DNA of 64,000 bases, from IMG/VR virus record IMGVR_UViG_3300031414_000005; one strand, 5' to 3'. Of this stretch, positions 1-64,000 are shown piece after piece. The notes under the pieces are model-generated. The model made no database searches, was not told the DNA's origin, and saw only the letters and a list, made by a program, of their open reading frames with translations. A program made the translations under genes and the position numbers. Each line of letters opens with the position of its first letter. The stretch's first letter is position 1. The DNA is from a virus (Duplodnaviria > Caudoviricetes).

Positions 1-2
1 AC

Positions 3-830
3 GAAACCCGCCTGAAACGGTTGCAGGACCAGATCCGCAAAGCCACCTGGCCGGAAGATGATAAAGAGATCAGCTTCTCTGCCAAACAGCTGTCGACGTT
101 AACCGTGGACGGTGACCCGGGTGGGATTGAATCAGACCTGAAATCGCTGCTTCAGACATTGCGCGGTGGGTTGGTCAAACACCAGGCCGATGTTCAGCGC
201 TATGACGGCATTGCGTATAACTTCGTGCGTCAGGTGACCAATGCGACCACGGAAGATTCCTTTGCCCGCAGTCTGGCGAACATTGTACGAGTGCAATATC
301 CTCATCCGCCAGGTTTTGCAACCAAACGTGAAGAAAGCCTGACGTATTACACCTCGCCGCAGTTGCCGGGTGGTCGGTCGATCTTGATGCAGCAAAAGAC
401 CTGGAACGATCATGACCCGGATACCGTCAGTAATGCGGTCCGGTATTTCGAAACCGTGCACGATTCGGTGGATTACCGGATGGTGAACAAAACGTTGGAT
501 GTTAGCGCGGCATCCGCCAAGTATTCCAAAAACGGGTTACTGGCACTCTGTGATGTGGCGTTGCAGTTGAATGCGTGTTACCGCGATCTGTCCAGCGGGT
601 TACAGGCCTTCGGCAATGTTATGAAACGGTGGCAATCGCTGACCGACAGCGGATTGAAAAATCTGCAAAAACGTGAATGGCTGTCTGCGGGTGAGTTTAA
701 CCGTGCGGATAAGTTGTTCGACCTGTACAGTCCCGAGGTGGCATTCTACACCCGGCTCGTTCCCCGTGTGACGGTGTATGTTGATAAGATTATAACGGAC
801 GTCATTGCAGTGTGCAGTAAAGCCGTTTAA
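3..830 (+). CDS. 5'-truncated hypothetical protein, probably virion-associated (lies in the head-protein gene run)
   Basis: Frame is open from position 3 (gaa acc cgc ctg aaa cgg ttg...) to TAA at 828-830; function inferred from context only. Confidence 0.55.
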   Translation, partial: ETRLKRLQDQIRKATWPEDDKEISFSAKQLSTLTVDGDPGGIESDLKSLLQTLRGGLVKHQADVQRYDGIAYNFVRQVTNATTEDSFARSLANIVRVQYPHPPGFATKREESLTYYTSPQLPGGRSILMQQKTWNDHDPDTVSNAVRYFETVHDSVDYRMVNKTLDVSAASAKYSKNGLLALCDVALQLNACYRDLSSGLQAFGNVMKRWQSLTDSGLKNLQKREWLSAGEFNRADKLFDLYSPEVAFYTRLVPRVTVYVDKIITDVIAVCSKAV

Positions 831-901
831 TTATATGTACTTTTCCGTACACGAGTTTCTATAGACACTTGTAAAAGATCTTTTACATTCTGGAGTTAAC
901 A

Positions 902-2284
902 ATGAATTTACAAACTGAACTGGCGATTGGTGCATTCGGCCTGGAAGACCTGGACGATGCTGTACCAGTAGTTGAAGCTGGTGCTGTCTCTGTTGCGGAA
1001 GTGCAAGACGTTGTTGCTTCTGCCCAGGTAGCTGAAGCCGCTTCCGAGCTGAAAGAAGTCGAGCAGGAAATCGCTACACAGACGCAGAGCCTGGATATCC
1101 TCGAAGATCGTCGCGAAGATCTGGAAGAGCAGGTTGCGGGTCTGGAAGATCTGCTGTCCAACGAAAAGTTCGATCGTCATGCTGTGCGCTTCGCCACACA
1201 GAACCTGGTGCGTACTCTGGGTCGTTACGGCGTGGACACTCAGCTGGGTCAGGGCGCGGGTACTGAAGACATCGCTGATGTTGAAACAGCCAAAATCGTG
1301 CTGGGCTCTGGCCTGGAAGCGGTTGGCGAAACCCTGAAGAAATGGGGCCAGCAGGCGTGGGAACTCGTGAAGAAAATCTTCGCAAGTATCGTGCAGTTCT
1401 TCACCTCACTGCGCAACACCACCAAAGGCATCCGTGCGAAAGCGGCGTCTGTGAAAGCGAAAGTTGAAGCGGGCGAGCTGAAAGACAAAATCAAGGTTGG
1501 CGGCTGGGGTAGCAAAATCACTGTTGGTGGTTCGATCCCTGCTGACGTGGCTAAAGCGTTCTCTGACAGCAAAGATCGCGTAATCAAAGCGATCGACAGC
1601 TTCCAGACTGAAGCGGCGAAGAACTTCTCTAACCTGTCTGCTGCGCTGAAAGCCCCTGTGTCTTCTGACACGGCTGCTGACGTTATCCTGGGTCACCTGC
1701 GTACACTGGAATACCCAGTACCACAGGGCGCAACTCAGGTCACCAAAGGCGCGAAAGCTGGCTTCAAACGCTATGCGATCACTGGCCTGCTGGGTGGCGT
1801 TGCCGTTGTTGTTGATGTTAAAGATGCACCGGCTGGTGCGGGCATGGACGCGATCAAAGGTCGTATCTCTGCATTCAACCAGTCTGGCGCTGGCGTGGTT
1901 AAGCTGAACGCGGCGAGCAACGTTCCAGCTGAAATCAACACACCAACCAAACAGCAGCTGCAAAACCTGATCACTTCGGTTGACAGTGCGATGACTGCGG
2001 TTGACAACATCACCGCTAAACTGAAACTCAACAACATCGAGTCTCAGCTGAAAGCGTCTCTGACCGGTACCGGTGCAGGCGAACCATCTGCGGATGCTAA
2101 AGCAGCATTCAACGCGATGAAGTCTCTGCCAGGTTCGATCGCTCGTTCCTTCTCTGTCCTGCCAGTGAAACTGTCTTCTGCTCTGATCGCGAACGCGCGT
2201 TCTGTGCTGGAGTATGCGAACGCTGCGGTAGGCGGTAAAGAAGCGGCTGAAGAAAAACCTGCTGGCGCTGCGGCGACTGCATAA
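902..2284 (+). CDS. Internal head (virion) protein of the phiKZ-like paralogous head-protein type, with acidic cleavable propeptide
   Basis: 460 aa; GGAG RBS; acidic N-terminus with FGLE/D, AGLE/D, AGTE/D, SGLE/A motifs followed by a helical WELVKKIFASIVQFF segment; biased codon usage like the capsid gene. Confidence 0.75.
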   Translation: MNLQTELAIGAFGLEDLDDAVPVVEAGAVSVAEVQDVVASAQVAEAASELKEVEQEIATQTQSLDILEDRREDLEEQVAGLEDLLSNEKFDRHAVRFATQNLVRTLGRYGVDTQLGQGAGTEDIADVETAKIVLGSGLEAVGETLKKWGQQAWELVKKIFASIVQFFTSLRNTTKGIRAKAASVKAKVEAGELKDKIKVGGWGSKITVGGSIPADVAKAFSDSKDRVIKAIDSFQTEAAKNFSNLSAALKAPVSSDTAADVILGHLRTLEYPVPQGATQVTKGAKAGFKRYAITGLLGGVAVVVDVKDAPAGAGMDAIKGRISAFNQSGAGVVKLNAASNVPAEINTPTKQQLQNLITSVDSAMTAVDNITAKLKLNNIESQLKASLTGTGAGEPSADAKAAFNAMKSLPGSIARSFSVLPVKLSSALIANARSVLEYANAAVGGKEAAEEKPAGAAATA

Positions 2285-2299
2285 TCTTCCTGACCTTGG

Positions 2300-2323
2300 G
2301 GGTGGGCTCACGCCCACCCTTTT
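2300..2323 (+). terminator. Intrinsic terminator
   Basis: GC-rich gggtggg/cccaccc stem followed by TTTT. Confidence 0.7.
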
Positions 2324-2349
2324 CAGGCATCGGAGTTTAAGGAGCCATT

Positions 2350-3546
2350 ATGGCCATTGATAATACCGTGGTTGGCGACGAGGCCGACCTGTGGCCCACC
2401 GAGGAAAAGGAAGATGAAGAGTTAAACAAGTTGGATGACCAGGCGTTCGTGGAACAGGAAGAAGAAACCAACCTGGCCACCTCAATGGAAGACCGCTTGT
2501 CCAAACTCATCACCATGCCTTGGCGCATGACTGCCCTCGAAGACCTGACCATGGACTTTGATGTTGCAGCCAAAGCTGAAGAAGACCGCAATCGCTCTGA
2601 AGAGTTCCGTCAATTAATGGAAGCTACCGCCGCGATCGTCCTGCCTGACAACAGCGTCAATATTGTTACCGACGTTGACCAGGGTACCGGGATGGAAGCC
2701 GTGGATGGATTGCGGGCAACCATTGCACAGAAAATGAAAGAGCTATGGCAGTGGTTGGTGAAAGTCCTCAAAAGCGTGAAAGAGTTCCTGTTCAACCGTA
2801 TCTCACGCACCCGCAAGCGTCTGGCGTATGTCAAGCTACTGTTGAAAGCCAATCGCGTGGGTGGGAAGACCGGGGTGATCACTTATCCTGCGTCTATCCT
2901 GCAACTGGCGAAGTCAACGAACCTGGCGACTAATCCTGCGTGGGTGGTGACCAACCTGAAAGACGGCCTGGCGTTCTTCAAAAGCGTGAAACTGGGTTAT
3001 GCCGAAATGGGTACCCAGCTTGCTGCGATTGGGACCACGGCTACCCGTGAGGGGATGTTGTCGTTGGTGGCAACCAGCACGGATAAGTTCCGTCAATTGG
3101 TGAGTGCCGATACCACCATTGTGAAGAACCGTTACCAGTCTCCATTGTTGCCGGGTAACAAGATCGTCGTGATTACCACCGGGAAAACCTTTGATGATTA
3201 CGACTTCCTGATTACCCATGCAGCGGTGCGGGTGCCAGCATCGATTACCCAGCGTCAGGTGAAAGTGGACCGGTCGTTGATTGACCAGGTGATCTCGGTG
3301 AGCGAAACCGTCATGAGTGACATTGAGAAAGACTTCCAGAACATGGAAAGCTTGACCAACGAATTCAAGAAGGCCATCGACACCCAGAAAAACAACCTGG
3401 ATGATCGCTCTCGCACCAACATGGATACCATGGCGTGCTTCTCCTGGTATGCCCGTATTCAGAAACGCACGGTCAACTCTTCTCTGCAATACCTGCTGCG
3501 CCTGACAGATGCCGGCCTGGACTTTGCAGCTGCTGCATTACGTTAA
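2350..3546 (+). CDS. Internal head protein paralogue
   Basis: 398 aa; GGAG RBS; acidic N-terminus, TALE/D and TGME/A motifs, then KELWQWLVKVLKSVKEFL segment similar to its neighbours. Confidence 0.7.
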   Translation: MAIDNTVVGDEADLWPTEEKEDEELNKLDDQAFVEQEEETNLATSMEDRLSKLITMPWRMTALEDLTMDFDVAAKAEEDRNRSEEFRQLMEATAAIVLPDNSVNIVTDVDQGTGMEAVDGLRATIAQKMKELWQWLVKVLKSVKEFLFNRISRTRKRLAYVKLLLKANRVGGKTGVITYPASILQLAKSTNLATNPAWVVTNLKDGLAFFKSVKLGYAEMGTQLAAIGTTATREGMLSLVATSTDKFRQLVSADTTIVKNRYQSPLLPGNKIVVITTGKTFDDYDFLITHAAVRVPASITQRQVKVDRSLIDQVISVSETVMSDIEKDFQNMESLTNEFKKAIDTQKNNLDDRSRTNMDTMACFSWYARIQKRTVNSSLQYLLRLTDAGLDFAAAALR

Positions 3547-3558
3547 GGTAGGTTAATT

Positions 3559-4713
3559 ATGTCTCGCATTGTCAGTGAAGTGGAAAAGAGCGGGTTTGGC
3601 ATGGAAGCCATTCAGGCGTTGTTCAATGACCTCGATCAGCGGTTACGGGTGGCGGATGGCTTGCGGGCCCTGGGGAACTACCAGGCACGGTTTGGTGAAG
3701 ACAGCAAGACCACAGGCTGGTATCGCAACCATGCGGGGCTGGAAGAGCTGGGTGAGGGATTGGAAGGGATTCAGTCTGCCTTGGCAGCCACCTGGGAATG
3801 GATCAAGAAAGCCCTGCGTGCACTGATCGCGTTAATGAAAGGGGTGTTTAAATCCCGCGGTGAACGCATTGACGAACTGGGTGCAAAAATCACCAAGATC
3901 GGCAAAGCCATTAAAAGTGGCACCGGGATGGAAGACGTGGCCACCATGTCACGTTCCCAACCGCGCCAGATTACGGTGGAACCCTGGATGGTCAACCTGA
4001 CCGCCGGTGAGACACGGGTTACCCCGGCATCCTTTGGTCGTGAGCTCAATGCATTGGTCACCACCATGAACGGTGTACTGGGTGCCTGGTTAAAAGGACT
4101 GAACGCGGTTACCAAGGTTAACTTTGATATTCAGGGGACGATCTTCGAAGCGGAGAAAAACCAGGGGAAAGCAAACCTGGCTGAAATCGAAGCAACCGTC
4201 ACACGGGGACTCAGCGCAGGGTTGGCAGAGGCATCCGTGGAGTTAGGCTTCCGACCGAAACTCATGGGAACATACGAGTTCGTGATTCCTGATGACAAGA
4301 CCAAAGGTGCGTACCTGTCTAAGAGCGGGGAAACCCGGTTGCGGGAAGTCTCGGTCGAAGACATGGCCAGTAGCATGAGCGCTATCAATAACGGCATCAT
4401 GGGTCTGGTCAATATCTTTGGCAGTCACGGTACCTCGTCGGGCTTCATGAAGAAACTCGAAACGGATATCGCGAACACGGAAATGAACATGAAACACCAT
4501 GAAAGTGGTGGCAGTGCGTTGCAGGCCAAGTACCATCGTCAGACCCTTCAGATCTACCGTTATTTCACTGAACAGTATGAAGCGTTGCAGAAATACGTTT
4601 ACAGCGTATTGGAAGCCGGCAAACGTTACATGATGCTCAGCTTTAAAAGCGGCACGGAAGAGTTGACTAACGACGACGTGCTGGACTACACGAACTGGGG
4701 TAGCTTGTTCTAA
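3559..4713 (+). CDS. Internal head protein paralogue
   Basis: 384 aa; FGME/A, AGLE/E, EGLE/G, TGME/D motifs; ATWEWIKKALRALIAL segment. Confidence 0.7.
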   Translation: MSRIVSEVEKSGFGMEAIQALFNDLDQRLRVADGLRALGNYQARFGEDSKTTGWYRNHAGLEELGEGLEGIQSALAATWEWIKKALRALIALMKGVFKSRGERIDELGAKITKIGKAIKSGTGMEDVATMSRSQPRQITVEPWMVNLTAGETRVTPASFGRELNALVTTMNGVLGAWLKGLNAVTKVNFDIQGTIFEAEKNQGKANLAEIEATVTRGLSAGLAEASVELGFRPKLMGTYEFVIPDDKTKGAYLSKSGETRLREVSVEDMASSMSAINNGIMGLVNIFGSHGTSSGFMKKLETDIANTEMNMKHHESGGSALQAKYHRQTLQIYRYFTEQYEALQKYVYSVLEAGKRYMMLSFKSGTEELTNDDVLDYTNWGSLF

Positions 4714-4716
4714 ATC

Positions 4717-4744
4717 AAGGGGCTCCGCAAGGGGCCTCTTTTTT
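4717..4744 (+). terminator. Intrinsic terminator
   Basis: aggggctcc GCAA ggggcctct followed by a T-run. Confidence 0.75.
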
Positions 4745-4792
4745 AACGGATGAGTGAATCGTATGTCCGTTTGAATCAGAGGAGTTAGGCCG

Positions 4793-6334
4793 ATGCCTAG
4801 ATACATTGTGGATATTCCAGAGGTCTATCGGTCGGTGACTCGCCCGGTGAATCTGGAGGTATCCCGCCAGCTAATGAAATGGTTGGGGTTGACCGGAAAT
4901 GAAATGATTGTCTACAACGGTGACAATGATTCGTTCCCCCTCCCCAATGCCAGCATAGATGACCAAGGCAGCGCCGAAGTCAACCGCCTGTCGTCGAACA
5001 ATAAACTGTTTATTACCACCGAGGAAATCGAATCCCCCCAAACCGGCTTTGAAGTTAACTACCGGAATAAAGCATACCCCGCTGTTTTTCTCGACGAGAG
5101 AACCCAAGTGTATGTCGCCCCAATTTACGCGCACGTCTTTGTGACGGTGAGTATGACCAAGCGTTTTCATTCTCGTAGCGAAGCCCTTCGCTGGCGTAAC
5201 CGGGTGGAATCGATCTTAAACCGGAATTTCATCAACCCGAACCACACGGTGCAATACCACTATCCGTTGCCGATGAATCTGCTCTACTTGCTGGACGAGG
5301 TGTGGAAACGGCGTGAGCGTGTGGCACCGTACGGCGAAGACATCAACACCTACTTTAAAAATCATTTCACGGATGAGATGACGGTGATTGCGAACATGGC
5401 CGGTACGGAACCGTTCTTTGCCATTCGTGAAACCCAGGCCAACATCATTGGTAACCTGGAGTTCACCCGCACCCCGTATCCGGTGAAAGCGTCAGCTTAC
5501 GGCAGTTACGAGTATTCCTTTACGTACCGGTTTGAGTACGACCGCATCAGCAACCTGTCGGTGGAATACCCGTTAATGGTGCACAACCAGTTCTTACCTC
5601 GTGAGTTGTTACCGGTGGAAGCCAAGACCAACTTCGAGATTGAACCAGGGTATGACATCCAGATGCAATACCTGCGTAAGCACTTGCACCCTAAAGCGGG
5701 TCCATTAGCGTCAGTGCCACCGGGCTTTTACGTGGAGCCGTATTTTGACAGTTGGTTAATCCCGCGTGAAGACCCGATGTTGGTGCCGCAGTATCAGACG
5801 TTGCTGGCCGTGGAAGAAACGAATCAGAAAACCATCCTGACCCTGACCGACCTCGGGGATTACCAGTTGTTCCCAGAGTTTCTGGATTATGTTCGACACT
5901 GTGGTAACCGGGTGTTTGTGCGACACAGCTCCCTTGTACACATCCAGGTGTTCTCGAACACGATTCCGATTGACAATGAGAAGCTCACCCTGGACCCAGT
6001 CACGACCAACGTGGACTGTTTGTTTGACATGAACCTGCGACATGAGTACCGCCTGGTGTTGAACCTTGACACTAACCTTGCGGGCCTCACCGCTGACGCC
6101 ATCGATGACCTGTTGGAACACGGGTGGTGGTTGCAGCTGATTATTGGAACGTTGTATCCCGGTGCAGAGAAAACCGATTGGTGGCCGATCCCGGATTCCA
6201 ATGGACATGTGAGTCAGGATCAGTGGGTCGAGATCATCAACCATTTCCCGGACTACACCACGGCTGGCGGTTACGAATTGAACTTCGTGTTGTCGCGGAT
6301 GTTGTTTAGCATTATTGCAAAGAGATCTAACTAA
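4793..6334 (+). CDS. Putative virion structural protein (phiKZ-like)
   Basis: 513 aa ORF with GGAG RBS; aromatic/Pro-rich composition; structural-gene context. Confidence 0.5.
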   Translation: MPRYIVDIPEVYRSVTRPVNLEVSRQLMKWLGLTGNEMIVYNGDNDSFPLPNASIDDQGSAEVNRLSSNNKLFITTEEIESPQTGFEVNYRNKAYPAVFLDERTQVYVAPIYAHVFVTVSMTKRFHSRSEALRWRNRVESILNRNFINPNHTVQYHYPLPMNLLYLLDEVWKRRERVAPYGEDINTYFKNHFTDEMTVIANMAGTEPFFAIRETQANIIGNLEFTRTPYPVKASAYGSYEYSFTYRFEYDRISNLSVEYPLMVHNQFLPRELLPVEAKTNFEIEPGYDIQMQYLRKHLHPKAGPLASVPPGFYVEPYFDSWLIPREDPMLVPQYQTLLAVEETNQKTILTLTDLGDYQLFPEFLDYVRHCGNRVFVRHSSLVHIQVFSNTIPIDNEKLTLDPVTTNVDCLFDMNLRHEYRLVLNLDTNLAGLTADAIDDLLEHGWWLQLIIGTLYPGAEKTDWWPIPDSNGHVSQDQWVEIINHFPDYTTAGGYELNFVLSRMLFSIIAKRSN

Positions 6335-7998
6335 TGGCAATCGCAAAGTTTCCCAGTGATGACGAACATCGTCACACGAACAAAGTTGAGCAACCTGCTA
6401 TTGAACCACCCAGCTACAGTTCCACGTTAACCGATGCACGGTACAAACCGCTGCGCACCCTGGTTGCGAACATGGCGGGTCGGTCCTGGTTGGTGGAGTA
6501 TTACCGGCAACTGTTAGGTAAAGACGAAGAACCGATTGCGCAGCAGGTCGGTGACCTCGCCCCCTATCAGCAGTACCAGCGTATTCGTAACTTTGAGTTG
6601 CGCGTCCAAACACCACTGACCCGTAACCTGATACCGAACCAGGGGGAAACCGAAATCAGCGGCGAAGCGTACATGCTGCCATGCGGATTTGCCCCGAATG
6701 TCGGTGACATGTTTATCACCGATGTCGGTGACGGGAACCTGGGGGTGTTTGTGATTCGGGGTACGCCGGAACCGATGTCGATGTTCAAAGACACCGCGTA
6801 CCGTATCGAATACATGATGACCAGCTACCTCAGCCGGTCATTGCGTGATGATTTGATCAAGAAGACCATCGTAGACAGCGTGTATGACCTCCAGAGCCTG
6901 CAATACGGTCGTAACCCGATCATTGGCAAGGATGAATACAATCGCCGCGAGTCGCTGTCTGAAGCGCGAGAATCGATGGTGTTCCATTACATGGATAATT
7001 TCTATTATTATCCAGAGCAAACCCTGGCTGTCCCGAATCAGGCGTTCCCGACGTATGACCCGTTCCTGGTGAGCTTTGTTTACCAGGCAATCGATTACTC
7101 GATCAAGACCCACGGTCGTCCTATCAGTCAGCTGAATACCGGGGATTACCGGAACTTCGGCCGAAACAATGATGCGACCCTGTGGGATGCGGTGATGCGC
7201 CGTGATGCCCGTGTGTTGCGTTATGCGTTGCGCTCGATGGGGATTGCTGGTCGGAAGTCATACCAGAGCAGTGGGTTGTTTAACTCCATTGCCAATTCGA
7301 AGTTTGAAAACGTGGTACGCCAGGCCAGTCGGGATTATGTCTTTGTGTTTGCAGACATCCTGACCGGGGTGAATGAACTGCACACCGATGTCGGGACCCC
7401 GTATTCACTCAGTCCGGGTGATGTGCTGTCCACCATGGTGCCGCGGGGATATGCCCCACAAGCCATTCCGGGTTACCGCATTCGTTACTACGAGAAAGTG
7501 GTTCACAATGACAAGGTGAAAATGAAGGTGGTGTATGAAGCCATCGACCCGACCGCCTTGGACCCGGAAATCGAAAGTTTCGATGACCTGTTGCAACCCA
7601 TCAAACTTAACCCCGCCCCAACCGCGGTGATTCCTGGGGTAAACCCCCCTCCTGTTGTTACCACCCCGGTGGACGGCAACCTGTATGACGACTTGTACCA
7701 ACCCATGTACATGATCGTGGACGGGGGCGACACTCGTCTGCTGTTCCCTGCCACGTTGTCGGTGAAAGACTACTACGTCCTGACCGCTGCGTTTTATAAC
7801 GGCCAGTTGTCAGAGATGTCGATTCTGGAAGCGCAGGTGTGGGACTTGATTCACAACCGACCACTGGACCATGACAAGGTGCAGATGTTGCTGGCCCGTT
7901 ACTATGACCTGACTGCCACGGCACAGTTCTACTACGGTCCGTTACTGATCACCCTGGCAGAAGCCGCCAGTTACCAGAACAATGCGGTCATGCCGTAA
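6334..7998 (+). CDS. Putative virion structural protein (phiKZ-like)
   Basis: 554 aa; TAATG coupling to the upstream gene; structural-gene context. Confidence 0.5.
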   Translation: MAIAKFPSDDEHRHTNKVEQPAIEPPSYSSTLTDARYKPLRTLVANMAGRSWLVEYYRQLLGKDEEPIAQQVGDLAPYQQYQRIRNFELRVQTPLTRNLIPNQGETEISGEAYMLPCGFAPNVGDMFITDVGDGNLGVFVIRGTPEPMSMFKDTAYRIEYMMTSYLSRSLRDDLIKKTIVDSVYDLQSLQYGRNPIIGKDEYNRRESLSEARESMVFHYMDNFYYYPEQTLAVPNQAFPTYDPFLVSFVYQAIDYSIKTHGRPISQLNTGDYRNFGRNNDATLWDAVMRRDARVLRYALRSMGIAGRKSYQSSGLFNSIANSKFENVVRQASRDYVFVFADILTGVNELHTDVGTPYSLSPGDVLSTMVPRGYAPQAIPGYRIRYYEKVVHNDKVKMKVVYEAIDPTALDPEIESFDDLLQPIKLNPAPTAVIPGVNPPPVVTTPVDGNLYDDLYQPMYMIVDGGDTRLLFPATLSVKDYYVLTAAFYNGQLSEMSILEAQVWDLIHNRPLDHDKVQMLLARYYDLTATAQFYYGPLLITLAEAASYQNNAVMP

Positions 7999-8007
7999 GG
8001 ACAACCC

Positions 8008-8625
8008 ATGGATCAAAAGAAAATTGATCGGTTACAGGTGTTGTACAACATTGTGGAGAGCCGCACGTACCTGTGCGGCGTTGCCCCGATGTACCTGTAT
8101 ACTGAAGATGACATCCGCCTCACCGGGATGTATGGCAGCGGCAATGTGGAGCTGGACAGTCTTATTGACCAGACCAAAGTCCGTAAGGGACTGACCATCA
8201 TGCAAATGGTGGCGATCATCGACCGCATCAGTGAAGCCCGCGACCTGGAACTGTGTGACCTGTATAAGGACGCCATTCCGTTGTATGACGTGGTGCGTGA
8301 GTATATCAGTCTGTGGGCTGACATCATTCAGAATCACCCCAACGCCCGTACACCGCCGCTGGAGTTCTTTGAGCAGCTTGATAAGCTGGCCGAGTGGGCC
8401 TTTGCTAATGCCCGTTTGGTAAAAGCCATGCGACCCGATACCGCGCTGGATGAAAACGATGAGCAGTTCGTGCGTGCTCGCCGCCGTGTACGTCGTATCA
8501 ACATTGCGCGGGAAACACCGGTGGCACAAACAGCCACCCCGACCAAACGCAAAGTGGAACAGTACCAACCCATGACGGACTTGTTCTCTAACCGCATTCG
8601 CCGGGTGCAGCGGGAGGACGATTAA
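8008..8625 (+). CDS. Hypothetical protein
   Basis: 205 aa; AAGGA RBS; TAATG-coupled to the next gene. Confidence 0.6.
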   Translation: MDQKKIDRLQVLYNIVESRTYLCGVAPMYLYTEDDIRLTGMYGSGNVELDSLIDQTKVRKGLTIMQMVAIIDRISEARDLELCDLYKDAIPLYDVVREYISLWADIIQNHPNARTPPLEFFEQLDKLAEWAFANARLVKAMRPDTALDENDEQFVRARRRVRRINIARETPVAQTATPTKRKVEQYQPMTDLFSNRIRRVQREDD

Positions 8626-9950
8626 TGGTTGCGATCAGTTCCATTATGAAAGATGCGGTACGTATTGGGAAAACTGTCACCCCCAAGTTGGTGAAGGAGC
8701 GGGTTGAGTTGGTGTTGGGAAGCGGTGACACAATCCCGGTGTTGAGCGTAACAGCCCGGTATTCCTTAGAGGACTACCAGAACAAAATGACCTCGGTGGA
8801 GAACATCCGGCTATTGATGCCGGGTGGGACTTACCAGTCAAAGCTGTTACCTAACAAGGATGACGTGATGGTGTATCAGTACACCACACGGCGGGGGAAA
8901 GTGAAACTCAAGAAATGGCGGGCAGTGATCCAGGGATACGGGGACAAGCACGTGGAGGGGAACGACCTCAGCGAGGGAAACGAAACCGCATTGAACACCC
9001 AACGGCTGGAGGAAATCAATATCCAGCTGATGGAGCCGGCGGTGGAGAAAATGCGGGTCGTGGAAATCAGTGGGAACTACCAGGCCACCACACCGGAGAA
9101 CCTGGTCAACACCCTGATGGGGAGTAAGATGTTGGAGCTTGGGTTGAACGGAGCCGATAGCTTCCAGGGCATGGAGATCTACCCGTTTGATAATCAGACC
9201 CTGTACAACCAGTATGTGATCCAGCCGATCAAGTTGTACGACCTGCCAGGCTACTTGCAGCACCATGAACGTAATGGGGTGGGATTGTACTACACCGGGG
9301 TCGGGTCGTTCTTCCGGGACAACAAGTGGTTTATCTGGCCGCTGTTACACACTCGCCGGTTCAACAAGGTCAGTGACGGGATTACCATTGTGCGTGTGCC
9401 TCCGAAGCTGCTCCCGACGCTGGAAACCACGTATGAACTCAACGACGGCCAGTTGACGATTCTGGTGACGGGTGAAGGGAAGTACATCGACACCTCCAAC
9501 AACACCCACTACAACCGAGGGAACGGGGCCAGGGTTATTACCTCAGATTCTGTGGCCGGTGATACCGGGGTTATTCAGGACCGGGGGAAAACGTTAAAGG
9601 TGCGCAGTGAGTCGGTGCGTGAGTTTAAAACGGTAGACCGCCAGACCGGGGTAGACTATGCCCCTGTAGAGGAAACCGTCACCAACAACATCTATCGCAT
9701 CATGCAACGCAATGCATTAGCCGACGGGGCGTTCCTGCAAGCCAACTGGCAGAACTCCGACCCAAGTCTGGTGAAGCCAGGAACCCCGGTGCGCTACATT
9801 TATTCCAAAGGTGACACCATTGCGATGCGGTATGGCGTTGTGATTCGAATGGAAACCCACGAACAAATCGATAACGGCTCCAAGGTCGACAGTGTCTTTC
9901 ATATAGACACGGGCCTTACCTTGTTTTTGGAAAACGAGGACGCCACGTAA
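8625..9950 (+). CDS. Putative virion structural protein (possible baseplate component)
   Basis: 441 aa; last gene of the structural run; beta-rich composition; function is inference. Confidence 0.4.
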   Translation: MVAISSIMKDAVRIGKTVTPKLVKERVELVLGSGDTIPVLSVTARYSLEDYQNKMTSVENIRLLMPGGTYQSKLLPNKDDVMVYQYTTRRGKVKLKKWRAVIQGYGDKHVEGNDLSEGNETALNTQRLEEINIQLMEPAVEKMRVVEISGNYQATTPENLVNTLMGSKMLELGLNGADSFQGMEIYPFDNQTLYNQYVIQPIKLYDLPGYLQHHERNGVGLYYTGVGSFFRDNKWFIWPLLHTRRFNKVSDGITIVRVPPKLLPTLETTYELNDGQLTILVTGEGKYIDTSNNTHYNRGNGARVITSDSVAGDTGVIQDRGKTLKVRSESVREFKTVDRQTGVDYAPVEETVTNNIYRIMQRNALADGAFLQANWQNSDPSLVKPGTPVRYIYSKGDTIAMRYGVVIRMETHEQIDNGSKVDSVFHIDTGLTLFLENEDAT

Positions 9951-9995
9951 TCGGGTTAACTGGGGGCAGAGGGAATTTAACCTCCAGTTTCCATT

Positions 9996-10015
9996 ACACC
10001 TATATTACCGTGGTG
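9996..10015 (+). promoter_or_regulatory. Early (virion RNAP) promoter, TATATTAC core
   Basis: acaccTATATTACcgtgGTG, core at 10001-10008; matches the phiKZ early consensus; upstream of a small-gene operon. Confidence 0.7.
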
Positions 10016-10067
10016 TAAGCAGTTAAACCTTTTCCAATGTTATCGACATATTTCTAATGAGGGTTTC

Positions 10068-10460
10068 ATGAACAAATTATATTTTGATCAGGTGGTCGGT
10101 AATATCAACCATCTGCAAAAGGCCCTCCTTGAGGTGGGTAATCTTGACGAACTCGACGAACGTGTACGCGATAAGTACACGTTGTTAATACTCAATGATT
10201 TAGTGTGTTCCAAAGAAGCATTCCAGATTGGGCCGGCATGGATTGTCATTTTGCTCAAAGCGTGCATTTCGGAAGGCATTATTAAGGATAAGCTTTCGCA
10301 TGTGCGTGCCTTCGTTCGCGAAGCAAAATATTTACTTCAGGATCACGACGGGGTGGATTATTCCCTCCGCGTTGAATACCTGCTCACAAGTGGTTTAACA
10401 ATGTTTGAAGAGGATTGGTATGAAAGGCAATATTATCGCGCTCGCGGTGTCGATTGTTAG
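10068..10460 (+). CDS. Hypothetical protein, first gene after an early promoter
   Basis: 130 aa; GAGG RBS. Confidence 0.65.
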   Translation: MNKLYFDQVVGNINHLQKALLEVGNLDELDERVRDKYTLLILNDLVCSKEAFQIGPAWIVILLKACISEGIIKDKLSHVRAFVREAKYLLQDHDGVDYSLRVEYLLTSGLTMFEEDWYERQYYRARGVDC

Positions 10461-10584
10461 TTTGTTATGCACCGAAGCACATGCCAGTTATGATGCACCA
10501 CGTGACGAAGGGTTCTGTATTAGCGACACACAGTGTGTTGCACTGGACGGTCGTCCTCTTGCGGTTCAGGGAGAGTCAAAGTGA
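10420..10584 (+). CDS. Small (54 aa) putative secreted peptide, absent from the supplied ORF track
   Basis: Manual translation MKGNIIALAVSIVSLLCTEAHASYDAPRDEGFCISDTQCVALDGRPLAVQGESK; GAGG RBS; fills the gap between two genes; stop overlaps the next GTG start (GTGA). Confidence 0.6.
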   Translation: MKGNIIALAVSIVSLLCTEAHASYDAPRDEGFCISDTQCVALDGRPLAVQGESK

Positions 10585-10913
10585 TTAACATTAAAATGCA
10601 GTGCGTGCCCGACCCGCGGTTGCTGGAGATCGTCGAGCAACGCTACGGGGATGAAGAAGGCCGGTTACCTACCAAGGAAATCCGCCAGATCACCCAGGTC
10701 GACGGCACGGTGTCGCGTGAGCTGTTCCGGGTGGGTAAAAAGATCCTGGTGGTCTTTGCGCCAAGCAAACACCTGGACCTCACCAACCACGATCCGGTGG
10801 CCAAACACTACCGTGACAACCGTGAGATCATGGAAGGTTCTCAGAACATCCCGTGGCAGGCACACTACGTTGCTGGTAAGTGTCTGATGGATATTTACGA
10901 ATACAACAAATAG
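10581..10913 (+). CDS. Hypothetical protein
   Basis: In frame with track ORF 10533..10913; GTG start at 10581 after GGGAGAG. Confidence 0.6.
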   Translation: MINIKMQCVPDPRLLEIVEQRYGDEEGRLPTKEIRQITQVDGTVSRELFRVGKKILVVFAPSKHLDLTNHDPVAKHYRDNREIMEGSQNIPWQAHYVAGKCLMDIYEYNK

Positions 10914-10926
10914 TCAGGTGTCGATC

Positions 10927-11334
10927 ATGAGCATGTTAAACTTCGCTGTTGTCAAAAATGTGGAAACCGGGGATTTCACTATCCTCACCGCGCCTCGCGG
11001 TTACAACTCGCATAACCACCAGATTGGTATGTACCTTGAACTCGCCGCCAAACTCGCCATGGAAGGTTTGTACCAACCCTCTGCATTGATGTTCGGGGAT
11101 ATCACCTGCAACTTCAACATGGCGGAGCGGGAAGGTGTTATTAAAGTGGGCCACACACCCGTGGCCATGATTTACACACGCCCAACCCCGGAGAGCGTGT
11201 CGATTGGTCAGGTGGGTAACTGGCCGATGTTCCTTGCCCCGTACCCGACATTGAGTGTTCCTCTGCGCAACCTGAAGCAACTTCGGGATCTCATCAAAGA
11301 CGCCGAACAAGAGATCATTTGGCGTTTCGTCTAA
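10927..11334 (+). CDS. Hypothetical protein
   Basis: Track ORF 10918..11334; ATG at 10927 after AGGTG. Confidence 0.6.
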   Translation: MSMLNFAVVKNVETGDFTILTAPRGYNSHNHQIGMYLELAAKLAMEGLYQPSALMFGDITCNFNMAEREGVIKVGHTPVAMIYTRPTPESVSIGQVGNWPMFLAPYPTLSVPLRNLKQLRDLIKDAEQEIIWRFV

Positions 11335-11447
11335 TTATATAGACGATGATACATTGATCACGTTCTGGCTGGAGGTGTCGCTTAGCGATGCTTCCACCAA
11401 CACAGCATAATTCTAATATTAACATTCCGAAATAAAGGATACCTTGT

Positions 11448-11855
11448 ATGAAAAACGTAAACGAGCATAAAGCCCGTATCAAACAGGATCTGCTGGCAGC
11501 TATCCAGTGGATGACCACGGACCCCATGATCAACATGCGGGATCAGATGGTATTGTTTGGCGGCGAAGCATCACGTATGCAACCCACTGCGCCTGTCTCC
11601 ACGGTTCGTGGCAATATCTACATCAATGCCACCGAAGTCAAACTGTTCTTAAACGCCAACAGCCACGGCGACTGGGAACTGATGATGGATGTCATCCGGG
11701 AGTCACAAAGCGACTTGTTCGCGGCGTACAACCACAGCCCGCTGCGTGACATGACGTATATGTCCCACGGCCAAACCTGGACGGAATATCACTTTGCCTA
11801 TAAAGACAGCAATGTCGAAGACCGTAACGCCGCGCCCGTACCAACCTATTTCTAA
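11448..11855 (+). CDS. Hypothetical protein
   Basis: 135 aa; AAGGA RBS; followed by a terminator. Confidence 0.6.
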   Translation: MKNVNEHKARIKQDLLAAIQWMTTDPMINMRDQMVLFGGEASRMQPTAPVSTVRGNIYINATEVKLFLNANSHGDWELMMDVIRESQSDLFAAYNHSPLRDMTYMSHGQTWTEYHFAYKDSNVEDRNAAPVPTYF

Positions 11856-11870
11856 GTCCATGCTTAGACG

Positions 11871-11901
11871 GAGCCTGCTGCTGACGCGGTAGGCTCTTTT
11901 T
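11871..11901 (+). terminator. Intrinsic terminator
   Basis: gagcct...aggctc stem followed by TTTTT. Confidence 0.65.
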
Positions 11902-11929
11902 CAGGCAATTGTAAAAAGAGGGTAGCAAC

Positions 11930-12352
11930 GTGAAAGAGAAAGAGATGAAGGAGTGGGTGGCTGAACTCGAAGCAGGGGTGGAAGTACCCAAGCTCAGTCG
12001 TTCTGAAGTCAGTGCCTTCCATTTCAACCGTAATTCCCCGTTCGCCTGGGACATGGCGTGGTCGTATGTAGTTAACCGTGTGCGGGGCTTGAAGCCAATG
12101 CAGACGCGTAAGTACATGGATGCGCAGTTCAGTCCACGGCGCACCGGAGAAGACTTTCTGGAGTTTGGGTTGCTGTTCAACAACCCACAGATTATCCAGT
12201 CAGCAATGCATTCTGATGAGTTCCATCGTCAGTTGCAGCAGTACTTTGAACAGGTGACGATTACCGTTACCAGCTTTGAAGATAACAGCAAAACCAATGA
12301 CCCCGCCAAGCCGTACAAGTATTACATGGCGGTGTTGTTAACATTCGAATAA
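11930..12352 (+). CDS. Hypothetical protein
   Basis: 140 aa; GTG start with GAGGG RBS. Confidence 0.6.
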   Translation: MKEKEMKEWVAELEAGVEVPKLSRSEVSAFHFNRNSPFAWDMAWSYVVNRVRGLKPMQTRKYMDAQFSPRRTGEDFLEFGLLFNNPQIIQSAMHSDEFHRQLQQYFEQVTITVTSFEDNSKTNDPAKPYKYYMAVLLTFE

Positions 12353-12372
12353 TTCTAATAAGAGAGGTAGTA

Positions 12373-12762
12373 ATGAGTAAAGTAATTAATAAAGCATTGT
12401 TGGATGCATACCACGCTAAGTGCAAAGAAGAAGGTTCTTTTAAATGGCAACAGGTCTGGGACCATCTCCATGATTACCTGACCATGAAAGACTCAAACTT
12501 AATTAAAGGTTTGGGTAATGGTCAAGTTCAGGTGGTGATCAATAACGTAGCAACCAGTTATGTGACGTTAGAAGTTCGCCACAACGATCCCGAGTTCCCG
12601 GACTATACCACCGATGGCTTTGAAAATGCTCGGGTAGTGAAGTGTTATACAAGCAAGTCTGATAATCCTGAGTCAACGTACAAGTATGCCATTCATTTTA
12701 ATGTCATGCTGTTTGCCGAAGGCGAAGACCCGTACGAACGTGATGAACACGCAGTCGATTAA
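12373..12762 (+). CDS. Hypothetical protein
   Basis: 129 aa; GAGG RBS. Confidence 0.6.
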   Translation: MSKVINKALLDAYHAKCKEEGSFKWQQVWDHLHDYLTMKDSNLIKGLGNGQVQVVINNVATSYVTLEVRHNDPEFPDYTTDGFENARVVKCYTSKSDNPESTYKYAIHFNVMLFAEGEDPYERDEHAVD

Positions 12763-12790
12763 CTTCCAGTGATAGAAACCCCTTAATACA

Positions 12791-12815
12791 CCAGAGTCTC
12801 CGGACTCTGGTTTTT
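12791..12815 (+). terminator. Intrinsic terminator
   Basis: ccagagtc tccg gactctgg TTTTT. Confidence 0.75.
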
Positions 12816-12845
12816 AACTGAATTTGAAAAGTAGGAACACAGAAC

Positions 12846-13205
12846 ATGAAAGTGTACAACAGAAAAGAATTCCTGAAACTCCCGGTCGGTACGTTCTTTG
12901 CTCGTCACGATGAAGAGAGTGTCGGTGTCATCACCAACCTGGAGCGTAAAGGAGAAACTACCCCCAACGGCAATGACTTCTACTACGGTGAAGTATTGGA
13001 TCTGGATTCGGACGACGACCACTATCATGGCTACCGTTTAGAGCAGGCCGCTTTGCAAGCGCGGCAAGAAGGGATCTCTGCGGAGGTACCGTTAGACATT
13101 GGTTGTGGTGGTCGTGACGGTGTGTTTGATGAAGATGAGTTGTATCTGGTCTTGAACAAAGATGAGATCCAGGAAATCATCGACATGCTGCAAACCGGTT
13201 TATAA
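12846..13205 (+). CDS. Hypothetical acidic phage protein
   Basis: 119 aa; AGGA RBS. Confidence 0.6.
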   Translation: MKVYNRKEFLKLPVGTFFARHDEESVGVITNLERKGETTPNGNDFYYGEVLDLDSDDDHYHGYRLEQAALQARQEGISAEVPLDIGCGGRDGVFDEDELYLVLNKDEIQEIIDMLQTGL

Positions 13206-13213
13206 GTTGCCTG

Positions 13214-13261
13214 AAAGAGGAGAGCCATTAGGCTCTCCTCTGATCAGTGTTATTTTTTTTT
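13214..13261. terminator. Bidirectional terminator at a convergent junction
   Basis: gaggagagcc atta ggctctcctc (13217-13240), A-run on the left, T-run at 13253-13261. Confidence 0.75.
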
Positions 13262-13269
13262 GTTTCCGA

Positions 13270-14817
13270 TTAGATATCTTCGTCGAAACCGTTCCAGTCT
13301 GCTGCGCCACCTTCACCCATCGGTTTGTGCTTGTAGCTACGACGGGACATATCCTGACCGTGGATGTCATCAAGGATACCAATCCCACGTTCAAACTTGT
13401 ACACACAGAACTTGTCTTTCTGTGGCGTCACAGAAATGGTACGGTGTTTACCACCCTGGATGCACAGGTAAGATTCATCACCGACACGGAGTACTTGGAT
13501 GAGGATTTCAACGTCAACCTCATGGTCGACCTTAGAAGACGCATCCCAATAGCCTTTACCCACGCACTCTTTGAGCAGGTCCTCCTCTTGCCCTTGACGC
13601 AACATCTGCTTAGCTTGCGGCGACAGCTGATGCGGGGTCATGAACGTGATGCCACGCGCAGAACAGAAGTTACGACTACGGCGGAACAGGTCAACGGTTT
13701 CCTGACCCATTACCCCACGCTCACAACCTTCTTTGGTGAACATGTTGAGGTAGTCAATACAGAGCATGTGGATTTCATAACCCAATGACTCATAATACTT
13801 GATACGCTCAAACAGGTTACGGTAACCAAAGATCGACGGGTTAACACGGCAGAAGTTGAACTCGTAACCCATCTTCGAGAACTCTTCACGGACCACACGT
13901 GCTGCTTCTTCTTCATCTACCTCGGCATGGTTGAAATCCTGACCGGTGGCATTGGCCATGATCTGTTTCCACCACAGCACAATGTTATCGGTGGGGTTGT
14001 TCTCAGCTGAGATGTGCATGATCATCGGCTTCTTAGTCGGATCACGCATGTACGGCACGTTCAGGGTACAGATCTGCCGTGTCAGGTTCATGGTGAACCC
14101 GGATTTGTTGTGGTGTTGTAATGCCCCTACCACAATACATTCACCCCGACGGAAACCCCCGACTTCACCTAACAGCCGGTTAACACCTTGCCAACCTGTT
14201 TTGAGGACACCTTTGTCTGACGATTCTTCTTTGGCTTGTTTGAAAAGATCCTGTACTTTATCTGTTTGTGAAACGGACATCTCGGCGACGACCGCCGGGT
14301 CACTGTAATCTTTGACGTTACCGGTGTTGAGTGATTCTATTTCGGTGAGCAGGGAGGCAATCGCACTGTCCATGTCCACGTCTTCGGACTGATAGATAAT
14401 CGGTGCCGATAAACGCTTGATGGCTTCACGCAGCTTACGGTGACCATCCCACTTGCGCAGCTCACGCATTAAGCCTAAGGTCTGACGTTTGGTTTGCACG
14501 GCATCGGAGTTGATCACGGTGCCCAGTTCTAAGGAGTCGTACAGTTTACCGTTCTCGCCACAATCGGTGGCCAGACGTTGTAACAAGTTGGTGCGTTCGA
14601 TCGGTTCATCAACTTTGGCTTCACACATCCAGCGAATGGTACGTCGCAATGCTATGTGAACAGAATTCATATTCTCGTTGCCTATCGAATCGTTAGGCAG
14701 TGGCAATGTCTCGATTAAATCCAGTACATAATCTCGGTTACCGTTGTTCCCTTCTCCGATCTGGGATTCTTGGTATAACAGCGTGATAATCTTAATGAGG
14801 ACTAATGTACTATCCAT
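13270..14817 (-). CDS. dnaB: DnaB-like replicative helicase (phiKZ gp118-like)
   Basis: 515 aa; LKTGWQGVNRLLG, GGFRRGECIVVGALQHHNKS (variant Walker A), MLCIDYL (Walker B), TPHQLS; divergent from the capsid block as in phiKZ-like phages. Confidence 0.85.
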   Translation of the reverse strand: MDSTLVLIKIITLLYQESQIGEGNNGNRDYVLDLIETLPLPNDSIGNENMNSVHIALRRTIRWMCEAKVDEPIERTNLLQRLATDCGENGKLYDSLELGTVINSDAVQTKRQTLGLMRELRKWDGHRKLREAIKRLSAPIIYQSEDVDMDSAIASLLTEIESLNTGNVKDYSDPAVVAEMSVSQTDKVQDLFKQAKEESSDKGVLKTGWQGVNRLLGEVGGFRRGECIVVGALQHHNKSGFTMNLTRQICTLNVPYMRDPTKKPMIMHISAENNPTDNIVLWWKQIMANATGQDFNHAEVDEEEAARVVREEFSKMGYEFNFCRVNPSIFGYRNLFERIKYYESLGYEIHMLCIDYLNMFTKEGCERGVMGQETVDLFRRSRNFCSARGITFMTPHQLSPQAKQMLRQGQEEDLLKECVGKGYWDASSKVDHEVDVEILIQVLRVGDESYLCIQGGKHRTISVTPQKDKFCVYKFERGIGILDDIHGQDMSRRSYKHKPMGEGGAADWNGFDEDI

Positions 14818-14844
14818 TTCTACTCCCGGCGAGGATCTATTTTT

Positions 14845-15426
14845 ATGAAGTTAAAACTGGCAGTCGTACCGTACAAGCTGTCACTGTGGTTAAAATCAGT
14901 GAATAACTTGTCGGTGTTGGAAGACCCGTATGAGTTGTTGACTGTATTATCACTGAACGATGTTTTTTCTTATTACCTTGCTAATATGCCGGGGTCCACA
15001 ATCCCTGATGGTAATAATGTGACAGGAGCACTTTCGCATGTACTGCAAGTGTCTGGCACAGACGTCGTGTTCCCCGCCGTGGTAAACAGCTTTGCCACCC
15101 CGAACTGGGCCAAATTCCTGGAAGAGCACAAACAGTCGATTGCGGACTTCCGCACCGCCTATGGCCGTGACTATAATCAGCTGGTGCTGGGCGAAAGCGT
15201 TGTATCTGCATTCTATAGTTACAATGTGAAAAACGTCTCCGACGGTTTCATTGTAATCTTCATTGATGAAGCTGTGAAACCGCAACCTGAAAACTTTCTT
15301 TACCAATTATCTGACGAAGTACTTGCGGGGATGTATCGTGCCATCCCGTACCCTTTCTCAGATTCCAGCGACCGTAATGCCGTGAGTGATATGCTAGAGA
15401 CGTGGCTGCGTACAGCTCAGCAATAG
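14845..15426 (+). CDS. Hypothetical protein between helicase and major capsid gene
   Basis: 193 aa; GAGGA RBS; position matches the phiKZ-like layout. Confidence 0.6.
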   Translation: MKLKLAVVPYKLSLWLKSVNNLSVLEDPYELLTVLSLNDVFSYYLANMPGSTIPDGNNVTGALSHVLQVSGTDVVFPAVVNSFATPNWAKFLEEHKQSIADFRTAYGRDYNQLVLGESVVSAFYSYNVKNVSDGFIVIFIDEAVKPQPENFLYQLSDEVLAGMYRAIPYPFSDSSDRNAVSDMLETWLRTAQQ

Positions 15427-15499
15427 TATGTAACTTTAAACGTACGTTACGAAACTTGTATATATACAGTTTTAAACTTTATTCATAAGGGATACACCC

Positions 15500-17764
15500 A
15501 TGCCATTAATCAACTCCGGTTCCAAAGCTTGGGACAGCATGCTCGGTAAAGTTCAGGCCGAGATTTCTAACAAACGTTTCGGTGCTCTCCCGGATGCGGT
15601 CAAGCATTTCGGCCTGGAGTCGCTGGATGATCAACAGACTCAAGCGTTGAGTGGCGTACGTGATAACGCTGGTAAAATGCTGGTTGCTTTCGGTAAATCA
15701 ACTGGTGTGATCGCGAAAGACGACGTAAGCTTCGACGAAAACCACCCAGGTGTTCGCGCTGCTGCAACTATTGCTGCGGCTTGCGAAGATATCGGCGGTT
15801 ATGCCAAAGCGCTGATGAAACACTCAGAAGCCGCTTCTGGTACGAAAGACGCAGTGACCCTGGTTGGTCGTCTGTCTGGTCGTCCGGTAACTGGCGTGCA
15901 GTATGCCGCAGGTCTGGAAGCGTTTGATGAAGCTCAGCAGCTGCGACCAAACACCGAGTACTCCATTGCGTACAACCTGCGTGCAACTAAACAGGATGCG
16001 GCTGCGGAACTGCTGTTCCCAACTACCACCCTGGAAGCATCTGACGTTGGCGTGAAGTTCAACATTCCGATCCCTGTGCTGGAAGATTACATCGAGCACA
16101 CTGGCGGTACCCCAGTGAACTGGAAACGTCGTCGCCTGATCGACGCTGGTCGTAACGGCAAGCTGCTGATCACTGACGCTACCACACTGGTACCGTGGAA
16201 AAAACCTGATGGCTCTACCGACGATTACTTCGTTGATACCGCCCTGGTTCCAGCTGTTAACCGTCCAATCCGTGACGAGTCTATCCCGACTGCACCTCTG
16301 CGTGCTGGCGAGTGGATCGACATCATCGGCCTGAGCGCAACTCCGGGTCTGGTTGGTAAAGGTATCGTTGACGGCACTTACGTCATCGACGCTGACATCA
16401 AAGTCGTGAACGCGTACTTCAAAGTTACCAAAGGTAACGAGAGCGACGTCATCAAGTTCAAAACTTCTGCCATCCAGCTGAACGCATTCCAGCAGGCGGT
16501 TGAAGGCGATCATCGTCGTATGACGCTGAACATGACCATCGGCGCACTGCCAATGGATCAGGCTAAGCAGCCAGACGGTACTAACGTCACTGTGCTGAAC
16601 GACCTGACTGCCAACGGCAACATCCCTTACCTGCGTTTCAGCCTGAACGGCGAAGTGAACGTAGAAGGCGCGATGTACGGTCTGACTGTTAACGGTTCTT
16701 CTGCGAAAGTGGCGCGTGTGCGTGACTCGAACGGTAACGACCTTGACACCACTACCGGTTCTGTGAACGATGCGATCAAAGCGCTGAAGTTCGAATTCAT
16801 CGGTTACGATCTGGACCTGCGTGTGCGTAACAGCAACCTGGCCCAACGTGGTAAGCGCGTAGACATCAAAAACGTGTCTCGTATGTACCTGACCCGTATC
16901 GGTGAGCCGATCTCTGCGATCAAACCTGGTGTTGACAGCTTCGGTCCGGTTTCCGGCATCGCGGTTGAAACCCTGGCGAACGCAACCTACCTGCGTAACT
17001 CTGCGCTGGCCCTGTATCGTGCTCTGGATTACTTCGAGCAGATCAAGTCCTTCCAGAACTACGCTGCTCGTGATTTCGAAGATAACGCACTGGAAGGTGT
17101 GGGTACTTACTTCGTCGATCCAACTGCGATCGAGATCGAAGTGAACTTCGCCGACATCACCAGCTCTGTCAGCTCGTCTGACCGTGGCGCGGACATCACC
17201 GCATCTATCACCAACACCATTCGCGAACTGGCTTACAAGCTGAACGCACTGTCTGGTTACGGTGTTGCGATGAACTTCCTGCACCCGGGCGAGAAGATCA
17301 AAGTGTGTGCTGTTGCCGATAACTATATCGCACAGTTCATCCAGGTCTTCGGCGATCTGCGCACCATGGGCATGACCTTCGATTTCGAACTGGCCGTGTC
17401 TAACCTGAACGAAATGCGTGGTACCATTCTGGTGACCCTGAGCCGTGGCTCGTCTAACCAGGTTGACCCACTGACCTTCGGCATGCACGCTTGGATTCCG
17501 GAAGTTGTTTCCGAAGCCAAGATGAACCGTGGTGGTCCATACGTTCATGACCTGATCGTACAGCCGCGTAACATCCACATTCCAATCTGCCCAGTTATGG
17601 GTAAGATCAAATTCGTGGGTATGCCGGATCTGTACACCGGTCGCATCAACCTCAATGTCAACGTTGAAGAGCGTGACACTGCTGTTGGTACCAACACCGT
17701 TGTCCAGAAGCAGAACCTTGATGGTCTGAACGCTTCTGACGCAGCTGTGTCTGATCAGGCGTAA
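15500..17764 (+). CDS. Major capsid protein (phiKZ gp120-like)
   Basis: 754 aa; strong codon bias; AGLE/AF maturation motif at residue 140; size and position (helicase, small ORF, capsid, ORF, RNAP subunit) match phiKZ-like phages; strong terminator follows. Confidence 0.85.
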   Translation: MPLINSGSKAWDSMLGKVQAEISNKRFGALPDAVKHFGLESLDDQQTQALSGVRDNAGKMLVAFGKSTGVIAKDDVSFDENHPGVRAAATIAAACEDIGGYAKALMKHSEAASGTKDAVTLVGRLSGRPVTGVQYAAGLEAFDEAQQLRPNTEYSIAYNLRATKQDAAAELLFPTTTLEASDVGVKFNIPIPVLEDYIEHTGGTPVNWKRRRLIDAGRNGKLLITDATTLVPWKKPDGSTDDYFVDTALVPAVNRPIRDESIPTAPLRAGEWIDIIGLSATPGLVGKGIVDGTYVIDADIKVVNAYFKVTKGNESDVIKFKTSAIQLNAFQQAVEGDHRRMTLNMTIGALPMDQAKQPDGTNVTVLNDLTANGNIPYLRFSLNGEVNVEGAMYGLTVNGSSAKVARVRDSNGNDLDTTTGSVNDAIKALKFEFIGYDLDLRVRNSNLAQRGKRVDIKNVSRMYLTRIGEPISAIKPGVDSFGPVSGIAVETLANATYLRNSALALYRALDYFEQIKSFQNYAARDFEDNALEGVGTYFVDPTAIEIEVNFADITSSVSSSDRGADITASITNTIRELAYKLNALSGYGVAMNFLHPGEKIKVCAVADNYIAQFIQVFGDLRTMGMTFDFELAVSNLNEMRGTILVTLSRGSSNQVDPLTFGMHAWIPEVVSEAKMNRGGPYVHDLIVQPRNIHIPICPVMGKIKFVGMPDLYTGRINLNVNVEERDTAVGTNTVVQKQNLDGLNASDAAVSDQA

Positions 17765-17802
17765 GCCCGATTGTCATTGAACTGATACCAATGACTGATT
17801 AT

Positions 17803-17828
17803 GAGAGAGCCTTCGGGCTCTCTCTTTT
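17803..17828 (+). terminator. Terminator of the major capsid gene
   Basis: gagagagcc TTCG ggctctctc TTTT. Confidence 0.85.
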
Positions 17829-17860
17829 CAGGCAATTTGTTTTGGCCTCTTAAATATTCA

Positions 17861-17881
17861 CAGACCTATATTACCTACGTG
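17861..17881 (+). promoter_or_regulatory. Early promoter, TATATTAC core
   Basis: cagaccTATATTACctacGTG, core at 17867-17874; upstream of the operon containing the nvRNAP subunit. Confidence 0.75.
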
Positions 17882-17922
17882 TTATGTAATGACGATGTCT
17901 TTAGTTAAGAGAGTGGCCACTC

Positions 17923-19086
17923 ATGAATTTAAATAACAATGTGCGTCGTCGGTCAATCAGTGTCGGAGAAGCCAGTCTGGGATTCAGTTACCGTATCGAT
18001 TCCAAGATGAATACCCCTGTGGTGGTGAAAACCCGTGCAGGCGTAAACTACCGACTGCCCACGCCGGTGAATCACACCTCGCGCAAGGAATACGTGCGGG
18101 TGGTGTATGAAGTGGTGATGAGTAATGACGTGTTGTTCTACCTGACTTCGGAACTCGGTTCCTCAGAAGTCAACAAGAACCTGATTCGGTTGATCCTGGA
18201 TGCCTGTGACGGTGTAAAGCCAGGCGGTTGGTTGGGAACCGGTAAAGAGATCCACGTCGAACTGAAAATAGACCGGGAGATGTTGAACAATGCAGGTGGG
18301 AGTTTGTACATTGATTTTCTGGACATGGAGATCTGTATTGACCCCAGTAAGTTTGACAGTCCACACCGTGAGTCTATCGGTGCTATAAAGGAAAGAGTGT
18401 TAGCGGAGATTATCGAGGAGCAGGCGCAGTTAAGTGTATGTAAAGGTGTGGTTTTGGTGGATTCCCAGCGACGGCTGGACCGAAGATTCATCTCGCTGAA
18501 TAACGAGGTGGTTGAGCTAACCCCGGCCGGTGTTAGCACGGCGTATCCAACTGATGGCTGTTATTTCATTAACATAAAGCCAGGCGTAACTAAAACTGAA
18601 CAAATCACGTTCATTAATATGGATGAACTGTTGGCGGACGACACTGGCGATGTTCATGGTTTGTATCGTAGTCGCGAGGCTGCGATCGCCAAGGGCAATA
18701 CCCGTGAATTACGTGACCAGCGCAAGAAGATCGGCGTACTGGAAACCCAGAACGCTGAACTTACTCAAACCATCAATGATGAAAGGAGGACACATGCCAG
18801 AAAAGTCGATGACCTTACTGATCGCCATCGGAAAGACATCAACCAACGGGATGACAAAATCAGTGAGTTGACCCTGAAGCTGTCCGGTGAGCAAGTCGCA
18901 CGTAAAACCCAAAAGGATGTGGAGCTACTCAAACAAGAGAGCGAGCGCCACAAAGACCTGCTCAACGAATTGTCCTCCGTGCGTGCAAACTGTGATAAGG
19001 AACACGGGAAAGTGATGCGCTCTCTTTTGGGTGGCCCTGGCGGGTTCCTGAAACAGTGTGTTGGGTTATTACATACCTTATTGTGA
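17923..19086 (+). CDS. Hypothetical protein with C-terminal coiled coil
   Basis: 387 aa; charged heptad-like C-terminal third; downstream of an early promoter. Confidence 0.6.
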   Translation: MNLNNNVRRRSISVGEASLGFSYRIDSKMNTPVVVKTRAGVNYRLPTPVNHTSRKEYVRVVYEVVMSNDVLFYLTSELGSSEVNKNLIRLILDACDGVKPGGWLGTGKEIHVELKIDREMLNNAGGSLYIDFLDMEICIDPSKFDSPHRESIGAIKERVLAEIIEEQAQLSVCKGVVLVDSQRRLDRRFISLNNEVVELTPAGVSTAYPTDGCYFINIKPGVTKTEQITFINMDELLADDTGDVHGLYRSREAAIAKGNTRELRDQRKKIGVLETQNAELTQTINDERRTHARKVDDLTDRHRKDINQRDDKISELTLKLSGEQVARKTQKDVELLKQESERHKDLLNELSSVRANCDKEHGKVMRSLLGGPGGFLKQCVGLLHTLL

Positions 19087-19092
19087 GTAACA

Positions 19093-20748
19093 ATGAACAA
19101 ATACACGTCCAACAAAGTTAAAGCACGGCTACCCACTTTCAACAAACGGTTAACCGACGGGTTTGTTCACCGTGAGTTGCAGTATGTGGAGCGTGAGGTG
19201 GTGGATATGTTCCGTACCGCAGTGAGTTCGATCTCGGCGAACGAGGACTTGAAATACATCCGCCATCAGATTTGTGGACCTGAGGAAATGTACCGGGTTA
19301 TCACCCAGAAGACAAAGGCGTACGAGACAGCCCGGAGCGACTTGTTCCTGGTGAAGTTCTTCTTTGAATTCCGTGGCGAGCCTTTACCGGAGATCTATCT
19401 GTTTTTACCGTACTGCGATATTCACGGGCTGATTTATTTGCGCGGCAGCCTGAACCAAATCACACCGGTATTGATAGACTCCGGTTTATCGGTCACCCGC
19501 AAGAATGGCATATTCTGCCAGCTCAGCGGCGTGAAGTTCACCATTAACCATGAGAACTTCTATTTCCGTCAGGTGACCCTGGACCAATTCGGGCAACCGT
19601 ATTACCACCCGATGAACATGAACATCCCGGCCACCGAGTTGTATAAACCCACCTCGGCCCGTAAAGAGATGTCAAGCCTGGTAACCAAAGCAACGCTTGG
19701 AAGCTATATCTTTGGCGTGATGGGTGTGGAGAAAGCGTTTGACCACTACACCAAGTGTGAAGTTGCCTTCGGTGAAGTTGACAACATCCTCAGTCAATAC
19801 AGTAAAGATGACCGCTGGGCTGTCTATACCGTATCGGGGATGATGAACAAGAAGTGCCGTATTCCAAAAGGACAATGGAGTTCGCCGGACATCGCGATTG
19901 CGGTGCGTAGTAAAGATCCAGAAACCACCACGCCTCCACAACTTGCGGTTCACCTGGCGGGTGCGTTCCTGTTTGCTGCGGATACCCAGCCGGAGAACTT
20001 TGATGTGGAAACCATTGCCTCGCCGTATTCCTGGCGTGTGATCGTGGGGCGTTGCTATCTGAAACGTTCTATTCCCCGCAACAAAGTCCTGAACGATATG
20101 GAACCCCACTTCTATTCGGTTATGCGTTATATGGACGAGCGCAGCAAGCGCCGGTTAAAACGGGAAAACATCCCGTGTGAAAACCTGCTGGACCTGTTTG
20201 CTCACCTGATGATTCACATGAGTACGATTGTCGCGGAAACCAACAAGGCGTCGATCTATGACAAAGAAATCAATATCCTGCGTTATATCCTGAGCAGCAT
20301 ATCTGAGAGTATTTTCTATTTCTCGTTTAATCTTCAGAACAACTCCACCCTGACCATGAACAAGGTGCTTGAACAATTCAAAAACATCGGTATCGATTCG
20401 TTCCACAAAGTAAAGAAAGATTTTGCTGGTCTTAACCCGATTACTTACGCGGGTGACAATGTGCTTACCAAGATCTCCGGTAACGTATTGCTTCAGACCG
20501 CTGCTGTTCGTCGTAATACCGCAGGGCATGACAACATATTCACCGACCCGACTAAGATCGCGGATGCGAGTATTGTTGAAGCAGGCAGTTTCTTATTCCT
20601 ACCCAAGCCTGATCCAACTGGTCGTTCACGGTTGAATTTCATGTTGCGGTTAAATGAAGATAATCAGATCGTCCGCAAACCTCATCTGGTGAAATTTATG
20701 GGCTGGGTTCAACATAACCTGCGCAACCGTAAATCACCCAACACTTAA
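19093..20748 (+). CDS. Non-virion RNA polymerase beta subunit, N-terminal part (phiKZ gp123-like)
   Basis: 551 aa; EIYLFLPY, ITPVLID and PKPDPTGRSRLN segments; position two genes after the capsid gene; early promoter upstream fits nvRNAP timing. Confidence 0.75.
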   Translation: MNKYTSNKVKARLPTFNKRLTDGFVHRELQYVEREVVDMFRTAVSSISANEDLKYIRHQICGPEEMYRVITQKTKAYETARSDLFLVKFFFEFRGEPLPEIYLFLPYCDIHGLIYLRGSLNQITPVLIDSGLSVTRKNGIFCQLSGVKFTINHENFYFRQVTLDQFGQPYYHPMNMNIPATELYKPTSARKEMSSLVTKATLGSYIFGVMGVEKAFDHYTKCEVAFGEVDNILSQYSKDDRWAVYTVSGMMNKKCRIPKGQWSSPDIAIAVRSKDPETTTPPQLAVHLAGAFLFAADTQPENFDVETIASPYSWRVIVGRCYLKRSIPRNKVLNDMEPHFYSVMRYMDERSKRRLKRENIPCENLLDLFAHLMIHMSTIVAETNKASIYDKEINILRYILSSISESIFYFSFNLQNNSTLTMNKVLEQFKNIGIDSFHKVKKDFAGLNPITYAGDNVLTKISGNVLLQTAAVRRNTAGHDNIFTDPTKIADASIVEAGSFLFLPKPDPTGRSRLNFMLRLNEDNQIVRKPHLVKFMGWVQHNLRNRKSPNT

Positions 20749-20780
20749 GCATTCTTCCAACTTCCATTGAGTTTACTCTT

Positions 20781-23087
20781 ATGACTAATAACTATAGCGC
20801 TGGTAGCATCTGGTCCCAACCGAACACCCCAACCCGTTTGTTGGATGACAAAGCGTTTCAGGATAATGCCTTCAAAGTCGTTACTGCCCGCCTTAACGAA
20901 TTGGCTAACGTCAATGCGCTGGGCGCGCTGGTGTACAACAAAGCCCGTAATAACGAAGCCTACATCCGTAACATCCTGACGTTCACCGGCTTGTTTGTCG
21001 AGTTCGGTCTGTCAATGGAACCGGGTATTGACCGTGCTCGTCTGCTGGCCATGTGTGTCACAGATGTGCTGGATATCCATGCGATTCAGGAATTGAAACA
21101 ACCCAACCAGTCTAACCTGCAATTCCAGATCTCTGGTGATGCATACCGTTACTTCGTCAACCGTGCAGCCAAACTGCAACAAAAGATGGATGCGGTGGTG
21201 CAACGCAATAACCTCGGGATCACCATGAACCTTCAGCTGCAAGGCGGAAGCGGTAACGGCCATGCTGGCGTCGCGATGAACAACCAGCGTTCGTCCAGCG
21301 ACCTGATGTGGGGTGTTGGCGGTAACGGTAACAGCGACAACGGCTGGGGTGGTGTTGAACCCGCTACGCAGCGTACACGCAGTGTGAGCGAACTTTACTT
21401 TGATAATGTGGCGCTGGGTGCAGGTATGGACTCGCCGTCACGGGGATTGAACGTGAAGACAAGTGTAATTGACAGTCTGTTTCAGGATTCGGAAAAAGCG
21501 CTGGGTAACCGCCGCCCATCCGACACCACCATTCAAGCCAATGACAACGGCGCCGCACCGGATCTGTTTGACTGGGGTGAAAAGAAAACCTCCAGCCATA
21601 AAGACCACGGGGTGTATGACGAGTTTAACTCCGACAACCTGATTCAGGATATGGAAGCCAAACCGTATCAGGAGGAAACCGCGTCTGACCTGTGGGATTG
21701 GACCCTGGGCATGGATGAGAACGATGCGGATGCCTTTGATTACAGCGGGCGTGATCTGCAACCGGCACCTGATCATGTTGTGCAGAGCGCCAGCAAAATG
21801 CAAGCGGCTCATACCCCGGCGGCAAAACCCCAACAGGAGGTGGAGACAGAGCAGGGTGATCGTCATATCAAGGATGGTTGGTATCTGTCGAACCCGGACA
21901 ACTGGCAGGAGGTGTTTGCCAAAGCACCGCGTAATGCAGCACAACCGTTTAACCTCACCCTCCCGCTGAAAGGCACCCGTTTGTACCGTCGTAACACTGA
22001 CGGCACGCTCACCCAACGTTTGGTGGATATTCCGATGGAACGTTTTAACCACAACCCGGCTGAACTGCTGGGAACCACACAGACCGCTGAAGAGTTTGAC
22101 GAACCCCTGCGTTTGACCCAGCCGATTTTCCTGTCGGATGCGATCATCAAAGCAGAAGGCGACAAGCCAAAGCGGGTGAACAGTGAATACCTGAAAGAAA
22201 CCGCCGACACGAATAAAATCCAGTCGCTGGTTGATGAGCAGTTAATCACTGGGTTCAGCGATGCTGAACTGACTGTGCGGGCGTTGGCACGCAGCCACAA
22301 AGCCGTGAAGGAAATCAAAGCCCAGGGTACCGCAGGTGTTAACGTGGAGTACACCCTGGAGAAAGCGGACCTGCTGCACATCGCCGGTGACGCTGACGAC
22401 TTCCTGCACAAAGTATCGTTCCTGACTCAAGGTAGCGAGGACCAATTCAAAAACTATCTTGACTTTGCTCTGCGCTTCATTGAACTGGAAGGAGCGATTC
22501 ATCATGATGTCTACAGCAAACTGGATAAACACCTGCTGCGCGTGGTCAACGACTTCCTGACGTATGACCTGGCCTACGAAGGTAAACTGGCACTGGAGTA
22601 TTCCTTTGCTGGCGAATTCGTTGAACTGTGTGAATACCTGAACCGCAAAGACCCTGATGCGCTTAAGCTGCTGCAAACCCACTGTGATGAGTTGCTGTCC
22701 CGTAGTCGGATTGTGGCGAGTGCAGCTCAGACAGAACGTCTGCGCAAGATCTTCCTGAGCCGTATTGCGAAAGCAGAATACGATTCAGCCCTGGAGATCA
22801 TGGCGAACGCCGTGTTCTCTGTGGAACACCACCTGATTATCCGCAGCGGTTTGAAAGCGGATGCCTTTGGTGTTGATGTGGATTCTGCGCCGGGTGACCA
22901 GATTGTGATGAAGCAGTCTGCGTATCCAAACACCCTGAAGATGTTGTATTCATCAATGGCCCGCACCACCAAGCAGCTGGCTGATGGTGTGTTCTTCAAT
23001 ATCCGTTTCATCACTGCTGATGGCTTTAGCTTCACAGGACACGAAACGGTGATGGCTGATGATGTACTGATTCTGGCACGTCGTTAA
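20781..23087 (+). CDS. Large hypothetical protein with a disordered acidic middle
   Basis: 768 aa; polar/acidic low-complexity region between two apparently folded regions. Confidence 0.6.
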   Translation: MTNNYSAGSIWSQPNTPTRLLDDKAFQDNAFKVVTARLNELANVNALGALVYNKARNNEAYIRNILTFTGLFVEFGLSMEPGIDRARLLAMCVTDVLDIHAIQELKQPNQSNLQFQISGDAYRYFVNRAAKLQQKMDAVVQRNNLGITMNLQLQGGSGNGHAGVAMNNQRSSSDLMWGVGGNGNSDNGWGGVEPATQRTRSVSELYFDNVALGAGMDSPSRGLNVKTSVIDSLFQDSEKALGNRRPSDTTIQANDNGAAPDLFDWGEKKTSSHKDHGVYDEFNSDNLIQDMEAKPYQEETASDLWDWTLGMDENDADAFDYSGRDLQPAPDHVVQSASKMQAAHTPAAKPQQEVETEQGDRHIKDGWYLSNPDNWQEVFAKAPRNAAQPFNLTLPLKGTRLYRRNTDGTLTQRLVDIPMERFNHNPAELLGTTQTAEEFDEPLRLTQPIFLSDAIIKAEGDKPKRVNSEYLKETADTNKIQSLVDEQLITGFSDAELTVRALARSHKAVKEIKAQGTAGVNVEYTLEKADLLHIAGDADDFLHKVSFLTQGSEDQFKNYLDFALRFIELEGAIHHDVYSKLDKHLLRVVNDFLTYDLAYEGKLALEYSFAGEFVELCEYLNRKDPDALKLLQTHCDELLSRSRIVASAAQTERLRKIFLSRIAKAEYDSALEIMANAVFSVEHHLIIRSGLKADAFGVDVDSAPGDQIVMKQSAYPNTLKMLYSSMARTTKQLADGVFFNIRFITADGFSFTGHETVMADDVLILARR

Positions 23088-23097
23088 TCCCCCAATT

Positions 23098-23124
23098 GAG
23101 GAGAGCTTCGGCTCTCCTCTTTTT
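23098..23124 (+). terminator. Intrinsic terminator
   Basis: gaggagagc TTCG gctctcctc TTTTT. Confidence 0.85.
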
Positions 23125-23158
23125 AACGCACTTTTAATTTTTAGATTACAGGCGGTTT

Positions 23159-23179
23159 CAAGTCTATATAACCATTGTG
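23159..23179 (+). promoter_or_regulatory. Early promoter variant
   Basis: caagtcTATATAACcattGTG, core at 23165-23172; upstream of the tagged membrane-protein array. Confidence 0.6.
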
Positions 23180-23226
23180 ACATAGAGCAATAGTGCTCTT
23201 TCCTTTAAAACTAATGAGGTATCATC

Positions 23227-23691
23227 ATGGCTGGTAACGTAAACTTTGACGCAAACAACAACGTAGCAACTGGTTCTAAAGCTGTCCGTAACAACGGTCT
23301 GGGTCTGATCGCCGGTACTGTGGTCGGTGGTGCACTGGGTTATGCTCTGGGTAACACCATTGAGAACAAAGTCGGTCGCTACGCATCACACACTTTCACC
23401 ACCCTGAACATCATCGCCGGTGGTTCTATGGCGGGTATGATGTTGCGTTTCAAAGGTGAAGTCGGCGCACTGGTTGACATGATCGCTGCCGGTACCGATG
23501 AGAAAGATCTGCCTGCTTCTCTGAAATCCTCACCTGTAACGAACTTTGCTTATGGCTTTGGTCTGGGTGTCGGTGCAGGTGCGGGTTGTGCTGCGGTCGC
23601 TGCGGTGATCCGCCATGCTACCAAAGACGGTGTGGTTGTAGAAGCGGACAACGTCACCATCATCGAAACCAACAACGTGGATGAGATCTAA
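23227..23691 (+). CDS. Small membrane protein, tagged array member 1 (MAGNVNFD...)
   Basis: 154 aa; GAGG RBS; three Gly-rich hydrophobic segments. Confidence 0.7.
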   Translation: MAGNVNFDANNNVATGSKAVRNNGLGLIAGTVVGGALGYALGNTIENKVGRYASHTFTTLNIIAGGSMAGMMLRFKGEVGALVDMIAAGTDEKDLPASLKSSPVTNFAYGFGLGVGAGAGCAAVAAVIRHATKDGVVVEADNVTIIETNNVDEI

Positions 23692-24074
23692 TGGCCGGGA
23701 ACGTACAGTTTGATAAAGATAACCAACCCAGCGTGCAACAGCAACATCGCCGCCTGGGTAACGTTGTAAAGATCGGTGGCATGCTGACGGTGGGGTTGGG
23801 TGCTTACAGTGCTGCGAAGTGCCCTAGCCCGGTTACACGCGGCCTGATGCTGGCAAGCTGTGTTGTGGGTGGGTACTTCGTCAACCACATGGGGAATGTC
23901 ATCCAACACATCGGCGACCAACCGGATGCCGAAGCGTTTGACCCTGCGCTGTATTGGCAACTTGGCTTTGCCAGCACTCTACCAATCTGGGGTGTGGGGA
24001 TGGCTAAAGCCTATCTGATGCTGTCAGGTAAACCCGACTTAGCGGAAGTCCTGGGAGTGGAGGAAGAAATATGA
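23691..24074 (+). CDS. Small membrane protein, tagged array member 2 (MAGNVQFD...)
   Basis: 127 aa; TAATG coupling; three hydrophobic segments. Confidence 0.7.
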   Translation: MAGNVQFDKDNQPSVQQQHRRLGNVVKIGGMLTVGLGAYSAAKCPSPVTRGLMLASCVVGGYFVNHMGNVIQHIGDQPDAEAFDPALYWQLGFASTLPIWGVGMAKAYLMLSGKPDLAEVLGVEEEI

Positions 24075-24454
24075 GTGGACAGCTACAGTTCGATAAGCAC
24101 AACGTCCCAAAAGCGGTTAAGGAACAAGCCAAAAAGAATGCAGGGAATGCAAGAAACATTGGATATCTGACAGTGACTGCCGCTGGGACGTCCAATGCGA
24201 TTGTGATTGAACAAACAACCAGCGGTCATTGGCGGGCCGCCGCACACGTCGTCAATGTCGCAACCAGCGCATTCATGGCAAATCAAATCAACAAACGCAG
24301 TGAAACAGAACTCACCCGACTGGTGCTGGAAGACCAGGTCATGTTGGATAAATACCAACACGTTAATGCTGAAGTCCTGCTGCAACATGTGCTCCCGGCA
24401 TTGACGGTGGGCGTGGCAGGGCTCGGCTATCTCTTAGGCAAACGAGGAACATAA
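24071..24454 (+). CDS. Small membrane-associated protein, tagged array member 3 (MSGQLQFD...)
   Basis: 127 aa; ATGA coupling, GGAGG RBS; hydrophobic C-terminal helix. Confidence 0.7.
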   Translation: MSGQLQFDKHNVPKAVKEQAKKNAGNARNIGYLTVTAAGTSNAIVIEQTTSGHWRAAAHVVNVATSAFMANQINKRSETELTRLVLEDQVMLDKYQHVNAEVLLQHVLPALTVGVAGLGYLLGKRGT

Positions 24455-24456
24455 TC

Positions 24457-24663
24457 ATGGCAGGTAGCGTAAACTTCGATCTGGGTAACAAACCAAAATT
24501 CCTGAAAGAGGAATCGGACACTAAAAAGATGTGCAGCGCGGCGGTAACTATCGCCGTGAGTGCAGGTCTGGCAACGTCAAGCAGTTCACTGATCCGGGCG
24601 ATCGGTTTCGGTGGCATTGTAGTTGGTGGTGTTGATCTTTATAACGGATATCACGGAAAATAA
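24457..24663 (+). CDS. Small membrane protein, tagged array member 4 (MAGSVNFD...)
   Basis: 68 aa; GAGG RBS; two hydrophobic segments. Confidence 0.7.
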   Translation: MAGSVNFDLGNKPKFLKEESDTKKMCSAAVTIAVSAGLATSSSSLIRAIGFGGIVVGGVDLYNGYHGK

Positions 24664-24673
24664 GCCACGCATT

Positions 24674-24721
24674 AAAGAGGAGGAGCCATTGGCTCCTCCT
24701 CAGCGATGGTTATTTTTTTTT
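24674..24721. terminator. Bidirectional terminator at a convergent junction
   Basis: gaggaggagcc att ggctcctcctc (24677-24701), T-run at 24713-24721. Confidence 0.75.
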
Positions 24722-24729
24722 GCTTTCAA

Positions 24730-27612
24730 CTACACGATGGTGCCGCCTCCTGGCGCTTTGTTTTCATCATCCTCTTCATTCTCCCCGTCGGTGTTCTCGT
24801 CATCCACGTCATCGGCTGGCGGAGTATCGTCCGGATTGTTCTCATCGGCGTTGTCACCCTCATTCAATGCACCCTCATCGAAGTTGAGGTCACCTTCATT
24901 GTTGTCATCTGCCGGTAGTGCGGCGTCATCCGCGTTTTCATCCGGCACTGGCTCCGTTGGGGTGAGCTTGTCCACCTTCGGCTTAAACTTCTTCGCGATG
25001 GTGTTCTTGTTGGAAACGTAATCCAACATCGCGGTGGCCATGGTTTCATCGAAATCGTTGATCGCCTGGAAGAACTCCTCCATCCGCGTTTCATCATCCG
25101 CACTGATAAACGGCAGGATGTCATCAGCCATGTTGTGTTTGATCATCCAATCACGCAACAGCTTACGGCGAATATCCTCACGGAAGGAATCATACCCTTC
25201 CTGATCCAGGGTAGGCAGAATCATGCGAATCGCATTATCCGGGAAGAATGCATCCACTTTCTGTTGGATTTCGGTTACCTGGTTCTCGACCATGGTCCGG
25301 CGTTTCTCAGAAGCTTTATCCACTTCTGGGCGTGGCAGGCTCACGTCGATAGAGGCAATGAACTCCGTCAGGATCACCGACACCTGATCCCGGTCTTCCT
25401 GGTTGAGTTCCCCATTCAGTTCGGAATCACTCGTCTTAACAGCCGCGACAGCTTTTCCTTTTCTGGCTTTGTCCTTTTTCTGAGCTTCCCGACCTTTCTT
25501 ACCGGACGCTTGCCACAGGGTTTTATTCTCCTGGATTTCTTCGACCAGCTTCGCTCGCAGCGCACCTGATTTCAGTGCATACTTGCGCATGAAGTCAGCC
25601 AGGAACACACACAGACGTTTCTGCCAGATAATACACTGCTTCACCATCATCTCGGCGTCTTGCAGCATTTCAGTGGCGAACTGCACGTCGTTGTCTGAAT
25701 CTAACCATTGTGGTTTCAAGTACCAACCTAATGCTTGCTGGTTCTTGAAGAAGCGCTGGATGTCTTCACTCGGGGCCACCACTTGACGCTGGGTTTGGGT
25801 CAGGTTCATATCCGGGCTAGGGATATAGTCGCTGCCTTCCAGTTTCACGGTGGTGCTCGACGCGGCCATCAGGTTCATGATGTCTGCCGGTGACTGCATC
25901 CCCACGACCCGGGATACCGAGGTGTTGGAGTTGAAGTACAGCGTCAGGGCATCTTCGATCGTACCTTCCGGGTCGGTGTCTTCTTCTTCCAGACGGATAC
26001 CAAGCTCCGTGTGGTTGATCGAGTTTTCCAGGTTAGCGTTGACCGACGCCAGCATCAATGCAATACGGGCCGACGTGTACATCTTGGTCTGGTCTAATAA
26101 GGAAGCACCAATCCCCAGACGGTTATAGTCGAACGCCATATAGGTAATGGCTTCAGCTGGCACATACAGCACACGGGTACCTTGTTTACGGCAGGTGCGT
26201 GCCCACATCACCCGAGAGATCTCGTTAGACATGGTGACCGACACCATCTTACCGTATGTACCGTTGGCCACATAGGTAATCAGATCGCGTTCCAACTCCT
26301 GCACATACTTGACGTAGAACTCACGCATGTCGAAGTTGACTTCGGTGCCGCCGCTCTGCACCTGCTGAGCCATGGCAATTACACCCTGCTCTGCCGTCGA
26401 CGCAGTGCCGCCACCTTCCGAGGATGCTTTCTGTTGCAAGTCCATCAGGTCTTGATAGTAGTCAGCATCTTTGGTGGTCTTCAGGAAGTTCCCTTCCTCA
26501 TCCAGCAACAGGTAGTACCCGACGTGCACCGTGTTGTCGCCGGGCACATGTACTGGGATCACCGCTTCCGAAGGAACATGGTGTACCAGCGGATGGCTGT
26601 ACGGGTCGTTGTTGTACTGCGCGTCACGCGGCAGGGTCAACACCCCGTCTTCGGTCTTGCGGTACTCACGGTTCTTATAGAGGCTGTCATACACCTCCGC
26701 GATTTGGTCTTCGGTCAGGGACAACGTTTTGGCTTTCTTGTCCTCATTAGCCTCCATCCCTGGCGTGTGAATGGCAGCACGACGTTGATGGGATTGGGTG
26801 GCTTTCACCGTCCGGCGGGTGGCCATGTGACGGTTAAAGTTATGCAGCGACAATACGGCTGTGTTATCGGTGACCCGGATAAACGATTGATCTTCACCAA
26901 ACACCCGGCTGTCATCAATCTTTACACCGCTGTCGTTAAACAGGTCTTCCAGACCAAAACTGGTTTTCGTCTTGGTGCGCGGCCCTAAAATCCCTGTAGG
27001 GCGGAAGTCTTTCACCTGCATGTCCAGATCGGCATCGGTGTACTGCTTGATCGACTCCAACCCACCGGTGACGTAACCGTTGATTACGTTGTCGAGCGAA
27101 CTCTGTGACAGCACCAGATACACCCATGAACCCTTACGGAACAGGATGTCATCGACCATCTGTGGCAGCTTCTCTTCTATTTTATAGTCCGATTGGAAGT
27201 GGGCTTTTACCACCTCAATCAGTTTCTTTGAGAGCTCAATGTTTTTCGTTGGGTAGTTGGTTGTGTCGTAGGCCAACCCACTATTGCCAAAATCGTTGGG
27301 AGAGATCAGTACACTCTGCCAGATGTTGGAAGCCAGCTTAGCGTCCGGCAGTAACTCCATGACGTTGGTGTTGGAATCGATGTTGTTTGAGACGATACGT
27401 GACAGACGTTCCAGCTTGGCACGGCTGATACTCTGCTTAGACAGTTTGCGCCACGCATCACGCCCGCTACTGCGACCACCTCGACTTCCCTGGCCATCAT
27501 CACGCACGAGCTGACTGATGATACGGGCAGCCGCTGGATCCTTTTTCATCATCTCGACTTTCGGGATTCTTGCGTGTTCCGTGCCGGGACGATTTAACAG
27601 TTGGTTACCCAT
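24730..27612 (-). CDS. Probable portal protein (phiKZ gp129-like)
   Basis: 960 aa; N-terminal region with GGLE/S, FGLE/D, PGME/A motifs; PSEAVIPVH...GYYLLLDEEG segment; acidic C-tail; divergent from a ~730-aa structural gene as in phiKZ-like genomes. Confidence 0.7.
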   Translation of the reverse strand: MGNQLLNRPGTEHARIPKVEMMKKDPAAARIISQLVRDDGQGSRGGRSSGRDAWRKLSKQSISRAKLERLSRIVSNNIDSNTNVMELLPDAKLASNIWQSVLISPNDFGNSGLAYDTTNYPTKNIELSKKLIEVVKAHFQSDYKIEEKLPQMVDDILFRKGSWVYLVLSQSSLDNVINGYVTGGLESIKQYTDADLDMQVKDFRPTGILGPRTKTKTSFGLEDLFNDSGVKIDDSRVFGEDQSFIRVTDNTAVLSLHNFNRHMATRRTVKATQSHQRRAAIHTPGMEANEDKKAKTLSLTEDQIAEVYDSLYKNREYRKTEDGVLTLPRDAQYNNDPYSHPLVHHVPSEAVIPVHVPGDNTVHVGYYLLLDEEGNFLKTTKDADYYQDLMDLQQKASSEGGGTASTAEQGVIAMAQQVQSGGTEVNFDMREFYVKYVQELERDLITYVANGTYGKMVSVTMSNEISRVMWARTCRKQGTRVLYVPAEAITYMAFDYNRLGIGASLLDQTKMYTSARIALMLASVNANLENSINHTELGIRLEEEDTDPEGTIEDALTLYFNSNTSVSRVVGMQSPADIMNLMAASSTTVKLEGSDYIPSPDMNLTQTQRQVVAPSEDIQRFFKNQQALGWYLKPQWLDSDNDVQFATEMLQDAEMMVKQCIIWQKRLCVFLADFMRKYALKSGALRAKLVEEIQENKTLWQASGKKGREAQKKDKARKGKAVAAVKTSDSELNGELNQEDRDQVSVILTEFIASIDVSLPRPEVDKASEKRRTMVENQVTEIQQKVDAFFPDNAIRMILPTLDQEGYDSFREDIRRKLLRDWMIKHNMADDILPFISADDETRMEEFFQAINDFDETMATAMLDYVSNKNTIAKKFKPKVDKLTPTEPVPDENADDAALPADDNNEGDLNFDEGALNEGDNADENNPDDTPPADDVDDENTDGENEEDDENKAPGGGTIV

Positions 27613-27644
27613 TGCTACACTCCAAATCTGAATGGAAATTGATC

Positions 27645-29849
27645 ATGAATTCGATTGACTATAACATTTATATCCAGGACACACTGAGCTTGGCCCGCAC
27701 CATGGTGGTCAAGAGCGCGGCGTTCGCGGACGTGGTCAACCAGGCGGTGGCTGGGGCTAACTACAGTTACGATCCACTGGATCCCACCACCTGGAAGTAT
27801 TACATGCACATCGCCGGGATTTACCACCCGACCGATAAACCCATGACCGTGAAATCGTCCGACACCGGTGAGGTCATTCCCTTTACCGTGGACGCATTGA
27901 AAGATCACCTGGCCACGAAACGTGACTACCGCCATGGCACGGAAGAGTACCAAACGTTGGTGGCGAAATACCCGAACCAGGTTGACCTGATCAAAGGGGT
28001 GTTGAACCCGGTGCCGATTCAGACCGCCATCGATGCCCCTGACCACACCATCCTGTATTACAACCCAGACCTGGTGTTGTGGAACGAGGAACCGTTGATC
28101 CCGAAACTGCAAAAGTGGATTATGGGTTACTGGTACGAGTGGGACCACAACAACTACAACCAGACCGATAACCTGATGGTACATTACTTGTTTGGGGTGA
28201 TGATGGAGTTTATTCCGGGTGTGGTGTTGGGGATCCGTATTGAGCACATTGGTACCCGGTTTGCCCATGATTTCCATATCTGGTCAAAGCTGTCGTCCTA
28301 CGGTGATCTGGAGAAATACAAACCGTACATGAGCCGGGCATTAACCATGTGGTGTTACCGCAACATCGTTTGGGTCCAGCACAACAACGGTAAACAGTAT
28401 ACCATGGATGTGTTAATTGAAAAAATACTCTCCGACCGGGTGATTCCGATTGGTGGGTACAACATCAATACTAATACTGCGACCTTACCAGACAGCGATA
28501 CCGTGGATGTATTGTTCCAACGTCGCCAGCTGAACCTGCCGGCACAATACGGTGACCTGCGAGCCACCCGTACCACAGACACCATTTTGCGGGACGAGTT
28601 CACATTAGCGCGGGACAACGAAGACAACTATCTGGAGCACCTGGCCAACACCAATGAAGCGGTGCAAACCAGCCTGGCCACCAACATGCCGACCAAAATC
28701 CTGGAGTCGGAAATGGTGGACAAGACCAACAGCGGGCCGTACAGCCGGATGTCGGTGTTGGTGAACGAGTGGGCTTATCTCTCGACGAAAAAGCTCTATC
28801 GTGCGATAGTGAAAATTGACAATCCCAAGAACGGCATCAAGATGACGATGTCGGTGGCGGATGCTTTCCGACTGTTTATCTACGCGGTGTTCCAGACCGA
28901 ACGGGTTGAATTGGCTCAGATGCCGGACTTTTGGTATTTCGATGTCCGCCGGTTGACCCAACCATCACGGGCCACGTTGCGGGCTGCGGGCAGTGTGAAA
29001 TACATCCAGGACATTTACCTGGATGAAGCCCTGGCCAACCCGATCGTGTTCCCTTCTATTATTTCCACGGAAGCCTTTTACAACAAATGCGATGAAGTCT
29101 TCAGAGGGCTGTGGCAACACCGTCGCCTGTACAGCGCACATTCCCATTACGAAGCCCGTGCCCACCTCAAGAACATGACCCGCCGGTTCTATACCAGCGG
29201 TAGCTTGACCTTGACCAATGGCATGAGCTACGCGGAGTGGTTTGAAAAGCAAGGTTGGTCGTTGAGCGATATCACCCCGGAAGACTGGGCGGACTTTGCC
29301 TATAACCTGTTCAGTGAAGCCACCGGGTGGGTGACCGAAAACAACCTCACCATGCAACAGATCCAACGCAACATGATTGACATGATGATGGACCTGTCGA
29401 GTTACACGGTACAGACCATCGTGAAAATCAATGATGGGGACGTCACTGATATCGACGGTAACAAAATCTCAATTGGTGATGTGGACTATGTGCCGGCGTA
29501 CCAGCGCAATATCTACGACCTGCCGATCAAGGTGTTGAATGCCGACACGGCGTTACGGCTGGAAGCCGATACCGGGGCAATCCCGCCGTCGATTGACGAG
29601 GTTAACCTGCATTCTGATTTCCAGGCCATCACTGTGGAACATATTCACCCGGTGTACAGTCGCCATGAACTCCACCGCACCACCGACATCGCTTTACGGG
29701 TGTGGGTTAAAGACCAGGACGAGGGAGCTGACCTGGGTGTACAGATTTATCCTGATGCTTCCGGGCGTTGGGTTACGCAGTTTGGTGAGGAACGTCAGTC
29801 GTTAACCACGGCCGAGATCAATGCCATTTTGCAATCCACCTATAGCTGA
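27645..29849 (+). CDS. Virion structural protein (phiKZ gp128-like)
   Basis: Likely start MNSIDY at 27645; WKYYMHIAGIYH motif; divergent from the portal. Confidence 0.6.
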   Translation: MNSIDYNIYIQDTLSLARTMVVKSAAFADVVNQAVAGANYSYDPLDPTTWKYYMHIAGIYHPTDKPMTVKSSDTGEVIPFTVDALKDHLATKRDYRHGTEEYQTLVAKYPNQVDLIKGVLNPVPIQTAIDAPDHTILYYNPDLVLWNEEPLIPKLQKWIMGYWYEWDHNNYNQTDNLMVHYLFGVMMEFIPGVVLGIRIEHIGTRFAHDFHIWSKLSSYGDLEKYKPYMSRALTMWCYRNIVWVQHNNGKQYTMDVLIEKILSDRVIPIGGYNINTNTATLPDSDTVDVLFQRRQLNLPAQYGDLRATRTTDTILRDEFTLARDNEDNYLEHLANTNEAVQTSLATNMPTKILESEMVDKTNSGPYSRMSVLVNEWAYLSTKKLYRAIVKIDNPKNGIKMTMSVADAFRLFIYAVFQTERVELAQMPDFWYFDVRRLTQPSRATLRAAGSVKYIQDIYLDEALANPIVFPSIISTEAFYNKCDEVFRGLWQHRRLYSAHSHYEARAHLKNMTRRFYTSGSLTLTNGMSYAEWFEKQGWSLSDITPEDWADFAYNLFSEATGWVTENNLTMQQIQRNMIDMMMDLSSYTVQTIVKINDGDVTDIDGNKISIGDVDYVPAYQRNIYDLPIKVLNADTALRLEADTGAIPPSIDEVNLHSDFQAITVEHIHPVYSRHELHRTTDIALRVWVKDQDEGADLGVQIYPDASGRWVTQFGEERQSLTTAEINAILQSTYS

Positions 29850-29909
29850 TGGGTAATTTATGACACGTAAATCCCCACAGGTTTCGCCGTAATTCTAACC
29901 TAATAGAGA

Positions 29910-30800
29910 ATGACCATGGCCAGAGAGTATCTGAAGAAGCGCACGACGCGCACCGTTTACGGCAATGCTGTGCAAACGGCCCTTGCCCTTAACAAACCCC
30001 ACAAGGTGGTGGCTAACTCCACCTTGAACGAAAAACTGACCATTAAAGCGGTCGAGTCGGTTGCTAACTTTGACCGGCCTGAGATCAAGATGTTTGTGAT
30101 CGGGATTGGGGGTCACTCGTTTACCCTGGGTAAGGGTAATGTGCCTCTGCCAACTGCGGTGGAACATGAAACCACGGACGCTGCCCTGTATCAGCAGATT
30201 CCGTTTGTGGTGCGTGCCGTGGGTGATGATTTGACAACGGCTGAACGTGCTCGCTTCCGTCTGCGCAAGCTGATCCAGGTCAGCAACGTAACCTACATTG
30301 CGTACTACGGTCGTTTGTTCGACAGCTCCAACACCGACATCGCCATGACCACTAACGTGCGGGACAACAACACCGGGAACATCTCCACCACCCCGTTTAT
30401 CCCAACGTCGGCGAACCTCAATCCACAACCCCCGGTTACCAGCAACAACGGTGAGATCCCTGCCAGCGACACCTACCAACAGGTGAATGCGGAAGTGGAC
30501 CTGACCATGTCTTCTGCTGACCTGGCTGAGCTGCGCGATGTGGCCCGTATCCTGTTCGGGGACGAAGCGTACGCCATGGTGTCGGAGTGGGGCGTGTGTT
30601 CGTGTTCGGATACCCAGGCAACGGGTGACGACGGTGCGGGTAACAAGTTCCAGTACACCGAGTCGTTGGCGGTGCAGATCAATGACCACATCACCTCCGG
30701 TGAACCGCGTACCGCTGAGAACGTGTCGATTGCGATGACCGTGAACATGGGTGCATCCGATCCACTGCTGGCTCAAGGTACGCGCACGGCGTCAGTGTAA
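29910..30800 (+). CDS. Putative virion structural protein
   Basis: 296 aa; structural-gene context; beta-rich composition. Confidence 0.5.
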   Translation: MTMAREYLKKRTTRTVYGNAVQTALALNKPHKVVANSTLNEKLTIKAVESVANFDRPEIKMFVIGIGGHSFTLGKGNVPLPTAVEHETTDAALYQQIPFVVRAVGDDLTTAERARFRLRKLIQVSNVTYIAYYGRLFDSSNTDIAMTTNVRDNNTGNISTTPFIPTSANLNPQPPVTSNNGEIPASDTYQQVNAEVDLTMSSADLAELRDVARILFGDEAYAMVSEWGVCSCSDTQATGDDGAGNKFQYTESLAVQINDHITSGEPRTAENVSIAMTVNMGASDPLLAQGTRTASV

Positions 30801-30807
30801 GTTTAAT

Positions 30808-30826
30808 GGGGGCGCTCCGCCCCCTT
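30808..30826 (+). terminator. Possible weak terminator
   Basis: gggggcg ctc cgccccc with only TT after. Confidence 0.4.
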
Positions 30827-30839
30827 GTGAAGGCCGCCG

Positions 30840-31436
30840 ATGATGGAAGACAACGAGCATTTACGATTAATCACTGTTGACCCAGGGACAGTTACACTCG
30901 GGTTCGGTGTGATCGACATTGACATGGTAACGCTGAAACCCAAAGTGATTGAAGCGTTCACCCTCGATGGGAGTGTAATGACGCGTGCATGGGTGGATAC
31001 CGCCGCCGGTGAGGAAGCTGCCCGCCAACGCATCATGGGGTTGAATGCCCGCCTCCAGGAACTCTTCTTACATTACCGCCCGGATGTGGTATCGTGTGAG
31101 GACAACTTCCTGGCGCGCTCACCGCATGCATTTAAGATGTTAGCGGAAGCTGTTGCAGCGGTGCGGTATGCATTGATGGCCACTTTGCCCCACAGTCATT
31201 TGTACCTGATCCCCCCGACTGAAGCAAAGAAGACCGTTAATGCGTGTTTTAAAGGAACAGGGAAAGACGATGTCCGTCAGGGCCTCAAATCTTACAGTGA
31301 TTTAGATTGGGGGGATATTTCTATTGATATGCTCGACGAGCACGCTGTGGACGCCATTGTGGTAGGCGTGTGTATGGTCGAGAAAATAAAAGCGGGGTAT
31401 GAGTTACAATCATGGGGAACACACAACAACGGATAG
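30840..31436 (+). CDS. ruvC: RuvC-like Holliday junction resolvase
   Basis: ITVDPGTVTLGFGVI (first catalytic Asp), VSCED (Glu), AKKTV...GKDDV, DEHAVDAIVVG (HxxDA). Confidence 0.85.
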   Translation: MMEDNEHLRLITVDPGTVTLGFGVIDIDMVTLKPKVIEAFTLDGSVMTRAWVDTAAGEEAARQRIMGLNARLQELFLHYRPDVVSCEDNFLARSPHAFKMLAEAVAAVRYALMATLPHSHLYLIPPTEAKKTVNACFKGTGKDDVRQGLKSYSDLDWGDISIDMLDEHAVDAIVVGVCMVEKIKAGYELQSWGTHNNG

Positions 31437-31873
31437 AGCCAACCCCAACGCCTGCGGCCGAAACAGCCGCGGCAGTGGCGGATAAAGTACTGTCCAATAT
31501 GCAGCGGGTGGCGGCCAACAGTGAGATCAATAACCCCCTGGGGATTAAGTTGCGCACACTGGGTGGGTTCATCGCTTTGATGACCTCCAACGTGATGTCT
31601 CTGTCATTGGGGTTAGCGATCATTTGGGATGTGGTGGGACACCGAAATCCGTGGCCAGATTTTTGGATCTGTGCGTTGATTTTTGTGGGGCCGGTCCTGA
31701 ACGGATGGCAGTTCATGGGGGTGCGTGCCTTACTGAACACCATCATGAAAAACGGCACGGGCATTGTGGATCAGGTGGTGGGACGGTTTGGTTTCAGCCG
31801 TCAACCTACGGTCACGAATGCACCTAGCCAACAAACCCCTCCTCCACCCCCGGCTGGCGGTGGAATGAGTTAA
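31412..31873 (+). CDS. Two-TM membrane protein, candidate holin
   Basis: 153 aa with two hydrophobic helices; tail-to-tail with the spanin pair; holin role is inference. Confidence 0.4.
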   Translation: MGNTQQRIEPTPTPAAETAAAVADKVLSNMQRVAANSEINNPLGIKLRTLGGFIALMTSNVMSLSLGLAIIWDVVGHRNPWPDFWICALIFVGPVLNGWQFMGVRALLNTIMKNGTGIVDQVVGRFGFSRQPTVTNAPSQQTPPPPPAGGGMS

Positions 31874-31878
31874 GCATC

Positions 31879-31908
31879 AAAGGAGAGGGCGCGAGCCCTC
31901 TCCCTTTT
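31879..31908. terminator. Bidirectional terminator between the candidate holin and o-spanin
   Basis: aaa ggagagggc GCGA gccctctcc ctttt. Confidence 0.75.
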
Positions 31909-31914
31909 AAGCGA

Positions 31915-32448
31915 TTATTGCTTGTGACTGATTTTATCAAGTTCCGCTTGCTGTTCTAACGCAGTGGTCTTCAATGCACTGATCACACTCAGTAGCGATT
32001 GAATATACTGCTGGGCCTGAATAAGGTGCGAGGCATTGGAATCCGCTTCTTCTCCCACATCAATTAAGAACAGGCTGTCAGCAGTCGATAAGAATCCACT
32101 GTAGGCATGTTCCGGAGGGTTGTCGGCGTACACCGGTTTTGACCCGTCGGTGGCAGTACCTAACCGACCGTCCACCGTGACACTGGGTGGGATGGTGGTG
32201 AGCGCTGTGCGAGCGGGTGAGAAATGGGCAACAATCCGGTCAGTGAGATCTGTCCGGGGTGTTTTCATCATTTCAAAATCCGGCATCCTTACTGTGAGCT
32301 GAGACGGATTGATTCGCGAATTCAGTTGGAGTGTCGACGATGCCTCCGCCACCGCCAGTGCTTGCGCCCCGGTCGGCACCGGCCGAGAACTGCAACTCAC
32401 CGTTAAGAATACGCTCACGATAACTGCGACTTTTAGTAGTAATTTCAT
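31915..32448 (-). CDS. Outer-membrane lipoprotein, candidate o-spanin (Rz1-like)
   Basis: MKLLLKVAVIVSVFLTVS/C lipoprotein-type signal; AGGA RBS; Pro-rich; start lies inside the 3' end of the i-spanin gene. Confidence 0.65.
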   Translation of the reverse strand: MKLLLKVAVIVSVFLTVSCSSRPVPTGAQALAVAEASSTLQLNSRINPSQLTVRMPDFEMMKTPRTDLTDRIVAHFSPARTALTTIPPSVTVDGRLGTATDGSKPVYADNPPEHAYSGFLSTADSLFLIDVGEEADSNASHLIQAQQYIQSLLSVISALKTTALEQQAELDKISHKQ

Positions 32449-32722
32449 TTTTGCGGTCCTGCTGCTGCTTGTCGATTAATTCAGCGACCCGCTGCTGTTC
32501 TTGTCCTATGTTACGGACCTTCTCATCGATGTTGCTGACTTGATTGCCCAGTGCTTTGAGTTGTGCAGACGACTGCTCGTTGAACTGCACCTGTGACTCC
32601 AACGTCGCGGATGTGCGAATTGTCATGACACAGATGTAGATCAAGATGATCCCTGCGATCCCATAGAAAATGTATTTGCTGTTATTTTTTAATAACAAGC
32701 CGATAATCTTCAGTAAGCCCAT
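32273..32722 (-). CDS. Inner-membrane protein, candidate i-spanin (Rz-like)
   Basis: N-terminal TM (IFYGIAGIILIYICVMTI) followed by a Gln/Glu-rich coiled coil; overlaps the lipoprotein gene by 176 bp. Confidence 0.65.
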   Translation of the reverse strand: MGLLKIIGLLLKNNSKYIFYGIAGIILIYICVMTIRTSATLESQVQFNEQSSAQLKALGNQVSNIDEKVRNIGQEQQRVAELIDKQQQDRKNEITTKSRSYRERILNGELQFSAGADRGASTGGGGGIVDTPTEFANQSVSAHSKDAGF

Positions 32723-32730
32723 ACAGTTAC

Positions 32731-33960
32731 CTATAAAGTGGAGAATTTCACCAGTGTACCTTTACTCTGCCGCCATTGATCGGAGTTCAGGGCGAAGTCG
32801 AAAGCCGCGTCTGTTTCTTTCCAACCGGTGGTACGAACCAGGCTGGTGCGACTCTGCGCCACTCGGGTCAACAGCAAGTTTGCTTTCGTCGCGGGTTGGA
32901 CGATGTATTCAGCAAACAAACCATTATCGAGCAGTAAAGGATGCGGGTGCTCATACGGCGACACAAACGTGTTCGGAATCCGGTAGGTTTCCGCCGGCTC
33001 TGTCTCCACCGTAATGTAAGGATTATCAAACACCACCCAGAACGACTGAGGGAGTTGAAGGTACGCTTTGTAAAACGCATCCGCAAGAAGGTTGGCGGTG
33101 GGGATCACATACGGGTACGCCGGGTCAATCCCTGTCGGGAGCGAGCGGGTATCGATGAATGCGCTGTCCTGGTAGTAACGGTTCACCCAATCAATGCGAC
33201 TGGTCTGAAGCTTCACCACTTGTTCCCCTACCACTTCCAGATTCACATCCTGGTAATACAGGATACCACCCACGACCAGGCCTACCGACTTACCGCTGAG
33301 CGGTACTGGGGCTTTCAGGTACACCGCGTCCTTATACGGAACGTTGTCCGGTGCCGGGAGGATATGTGCATCTTCTACGTTATACGTCTGTAGCGACGAC
33401 ACCTTTTCAAAAATGATTCCACCTAAATTGAAATCATTGGCAATGCGTGCAGATTGACACCCGTTCAGCAGGTACAGTCCGTTACTGGCCGCCGACTGAC
33501 GGTGTAGGTAGCCGTTGACGGTAAACAGCGCGTTCTTGGCAAGCTTCGGGTAATCCACATCTGCTTTGGTCAGCAACACATCGGGTGCATCACTGAAGAA
33601 CACCTCACGGTCTGGACTCTTGTTGCTGTCAGCCGGGGTGCTGTTGAACTTTTGGTACCGCATGTCAACCCAGGTGGCGTACTTGCGCACCAGGTTCGGG
33701 AGCTGGGTAGTGGTGGGTAACGCACGCGCACCCAGTTGCGCTAACCAGTCCTTCAGCGTCAGCTTGACGGATTGCAGTTCATTGAACCAGTCCTGTAAAC
33801 GAAAGACAAACTGCCCCTTGACAAAGCTGTTGGTCACGATGATGTCATTTGAAAAATAAGTTTGCAGTATCTGATTGACCGGCAGATTGGAAATGTCGTC
33901 GGTGACTTTTCCGGTGTTACTGCCGTACGGGATCGACACGCAAGCGACGTATGTGTACAT
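32731..33960 (-). CDS. Putative virion structural protein
   Basis: Likely start MYTYVA at 33960 (GAGAGGA RBS on the minus strand); track ORF extends to 34026. Confidence 0.55.
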   Translation of the reverse strand: MYTYVACVSIPYGSNTGKVTDDISNLPVNQILQTYFSNDIIVTNSFVKGQFVFRLQDWFNELQSVKLTLKDWLAQLGARALPTTTQLPNLVRKYATWVDMRYQKFNSTPADSNKSPDREVFFSDAPDVLLTKADVDYPKLAKNALFTVNGYLHRQSAASNGLYLLNGCQSARIANDFNLGGIIFEKVSSLQTYNVEDAHILPAPDNVPYKDAVYLKAPVPLSGKSVGLVVGGILYYQDVNLEVVGEQVVKLQTSRIDWVNRYYQDSAFIDTRSLPTGIDPAYPYVIPTANLLADAFYKAYLQLPQSFWVVFDNPYITVETEPAETYRIPNTFVSPYEHPHPLLLDNGLFAEYIVQPATKANLLLTRVAQSRTSLVRTTGWKETDAAFDFALNSDQWRQSKGTLVKFSTL

Positions 33961-34024
33961 GGCGTTTCCTCTCTTTATCCTATAGGATTCAATAACGAAC
34001 CCCTTATCGATAAAGGCCATTATC

Positions 34025-34759
34025 ATGAGTGATATCAGTTATCCATTTAACCCGTGGGGAGATCTTGAGGACGCTCATGTCTCCGGCGAGGTACAAACCC
34101 TGACCCCGGCGCAGGGGAAGAACTACGTGACGATCTATCCTCGCGCTGCCCCCTTCCATTCATTGAGCATGAAAATCAAGGTGAAAGGCCAGAACAGCTA
34201 CCTGATTAAGGGGCAAGACTGGATCCCGAGTAACTTCTACAACGGTTTCACCCGTAATTTCAAAGTCGGTATTTTCGGCAGTGTCACGTTCCTGAACATC
34301 GATGCCCCGAAAGACGTGGAACTGGAATACGACACGGTGGGTGGTGAGTTTGTGTTGGACGATCAGGCGTACGCGACCCTGGTGGCTAACCTGCTGACCA
34401 ATGACCGTTATATCGACTGGTCGCAGATCGTTGATGCCCCAACTGAGTACCCACCGGCTCCGCATGCACACCCGGCTGGCGACACCTACAACTACGGTGA
34501 CTTCATCGAGGTGATGACCGGGATCTGGCAGGCGACGTCAGGCGGCACTGACGACTTGGTCAAAGCACTGCAAGACCATATCGATGCAGAGGGTACTGCT
34601 GCCCACCCTTATACCAAAGATGACGTGGGTCTGGGGAACGTCGACAACTTTGCGACGGCCACACCCGATGATCTGAAAGGGTCTGGTCAGCTGTTCATGA
34701 CGCTGGACATGGTAAAGACCTTGATGCGTCAAGTTGCCAACGGCACTATCACCCTCTGA
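34025..34759 (+). CDS. Short tail-fibre/baseplate attachment-type protein
   Basis: 244 aa; IDWSQIVDAPTEYPPAPHAH and YTKDDVGLGNVDNFATA motifs shared with the next gene. Confidence 0.6.
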   Translation: MSDISYPFNPWGDLEDAHVSGEVQTLTPAQGKNYVTIYPRAAPFHSLSMKIKVKGQNSYLIKGQDWIPSNFYNGFTRNFKVGIFGSVTFLNIDAPKDVELEYDTVGGEFVLDDQAYATLVANLLTNDRYIDWSQIVDAPTEYPPAPHAHPAGDTYNYGDFIEVMTGIWQATSGGTDDLVKALQDHIDAEGTAAHPYTKDDVGLGNVDNFATATPDDLKGSGQLFMTLDMVKTLMRQVANGTITL

Positions 34760-34780
34760 GTGAAGGGAGTTTAACTTACA

Positions 34781-37700
34781 ATGAGCGAACCACAAGTCAA
34801 GCTCTTTAAGTTCGACGTGACTGGGGTGGATCCTCAGAACCTGGTGGACGGGGAACCGCACACCATCGCATCGGGCAAGAAAGACAAAATGATTGTGCCG
34901 TTCCACGGTCCGTTCTACGCCCGGAGTGTGAAGATCACCCAGGCCGATGGCACGCCGCTGAAAAAAGGCACAGATTTCCAGACCACGTATCTCTACCCGG
35001 AGTTGTCAGCCCGCACCGGCAAACCGGTCACGTCCTTTATTCGTATCCTGAACCTGGAACTCAGCGGTCAGCTGCGGATCACGTACCAGGTGGTGGGTGA
35101 AGGTACGATTACTGGCTCACAAGCGTTCCTGGATATGCTGACAGCGATTCAGAACGATGAGCGTCCGGTGAACTGGGACAACATCTTTAACAAACCGGCG
35201 ACCTTCCCCCCGTCACCGCATCAGCATGACATTGCGTATGAAACCTACAACTGGGGTGGGTTGATCGATGTGTTCTCCACCTGGCAAGGGGCAATGACCC
35301 GGCGCTCCTTAGTGGACACCGGTGATCTGTATGCCCGTCTGCGAAATGTGGACGGCATCCTGCGTCAGAAAGTCGAGGATGTGCGCAGCTATATGCAGGC
35401 CCACTTCCAGAACTACAACAACCCGCACTTTGATACCAAGGAAACAGTTGGCTTGGGTCTGGTGGACAACTATGCCACGGCGACCAATGAGCAGGCGATC
35501 CAGGGTACTCGTACCGACCTGCTGTTAACCCCGGGTGCAGCAACGGCATTGATCAACAGTCGCGTGGGTGGCTCCGACAGTAACTTCGTGCACCAGGGGC
35601 ATCTGCGTATTTCACAGTACGGTACGTTGAACTACTTGCCAGCGGGCGTCAACGGCTCGTATGAAGGCGCAGGTGGGGTTATCGGGTACGACTCAGCTCG
35701 TAACGCGTTGATTGAACCTGATGGCTCTCTGGTGGGTTTACGGGCGGGGAACAACGGGGTGGATCAGGGGTTGTATTACTTCCATCTCCCCAGTGCGAAG
35801 AAAATCTCTGAAGGTACGCCGATTCGCACGAACTACAAATACCAACCGCCAGCATTAAACGGGGATACCCCGATTCTGATGTCGAGCGGGGATACCTGGT
35901 CAGCCATGATGGTGCTGGGGAAATCCGGTAAGTATTATGCGATCTCCACCAACCGCACACTGGATCAAACCCGTCATGACATGGCGCAGATCACCAACAT
36001 TGCGGATGTGGCATTGACACGGCGGTTCACCACCACCTATGTCAAAGTTATCGGAGCGACCTGGTTCCTGTTCAATATCAAAGACACCACATACAACACA
36101 CCGTTCGACATTGAGATCTGGTCGGCACCGGTAGCGTCAATCAAAGCCAATGCTACGGTTACCCTGACCAAAGTCACCGGGATCAAAACCACGGATGTGT
36201 ACAACACCCAGGTGACAGCGGACGCCATTCGCCTGGCGGGTCGTAAATCCTCAAACGCCGCCGGTGATAACCCGTTGGTGTTAGGGACTGGGGATGTGCT
36301 GTATGTAGATGGCCCGGTTACCCATCAAGAAATGACGATTGCCAGCAACCCGAATAACGCCAACCAAATTGTGTTACTGGTGACGTTTAACGTGCGCTGT
36401 GCATCAAAAGGCGGTGGGGGTGAAAACCTGCAATTCGCCGGGTATGCGATCGATTACGACTTCTCCACGAAGTTAGCCGCTATCGCCAATAACCCAGGGC
36501 GTATTGAGTTTAAAGCTGTCACCAACAAGCTTCCAACCATTGTTAATAAAGGTGGCATTTTCACCGGACAGGGGGTGGAGTTGTTTGGCGGGACTTATGG
36601 CCTGGCGGGGAACCCGTTTGCGTTCTATGCCGAAGACGGGTTTGTGGCCCTGATTCAGCAAGGGCAGCAAGTGGATGAGGGGGTGCAGTTCACTACCGGA
36701 ACGGTAACCAATTTCACCACCTTGTACGCCAGCCTGCGCAATCCGTACGCCCGACTGTTCCGGGCAAACATCCCGGTGACCACCGATCCAAATGTCTTTG
36801 GTTCCAACATCGGCAACAACCTGAGCCGTCCAGTGTTCTTCAGCAAGTCGCTGATGTATTGTATCTCCAATAACAACCGGAACAACTATTCTGCTGTCCT
36901 GGTAGAACAGACCGGTGGGTACAAGGACTACACCTACAACGTGCTGAACGTCGGGAACATCCCGGGCTTCAAACCCACCAGTGGACGGCGCAATTCTGAT
37001 TTCACTCAGGGTGTGCAGTTGATTGTGGAAAGCAATGCCGCAGGTACGGTTCGAGTGGACGGGTCGGTAATGCGCAACTACGTGTCGAACTACGGCGGGG
37101 AAACCAGCCAGTCAGCACCGGTTACCATTAACGCCGTATTGGGTGACGACGGCGTGTACCACCGTCAGGACAGCGGGTCGATTACCTGGGACAACACCGA
37201 ACTCACCACTTTCGCACGCAATGCCTTGGCAAGCCTTGGCATGGCCACCATTGCGGATGTGCGGGTTACGGTGTTTGTGCCTCAGAACCCCGACCTGCCC
37301 TTGATCGCCTTTGTGATGTCGGTGTCAGCCATTGACAGTGCCACGGGTTTATTCACCCAGGGCACGGTGGTGTGTGAGATGAACTACACAGGTGCCCGCA
37401 ACACCGGCAAGATCACCGGTTACAGTGTGGGTAAACTGTTGTGGTCGCTGAAAGACACTGATCAGCTGAATGAAGGCCGGTTTGGTAACGACAACAACTA
37501 TGCACCGCCCATGGGGATCTGGAAGACCGCAGCCGGGGATTACCTGCTTGGCTTCTCACACCAGATCTATTATCGCCTGAGCGGCACCTCAATGAACTAC
37601 CGCTTCCGTATGGCGGTACCTGCGGGGACCAAGTCGGTGGATGCGTCCACGGTGGTGCAAGAGCGTCAGTTTACCTATATCGGTGGTACCAACAAGGATG

Positions 37701-38227
37701 TGTTCCCGTTACCGGGGGTGGGTTTGTGCGCACTCAACTACGACGACAATAACGCGAGTTATTTCTCGAACCTGATTGCCGATGTCAAAGCTACCACCCT
37801 GGCCGAGTTTAAAACCTGGGCCACGAAGGAAACGGTGAACCTGGTATCCCAGCAAGTTGAACAGGGGATGATCGTGTACTTCACGGAAGAAACCCGTTGC
37901 TTCATGGCGGGGGCAGAATGGACCTTACCGGTGGGAAGCATCGACTTGCGCAATGTGGTCGCGGATCCCACCAACAAGACGTTCTACCTGTATGTCCAGC
38001 TGGATCAAACCGGTGTCTCTTATTTACTGTCACAAACCGAGATCCTGGAGTCGTTGTCGGTGATGCAGATTGGGGTCATCAAAACCAATGGCACCCAGAT
38101 CAGTTCAATCGCGGTGGAGAAACCTACCCTGATTGACGGCTACCGTATCTCTGCCACCCGTCGTGGTTCAGCCATCCCAGTGTCAACTGGTTCGGTTAAC
38201 GGCCCGGGTAATTTCGCGTGGCAATAA
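34781..38227 (+). CDS. Long tail-fibre-like virion protein
   Basis: 1148 aa; VNWDNIFNKPATFPPSPHQH and DTKETVGLGLVDNYATA motifs; Thr/Asn/Gly-rich body. Confidence 0.65.
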   Translation: MSEPQVKLFKFDVTGVDPQNLVDGEPHTIASGKKDKMIVPFHGPFYARSVKITQADGTPLKKGTDFQTTYLYPELSARTGKPVTSFIRILNLELSGQLRITYQVVGEGTITGSQAFLDMLTAIQNDERPVNWDNIFNKPATFPPSPHQHDIAYETYNWGGLIDVFSTWQGAMTRRSLVDTGDLYARLRNVDGILRQKVEDVRSYMQAHFQNYNNPHFDTKETVGLGLVDNYATATNEQAIQGTRTDLLLTPGAATALINSRVGGSDSNFVHQGHLRISQYGTLNYLPAGVNGSYEGAGGVIGYDSARNALIEPDGSLVGLRAGNNGVDQGLYYFHLPSAKKISEGTPIRTNYKYQPPALNGDTPILMSSGDTWSAMMVLGKSGKYYAISTNRTLDQTRHDMAQITNIADVALTRRFTTTYVKVIGATWFLFNIKDTTYNTPFDIEIWSAPVASIKANATVTLTKVTGIKTTDVYNTQVTADAIRLAGRKSSNAAGDNPLVLGTGDVLYVDGPVTHQEMTIASNPNNANQIVLLVTFNVRCASKGGGGENLQFAGYAIDYDFSTKLAAIANNPGRIEFKAVTNKLPTIVNKGGIFTGQGVELFGGTYGLAGNPFAFYAEDGFVALIQQGQQVDEGVQFTTGTVTNFTTLYASLRNPYARLFRANIPVTTDPNVFGSNIGNNLSRPVFFSKSLMYCISNNNRNNYSAVLVEQTGGYKDYTYNVLNVGNIPGFKPTSGRRNSDFTQGVQLIVESNAAGTVRVDGSVMRNYVSNYGGETSQSAPVTINAVLGDDGVYHRQDSGSITWDNTELTTFARNALASLGMATIADVRVTVFVPQNPDLPLIAFVMSVSAIDSATGLFTQGTVVCEMNYTGARNTGKITGYSVGKLLWSLKDTDQLNEGRFGNDNNYAPPMGIWKTAAGDYLLGFSHQIYYRLSGTSMNYRFRMAVPAGTKSVDASTVVQERQFTYIGGTNKDVFPLPGVGLCALNYDDNNASYFSNLIADVKATTLAEFKTWATKETVNLVSQQVEQGMIVYFTEETRCFMAGAEWTLPVGSIDLRNVVADPTNKTFYLYVQLDQTGVSYLLSQTEILESLSVMQIGVIKTNGTQISSIAVEKPTLIDGYRISATRRGSAIPVSTGSVNGPGNFAWQ

Positions 38228-38239
38228 CTGTGTAAATAT

Positions 38240-38268
38240 AGGTGGGGGTAACACCCCACCTTTCTTTT
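38240..38268 (+). terminator. Intrinsic terminator between the fibre paralogues
   Basis: aggtgggg gtaaca ccccacct ttctttt. Confidence 0.7.
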
Positions 38269-38285
38269 GATTGGAGTAGAACTTC

Positions 38286-41200
38286 ATGAGACTCGTTGAT
38301 AACGACACCATCAGCCCGATTGAAGAAGACAACGGGTCCTGGGGCGATGTGTTAGCAACTGTGGTGGGATTGACTCAAGCGGATATCCTCCTGGCAGTTG
38401 ATCGCGTTGACGGCGCTGACCGGGCACTCACCGCGTTATCCCAAAACATCACTACATTGGTTAACCAGATTAAACAGGAGTGGGATACCCACACGGCATC
38501 CACCTTCGGGACTGAACACCGCACCACCAAAGATGTCATTGGTCTGTGGCGTAAAGACGCGTTTGCTACCGCAACCGATGTCGAAGCCGCGTTAGGGCAA
38601 GCCAATGACAAGTTCATCACCGTGGCCCAGATGACCAGCCTGGTGAACGCAGCCATTGCCCGCACCAACCGCAACATCGTGAAACAGGGTATTTTACCGA
38701 TTTCCTATATTGGGGATCTCGGTTATTTATTGCTCGGGGTCTACGGCTCCTATGAAGGTGCCAGTATGATCGAAACCTGGGACCGCATGAAACTCTCGAT
38801 CGAACGCGGGGGTACTTTGATCCGTCTGCGTCCGGGGACCAACGGGGAATCCCTGGGGTTGTATTACGACTCGATTGCGGGCTTTGTCTCCAACCCGATG
38901 ACAGCTGAGTTGATCAACACCAACCAGAAATACGTCTGCCCCCAGTTCCCGGCGGATTGGGAACCTACCCGGTTGTTCGCCAGCGACGGTGAAGTGATGG
39001 GTGGGGTGATGTGTCAGAAATCGGCATACCCCAACCTGGTGTCAAAGGCGTTTGTCTGCCTAACCTACGGCACCCTGGATGGTACCAAGCACGACATGGC
39101 AGAGATCCTCAACCCATTCTTCCTCGCCAATGACGGCACCACCCAGAAGAACTTCAGCGCCAGCAGTACCTACCTCAAATTGATTGGGGATCGGGTGTAT
39201 ATTTTCCAACGACAGGTTATTCGTGACAACATGCAGATGGTTAACGGGGCTGACACCATCGCCCCGTCACCGTTTGAGATCGCTATTGCGTACCTGAACG
39301 TCGCCGACATCAAAGCCAATGCCACGGTCACCCCGACGGTGTTAACCAACTGGACCAGTACCAGTTACGGCAAAACCCGGACAGGACGCAACCTGACCCT
39401 CAATGCGCGTTTAGTGGGGCGAACCGGCACGGACTCGTTGGTCTATTACGACGGAGCACAAACCATCACCGCCACCCTGCGTCCGTTCTGTGGGGGTGCC
39501 TGGTCAATTGGGGTGTTGAATGCAGCCGGTACTCAGTTGGGGTTCAATTTCCTCGATACCTTCAACATTGATGGATTGGGGAGCTCCTCGGTATTGGGCG
39601 GCACCTGGGCCATGATCGTGGACCTGAATGCCAAAACTGCCACGGAAACATACGCACACACCCCGTACCCGGCAACCGATAAAGACCCGAGTGTCGGTAC
39701 GATCAATGTGGGTAATAGCAATGGCGGGAAAATCACCACCAACACCCTGACCGGCGACAACCTTTCTGGTGACGTGCACAACTCCAACCTGATTGCCCCG
39801 TCCGGGCATTCGATCGTGTCTAAGCGTACCCAGGCCGCCAACTTTGGGATGCAGTTTTTGGTGTACACCATCAAAGGTATGCCGGACGTTGAAACCTATA
39901 AAGCCCGCCCCTGGCTGTACGACAAAACCACTATTCGCGCACAATCAGACGCCACTGCCTACGGTACCCCCGCCCGTGGTAACATCCGCAGTCCGATCCT
40001 GTTCCCGAACAATGTGATGTCGTTTTTCACCATGCCACTCAGTGGGGTTGGTGCATCGGTGATGAGTTACACCCCGATCGACAATGACTTCACTCACACG
40101 TATAAATTGTTGGGTGTGGGTAATGTCCCGGGGTTTGAACCCAAGGCCAATCGGCAGAACAGTGCGGTGGATGCACCGTGGCGAGAGGTGATGACCGAGA
40201 TCAACGGGAGTGCGGTGATCGCCCATTGCCAGTGCTTGTCAACCCAAAACCCAACAGGCCCCACCGACATTGGGCCGAACATGGTAACCTCGGGGTCGAT
40301 GAGTGTGGCGCTGGCCGAGTTGAACACCCAGGCCCAGCGGTTGATTGCTGCGTCGGGACGCACGGTGTTGAAATACGCGGCGATGCTGTTTGTGCCACGG
40401 GACACCGGGATTCCATTGATCCTGAAACTGATTGGGTACGAGAAGGCCGATGCCAGAGGGGTGCAAAACACCTTTATTGCTGCGGCAACCTGTACTTACG
40501 GCGGGAGTCGCACTGCCGCCACTATCACCAACTGGCAGGCCCGTACGGATGACCTGGTGGTGGACTCAGTTGATTATGCGTGTACTGACCTGATCTGGCG
40601 TAATCGCCACATGGGGTTCATCTCTTACAAGATCGATGGAGGGTACCTGTTGTGTGTGACCGGGTTCCATTGTTCGGTGAACATTGGCCCCTCGAACTCC
40701 GCCTGGCCGAGTTTCTTTAAGTACACCACCGCCACGGGTAAGATTTCGGACAGCCCACACAAAACCTGGAACATGTCACCGTACGACGACCTGTTAGCAC
40801 GCACCCCCTTTGCGCTGCCTAACCGGGGTTTCTACATCACGGACGACAACGACACGGCCGGTATTCGGGACACCAATTTCCCGATGTTGTCACCCACTTT
40901 ACCTGACACCATCCTGGCACGTCCAGTGGGGACCGGGACCGACATTAACACTCTGGCTGCCTGGGACACCAATCTGGGTTCTCCGGTCGTGTTGCTGTCA
41001 CAAACGGTGGAGCAAGGGTTTGTGGTCTATTTCACCCAACGGACCAACCTGTTTATGGCCGGTAATGAATACATTATCGAACAGACCCAGATTGACCTGC
41101 GGAGTGTCACGGCAGACCCGACCAACAAGACGTTCTATGTCTGCGTCAAGTTGACGGACCTCGGGCCGAAGTACACCATCACCCTGGAGGAGCAAGCGGA

Positions 41201-41390
41201 TTCTATCTGGAACATGCAGATCGGGATCATCAAAACCAATGCCACGCAGATTGCCACGATTCAAACCGAGAAACCGGTATTGATTGGCGGGTTCTACCGT
41301 TTGTCACCTACACAACGTGGGTCGGCTGTGCCTGTTTCTACAGGCTCGGTTAACACCAGCGGGAACATGCTTTGGACCCAGCTGGATTAA
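38286..41390 (+). CDS. Long tail-fibre-like virion protein, paralogue of 34781-38227
   Basis: 1034 aa; shares YEGA...GLYY and the C-terminal QGxxVYF...IDLRxVxADPTNKTFY...IGxIKTN...PVSTGSVN block. Confidence 0.65.
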   Translation: MRLVDNDTISPIEEDNGSWGDVLATVVGLTQADILLAVDRVDGADRALTALSQNITTLVNQIKQEWDTHTASTFGTEHRTTKDVIGLWRKDAFATATDVEAALGQANDKFITVAQMTSLVNAAIARTNRNIVKQGILPISYIGDLGYLLLGVYGSYEGASMIETWDRMKLSIERGGTLIRLRPGTNGESLGLYYDSIAGFVSNPMTAELINTNQKYVCPQFPADWEPTRLFASDGEVMGGVMCQKSAYPNLVSKAFVCLTYGTLDGTKHDMAEILNPFFLANDGTTQKNFSASSTYLKLIGDRVYIFQRQVIRDNMQMVNGADTIAPSPFEIAIAYLNVADIKANATVTPTVLTNWTSTSYGKTRTGRNLTLNARLVGRTGTDSLVYYDGAQTITATLRPFCGGAWSIGVLNAAGTQLGFNFLDTFNIDGLGSSSVLGGTWAMIVDLNAKTATETYAHTPYPATDKDPSVGTINVGNSNGGKITTNTLTGDNLSGDVHNSNLIAPSGHSIVSKRTQAANFGMQFLVYTIKGMPDVETYKARPWLYDKTTIRAQSDATAYGTPARGNIRSPILFPNNVMSFFTMPLSGVGASVMSYTPIDNDFTHTYKLLGVGNVPGFEPKANRQNSAVDAPWREVMTEINGSAVIAHCQCLSTQNPTGPTDIGPNMVTSGSMSVALAELNTQAQRLIAASGRTVLKYAAMLFVPRDTGIPLILKLIGYEKADARGVQNTFIAAATCTYGGSRTAATITNWQARTDDLVVDSVDYACTDLIWRNRHMGFISYKIDGGYLLCVTGFHCSVNIGPSNSAWPSFFKYTTATGKISDSPHKTWNMSPYDDLLARTPFALPNRGFYITDDNDTAGIRDTNFPMLSPTLPDTILARPVGTGTDINTLAAWDTNLGSPVVLLSQTVEQGFVVYFTQRTNLFMAGNEYIIEQTQIDLRSVTADPTNKTFYVCVKLTDLGPKYTITLEEQADSIWNMQIGIIKTNATQIATIQTEKPVLIGGFYRLSPTQRGSAVPVSTGSVNTSGNMLWTQLD

Positions 41391-41402
41391 CTCGCTTAAA
41401 GC

Positions 41403-41429
41403 GGAGAGGGCTCGCGCCCTCTCCCTTTT
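41403..41429 (+). terminator. Terminator at a convergent junction
   Basis: ggagagggc tcgc gccctctcc ctttt. Confidence 0.75.
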
Positions 41430-41436
41430 CATGCGT

Positions 41437-42378
41437 TTATACGGGGACGTCTGATTTGTCCCCACCACTTTTCACACCGGGATGGACGTGCGTGCCAAAC
41501 TCAATTCCGCCGATCAACGCCCCACCTTGGAAAACAGCGTGTCCGGTGGAGTCAATGTCTCCCTTATGACGGATGTCACCTGTGATGTCAAACCCACCCG
41601 TGGATGTCCAGTTCGAGGACTTGGCTTTGTAGACCACGTTCTCGGCTTCAATCGTCAGGTTCTTGGTGGCGATCTTGATGGCCTTCAGCGCCTGGATCAA
41701 CATGTTCTCGGTGCAACCCAGCATGATGTTCTTTTTGTCGATACGGATATACGACTTATCCCCGTTGACCATCTGCATGATGCGTTGCATGAAGTCAATG
41801 GCAAACGAGTTGTTCGCATCGTCACCAATCGCAAAGGTTCCCGCCCCAAAGTCCACTTTAGCCGTGAAGCGGATTTTCTCCCCGTTGGCTTTGGAGTTGG
41901 TGAACATCAGGTGTTTCTTGTGCGAGGACCATTCCATGAAGTACATCGAGTTGATGTCCGGGGTCACGTTCTCACCGGTTTCGGGTGACCCACTCAATCC
42001 GATGATCACCGTTTCCAACCGACGCAGTCCGTCGTCCAGGCCGGTGGTGGTCCAGTAGTATTTGTCCTGATCCCCCCAGCGGTACACCAGTACGCGTTCC
42101 CCTACCACCACGTTAGGTGGGGTGATGCGGTTGCTTCCCCCGACACCCGGGAACCAGGTGCACACGATGCTGTTGTTCTGCATGGTCTGGCTTTGGCGCC
42201 CTGACCCGTTCGCGTCCTTCCCGGTGTACTGGACAACTTTTGGGTCCGCTTTGATTTCACCTGAAGCCATCCCCGAGTACTCGCCCAGGAACACCGTGGC
42301 CTCTTTGGAGTTGTTCTGTTTAACCGCGGAAATGGTGCCCGTGGCAAAGGGCTGAAAAACACAGGCAACGTTGTTCAT
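41437..42378 (-). CDS. Baseplate central spike (gpV/gp5-like) with C-terminal HxH tip motif
   Basis: 313 aa; TPPNVVVGERVLVY OB-fold-type motif, beta-repeat C-half, terminal GTHVHPGVKSGG. Confidence 0.75.
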   Translation of the reverse strand: MNNVACVFQPFATGTISAVKQNNSKEATVFLGEYSGMASGEIKADPKVVQYTGKDANGSGRQSQTMQNNSIVCTWFPGVGGSNRITPPNVVVGERVLVYRWGDQDKYYWTTTGLDDGLRRLETVIIGLSGSPETGENVTPDINSMYFMEWSSHKKHLMFTNSKANGEKIRFTAKVDFGAGTFAIGDDANNSFAIDFMQRIMQMVNGDKSYIRIDKKNIMLGCTENMLIQALKAIKIATKNLTIEAENVVYKAKSSNWTSTGGFDITGDIRHKGDIDSTGHAVFQGGALIGGIEFGTHVHPGVKSGGDKSDVPV

Positions 42379-42434
42379 ATTTTTATACTCAGGGTTGGAT
42401 AGTATATGTGCACGACTAACAATGGAAAGCCAGA

Positions 42435-44942
42435 ATGCAATTACTAAGCATTGAATTAAAAGGGTATCTCCCGCTGAAATCCAAAGGGGTAGATTTCGTT
42501 AAGCTGGAGTTCACTGAGTTGGTGCAAATCTTCTTAGGGCGCAACGGTGATGGAAAATCCTCGTTACTGCGTGAATGCAGCATGTTACCCCCGGAAAACG
42601 GGTCATACGCGAAAGCTGGCTATAAAATAGCACGCGCCCGTCATAACGATGCGCTGTATGAAACCGCTTGCTATCCCGGTTCACCGATGCGGTGTAGCTT
42701 TGTTAAAGACGGGGTTGAACTCAACGAGGGTCGCACCCAGGCTGCCCAGAAAGAACTGGTGAAAGACCATTTCGGCATGACCAGTGAAATCCATGACTTT
42801 TTATTGGGTGTGGTGAACGGCACGTCCTTTACCAGCATGGCGCCGGGGAAACGCAAAGAGTGGATCATGCGCTGGTACCCTAACGACATGACCTACGTCA
42901 CCGACTTCTATGACCGGGCCCGTAAAGAGTTGCGTGACACCAGTGGTGCGGTCAAGAACATCAACAAACGTCTGGCCGATGAACTCGGGAAGCGCAAGCA
43001 GTTGGGTGACCTCAACGAAGACCAGTTACGGGAGTCCCTGAGTAAGATCGAGGGGCAACGCAATGACGTGATCATGTTACTCGGTCAAACCAAAGGGATT
43101 GATAATCCCCACAGTGATTTGCAACAAGCCCAAGCCCAATTAGCGGCAGTGGTCAAACGTATGTTGGGGAACCCGGTGTTTGATTGGCCGGTGGTACGCC
43201 CGATTACCGTGATTGACAAAGATATCCAGGCCTGTGATGAAGCCATCAACGGGTTCGAACACCTGCGTCGCAGTTACAGCACCGAACTGGAAACGCTGGG
43301 CCAGAAACTGGCGGAGCAGAACCTCAGTGATGAATCGATTGATGACTTGCGAGCATTACACAAGTCACTGGTGGAGAAACACACCGCGTGTTCTTTGCGG
43401 ATGGCGGAACTGGACAAAGCCTTAACCAGCAGCCCGATTCCCAAACTGGCTGAAATCCTGATGCAGCAGTCGGACAGTGCACATCGCACCTTTATGTCGG
43501 TCGCCGACGAGCTAATCAAAGCATTGCGGGATATGCCGGAAGTCGAGTCGGGCAGTGTGACGTTGCGGGGGTATTACGACCAACTGCAACACGCCACCAA
43601 GTTAGATGATCAGTACGCCGATGCAGAACGTCAACTGAAAAGACTGACTCACCGGTATGAACACCTGAAAGCTGCGGACAAGAACGAGTGCCCGAAATGC
43701 ATGTTCCGTTGGATACCCGGCGTGAGCGGTAACGACATCAAAGCCCTGGAGCGTCAGATCGCTGAAGCGCAAACGGTGCTGGATAACGTCGATACCGAAC
43801 GCAAAACCACCGCCGAGTTCCTGTCCCTTTACGAGAACTGGTATTACCCGGCCATGGCGTTTGTGCGCATCACCAAACACTACAGTGAGTTAGCCCCGGT
43901 GTTCGAATACCTGATGGGGGATTACGAACTGCGGTATAAAGGCGGGCGTGAGTTGTGCATTGTGATTCCGTCGTTGGTCAGTTACCTGTACGAGCATCAG
44001 CAACACGGTGCCTTTGGCAATGACATCAAAGCCCTGGAACAAAAGATTCAGTTAATTGAGAAAGGTGGGATGCGGTATGAGTTAGACCGGTATGACCAAC
44101 TGGACAAATTGATTGGGGGATTGATTCAGGACAAGCGCACCCAGATCAGTCTGCGCGACACCCTGGTGAGCGAACGGGATGCCATTGAAGAGTTTCTGGC
44201 GGAATCCGCTAAACTGACGGTGCTGCAAGAGCGTATCAATAACCAGTTCACCCAACTGTGTCATTGGAACCTCGGGCAGTTTGCGACTACCCAGCTGATG
44301 AACCTCAATGAAGAGAAACGGGTCACCAACAACTTGCTGATGGAATCCAGCGGGGTGGAACATGTGCTGCGCAACCTCAAGAGCAACCTGGCCTCCTTAA
44401 ACGAACGTCAGGACGGTTTGTCTGCACTGACCCGCTCACTCAGTCCCACTGATGGGTTTGTGGCAGAGATGCTGGGTGGCTTTGTTGAGCAGGTGGTCAA
44501 CAACGTCAATGCCATCATCCAGGGGGTGTGGTCGACCCCATTGATCGTGAAACCGTGTGCCAAAGATGACGGGGGATTGAACTTTGTGTTCCCCGCGATC
44601 GCCAACAGCACCGGGGGTGTGGTCAAGGACATTGGGATGTGTTCGGCCGGTGAGCAGGAAATCATTAACCAGGCATTTCGGTTGGTGGGGATGAAATACA
44701 TGGGGATGAGCAAGTTCCCAACGTACATGGATGAAGTCGGGGCTAACTTCGATGAGGTCCACCGCCCACGCTTCATTAACTTTGTGCGTCGGTTAGTGGA
44801 AAAAGGGGAGCACGGTCAGTTCTTCATGATCTCCCACTACATCACCCAACACGGGGCGTTCCCCCACGCTGAAATCTGTGCCTTGTCCACCGAAGGGTTG
44901 AGCATTCCAGAAGGGTACAACAAGCACGTGACCATCAAGTAG
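42435..44942 (+). CDS. sbcC: SbcC/Rad50-like SMC ATPase
   Basis: GRNGDGKSS Walker A, long coiled coil with central CPKC hook, CSAGEQ signature, YMDEVG Walker B, FMISH H-loop. Confidence 0.9.
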   Translation: MQLLSIELKGYLPLKSKGVDFVKLEFTELVQIFLGRNGDGKSSLLRECSMLPPENGSYAKAGYKIARARHNDALYETACYPGSPMRCSFVKDGVELNEGRTQAAQKELVKDHFGMTSEIHDFLLGVVNGTSFTSMAPGKRKEWIMRWYPNDMTYVTDFYDRARKELRDTSGAVKNINKRLADELGKRKQLGDLNEDQLRESLSKIEGQRNDVIMLLGQTKGIDNPHSDLQQAQAQLAAVVKRMLGNPVFDWPVVRPITVIDKDIQACDEAINGFEHLRRSYSTELETLGQKLAEQNLSDESIDDLRALHKSLVEKHTACSLRMAELDKALTSSPIPKLAEILMQQSDSAHRTFMSVADELIKALRDMPEVESGSVTLRGYYDQLQHATKLDDQYADAERQLKRLTHRYEHLKAADKNECPKCMFRWIPGVSGNDIKALERQIAEAQTVLDNVDTERKTTAEFLSLYENWYYPAMAFVRITKHYSELAPVFEYLMGDYELRYKGGRELCIVIPSLVSYLYEHQQHGAFGNDIKALEQKIQLIEKGGMRYELDRYDQLDKLIGGLIQDKRTQISLRDTLVSERDAIEEFLAESAKLTVLQERINNQFTQLCHWNLGQFATTQLMNLNEEKRVTNNLLMESSGVEHVLRNLKSNLASLNERQDGLSALTRSLSPTDGFVAEMLGGFVEQVVNNVNAIIQGVWSTPLIVKPCAKDDGGLNFVFPAIANSTGGVVKDIGMCSAGEQEIINQAFRLVGMKYMGMSKFPTYMDEVGANFDEVHRPRFINFVRRLVEKGEHGQFFMISHYITQHGAFPHAEICALSTEGLSIPEGYNKHVTIK

Positions 44943-44953
44943 TCAAATTAAGA

Positions 44954-44974
44954 CAGACCTACATTATCGATGTG
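44954..44974 (+). promoter_or_regulatory. Early promoter variant
   Basis: cagaccTACATTATcgatGTG, core at 44960-44967; intergenic after sbcC. Confidence 0.55.
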
Positions 44975-45022
44975 CAGGTAGTTAGGTCTGTTTTCTTTTC
45001 TCTTCTTCTATTAGGGTGTGAA

Positions 45023-45718
45023 ATGAACCTTGAATTTTTAACCGGGACGTTAGAGGGTGTGCAAAAGCTGGCGACACAACAAGTGGTGAACCTGTCAGTG
45101 GACTCTATCCGTTCTTTCACGCACGCCTTTCCAGTGATTGCTAAAACCTTTGATTATGTCTGTGTGCCTCGGACTTCCCATGAAGAGGTGTACATGCCGG
45201 ACCTCAGTGAGTTCCTGTCATCTTATCCTACTCTGACCATCCCACGGGCTTTTTCGCAACTGGAGGGTTACCCCAGCATGTCAAGTGAATACGCTAACAA
45301 CCTGGCGATCATTGTCTATGCAGAAAGCGAGGGGTCGGAGCGGGTGTTTGACATGAAGCTGCTGCGCACGTATATGCAGAAGTACAATATACTGCAAGCG
45401 AAACTGCGGGCCTCTGCATACACCAATAACCTGTTGGCTGCGGCAACCTGGCAGGCCTGTTTTACGGATGCGTTTAACGCAGCGGACTTTGACCTTTCGT
45501 TAAATCCGACACGTTTGCTCTATGTTGTGGAACAAACTTTGGTCCGTAATAAGTCCGGGATGCGGGACCTGACCGCCCACGCCGTCGTCGTGATGTGTGC
45601 CGGCAGTCTGAACCAGCGATTCTCCCAGCGGGAATATGACACGATGGTCGTGCTTGTCGCCGAGGCGCTCAGTTTGTCCCCCACGGCCTCGTTTGCCAAA
45701 CTCAACAGGATTGATTGA
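45023..45718 (+). CDS. Hypothetical protein, first gene after an early-type promoter
   Basis: Likely start MNLEF at 45023 within track ORF 44972..45718. Confidence 0.6.
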   Translation: MNLEFLTGTLEGVQKLATQQVVNLSVDSIRSFTHAFPVIAKTFDYVCVPRTSHEEVYMPDLSEFLSSYPTLTIPRAFSQLEGYPSMSSEYANNLAIIVYAESEGSERVFDMKLLRTYMQKYNILQAKLRASAYTNNLLAAATWQACFTDAFNAADFDLSLNPTRLLYVVEQTLVRNKSGMRDLTAHAVVVMCAGSLNQRFSQREYDTMVVLVAEALSLSPTASFAKLNRID

Positions 45719-46092
45719 TGATGCCACGGACCCTCCGAGTTTTGCTGGATTGCTCGGAGATGGGCGGTTTGATTGATGATATCATCAGTGAGATCGCCAT
45801 TCTGAGTTTACCCTCCACCATGCTGTATCACCATGCTATAGACGCAATCCACCACGAAGACTGGCGCGATAACGTTACACTCGATGGCAATCTATCTATT
45901 TATACCCCCACAGGAGAACTTTTAATCAACGCCATTGAATATATCGCTAACTGCATCCACACGCGACTCAACCGGGTTATTCCGGTCGCTGCGGTAGATA
46001 ACATAAAACTACTCAGTGTATACAGTGACACCCTATATTTGCAATTGACGCTCCCTGGAGAGACTTATCATGCACACGCAATCCATTATTAA
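45715..46092 (+). CDS. Hypothetical protein
   Basis: 125 aa; overlap-coupled to both neighbours. Confidence 0.55.
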   Translation: MMMPRTLRVLLDCSEMGGLIDDIISEIAILSLPSTMLYHHAIDAIHHEDWRDNVTLDGNLSIYTPTGELLINAIEYIANCIHTRLNRVIPVAAVDNIKLLSVYSDTLYLQLTLPGETYHAHAIHY

Positions 46093-46771
46093 CTTCCTTC
46101 TACTGCTTGTCTTATCGGTTACCATGGTCGCAGGGGTGCAAGCCGAACCCCTACACCAGAAAGGCTGGGATAAAAACAAAACGGTATTGGTCCGGGCTTC
46201 CCGTGACTCAGGTGTCCCCTTGGGACGACTTACCACTTTTGCCTCGGTTGAATCGGGGATTGGTGAGAACAACTTGAATCGCCACAGTAAAGCCTCTGGC
46301 ATGATGCAATTCACCCGCAGCACCTGGAAAACCCAGGTGAAACAACATGCCCGTAAATATGGATTGAGTCGGAATGTCTCACGCGGTAACGCCTATGCCA
46401 GTGCGGTGATTGGCGCGGAGTACATCAAGTTCAACGAACAATTTCTTGCAGACCGCCTGCATCGACCTATTAGTGACGCTGACATCTACATCGCTTATCT
46501 GCTCGGACCAGATAAAGCAGCGAAGGTGTTGAAAGCGAACCCGAGTCACCGGGTCACGCGATATGTCAATGTAAGCCGAGGGAACTATAGTCTCTTCTAC
46601 CATAAGAACCGCCCCATGACCATTGCCGAGTTCCGCCGCGGAATCGCAGCTAAACTAGCAAGACACGAGTCGTCTTACAAGAACGTGGTATTGGCCATGA
46701 AGCAGCGTCACGCTCCGCGTGACATGATGAAAGATGAAGCTGGGTTTGACCGCCTGGTTGCTAACCTATAA
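46070..46771 (+). CDS. Lytic transglycosylase (SLT/phiKZ gp144-like catalytic domain) with N-terminal signal peptide; endolysin candidate
   Basis: FASVESG catalytic Glu motif, ASGMMQFTRSTW, YIAYLLGP; hydrophobic N-terminus ending VQA/E. Confidence 0.8.
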   Translation: MHTQSIINFLLLLVLSVTMVAGVQAEPLHQKGWDKNKTVLVRASRDSGVPLGRLTTFASVESGIGENNLNRHSKASGMMQFTRSTWKTQVKQHARKYGLSRNVSRGNAYASAVIGAEYIKFNEQFLADRLHRPISDADIYIAYLLGPDKAAKVLKANPSHRVTRYVNVSRGNYSLFYHKNRPMTIAEFRRGIAAKLARHESSYKNVVLAMKQRHAPRDMMKDEAGFDRLVANL

Positions 46772-46781
46772 CTACCTGAAC

Positions 46782-46809
46782 GGGGGTTGCATCAGCAGCC
46801 CTCCTTTTT
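46782..46809 (+). terminator. Intrinsic terminator after the transglycosylase
   Basis: gggggttgc atca gcagccctc cTTTTT. Confidence 0.7.
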
Positions 46810-46827
46810 AATGCGTTAAGGATAATT

Positions 46828-48531
46828 ATGAACTTGACACCTCATGAAATCGTCGCGGATTTAGACCAGTATGTGATTGGTCAGCAGGCTGCGAAACGGG
46901 CTATTGCGATTTCGTATCGCGAACGGAGCTTGCGGTTATCACTCGGCGAAGACCGGCATTTAATCACCCCCAACAACATCTTGATGGTCGGTCCATCCGG
47001 GGTGGGGAAAACCGAGTTGGCTCGCCGTCTGGCGGAGATGACCAATGCGCCTTTTGTGAAAGTCGAGATCACCAACTACACCGCTGCCGGTTACGTGGGT
47101 AAGTCACTCGACACGATCTTTGACGAGCTGATCGAACACGCGCAGTACCTGATTGAGAAGGGAGCGAAGGTCACCACACCGGTAGAAATACCCAAGCTTG
47201 TGATCAAACCCAAAAGTGATTTCTATACCTACTTGGCCCGGGTCGGTAAACTGTTAAGTGCACGTGAGTTATTGGATGGGGTTCTGCCGGGGGATAAAGA
47301 TTACGTCGACCGGGTAGAAGCGGTGTTACGCACCCTGGGTACCGACGTCACCAGCAAAAACGGCTTTCCAGGTGGACCCCTGAACTACCATGAGGTTTAT
47401 TTCGTGGCAGACACCGGCGTCTATGTGCGTCCAGCGATCAAAGAACAGCTTCGCAAGACGAAACGTCCAGGTGGCAATATCTTTGAGGTCGATATGGAAA
47501 ACATCCTGGATCAGGTACTTGGTGAAAATCGTGCTGGGCGTAAGTCACCGGGGAAACAAGACTTCCTTATTACCGACCGGGTTGATCTTCTGCATTACAC
47601 GGAATGGTTATTGGACTGTGCGATCGCCAATAATAATCAAACCCTGCCTGAACCCGTGATGCAAGCCTTACCCAAGCGGATGCGGGAGTTGTACAACAAC
47701 TGGCTGGAACGCAACCCCCGTAAACGCAAACGCACGTACTTCCAGGAACACAGCAACTTCAATTTTGCCAAGTATAACGCCATCAGTAAAGAACACTTGT
47801 TGGATCTGCTGGCCGTGTTAATGCCGTTGGTTACCACTGACGTCGTACGCGATTATAATGAGTATGTCAGCGCACTGAAAACCTCTCCAAAGAAAACATC
47901 AGGTGAGGACAAGGAAGACGACTTAGCCATCAAGTTGGTGGAAGAACGGGGTGTGGTCTTCATCGATGAGATCGACAAGATCTTCTTTGCGGACAACGGC
48001 GGTAACATGAACATCGGGACCACCGGGATACAGCGTGAACTCATGCCGTTCCTCGATGGTTGCGTGATCAAAACTAAGTACGGTGAATTGGATACCAGCA
48101 ACATCCTGTTTATTGCCTCGGGTGCGTTCATGATGACCTCCACCAAGGACATCCCGGCGGAGATCATGGGGCGGTTACCGATTCATATCCAATTGACACC
48201 GTTGAACAAGGATGACCTCAAAGCGGTGTTGGATAAACCCAAACGTTCACTGCTAAAACGTTATGAAATCATTTTTACAGCAGAGGGTGTGAAGAACTTC
48301 CAGATGACGGAAGAAGCCAAAGCCGCCATTGCTGCGGTCGCCCACTTCATGAACCAAACCCAGGAAGACACCGGGGCACGCCGGTTAAAAGAAGTGTTGT
48401 ATCTGGTGTTGGGGGACGTGTTGTATGACGCACACACCCTGAAGGGGAAAGAGTTAATCATCGACAACCGGTATGTCTTTGATCGGCTGAAGACCAGCAA
48501 CCTGGTGTTGCCTGAAAGTACAATTGAGTAA
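46828..48531 (+). CDS. hslU: HslU-like AAA+ unfoldase with an enlarged insertion domain
   Basis: LDQYVIGQQAAKRAIA, NILMVGPSGVGKTELARRLA, GYVG pore loop, VFIDEIDKI, GIQRELMP, ILFIASGAF, GRLPI, TGARRL. Confidence 0.85.
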   Translation: MNLTPHEIVADLDQYVIGQQAAKRAIAISYRERSLRLSLGEDRHLITPNNILMVGPSGVGKTELARRLAEMTNAPFVKVEITNYTAAGYVGKSLDTIFDELIEHAQYLIEKGAKVTTPVEIPKLVIKPKSDFYTYLARVGKLLSARELLDGVLPGDKDYVDRVEAVLRTLGTDVTSKNGFPGGPLNYHEVYFVADTGVYVRPAIKEQLRKTKRPGGNIFEVDMENILDQVLGENRAGRKSPGKQDFLITDRVDLLHYTEWLLDCAIANNNQTLPEPVMQALPKRMRELYNNWLERNPRKRKRTYFQEHSNFNFAKYNAISKEHLLDLLAVLMPLVTTDVVRDYNEYVSALKTSPKKTSGEDKEDDLAIKLVEERGVVFIDEIDKIFFADNGGNMNIGTTGIQRELMPFLDGCVIKTKYGELDTSNILFIASGAFMMTSTKDIPAEIMGRLPIHIQLTPLNKDDLKAVLDKPKRSLLKRYEIIFTAEGVKNFQMTEEAKAAIAAVAHFMNQTQEDTGARRLKEVLYLVLGDVLYDAHTLKGKELIIDNRYVFDRLKTSNLVLPESTIE

Positions 48532-48540
48532 CATACAAAC

Positions 48541-48568
48541 GAGGGCCGCGGTAGCAGCCCTCCTTTTT
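48541..48568 (+). terminator. Intrinsic terminator after hslU
   Basis: gagggc...gccctc cTTTTT. Confidence 0.65.
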
Positions 48569-48662
48569 AACGAACATAAAACAGGATGGACAATATATGG
48601 GACTACTTCTCAAACCAGGATAGCCTCTTATTAACACCCCATAGTTTACCAGGAGTATAGGC

Positions 48663-50570
48663 ATGGCAGATTTAAATGTAGCAGACCAATTGAAGCAGTT
48701 GCAAAAGATGGCGGACAGCAACGGCAAGATCTTCTGCATGGATGGCGATACCCCTGTCACGGTACCCCTTTCCGCGTTACTTGCCCAGATTGCCGTACTG
48801 GCCAAGCAGAACGGCGGCTTGTCTGCGGACGTGTTGGGACAGGTCGACTCACTCAACATGCTGGGTCAGGTGCAGTCGTTTGATGACCTGCGTAAGTTGA
48901 AACCCACGGTCGATGGTATGCGGGTATCATTGCGCGGCTGGAACGCTGGGATTCGTTCTGGCGGTGGTGAGTTCATTGGTCGACTCAATGCCAAAGCTGC
49001 GGATGATGGCGGTACGGTTGCCTCGTCGGGACAGAACTGGTATTGGACCCGTGTCATCGAAGACCCAAGCAAAATTGACGTGACTCACTTTGGTGCGATC
49101 TCGGATGGGAAAACCGATACACTCCCAGCTGTCACAGCGATGTTCAAATGGTCACAGGCGAACTACCCGCAGATTTCTGTTCGTTACCCAGCGGGTAATT
49201 TCTTCTTGTCACAGTTTAAGATTGATAAGCAAGTGAACTATTTCCGGGTGGCGGGTCAGCAAGCCAACTTCGGTTATTTCTCCACCACGAACTTGGTGTC
49301 CAACACCGACGAAAACTTTGTGTTTGATATTGTGGCACGTCGTACCGAACTGTCGGGGATCAACTTCAACGGCGGTAACAAAACCGTTGCCAACACCAAA
49401 GGGTTCTTTAACAACCGTGCGGTCGAAGGCCAGTACATCCGTATCCACTGTATGTTGTGGTCGTATGTCGGCGGGACATGTGTGCAAATGGTTGACTGTC
49501 TGGATACCCACATCGATCAGTGGTATGCCTCACAGTGTACCGGCGATGTTATTGCTGCGACTTGGTCTAACACACCAAAAGGTAACTGGGACCACGTTAC
49601 GGCCATTGAACTCAGTAACTTCAATGCGCAGTACTGTACGAAGGGTAAAGTGCTTAACCTTCCGCGTGCCACCCAGAGCTTCATCAAGAACGGCTGGATT
49701 GAACATTGTGACAACCCCGGTGACATCAGCAACGGTCAGTGGACCATCGGTGGGTTTAGTCTGGAAGATTGTAAAACGCCACTTAATGCGGCGTATTCTC
49801 GCCTTATTGAAACACAACGTAACTTGCAGTCAGGTTCTTCAATCAGTTACGCAGATGACCCCAACATCAAACGTTGGCTGTCCCTGTGGGAACGTGGGCG
49901 TGTCGATATCCAGAACCACGGCGTTTATGTCGATGGCACCCTGGACGTAATGGCATATGCCTCCCGTTGTAAGTTCAATAACAACTCGGCGGCCCCTCAG
50001 TGGTTCTGCCTGGGCACTTTCTTTTCTCCCGACACTGGCGATTCCATCGATATCAACATGGTCGGTTGCGGTAACAACCTCACGGTTGGTGACAAGCTTG
50101 ATAAATTGGATGACGTGCGTCAGGGCGGAGGGAACACCTTGATCCGTGTGCACCTGACCAAATCAGGTGCCAACCTCAGTCACACCCCATGCGGTTCATC
50201 ACCCCTGCTGGCGGTGAAGTATGTCCGGAACGGCAACAACTCCGTGAAGGTCTACATTCAGTTGAAGCCGTACACGTACAACATTATCCCGCTGGTCACC
50301 ATGAACGGCAAGACGCACTTTGAAGCGGGCGTTTCTTTATATTGGTTGCCAGACCTGTCGGCGATTGCTGATGTGGACATGGCGAAGCTTACTGACGTGG
50401 CCGATTCTAAAGAGAACTGGTCAATGGGTCAGAAAGCCGGGGTTGGTGCAAGTGACGATGGTTACCTGTTGCTGAAATCCAAACTGGCGGATGGTAACCT
50501 GCAAGTCAGAATCGAAGGTAATCTTTACAACATTGCGGTAACAAAAGTTCCTACTGTCGTTAAATCTTAA
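48663..50570 (+). CDS. AmsF/WceF-like tailspike-fold (beta-helix) exopolysaccharide-modifying protein
   Basis: 635 aa; GGGEFIG and DVTHFGAISDGKTD beta-helix entry motifs, Asn/Cys-rich repeats, WDHVTAIELSNFNAQ; family recognised from memory. Confidence 0.6.
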   Translation: MADLNVADQLKQLQKMADSNGKIFCMDGDTPVTVPLSALLAQIAVLAKQNGGLSADVLGQVDSLNMLGQVQSFDDLRKLKPTVDGMRVSLRGWNAGIRSGGGEFIGRLNAKAADDGGTVASSGQNWYWTRVIEDPSKIDVTHFGAISDGKTDTLPAVTAMFKWSQANYPQISVRYPAGNFFLSQFKIDKQVNYFRVAGQQANFGYFSTTNLVSNTDENFVFDIVARRTELSGINFNGGNKTVANTKGFFNNRAVEGQYIRIHCMLWSYVGGTCVQMVDCLDTHIDQWYASQCTGDVIAATWSNTPKGNWDHVTAIELSNFNAQYCTKGKVLNLPRATQSFIKNGWIEHCDNPGDISNGQWTIGGFSLEDCKTPLNAAYSRLIETQRNLQSGSSISYADDPNIKRWLSLWERGRVDIQNHGVYVDGTLDVMAYASRCKFNNNSAAPQWFCLGTFFSPDTGDSIDINMVGCGNNLTVGDKLDKLDDVRQGGGNTLIRVHLTKSGANLSHTPCGSSPLLAVKYVRNGNNSVKVYIQLKPYTYNIIPLVTMNGKTHFEAGVSLYWLPDLSAIADVDMAKLTDVADSKENWSMGQKAGVGASDDGYLLLKSKLADGNLQVRIEGNLYNIAVTKVPTVVKS

Positions 50571-50589
50571 TTCCTTTTACAGATCACCA

Positions 50590-50613
50590 GGGGGCCTTCG
50601 GGTCCCCTTTTTT
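50590..50613 (+). terminator. Intrinsic terminator after the AmsF-like gene
   Basis: ggggcc TTCG ggtcccc TTTTTT. Confidence 0.8.
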
Positions 50614-50645
50614 ACTGCGTTTATGAAATAAACAGGAGTACACCC

Positions 50646-51008
50646 ATGGCAGAATTACTGTGTGTAAGCACGGACGTCGCAGACAGCCTGCGTCAGGTAC
50701 AGACAAAACTGAAAGCACTGATGTCAGAGGAAGCCGTGTTGATCTCCATTGAGACACTGGCCGGGGCGGAGGGTGCCCAGATCACTCCGTTCTTCTTGAC
50801 ACGGTTGGCGGAACTTATAAAGAACGAAAAAGTGCATCTGGTGTTGGTGCGGGGTAGTGCGGATATGGTGGAACTGCTGGATGCGGCAGGCTACCCGATT
50901 ACCATGTTGACCATCGAACCAGATTCCGGGGAGTACCTGGTTTCGTTTGACCCACAGATGTACGTACCCGCAGTGACCCCACCGGTTGCGCTCGGTACCC
51001 TCCATTAA
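50646..51008 (+). CDS. Hypothetical protein, possibly a STAS-like fold
   Basis: 120 aa; LAELIKNEKVHLVLVRGSADMVELLDAAGY resembles the C-half of STAS domains. Confidence 0.35.
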   Translation: MAELLCVSTDVADSLRQVQTKLKALMSEEAVLISIETLAGAEGAQITPFFLTRLAELIKNEKVHLVLVRGSADMVELLDAAGYPITMLTIEPDSGEYLVSFDPQMYVPAVTPPVALGTLH

Positions 51009-51031
51009 TCTGCAATAAAAAGGACCGGATT

Positions 51032-51346
51032 ATGCCGACTCACACTCCAGCAAGTGTTGCTAAGATCTTGCACGAAGAGTACATGAAACCCTATAACCTG
51101 ACCGGTGCGAAACTGGCCGCGCTGTTACGGGTTGATGTGGCGGACATCGAAGAGGTGTTAAAAGATGAAGTCCTGATTGACGGTGACCTGGCATTGCGCT
51201 TGTCACGGGTGTTTACCACCTCCCCGCAATTCTGGTTGAACCTGCAAGCTGAACGGCAGTTGTTTGAGGCCAGTATTGATCTCAACACCCGTTTGTCCCT
51301 CCAACTGATTACCCCGATTGAAAAAGAGGTTGATTCTCATGACTGA
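51032..51346 (+). CDS. higA: HigA-family (XRE HTH) antitoxin-like protein
   Basis: ILHEEYMKPYNLTGAKLAALLRV...DLALRLSRVFTTSPQFWLNLQ matches the HigA/VapI pattern (lLkeefLeplglsq..LA..lgv...mAlrL...fgtsa.fWlnLQ). Confidence 0.85.
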   Translation: MPTHTPASVAKILHEEYMKPYNLTGAKLAALLRVDVADIEEVLKDEVLIDGDLALRLSRVFTTSPQFWLNLQAERQLFEASIDLNTRLSLQLITPIEKEVDSHD

Positions 51347-51905
51347 ACGTAACTACCGCAACTATTCCGAAGAACACTATGCGGCTGCGGCGGCATTTGC
51401 AGGCACCGACGGTAAATGCTCAATGAGTGCTGCGTTATACCACACCCAGTCCACACTGCCTGACTCGACTTATATCCCGGACGAGGTTGAACTGCTTTAC
51501 CCGTCGCGTATTCAACCGCTGAATCACGCAAAACCTCGCCCTGCACATTTCCATGGCTGCTATTATTCACCCCGCAAAGCCAGGTCGCAACGACGTAATC
51601 CCACGCTTATTCGTAAAAGCGATATTGTTCCACCTGCATTACTCTGGGACCTATCAGGTGGGCAATACCCACGCGGCAAAGCCTTTCGCAAACTGATTGA
51701 ACGTGAGACGAAAGCTTACACCGCCCGCAAACTGGAAGTAAAAGATGACGAACGTCCGATGGGCTGGAGCAAAATCACTGATGTTCCATGGCATGCCAAC
51801 ATGCCACACATCACCAAGACAGTAGCATTACCAGTAACCAGACCAGCCGAAGACACACAGGGTGCCACTTCTCTGTATAAAGGTAAAACCGATGGACACA
51901 ACTAA
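51339..51905 (+). CDS. Hypothetical basic protein
   Basis: Likely start MTERN at 51339 with GAGG RBS; overlaps higA. Confidence 0.55.
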   Translation: MTERNYRNYSEEHYAAAAAFAGTDGKCSMSAALYHTQSTLPDSTYIPDEVELLYPSRIQPLNHAKPRPAHFHGCYYSPRKARSQRRNPTLIRKSDIVPPALLWDLSGGQYPRGKAFRKLIERETKAYTARKLEVKDDERPMGWSKITDVPWHANMPHITKTVALPVTRPAEDTQGATSLYKGKTDGHN

Positions 51906-52518
51906 CCTGCCAACCCCACGCTGGTTTACCGGCGTGGGTGCCACCGACATCACCGAAGATGAACAACGTCTGTGCAGCAAGATCGCCTACGTGCTGTGTT
52001 CCTTTGGTGGTTATGCCTTGCGCAGTGGTAAAGCACCGGGTGCTGACCAGGCGTTCCAGCGCGGTATGGAACGCGCAGAGTCCGTGCCGGGTTATGTGCC
52101 GGCGGACCATGAGATCTACCTGCCGTGGGAACAGTTTGAGAGTCACGCCAAAGTCAGTAACAAGTATGACATCTGGGAACTCGAAGAATTGAAGGAAACC
52201 ATGCGGATTGCCTCAGAAACCCACCCGGCCTACCAGAACCTCAAACCGGGGCAGCTGGCGTTTCATCATCGCAACATTCACCAGACCCTGGGGCGTCGGT
52301 TAGACCAACCGTCTGACTTCGTGTTGTACTGCGCCAAAGATGGGAAGGATGGGCTACCGGAAGGCGGGACCCGTACTGCGGTGAAAGTGGCGGTGGACCG
52401 CGGTATCCCGGTGTTTAACATGCGGGGTAAACGTTACGAAGAAGTCATTCACTGGGTCAAAGGGGTGATTGATAAGAAGTACAACCTGAATCAGGACGAT
52501 GGCGGGGTGGTGGTATGA
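51892..52518 (+). CDS. SLOG-superfamily (DprA/Smf-like Rossmann) protein
   Basis: FTGVG, LRSGKAPGADQAFQRG, GGTRTAVKVAVDRGIPVFNM. Confidence 0.75.
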   Translation: MDTTNLPTPRWFTGVGATDITEDEQRLCSKIAYVLCSFGGYALRSGKAPGADQAFQRGMERAESVPGYVPADHEIYLPWEQFESHAKVSNKYDIWELEELKETMRIASETHPAYQNLKPGQLAFHHRNIHQTLGRRLDQPSDFVLYCAKDGKDGLPEGGTRTAVKVAVDRGIPVFNMRGKRYEEVIHWVKGVIDKKYNLNQDDGGVVV

Positions 52519-52835
52519 ACATCTATTTAGTCAGGCGGACGGACAGTTTCGGGGTTAACAGCTTTGTCGAGTTTGTGGTCATTGCGCCTGATGCCGACAC
52601 CGCGCGCAACACCTGCCCGATTGCCTACAAAGACGGTGATTATAATGTGGGTGATCTGGAGGCGGGTCAGGAACTGAATGGTCGGGTCAATGCGTTGGCC
52701 TGGTTGGACGACCCTCATGATCAGTGGGTGGGCATTGGGGACATTGACAGCAACCTTACTGTTGAACTGTTGGGTGCCGCCACCAAAGAAAAAGCTTACT
52801 GGCACATCGCCAGTTTTAACTACATCGAGCCCTAA
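52515..52835 (+). CDS. Hypothetical protein
   Basis: 106 aa; ATGA coupling. Confidence 0.6.
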   Translation: MNIYLVRRTDSFGVNSFVEFVVIAPDADTARNTCPIAYKDGDYNVGDLEAGQELNGRVNALAWLDDPHDQWVGIGDIDSNLTVELLGAATKEKAYWHIASFNYIEP

Positions 52836-52862
52836 CAAGGGCTCTATCAGGATTAAATTCTA

Positions 52863-53651
52863 ATGTCAAAGATTATTGCGATTACCAAAGCACAAACCGC
52901 CACGGCTGCGATTCAGCATTTTGGCCATAACAACGTCAAGGAAGTGGATCTCTCTAACTTCCCGCAGTGCAAGCTTCCATCCATTGCAGTTAAGTACATC
53001 CAGCGCCAGGTCAAAGAAGGTATCTCGTACATCGTGGTGCCTCAGGATGTGGCGTTACTGGCGGCGTTGGACGAAGCGGAAGTCGAATACACCAAGACCA
53101 CCGAAAACGACTCCTTGTTAAAGTTAATCCATCGCATTGAAGTACCGGAGATCGATCTCGCAGGTGCAATCCCTTCCCCCGCTATTTACCCTGAACTCAC
53201 TGGCGGCATGGTGGTGTATGTGGACGACATTCGTGATCCACGGCGTTTTCTGAAACCCGAGCAATGCAAAGATGTGTGGTGGGCGAAACACTGGTTCGCT
53301 GCCAAGAACTTCTTGTTCGAACATGAAGCGGAAATCGAAGTCCTGCACCTCGATCATTACCTGGGTAATGAAGAAGGCCTGTTGGTCGAACACATCGTGG
53401 ACGGGGAGCTGGTTGACACCAGTACACATATCGAGAACACCCGTGGGCACACGCGTGACCGCCGCCACACCGGTGCCGACTTGTTCCACATGGTCGTCTC
53501 GTACCGTCAACGGGGACGGATGTTCGCTAACCTGAAGTGTATCTACCTACACTCCAACGCTCGTGAGATCACGGCTAAACTCATGAACGAATACCAGGAT
53601 GAACTGGGGAAACTGGGGATCGCGTTAATCCAAAACCCGCAGGAGTGGTGA
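52863..53651 (+). CDS. Two-part protein with a C-terminal cyclic-phosphate-processing receiver-like domain
   Basis: VYVDDIRDP, LHLDHYLG, TGADLF, IYLHSN follow the LDDxR/LDHDLG/GxD/HSxN pattern of phage receiver-like proteins. Confidence 0.65.
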   Translation: MSKIIAITKAQTATAAIQHFGHNNVKEVDLSNFPQCKLPSIAVKYIQRQVKEGISYIVVPQDVALLAALDEAEVEYTKTTENDSLLKLIHRIEVPEIDLAGAIPSPAIYPELTGGMVVYVDDIRDPRRFLKPEQCKDVWWAKHWFAAKNFLFEHEAEIEVLHLDHYLGNEEGLLVEHIVDGELVDTSTHIENTRGHTRDRRHTGADLFHMVVSYRQRGRMFANLKCIYLHSNAREITAKLMNEYQDELGKLGIALIQNPQEW

Positions 53652-53652
53652 T

Positions 53653-54243
53653 ATGGACCAACTACCAGAGTATCAAACTGACCACGTCATTAATCACATC
53701 TTTATTAATGATGATTTTGTATTGATTGCAGAACGGGCGTACACTCCAGGTCCTGATACACAGCCTGGAGATATGACCAAAATGTTGGATGCCATCTCTT
53801 TGCAACCGGCATGGATTTTCGATTGGGGTGTTAACCCGGCTGTGGCGTTTCTCCCCTTTGAGAAAGTCCTTGAAAAAGATAACGACCGGAAAATAGTCCT
53901 TTCTGCGGGGGTTTACGTCTACCGCGATGGTGGCATTGTTCAATTAGACAAAGATGCGTTGTCTGTCACTGTAGGTTCTGTTCCGAAAGGAAACACCTAC
54001 CATAACTTGTCGGCCGAACATTACAGTCACCCCGATACAATGATGTCGCTGGAAGCTTGCTTTGCGTCATTCAAAGGCCCAACCCAACGTGTGCAACAAC
54101 TTGGTTTCCTGGCGGGTAGTTTTAACGAATTTGCTTTCTTCAAACACGGGCTTTGGTTTCAGCGCTTGATGATCATCGACCGGGTGAGTAATCTCCATGA
54201 TGAACTCACCCCGAAAGGTTTTGTTAAATATAACAGGGGGTAA
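53653..54243 (+). CDS. Hypothetical protein
   Basis: 196 aa ORF, tightly packed. Confidence 0.55.
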   Translation: MDQLPEYQTDHVINHIFINDDFVLIAERAYTPGPDTQPGDMTKMLDAISLQPAWIFDWGVNPAVAFLPFEKVLEKDNDRKIVLSAGVYVYRDGGIVQLDKDALSVTVGSVPKGNTYHNLSAEHYSHPDTMMSLEACFASFKGPTQRVQQLGFLAGSFNEFAFFKHGLWFQRLMIIDRVSNLHDELTPKGFVKYNRG

Positions 54244-54248
54244 TTCTC

Positions 54249-54587
54249 TTGGCCTACAGTACCTCTGCGGTGCTGGAATGTCGTGAAACAGCCGAGTACG
54301 TCTCAAACGAATTGTTTCGTCTCGGCTACCGCGGCTTTACCGAAGCACTGATCTTTGAAATGGCCGTCTACATGTTGGGTGGCCTGAGCCTCTACCATGT
54401 TATCCCCGAACACCTCCACGATCTACACAACCTCGAAGATTATGAACGTCTCGCCAATGACACCGCCGAAGAGATTGTCTGCTCGTTTCGGCGGATGTAC
54501 ACCAAAGGGTTTATGACCGACCTCCATCTAAAATCGTACACACATCCGGGAATCTTACATGTCACATTTAATGTGAATGGTTGCTAG
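54249..54587 (+). CDS. Hypothetical protein
   Basis: 112 aa; TTG start after AGGGGG. Confidence 0.5.
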   Translation: MAYSTSAVLECRETAEYVSNELFRLGYRGFTEALIFEMAVYMLGGLSLYHVIPEHLHDLHNLEDYERLANDTAEEIVCSFRRMYTKGFMTDLHLKSYTHPGILHVTFNVNGC

Positions 54588-54639
54588 TCTCCCCACTCGT
54601 ATGAGTGTGGCATAATTTTAACTAACAGAAGGAGTCATT

Positions 54640-54954
54640 GTGGTCAGTACCTTGCTCTCTAAATACGTCGGTTTGGTTGCCTGGTCAATCAACGGGTTTG
54701 CGTTGGACTTACATTTTGATACGGACATTGAAACCACGTCACCCGAACGACAACTACAGTTACACATCACCGCGATTGATGAAGAGCAAACGCAGATTAA
54801 GGTGGCAGGTCGGACACGGGATGTGCCTTTGGATCTTGGGGTGTACCGTCGGAATCCGCAAGGTCAGTGGGAGGTACAACCGGAATCAGCCTGCTTGATG
54901 GAGGAACGGGCAACCGGCTTAATTGCCGCCCGGATTGATAACTGGTTGGAGTGA
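54640..54954 (+). CDS. Hypothetical protein
   Basis: 104 aa; GTG start after AAGGAG. Confidence 0.55.
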   Translation: MVSTLLSKYVGLVAWSINGFALDLHFDTDIETTSPERQLQLHITAIDEEQTQIKVAGRTRDVPLDLGVYRRNPQGQWEVQPESACLMEERATGLIAARIDNWLE

Positions 54955-54957
54955 GTA

Positions 54958-55287
54958 ATGAAAGATGTGATCGATATCGACCACGTCTCCTGCTTCTGTG
55001 CAGCGCGTGCTGCACAGATGTTTCTCCCTGAGCAAGAGACATTAGCCATTTATATTCACCTTGGCTACAAAGATGAAGGGTTGTTACGTCGTCGGGGATA
55101 CACCCTGTACGCGGTAGGCCCGGTGTGCTGTATTCCGCTCGGCAGCTATGAGCGCAGTGAACTCGGCTGGAAATGTGTGAAGCGCCCAGCTGATCTCACT
55201 GATCCCATGGAACAGGTGATCAAAGCGAACCTCGATCATTGGCACCAGGTCGCAGACCGTGGTTATCACATGAGCGGGGTGGTGTGA
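54958..55287 (+). CDS. Hypothetical protein
   Basis: 109 aa; GGAG RBS. Confidence 0.55.
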   Translation: MKDVIDIDHVSCFCAARAAQMFLPEQETLAIYIHLGYKDEGLLRRRGYTLYAVGPVCCIPLGSYERSELGWKCVKRPADLTDPMEQVIKANLDHWHQVADRGYHMSGVV

Positions 55288-55739
55288 TGGATCGCATACA
55301 GGCGTTGTTACGCAGTGTGGATAAAGGGGTGGATCCCAAACAGGTCCCGGTGATCGATAAAGGAGACACCTGGTTTACCCGTTGGGATTACGAACGTCTG
55401 CTGGGTAACCTTCAGATTGTGTGTCCGTTGGATGCCTTTACGGCCACGGCGATGAAACTGGATACCATTCCCGGGTTAGAAGGCGATGAAATCTGGTTGG
55501 TTGATCTGGTGTTTGCTGAACCCCAGCGCAACATCAAAGAACTGGTGTGCTTGTACGTGAAACCGCGTTATGGGGTGCACGTGGTTAAACTGATCGCCTG
55601 GTGCGCAGATGGTAAATTGAGTCAGACCGCGCCACTTGCCCGAATGGCATGGGAATCTTACGAGCGTATTCGCGCACTCGTAGACCGCCTGTGTGCAGGC
55701 AAGGAGGATGAACATGAACCCGCGAGCACCCACACATAA
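55287..55739 (+). CDS. Hypothetical protein
   Basis: Likely start MDRIQ at 55287 (TGATG coupling). Confidence 0.55.
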   Translation: MDRIQALLRSVDKGVDPKQVPVIDKGDTWFTRWDYERLLGNLQIVCPLDAFTATAMKLDTIPGLEGDEIWLVDLVFAEPQRNIKELVCLYVKPRYGVHVVKLIAWCADGKLSQTAPLARMAWESYERIRALVDRLCAGKEDEHEPASTHT

Positions 55740-56061
55740 CCTGTTCATCCCCCACGAAGGTCGTCAGATCCAGGGGGTGTTGGTAACCTGGTTCAGTGTG
55801 TTGTTTACCCGTGATGTTTTAATGGCATTACGGGGTGATTGTCGCTACCCGAATAATAACACCCGTTTTCACTCGGTTGGGTTTGCGTATGGGTGTAGCT
55901 TAAGTGACTGCGCCAAACACATCCCGGATTGTGAGGTCCATCTTAACCCCACGACCCATCAGGTCCATGTGACACACCAGGGGCACTTATTGGTGTCAGT
56001 GTCGCAAGACCTGGTACTGAATTTCATTGCAGCGATGTTGTCGCTCGACAGCATGACTTAA
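55714..56061 (+). CDS. Hypothetical protein
   Basis: Likely start MNPRA at 55714 after GGAGG. Confidence 0.55.
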   Translation: MNPRAPTHNLFIPHEGRQIQGVLVTWFSVLFTRDVLMALRGDCRYPNNNTRFHSVGFAYGCSLSDCAKHIPDCEVHLNPTTHQVHVTHQGHLLVSVSQDLVLNFIAAMLSLDSMT

Positions 56062-56073
56062 AAGGATAGCAAG

Positions 56074-56361
56074 ATGGCCAAATTTGTGTGTCAGGTTAAA
56101 GCCCTGATCATGCAGGGGCGGTGGCATTTAGATTTCAGCGAACTGGGTGACGCCAAGATCTATATCGGACCGACCCCTAACCCCTATGGCGATTACCGTG
56201 CCGTAGAGGTGTTTGCTTTGATTAACGGTGCCCGGCTTGAGCTGGGTGTTTACATTGAATACGACAAACAGTGGACGGCGCTTGGGAGCGGTGAGATACC
56301 GTCTCAGATTTCACCGTCTACCCGTGAAGAAGTCTTGAAACGATTAGGGAGTTGGGCATGA
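56074..56361 (+). CDS. Hypothetical protein
   Basis: 95 aa; AAGGA RBS. Confidence 0.55.
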   Translation: MAKFVCQVKALIMQGRWHLDFSELGDAKIYIGPTPNPYGDYRAVEVFALINGARLELGVYIEYDKQWTALGSGEIPSQISPSTREEVLKRLGSWA

Positions 56362-56729
56362 TCAATATGCAGACCACTGGCGATAAAAAGCAGGTGGGTA
56401 AAGGAACCTATCAGAACAACGATGGGTTGATTGACATCACGTTTGCCGATGACGGCGATGAAACCATCTTTGCACAACCGCTGGAAGCCGGCGGGCGTGA
56501 CATGTGGTGGTTGTGGTCCGAGTACGAAGTGGATGTGGAAGGCCCGGAAGACGAAGACGGCAAACCGACCACGGTAAAAGAAACCCGTACCCGTGAACTG
56601 GGTGCCTTTACCCGCTGGAACAATGGCGAAGACTTCCGTCCGTACACCATTCCCTACAGCAGTGGCACCGGCGTGAACCAACGCACCAACGCCCGTATCG
56701 TCGACGCGTTACCTGGCTGGATTAAGTAA
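56358..56729 (+). CDS. Hypothetical acidic protein
   Basis: ATGA coupling at 56358; terminator follows. Confidence 0.55.
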   Translation: MINMQTTGDKKQVGKGTYQNNDGLIDITFADDGDETIFAQPLEAGGRDMWWLWSEYEVDVEGPEDEDGKPTTVKETRTRELGAFTRWNNGEDFRPYTIPYSSGTGVNQRTNARIVDALPGWIK

Positions 56730-56738
56730 CCAAAACAA

Positions 56739-56764
56739 AGGGATGGGTAAAACCGTCCCTTTTT
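56739..56764 (+). terminator. Intrinsic terminator
   Basis: agggatgg gtaaaa ccgtccct TTTT. Confidence 0.7.
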
Positions 56765-56822
56765 ACATGCTTCCCTGTTCTATGAACCGAGCTGTTATCT
56801 TTTTCAATTAACGAGGTGTCTC

Positions 56823-57077
56823 ATGAGTAACGCTGTTCGTATTACCGTAGAAGGCCAAGACCCGGCCGCCGTTCGCACGGTTGTCAATGCGTTGTCAATC
56901 CTGTTGAGTGACAGTAACAGTGTCACCACGATCGAAAATCAGGACGGTGACGAGTTCGATACGGTCGAATACGCCAAACTGACCGAAGAGGCCGTGATGG
57001 AAGCCGGTGGTGACGAAGGTCTTCAACTCGAAGACCTGTCAATTACCCTGGTTGAGCATATCACCTTCGAGGGCTAA
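56823..57077 (+). CDS. Hypothetical very acidic small protein
   Basis: 84 aa; GAGG RBS; many Asp/Glu, few Lys/Arg. Confidence 0.6.
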   Translation: MSNAVRITVEGQDPAAVRTVVNALSILLSDSNSVTTIENQDGDEFDTVEYAKLTEEAVMEAGGDEGLQLEDLSITLVEHITFEG

Positions 57078-57080
57078 GGA

Positions 57081-57509
57081 ATGACGTTGTCCATGAATGG
57101 GACAATCGAACGTCGTATGCCGAACGGTGACTGGGTGGCTCTTGCGCTACCCAGCGCCTTTTTTGACGAACTCGATGCCAGCAAAATTGCAGGGTGGTTA
57201 ACCGGCAACTATAACCACCATGACATCCCGTCTATTTACCCGGATGCCACACAGGACGTGATCGGGGACGTATACACCACGTACTTGATCCCCCTCGGGC
57301 AGTTGGCCCGTTTCAATTACACACAGCCTGTCGAAGACCGACTTGATTACACCGGCAAACGCACCGAACCATTACCGGTGGGACGCGGGCGCAAGACCAC
57401 ATACGAGGCTTTGTTTGGTGAGGCCTGGATGCGGCGAGTCGCCTACTTCCGTCAATGCAACCCTAATTATCGACTACGGTGTTGGTTCTACACCCCTGTC
57501 CAGGAGTGA
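57081..57509 (+). CDS. Hypothetical protein
   Basis: 142 aa, tightly packed. Confidence 0.55.
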   Translation: MTLSMNGTIERRMPNGDWVALALPSAFFDELDASKIAGWLTGNYNHHDIPSIYPDATQDVIGDVYTTYLIPLGQLARFNYTQPVEDRLDYTGKRTEPLPVGRGRKTTYEALFGEAWMRRVAYFRQCNPNYRLRCWFYTPVQE

Positions 57510-57511
57510 GC

Positions 57512-58042
57512 ATGTTTTCCATTAACCCCAACTGCGAAGAAATTGTTTTCAACAAAGATTTCCACTTTAGTTTGTCCCATCTTGATATTCACCTGGTCCG
57601 CACCTGGATGCTCGGCAATATTCTGCAAGGCGGGAAAGCGGTGGCCGTGTTTAACCGTCACGACCCGTTTACGGAAACCCGGGTCAGCTTTGTGTACAAA
57701 CCGGTAGAAGGTGTGCCGGAAGACGAGTTGATTGCTAAAGGGATCTTTGAAATCGTGATCGGTGAGCGGGCAGTAAAACTGGAGGTACCTTTCCATGTCA
57801 GCGGGTTTATTGACTCGCTGGGTCAGGCCATTGCCAGTGAGCGTTACCCGTTCCATCCCTACAGTGAGTTCCGTCAAGCCCGACAACGCAATGACGTGTA
57901 CTTCCTGGCGTTAGGGCATACCTTTATTGCTGGCCATGATATCTTTTGTTTTGGTGAACCGCAGGGCTGGAATGAAATCCACCTCAACGGTCAAACCCCC
58001 GAAGACACGTGGGTGCAACGTGTTGATATCACGATCGAATGA
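57512..58042 (+). CDS. Hypothetical protein
   Basis: Likely start MFSIN at 57512 after AGGAG. Confidence 0.55.
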   Translation: MFSINPNCEEIVFNKDFHFSLSHLDIHLVRTWMLGNILQGGKAVAVFNRHDPFTETRVSFVYKPVEGVPEDELIAKGIFEIVIGERAVKLEVPFHVSGFIDSLGQAIASERYPFHPYSEFRQARQRNDVYFLALGHTFIAGHDIFCFGEPQGWNEIHLNGQTPEDTWVQRVDITIE

Positions 58043-58101
58043 TTTACCCCCGGGTTGGTCTATACCAACCCTTCCTTTACCTTGCTACAAGGATTCTTAC
58101 A

Positions 58102-58812
58102 ATGTTTAATATCGAAACAAAACTCGAATGGTGCCTGATCACGGACAAACACATCCATCAGCCGCAGTGGGCTAAACACCAGAAGATCAGCGTTAAGCTG
58201 GAACGGGCGGATGTTTATGCCATGCAACGGGCTTTTGTGCTGTACACCCAGTGTCAGGAAGATGTGGTGGTCGGTGGGCAATACAGCGTGACGGCGTCGC
58301 CGATGCATTCGAACGGTCAAAACGCGACCGGGTATTCCCCCGAAACCTCGGCACCCAAACTGGTTTACAGCGGCGTGCGTATGTTCTTCCAGCATTCAAC
58401 CCGAACGTTTATTATGCAGGTTTGGGAAGACGGTGAATGGGGTGTGGTGGTCGCTGAATTTGCTATTAGTCAGGTTCAGTTTGAAATCGTTCAAGCCAAC
58501 CGTTATCTGTTGGGGCATTCAGCGTTACCTGATGATGCGTTTCGTGAGAGCGAATGTCCTAACCTGACCAACCCAATGAACTGTCGGGTCGTCATCAGTC
58601 AACTCTCTTTCTTGGACTCTATTCCGCTTATAACGAAAGCGGGTGACACGACCATGGTGATGCGCACACACCAAAGGTCGTTGGGTGCAACTCAGTTACC
58701 CCACTTACACATGTATGTGCGTCACGAATTTGAAGACAGCGCGATCTGGTGGCCAACCCCCGATTTAAGCGGTGGTGAGATGCGCAAGTATAACGATGTT
58801 TCCGTCTTTTAA
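58102..58812 (+). CDS. Hypothetical protein
   Basis: Likely start MFNIE at 58102 after AAGGA. Confidence 0.55.
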   Translation: MFNIETKLEWCLITDKHIHQPQWAKHQKISVKLERADVYAMQRAFVLYTQCQEDVVVGGQYSVTASPMHSNGQNATGYSPETSAPKLVYSGVRMFFQHSTRTFIMQVWEDGEWGVVVAEFAISQVQFEIVQANRYLLGHSALPDDAFRESECPNLTNPMNCRVVISQLSFLDSIPLITKAGDTTMVMRTHQRSLGATQLPHLHMYVRHEFEDSAIWWPTPDLSGGEMRKYNDVSVF

Positions 58813-58820
58813 TGTAATGG

Positions 58821-59489
58821 ATGTTTCTAATGAAAAAGATTAAATGGTTGTTCTTTGATGTTGACGACACCATGGTCGACACCGAAGGTGAAATCTGTCG
58901 TGTGGTGCTGGAACAGTTTGGCTTCACTTGCCCTCCGGATGTCTACCTGTGTCCCCTGACCACGGGTGGTCACCATGCACAAGTGCTGCGCGAAGCCCGG
59001 TTTATGGTGAACCCACCGTTACTGCCAGGCACTGCCGAGTTGTTCAAGTTGCTGCCGGCATTGCGTGCGAACGGGTTTAAGATCGGTATCATCACCCACC
59101 GCGGGTATCACGAAGAAGGGGAAACCCACACCAACAACATGCTGGATCAGTATGGGGTGCGGGATCAGTTCGATGATGTGATTGTGATTGACTTCAACAA
59201 ACACCCAGACAAAGTGGCCTTCCTGGAAAGCTATCTGGATGAAGGTGAGACTTTCACCCTGTTTGATGACCGTCCGCGGTTTGACCGCAATCACCCGTTG
59301 CCGGACAACGTGGTGGTGTTTGACCGGACCTGGAACCGTCACTTCACAGGTGGTCAACGCTGTTACAACCTGTTCACCTTTGTGGGTGCAATGTTGGAAG
59401 CCCGGTTAGCCCGTCGTGAAAAACTGGCGCAAATCCCACGGCCAAAGTACGGCTACAATAACGCTGGTCTGCGTCCAGACGAGAGCTGA
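58821..59489 (+). CDS. HAD-superfamily phosphatase (5'-nucleotidase-like)
   Basis: FFDVDDTMVD (DxD motif I), IITHRG (motif II), K (motif III), LFDDRP (motif IV). Confidence 0.8.
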   Translation: MFLMKKIKWLFFDVDDTMVDTEGEICRVVLEQFGFTCPPDVYLCPLTTGGHHAQVLREARFMVNPPLLPGTAELFKLLPALRANGFKIGIITHRGYHEEGETHTNNMLDQYGVRDQFDDVIVIDFNKHPDKVAFLESYLDEGETFTLFDDRPRFDRNHPLPDNVVVFDRTWNRHFTGGQRCYNLFTFVGAMLEARLARREKLAQIPRPKYGYNNAGLRPDES

Positions 59490-59544
59490 CAGTGTAACGG
59501 TCCTGCAATTTTACGGGACCGTTATTTTTTATTGTGGGTTAGCT

Positions 59545-60108
59545 ATGGATGAAAACATCTTTTTTACTGCCGATGAACATTACGGGAGTAAGCGAACATT
59601 AGAAGTGACCCGGCGTCCGTTTACGTCGGTGGAAGAGATGGACAATGCAATGGTGGCTCGGGTGAATGATTTGCCGGAAAACGCCATTGTGTACCACGTG
59701 GGTGATTTTGGTCAGTATGAAACAGTGAAGCTGTTCCGGCCTGATATTAAGCATGTGTTGATCTTTGGTAATTACGAAGACTGGCATTTAAAAATTCACA
59801 AATCAGAGCAACATATGGGGATGGAGTTCGTCGATTATTTGTTGGACTTGGGGTTCAGTGCAATCCACTCCCTTGACCATCAAATTGAACTTTACCCTAA
59901 TGTTACGATGAATATGGTGCATAAACCCACAGAGGCTGACTTAAACAAGTTCAACCTCTTTGGTCATATTCATCGTTTGCAAATGGTGAAGCGGTTTGGT
60001 TTGAACGTGGGGGTCGACGTACACAAGTACCGTCCGGTCCCGTTGTCCACGGTACGGCATTATCATCACTTAATCGAATCGTTTTATGACGAAGATGTGT
60101 TCTGCTAA
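59545..60108 (+). CDS. Calcineurin-like metallophosphoesterase
   Basis: TADEHYG, HVGDFG, GNYE (His replaced by Tyr), MVHKP, FGHIH, NVGVD. Confidence 0.85.
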   Translation: MDENIFFTADEHYGSKRTLEVTRRPFTSVEEMDNAMVARVNDLPENAIVYHVGDFGQYETVKLFRPDIKHVLIFGNYEDWHLKIHKSEQHMGMEFVDYLLDLGFSAIHSLDHQIELYPNVTMNMVHKPTEADLNKFNLFGHIHRLQMVKRFGLNVGVDVHKYRPVPLSTVRHYHHLIESFYDEDVFC

Positions 60109-60121
60109 CTGAGGCTTTCCA

Positions 60122-60553
60122 ATGTCTGATATTGAAATTCTTGAGGTGTCTGCCCGCGACGTGGCAGCTTCGATACACGCGGTTCATCCTGGTGTACATT
60201 ACGCTGAGGATACCCATGGGTTCGATATCGACGATGAGGAGCTACGGTACTTCGTCTTTGATGATCCCGAAGTGTCTACAGTAGACTTTGTGGTGGCCGT
60301 CAGAATTGAAAGCGCCTTTGACGACTATGTCCGGGGTGTGAAATGGTGGGTGCTCCAGGGTGACCGATGGAATTACGGCGGGCTTCCTTCCGAGGTCCTG
60401 ATCTATGCCTTCGGCGAATGGGGTGCAAACCCAGGTCTGTCAGCCACCGGGTTGGCAGGTATCGATTCTGAAAGCTTTGCGGCGGATCTGAATATGCTCT
60501 TCGAACGGCTGGCTATTGTGTTCAAAGAGATAAACTGCACAGGAGTTGTTTAA
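60122..60553 (+). CDS. Hypothetical acidic protein
   Basis: 143 aa; GAGG RBS. Confidence 0.55.
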   Translation: MSDIEILEVSARDVAASIHAVHPGVHYAEDTHGFDIDDEELRYFVFDDPEVSTVDFVVAVRIESAFDDYVRGVKWWVLQGDRWNYGGLPSEVLIYAFGEWGANPGLSATGLAGIDSESFAADLNMLFERLAIVFKEINCTGVV

Positions 60554-61551
60554 TGGCTAACGAAAAAGAACTGGTGTTGCGTGGCAAACTGGCCCGACCG
60601 TTTACCGGGTTAGAGGGGACTGACTTCATTCAATTCGAACGTCATCTCCAGTTGCCAGAAGGTATGATCACCAACCGTTGTCGGGTCGAGTCTTACCGCA
60701 ACGAGCGGATCTACACCACTGCAACCAAGTACACCTTCAGCAAAGAAGGGAACACCAAGACGGCGTACGAGGTCCAGCAGTCGATTGACCCGGAAACGTT
60801 TGAAGTGATTGCTAACCTCTGTAATGAGCAAATCATCAAAACGCGTTACGAGCTACGCCGTCCGGAGTTCGTGCTGGAACTGGACATCTTCCGTGACATG
60901 GTGAACGGTGGTCTGTCTGACGGCTTTAAGATCGATATTGAAGGGGACTATGAACCCACTCAAGAAGAGATCGAAGCGCTGTTGGCGGAGTACAACGTGG
61001 AAGTCGAAGAGTGGTTAGACCCGGCGGCCTGGGGCGAGCGCTATAATGCAATCACCCGTATCTACAAAGACAAGCCACCGGTTGCGGCGGGGACAGAGGA
61101 TAACTCCGACACCACCGGCAACCACGACTTACCACCGGATGCGACCCCGCCGACCGACCAACCCGGTCTGGAGGGTCAGGACTCAGCGGTGCTGGATGAA
61201 GGGCTGGAGGCATTGGAAGCACTTGATCTGATCGCCCCGCTCCACAGCCAACATCTTGGTGATCCCGATCAGTCTGAACCGGCGGTAGGCGTTGAAGGTG
61301 TGGAAGACAACGGCGAGGCAACCCCTGGCCTGGAGTCTATCGAGCCAACGGATGAAGACGTCCGCACCCCAGCGGGCCGTATCCTGCGCGGTAATGAAGT
61401 CTATTCTGCGGAAGGGCTGCACATCGGGCATGTGGAGTCACCAGCGGAAGTCGAAGGTGAAGCAGTGGCCTCACTGGAAGCCTTAGCCGATGAACTCCCG
61501 GTGCCTGCGTCAACCCCTGCTGCTGAAGACGAGCACGACAACAAGGAGTAA
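60553..61551 (+). CDS. CYTH/triphosphate-tunnel-like domain fused to an acidic low-complexity tail
   Basis: N-terminal EKE motif, RCR, KYT, IKTRYE, LELDIF, IDIE pattern; C-terminal ~160 aa rich in D/E/P/A/G. Confidence 0.6.
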   Translation: MANEKELVLRGKLARPFTGLEGTDFIQFERHLQLPEGMITNRCRVESYRNERIYTTATKYTFSKEGNTKTAYEVQQSIDPETFEVIANLCNEQIIKTRYELRRPEFVLELDIFRDMVNGGLSDGFKIDIEGDYEPTQEEIEALLAEYNVEVEEWLDPAAWGERYNAITRIYKDKPPVAAGTEDNSDTTGNHDLPPDATPPTDQPGLEGQDSAVLDEGLEALEALDLIAPLHSQHLGDPDQSEPAVGVEGVEDNGEATPGLESIEPTDEDVRTPAGRILRGNEVYSAEGLHIGHVESPAEVEGEAVASLEALADELPVPASTPAAEDEHDNKE

Positions 61552-61553
61552 CG

Positions 61554-61826
61554 ATGCTGTTACAACCGACCGAATGCATTGACCGGTTGCAGCTGTTTGC
61601 TACCCGTTCACAGCTGTATTGTGAACGGGAGTCTGCGACAGCGATCTTAGCGTATTCCCCAGACCGCCAGGCGTGGTTTGTGGTGCGTTACAGTCGCGGG
61701 CATCTTGCAACGGCGTTGTACCGCGGAATGGCACTGTTTACGGACAACCGTTATAACTATGCCCTGCTCACGGAAGAGCAGCTTGTCAAGATCTGTGAAC
61801 AGATCAGCAACATGAAAAACCTATAA
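61554..61826 (+). CDS. Hypothetical protein
   Basis: 90 aa; AAGGAG RBS; terminator follows. Confidence 0.55.
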   Translation: MLLQPTECIDRLQLFATRSQLYCERESATAILAYSPDRQAWFVVRYSRGHLATALYRGMALFTDNRYNYALLTEEQLVKICEQISNMKNL

Positions 61827-61850
61827 GGCTCCCGCAAGGGGGTCTTTTTT
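61826..61850 (+). terminator. Intrinsic terminator
   Basis: aggctccc GCAA gggggtct TTTTT. Confidence 0.7.
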
Positions 61851-61917
61851 CAGGCAGCTTATTTTTTGTCTGACGAATCGTCGTATCTTCCGACAGCGAT
61901 TCACCAAGGAAAAATAA

Positions 61918-63924
<2,007 letters not shown>

Positions 63925-63930
63925 ACCTAG

Positions 63931-63961
63931 AAAAGGGAGAGGCGCAAGCCTCTCCCCCTTT
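63931..63961. terminator. Terminator after ligA, possibly bidirectional
   Basis: aaaa gggagaggc GCAA gcctctccc cc ttt. Confidence 0.7.
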
Positions 63962-64000
63962 AAGTGATTTTTTTTTTATACCACGCCGGTGAGATCAAGA

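Follow-up and report, generated by a model that had tools for sequence, protein, structure and literature searches.

Why should four adjacent, translationally coupled genes of a jumbo phage encode small proteins that begin with almost the same short peptide and then appear to have nothing else in common? The question is raised by a cassette at positions 23227-24663 of the window, by which we mean the whole stretch of 64,000 nucleotides that was analysed (IMG/VR record IMGVR_UViG_3300031414_000005), where the four genes, A to D, lie between a putative early-type promoter and a strong hairpin. The phage is a nucleus-forming jumbo phage of the Chimalliviridae, in which chimallin (a match to PF25677 with 90.7 bits against a cut-off of 27), a phiKZ-type major capsid protein and a portal protein are all present, and its host is probably a plant-associated enterobacterium. 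The portal gene is the direct neighbour of the cassette, and the major capsid gene is not far away (PhiKZ_MCP adjoins the orthologous cassette), while the operon immediately upstream, which comprises a 387-aa gene, a polymerase-subunit gene and a 768-aa gene, is non-structural. Homologues of the portal gene are annotated as portal or virion protein in jumbo phages of Erwinia, Proteus and Salmonella. The features of the region are as follows.

20781..23087, plus strand: upstream neighbour of 768 aa, function without assignment, homologue of Ea35-70 gene 004
23098..23119, plus strand: terminator hairpin of the upstream early operon (9-bp stem, then TTTTT)
23141..23151, plus strand: putative upstream promoter element TTAGATTACAG, whose exact form occurs solely here and upstream of paralogue E (see below)
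23164..23173, plus strand: putative early-class core promoter CTATATAACC, a variant of the 10-mer CTATATTACC
23184..23199, plus strand: 5'UTR hairpin AGAGCAATAGTGCTCT, kept in L004 and L005
23227..23691, plus strand: gene A (154 aa), with the tag (13 codons, 23227-23265), a linker, three Gly/Ala-rich hydrophobic segments and an acidic tail ending in DEI
23691..24074, plus strand: gene B (127 aa), with the tag (13 codons, 23691-23729), three weakly hydrophobic segments and a tail ending in EEI
24071..24454, plus strand: gene C (127 aa), with the tag (13 codons, 24071-24109), two polar-hydrophobic segments and a C-terminal hydrophobic anchor ending in KRGT
24457..24663, plus strand: gene D (68 aa, the short form), with the tag (13 codons, 24457-24495) and two Gly/Ala-rich segments
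24677..24701, both strands: bidirectional terminator hairpin with an 11-bp GC-rich stem, common to the cassette and the convergent portal gene
24730..27612, minus strand: downstream convergent neighbour, the portal protein (phrog_3004, E 3e-207)

The cassette genes are real and constrained. All four ORFs and their junctions, TAATG for A/B, ATGA for B/C and a 2-nt gap for C/D, are present as claimed in the first-pass annotation, which had been made from the sequence alone, and a ribosome site of GAGG/GGAG type lies 6-9 nt 5' of each gene. Comparison of two natural strains gave 27 synonymous and 5 non-synonymous differences, which, together with the silent codon variation within the tag, indicates selection on the proteins. 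The orthologues of A are 87% and 59% identical to it, and C is the best-conserved member (76-95% in orthologues, with P0014 as a 58% variant); moreover, the same four-gene cassette is kept in two metagenomic relatives. Metatranscriptome contigs from two studies include short pieces across the A/B and B/C junctions, which are not usable as proof of transcription because another piece crosses a paralogous promoter and DNA carry-over is possible.

The block had been described as a self-contained unit with an early-type promoter at 23165 and a terminator at 24677, and both elements were found. The core promoter CTATATAACC is a variant of CTATATTACC. Of this 10-mer, 6 exact copies were counted where about 0.4 are expected, each of them intergenic and on the coding strand, and further variants lie upstream of the chimallin gene and of the polymerase-subunit operon. 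The core fits the early-promoter motif of jumbo-phage virion RNA polymerases, an AT-rich motif of about 10 nt near -10 (PMC7598289), and the literature supports assignment to the early class (PMC7598289, PMC8244752). To judge from this motif, the cassette promoter belongs to the early class and the proteins are probably expressed early. The upstream element in the form TTAGAWTRCAG is found at five promoters, each time 12 nt ahead of the core, and is kept in L004 and L005. In addition, the hairpin AGAGCAATAGTGCTCT has a near-identical copy in the 5'UTR at genome position 190968, and the equivalent of paralogue E has a z of -3.9. This paralogue is a fifth, monocistronic copy in the genome, about 70 kb from the cassette, with a homologous promoter and 5'UTR, and is preceded by a terminator hairpin of the same type as that at 23098..23119; the homologous promoter and 5'UTR of A and E point to duplication of the whole unit. 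At the other end of the cassette, the hairpin at 24677-24701 folds with -28 and -27 kcal/mol on the two strands (z -6.4; 0 of 200 shuffles fold as well), and it was missed by a simple terminator scan since the T-run is not adjacent.

The N-termini of the four proteins read as quoted in the first-pass annotation, and the tag, of 11-13 residues, has the consensus M-[ASG]-G-x-[VIL]-[NQ]-F-D-x-x-N. Among 15 family sequences, there is no variation at M1, G3, F7 and N11, only V, I or L occur at position 5, and positions 6 (N/Q) and 8 (D) are each kept in 13 of the 15. The conserved residues are coded by differing codons (including AGT and TCC for Ser), and the strain differences inside the tags, at 24079 and 24477, are both synonymous; the constraint thus acts on the peptide, as had been argued from the codon differences. 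When 830 ORFs of the genome were screened, the tag set was the sole multi-member group with 7-9 of the first 14 residues alike. In hhalign comparisons between subfamilies with the tag kept, 11 of 15 pairs reached 37-89% probability over the first 11-70 columns and the other four 0.6-23%, while without the first 13 residues every subfamily pair fell below 5%. By these profile alignments, the tag is the only sequence common to bodies that are otherwise unalignable.

The same data bear on the possibility that the tag is a relic of paralogy, that is, that the proteins are diverged duplicates whose N-terminus is kept for translation start, membrane insertion, topology or helix capping and binds nothing. 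The segment layout is the same in all members, the duplication of the unit of A and E fits such a relic, and the identity among orthologues is 38-100% in the tag against 55-98% in the body, the tag of the B and D orthologues being no more conserved than the body. On the other hand, four invariant and three near-invariant positions are maintained across bodies that hhalign cannot relate, and in two phage lineages with only 30% identity between their portals; the synonymous variation in the tag speaks against a constraint at the RNA level, and ordinary small membrane proteins do not need such a peptide. We consider this explanation unlikely.

As for the bodies, all members have the same build, in which the tag is followed by a Lys/Arg linker of 10-15 residues and then by two or three weakly hydrophobic Gly/Ala-rich segments, and three members carry [DE]EI at the C-terminus. 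The Gly/Ala-rich runs claimed earlier were found in protein A, at residues 30-42 and 110-120. The description of the four as membrane proteins holds in part: weakly hydrophobic segments are present in all of them, but the hydrophobicity is moderate (KD19 maxima of 1.3-1.8, with B never reaching 1.2), so that a membrane nature is likely yet not proven for B and C, which are marginal. The shared build makes it most likely that the members are inserted in the inner membrane of the host, their N-termini facing the cytoplasm, although their charge distribution does not fix the topology. AlphaFold2 models of A and C (pLDDT 47 and 45) were too poor for a fold search and give weak evidence in which residues 1-20 of A are unstructured, with low confidence, and residues 4-8 of C form a low-confidence strand. 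The look-alikes of A and C in the ESM Atlas were assorted helical membrane proteins and of no use (highest feature score 0.78, highest TM 0.54), and a complex prediction for A+B+C+D, run without controls, scored 0.00, which counts neither for nor against a complex. Inspection by eye led to the rejection of sliding-clamp-binding, PIP-box, Tat, lipobox and prepilin motifs, as the key positions misfit.

Such a build raises the possibility of co-assembly, in which the tags would pair as short Asn-rich beta-strands and bring the proteins into one mixed glycine-zipper oligomer, a pore or scaffold whose subunits are supplied by the operon. The coupling of the four genes with overlapping stops and starts is consistent with it, and so are a glycine-zipper-like composition typical of oligomeric membrane helices (seen in sub-threshold Pfam matches), the alternating V-x-F pattern of the tag together with the strand predicted in C, and the finding that no external accessory partner co-occurs with the tag. 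The distribution of the tag argues the other way. Besides paralogue E, which is transcribed separately, there is one further member, X, which occurs as a single copy in G001, a distant AH04-like chimallivirus; a lone member in G001 and a separate E mean that a fixed hetero-oligomer is not required, and we regard co-assembly as rather unlikely. The earlier claim of one operon for the tagged set is likewise to be modified: the four coupled genes stand, but a fifth copy lies elsewhere in the genome and one more in another phage.

Member X is also informative about what the tag may act on. Its tag is attached to a body that cannot be aligned, and this in a distant chimallivirus, which argues for a partner that both phages have; the tag is absent from the relatives AH04, Kc263 and OBP. 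Altogether 79 ORFs of G001 have homologues in the genome studied here, and 79/79 also have homologues in the tag-less AH04, so that the tag is not accompanied by a dedicated accessory partner or enzyme. Furthermore, the neighbours of X in G001, searched against this genome, had no homologues. A search for chimallin in G001 with Pfam and with the chimallin of the present phage came back empty, which is a failure of sensitivity, since its relative AH04 is annotated with a nuclear shell protein. These results weigh on the idea of a sorting or processing leader, that is, a peptide serving as an address or recognition site for an insertion, cleavage or modification machine. Its layout resembles that of leaders on diversified cargo, such as the T4 capsid-targeting sequence (PMC9026906) and bacteriocin leaders. 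Against it, the two tag-bearing phages have no enzyme or accessory gene that accompanies the tag, the tag is not followed by a conserved cleavage motif, double-glycine or other (positions 12-15 are N/Q/V/K, V/P/L and K/S/T), and terminal signal sequences are reportedly not used for nuclear import in chimalliviruses (PMC12908238). We think such a leader decidedly unlikely.

The family was further sought in databases. An exhaustive profile search of 1.84 billion proteins gave no match outside the family, sequence searches of Pfam, PHROGs, NCBIfam and PDB yielded sub-threshold matches at most, tblastn of A, E, X and a 262-aa EEI protein against 50,697 phage records, a set that may lack records close to this genome, gave nothing real, and megablast of the cassette gave no match. 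A degenerate-pattern scan of IMG/VR for the tag returned 19 stretches, of which the G001 gene was the only real one. A pattern scan of genome contigs for a host protein with the same N-terminus returned at least 120 stretches, about the number expected by chance, and among the matches listed none combined the tag with a hydrophobic body; an ATP-synthase-epsilon-like N-terminus among them was taken as chance. The description of the RisingSun/Joad phages mentions no matching family or motif, and no relationship to them emerged. By these searches the family is very narrowly distributed and matches no known family. Thus the outcome that the first-pass annotation had named as contrary to its view, an ordinary known paralogue family with no special conservation of the tag, is not what was found.

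Taken together, we assume, with a probability of about 0.35, that the tag is a short docking peptide by which early membrane proteins of different build all reach the same partner. The cassette and E would form a new, narrowly distributed family of small proteins made early in infection, and their tag, with its few fixed positions, alternating hydrophobic pattern and extended shape, would act as a short linear docking motif for the same binding site in every case, on either a host protein or one of the core proteins of the phage, the partner probably not being a tag-specific accessory phage gene. This reading is favoured by the SLiM-like constraint on the tag: among orthologues only positions 1, 3, 5, 7, 8 and 11 are fixed and the remainder turn over. 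Against it, the shared architecture fits plain paralogy with an intrinsically constrained N-terminus equally, and the coupled translation of the four genes fits the subunits of one complex too. The original proposal of a shared targeting or assembly peptide on diversified proteins is thus a reasonable one, as the tag is the only shared sequence and is kept at the peptide level, but the specific roles named with it, a pore, an exclusion complex or a component of the early-infection vesicle, found no support.

Two other roles would draw on the early expression and on the nature of the phage. A shared N-terminus might mark these early proteins so that a protease or unfoldase removes them after the early phase. 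The early promoter class speaks for this, and so does the exposed N-terminal tail of the predicted membrane proteins, which is 21-29 residues long and probably unstructured; the tag does not resemble known degrons, the case is purely circumstantial, and we judge such a timer very unlikely. Alternatively, the tag might be a sorting or templating signal peculiar to nucleus-forming phages. As an address label, it would direct new small membrane proteins to the lipid vesicle that encloses the injected genome, a vesicle whose channels are still unidentified in chimalliviruses (PMC12908238), or dock them on the nascent chimallin shell; as a RHIM-like Asn-rich beta-zipper, it would co-polymerise the paralogues. 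The RHIM profile of Pfam was not listed for A-D at E up to 1, a result to be read with the caution that HMMER filters can drop very weak matches. We see very little chance that either version is correct.

The first-pass annotation knew of no described system with this layout, which is too strong, because the T4 capsid-targeting sequence (CTS; PMC9026906) and bacteriocin leaders have the same layout. In T4, an N-terminal peptide of roughly 10 residues directs divergent small proteins (IPI, IPII and IPIII) to the prohead (Mullaney and Black 1996, reviewed in PMC9026906). The likeness extends to the few functional positions and to a set of proteins that varies between related phages. The CTS proteins, however, are soluble, basic, destined for the prohead and cut after Glu by the prohead protease, whereas the cassette proteins are hydrophobic, have an early-class promoter and no conserved cleavage site, and show no sequence similarity to them. 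If the tag had the same function, the proteins would be packed into the prohead and injected, and their hydrophobic bodies would act on the membrane at entry. The common layout is in line with this, as is the proximity of the cassette to the portal and major capsid genes, but the promoter is of the early class that it has in common with chimallin and a polymerase subunit, the operon just upstream is not structural, and in other chimalliviruses the same slot holds unrelated genes. Moreover, no [S/A/G]-x-E protease site or other Glu site is conserved after the tag, and W_A, all C, D and X are without any. We give virion targeting hardly any credence.

Double-glycine leaders of class II and glycine-zipper bacteriocins likewise precede diversified Gly-rich peptides that are encoded side by side. 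The cassette differs from them in that its tag has no Gly-Gly motif, its bodies are of 55-150 residues with several segments, and it is an early operon of a lytic phage; in addition, no C39-peptidase ABC exporter was seen near it, the neighbours being the 768-aa protein and the portal. The Pfam glycine-zipper families PF13488 (Gly-zipper_Omp) and PF05433 (Rick_17kDa_Anti) resemble the cassette proteins in having GxxxG-type Gly/Ala-rich helices in small proteins, but are without such an N-terminal tag. Residues 18-48 of protein A match them weakly (16.6 bits against a gathering threshold of 25 for PF13488, and 15.8 against 24.2 bits for PF05433), and B, C, D, E and X do not match either. Finally, gene 130 of Erwinia phage AH04 and a protein of Kosakonia phage Kc263 occupy the same slot, between a gene of about 780 aa and the convergent portal, and contain three weakly hydrophobic segments rich in Gly/Ala as well as an acidic C-terminus, but they lack the tag and have no detectable homology to the cassette (hhalign probability 0.3%).

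The family with the tag is therefore new, and the shared-leader layout is not unprecedented. To our knowledge, almost nothing is known about the small early membrane proteins of chimalliviruses, and no linear targeting signal is known for them. Here two distant phage lineages keep a peptide with about seven constrained positions on six bodies that are otherwise unrelated, and with this peptide as a reporter fusion or as bait the partner should be directly identifiable. If the tag were only an intrinsic folding or insertion element, the proteins would be a lineage-restricted orphan family of modest interest, while co-assembly of the proteins would mean a new membrane complex built by the phage. 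Should the tag be a sorting or templating signal, the Chimalliviridae would have their first described linear signal for targeting or assembly. If the partner is a component of the host envelope or of host defence, the diversified bodies would point to an arms-race module.

The four coupled genes of the cassette (A to D, window 23227-24663) are as described in the first-pass annotation, with products of 154, 127, 127 and 68 aa and junctions of TAATG, ATGA and a 2-nt gap, and each is preceded by a ribosome-binding site of its own. The 3' end of the cassette is an 11-bp GC hairpin common to the convergent portal gene. Scanning the whole genome for the motif in six frames revealed a fifth paralogue, E, with the same N-terminal tag (11-13 residues, M-[ASG]-G-x-[VIL]-[NQ]-F-D-x-x-N):

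genome 110786-110283 (stretch L002, 4284-4787), minus strand: gene E, 167 aa

The N-terminus of E is MAGSINFSANNTV. The gene is monocistronic and lies ~70 kb from the cassette, with the chimallin gene 2.4 kb upstream of it. Its promoter and 5'UTR are collinear (homologous) with those of gene A, and both upstream regions contain a TTTAGATTACAG element, the early-class promoter core and an equivalent 5'UTR hairpin. The gene following E encodes 146 aa, with a hydrophobic segment at the N-terminus.

The window corresponds to positions 1-63976, read on the reverse strand, of a 232,948-bp IMG/VR record with direct terminal repeats. Judged by its genes, the phage is a nucleus-forming jumbo phage, since it encodes chimallin (PF25677, 90.7 bits) and a portal of the phiKZ type (phrog_3004, E 3e-207), and a phiKZ-type major capsid gene adjoins the orthologous cassette of a relative. 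For this portal, the best cultured relatives are jumbo phages of Erwinia, Proteus and Salmonella, with just 31-36% identity. Near-identical DNA occurs in metagenomes from ~13 studies (phyllosphere, soil, fermentation and viral).

The same four genes are found at the same place in two metagenomic relatives (87% and 59% identity for A). Moreover, a further member, X (115 aa, N-terminus MSGSINFDKDNNV), adjoins the ribonucleotide reductase beta gene of G001, a 264-kb phage whose portal is 30% identical to that of the studied phage and 88% to that of AH04, a chimallivirus of Erwinia billingiae of leaf origin. No GenBank phage has X, including AH04, Kc263 and OBP. When 1.84 billion representative proteins were searched exhaustively with a profile, the hits were limited to the six clusters of the family itself and one spurious repeat protein; from 5.8 billion proteins, a word-seeded search retrieved one additional, divergent orthologue of C. 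A pattern scan of IMG/VR gave no other tag bearer; in that of 185,579 prokaryote genomes, neither another tag bearer nor a host protein starting like the tag was among the matches listed. As far as these searches reach, the family extends beyond the operon yet is very narrow, and is new and without relatives. In G001, X is flanked by two genes of ~160 aa (5485-5991 and 6864-7340 of stretch L003), each starting MAKK(S/T), which look like mutual paralogues and have no homologue in the studied genome.

Profile-profile comparison found the six subfamilies similar at the N-terminus only, every pair falling below 5% probability once the first 13 residues are cut off. Among 15 sequences, M1, G3, F7 and N11 are invariant, position 5 is V/I/L, position 2 is A/S/G, and N/Q at position 6 and D at position 8 each occur in 13. 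The conserved residues differ in codon use, non-adjacent Ser codons included, so a constraint on the RNA or DNA itself is ruled out. Between two natural strains (~98.5% identical), A-D carry 27 synonymous versus 5 non-synonymous differences, and both of those within tags are silent. Selection, as read from these comparisons, acts on the tag peptide. Among orthologues, the variable tag positions change at least as fast as the bodies, as expected of a short linear motif that depends on few critical positions. That the tag reflects an intrinsic constraint within a diverged paralogue family seems to us unlikely, and that it is a degron still more so. In a genome-wide ORF comparison, no other group of ORFs shared N-termini in this way. 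Two adjoining ORFs at genome 230934 and 231648 (plus strand; 232 and 391 aa) match at 8 of the first 14 positions (MLEAMLMCKKK / MLEMMLSLKKKK), which probably reflects ordinary tandem duplication.

Each member starts with a tail of 21-29 residues, made up of the tag and a linker with 2-6 Lys/Arg; behind it come a weakly hydrophobic, Gly/Ala-rich first segment (~residues 22-46) and, after a short loop, a second one. A third segment, separated by a loop of 32-39 residues, is present in A, B, C and E, and A, B and E close with an acidic tail ending in [DE]EI. Hydrophobicity is moderate (KD19 maxima 1.3-2.05, B never reaching 1.2), charge bias does not settle the topology, and glycine-zipper Pfam families gave sub-threshold matches to A only. 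Based on this build, the hydrophobicity and the Pfam matches, the members are probably membrane proteins of the glycine-zipper kind. AlphaFold2 models of A (pLDDT 47) and C (pLDDT 45) are of low confidence; the former is all-helical with an unstructured N-terminus, and the latter has a strand at residues 4-8. A tag serving as a sorting or processing leader is a doubtful alternative, slightly less probable than the intrinsic constraint. The C-terminal [DE][DE]I occurs in five ORFs versus ~0.2 expected for ~250 genes, and is possibly a second shared short motif:

window 23689-23691, plus strand: ending of A
window 24072-24074, plus strand: ending of B
stretch L002: ending of E
genome 181750-180854 (stretch L031, 1855-2751), minus strand: 262/298-aa acidic protein with a single C-terminal Gly-zipper segment, without homologues in GenBank phages
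window 13270-14817, minus strand: DnaB-like helicase, closing FDEDI

The promoter elements are as follows:

window 23164-23173, plus strand: core promoter CTATATAACC, a variant of CTATATTACC
window 10000-10009, plus strand: exact copy of CTATATTACC
window 17866-17875, plus strand: exact copy of CTATATTACC
window 23141-23151: TTAGAWTRCAG element
genome ~110873, 181977, 185246 and 190993, minus strand: TTAGAWTRCAG promoters

CTATATTACC has six exact copies versus ~0.4 expected, all coding-strand and intergenic and usually just 3' of a hairpin; that at 17866-17875 lies between the major capsid gene and a 387-aa/polymerase-subunit/768-aa operon. In jumbo phages that carry virion RNA polymerases, a conserved AT-rich element of ~10 nt is located near -10 of early genes (PMC7598289), and an early promoter of this type precedes the chimallin gene of phiKZ (PMC8244752). 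Read from its promoter motif, the early expression class of the cassette is well founded, since core variants precede the chimallin gene and the polymerase-subunit (phrog_2943) operon immediately upstream of the cassette, in agreement with this literature. TTAGAWTRCAG stands 12 nt upstream of the core at five promoters, those of the cassette and E among them. This sub-class also bears a short 5'UTR hairpin, and several of its promoters drive operons with small proteins bearing hydrophobic segments (the cassette, E and its neighbour, a 262-aa/156-aa/120-aa operon and a 104-aa protein). A metatranscriptome contig of 258 nt, recorded for window 23160-23197, corresponds to the paralogous promoter/5'UTR at genome 190968 and reaches upstream of the presumed start site, which points to either read-through transcription or carry-over of DNA into the RNA library.

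As a kind of arrangement, divergent small phage proteins that carry a short N-terminal peptide for addressing or docking are already known. The T4 capsid-targeting sequence is the closest described layout (PMC9026906) and glycine-zipper small membrane proteins are closest in composition, but in each case tested defining features speak against membership. Against a T4-style capsid-targeting set, which was rejected, stand the lack of a conserved protease site behind the tag, the early-class promoter and the non-structural character of the upstream operon; in addition, Ea35-70 and AH04 carry unrelated genes in the slot between the ~780-aa gene and the portal. Virion loading as the role of the tag is very improbable. 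The same portal-adjacent slot is occupied in AH04 (gene 130; stretch L176, 18302-18847) and in Kosakonia phage Kc263 (78084-78449) by a gene for a protein of 181 aa, which has an acidic C-terminus and three weakly hydrophobic segments rich in Gly/Ala. This protein lacks the tag and shows no detectable homology to the family (hhalign 0.3%); in position and composition it may be an analogue. An enzyme-linked tag was also rejected: when all 723 ORFs of G001 were compared with the studied genome and AH04, every one with a homologue in the former (79/79) also had one in the tag-less AH04, so nothing accessory travels with the tag.

The reading we favour, at a probability of about 0.35, is that the tag is a short docking peptide, through which diversified early membrane bodies would reach one shared site on a host or core-phage protein. 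This reading is based on the few fixed positions, the extended alternating V-x-F pattern, the exposed tail next to the first hydrophobic segment, the retention of the tag on six unalignable bodies in two distant phages of related hosts, and the lack of a co-travelling gene. The main rival is tag-to-tag co-assembly into a mixed oligomer, which we consider less probable; although the translational coupling of the cassette genes favours it, X and E each stand alone and do not require it. Should the tag turn out to direct sorting or assembly during the chimallivirus infection cycle, the finding would be of high interest.
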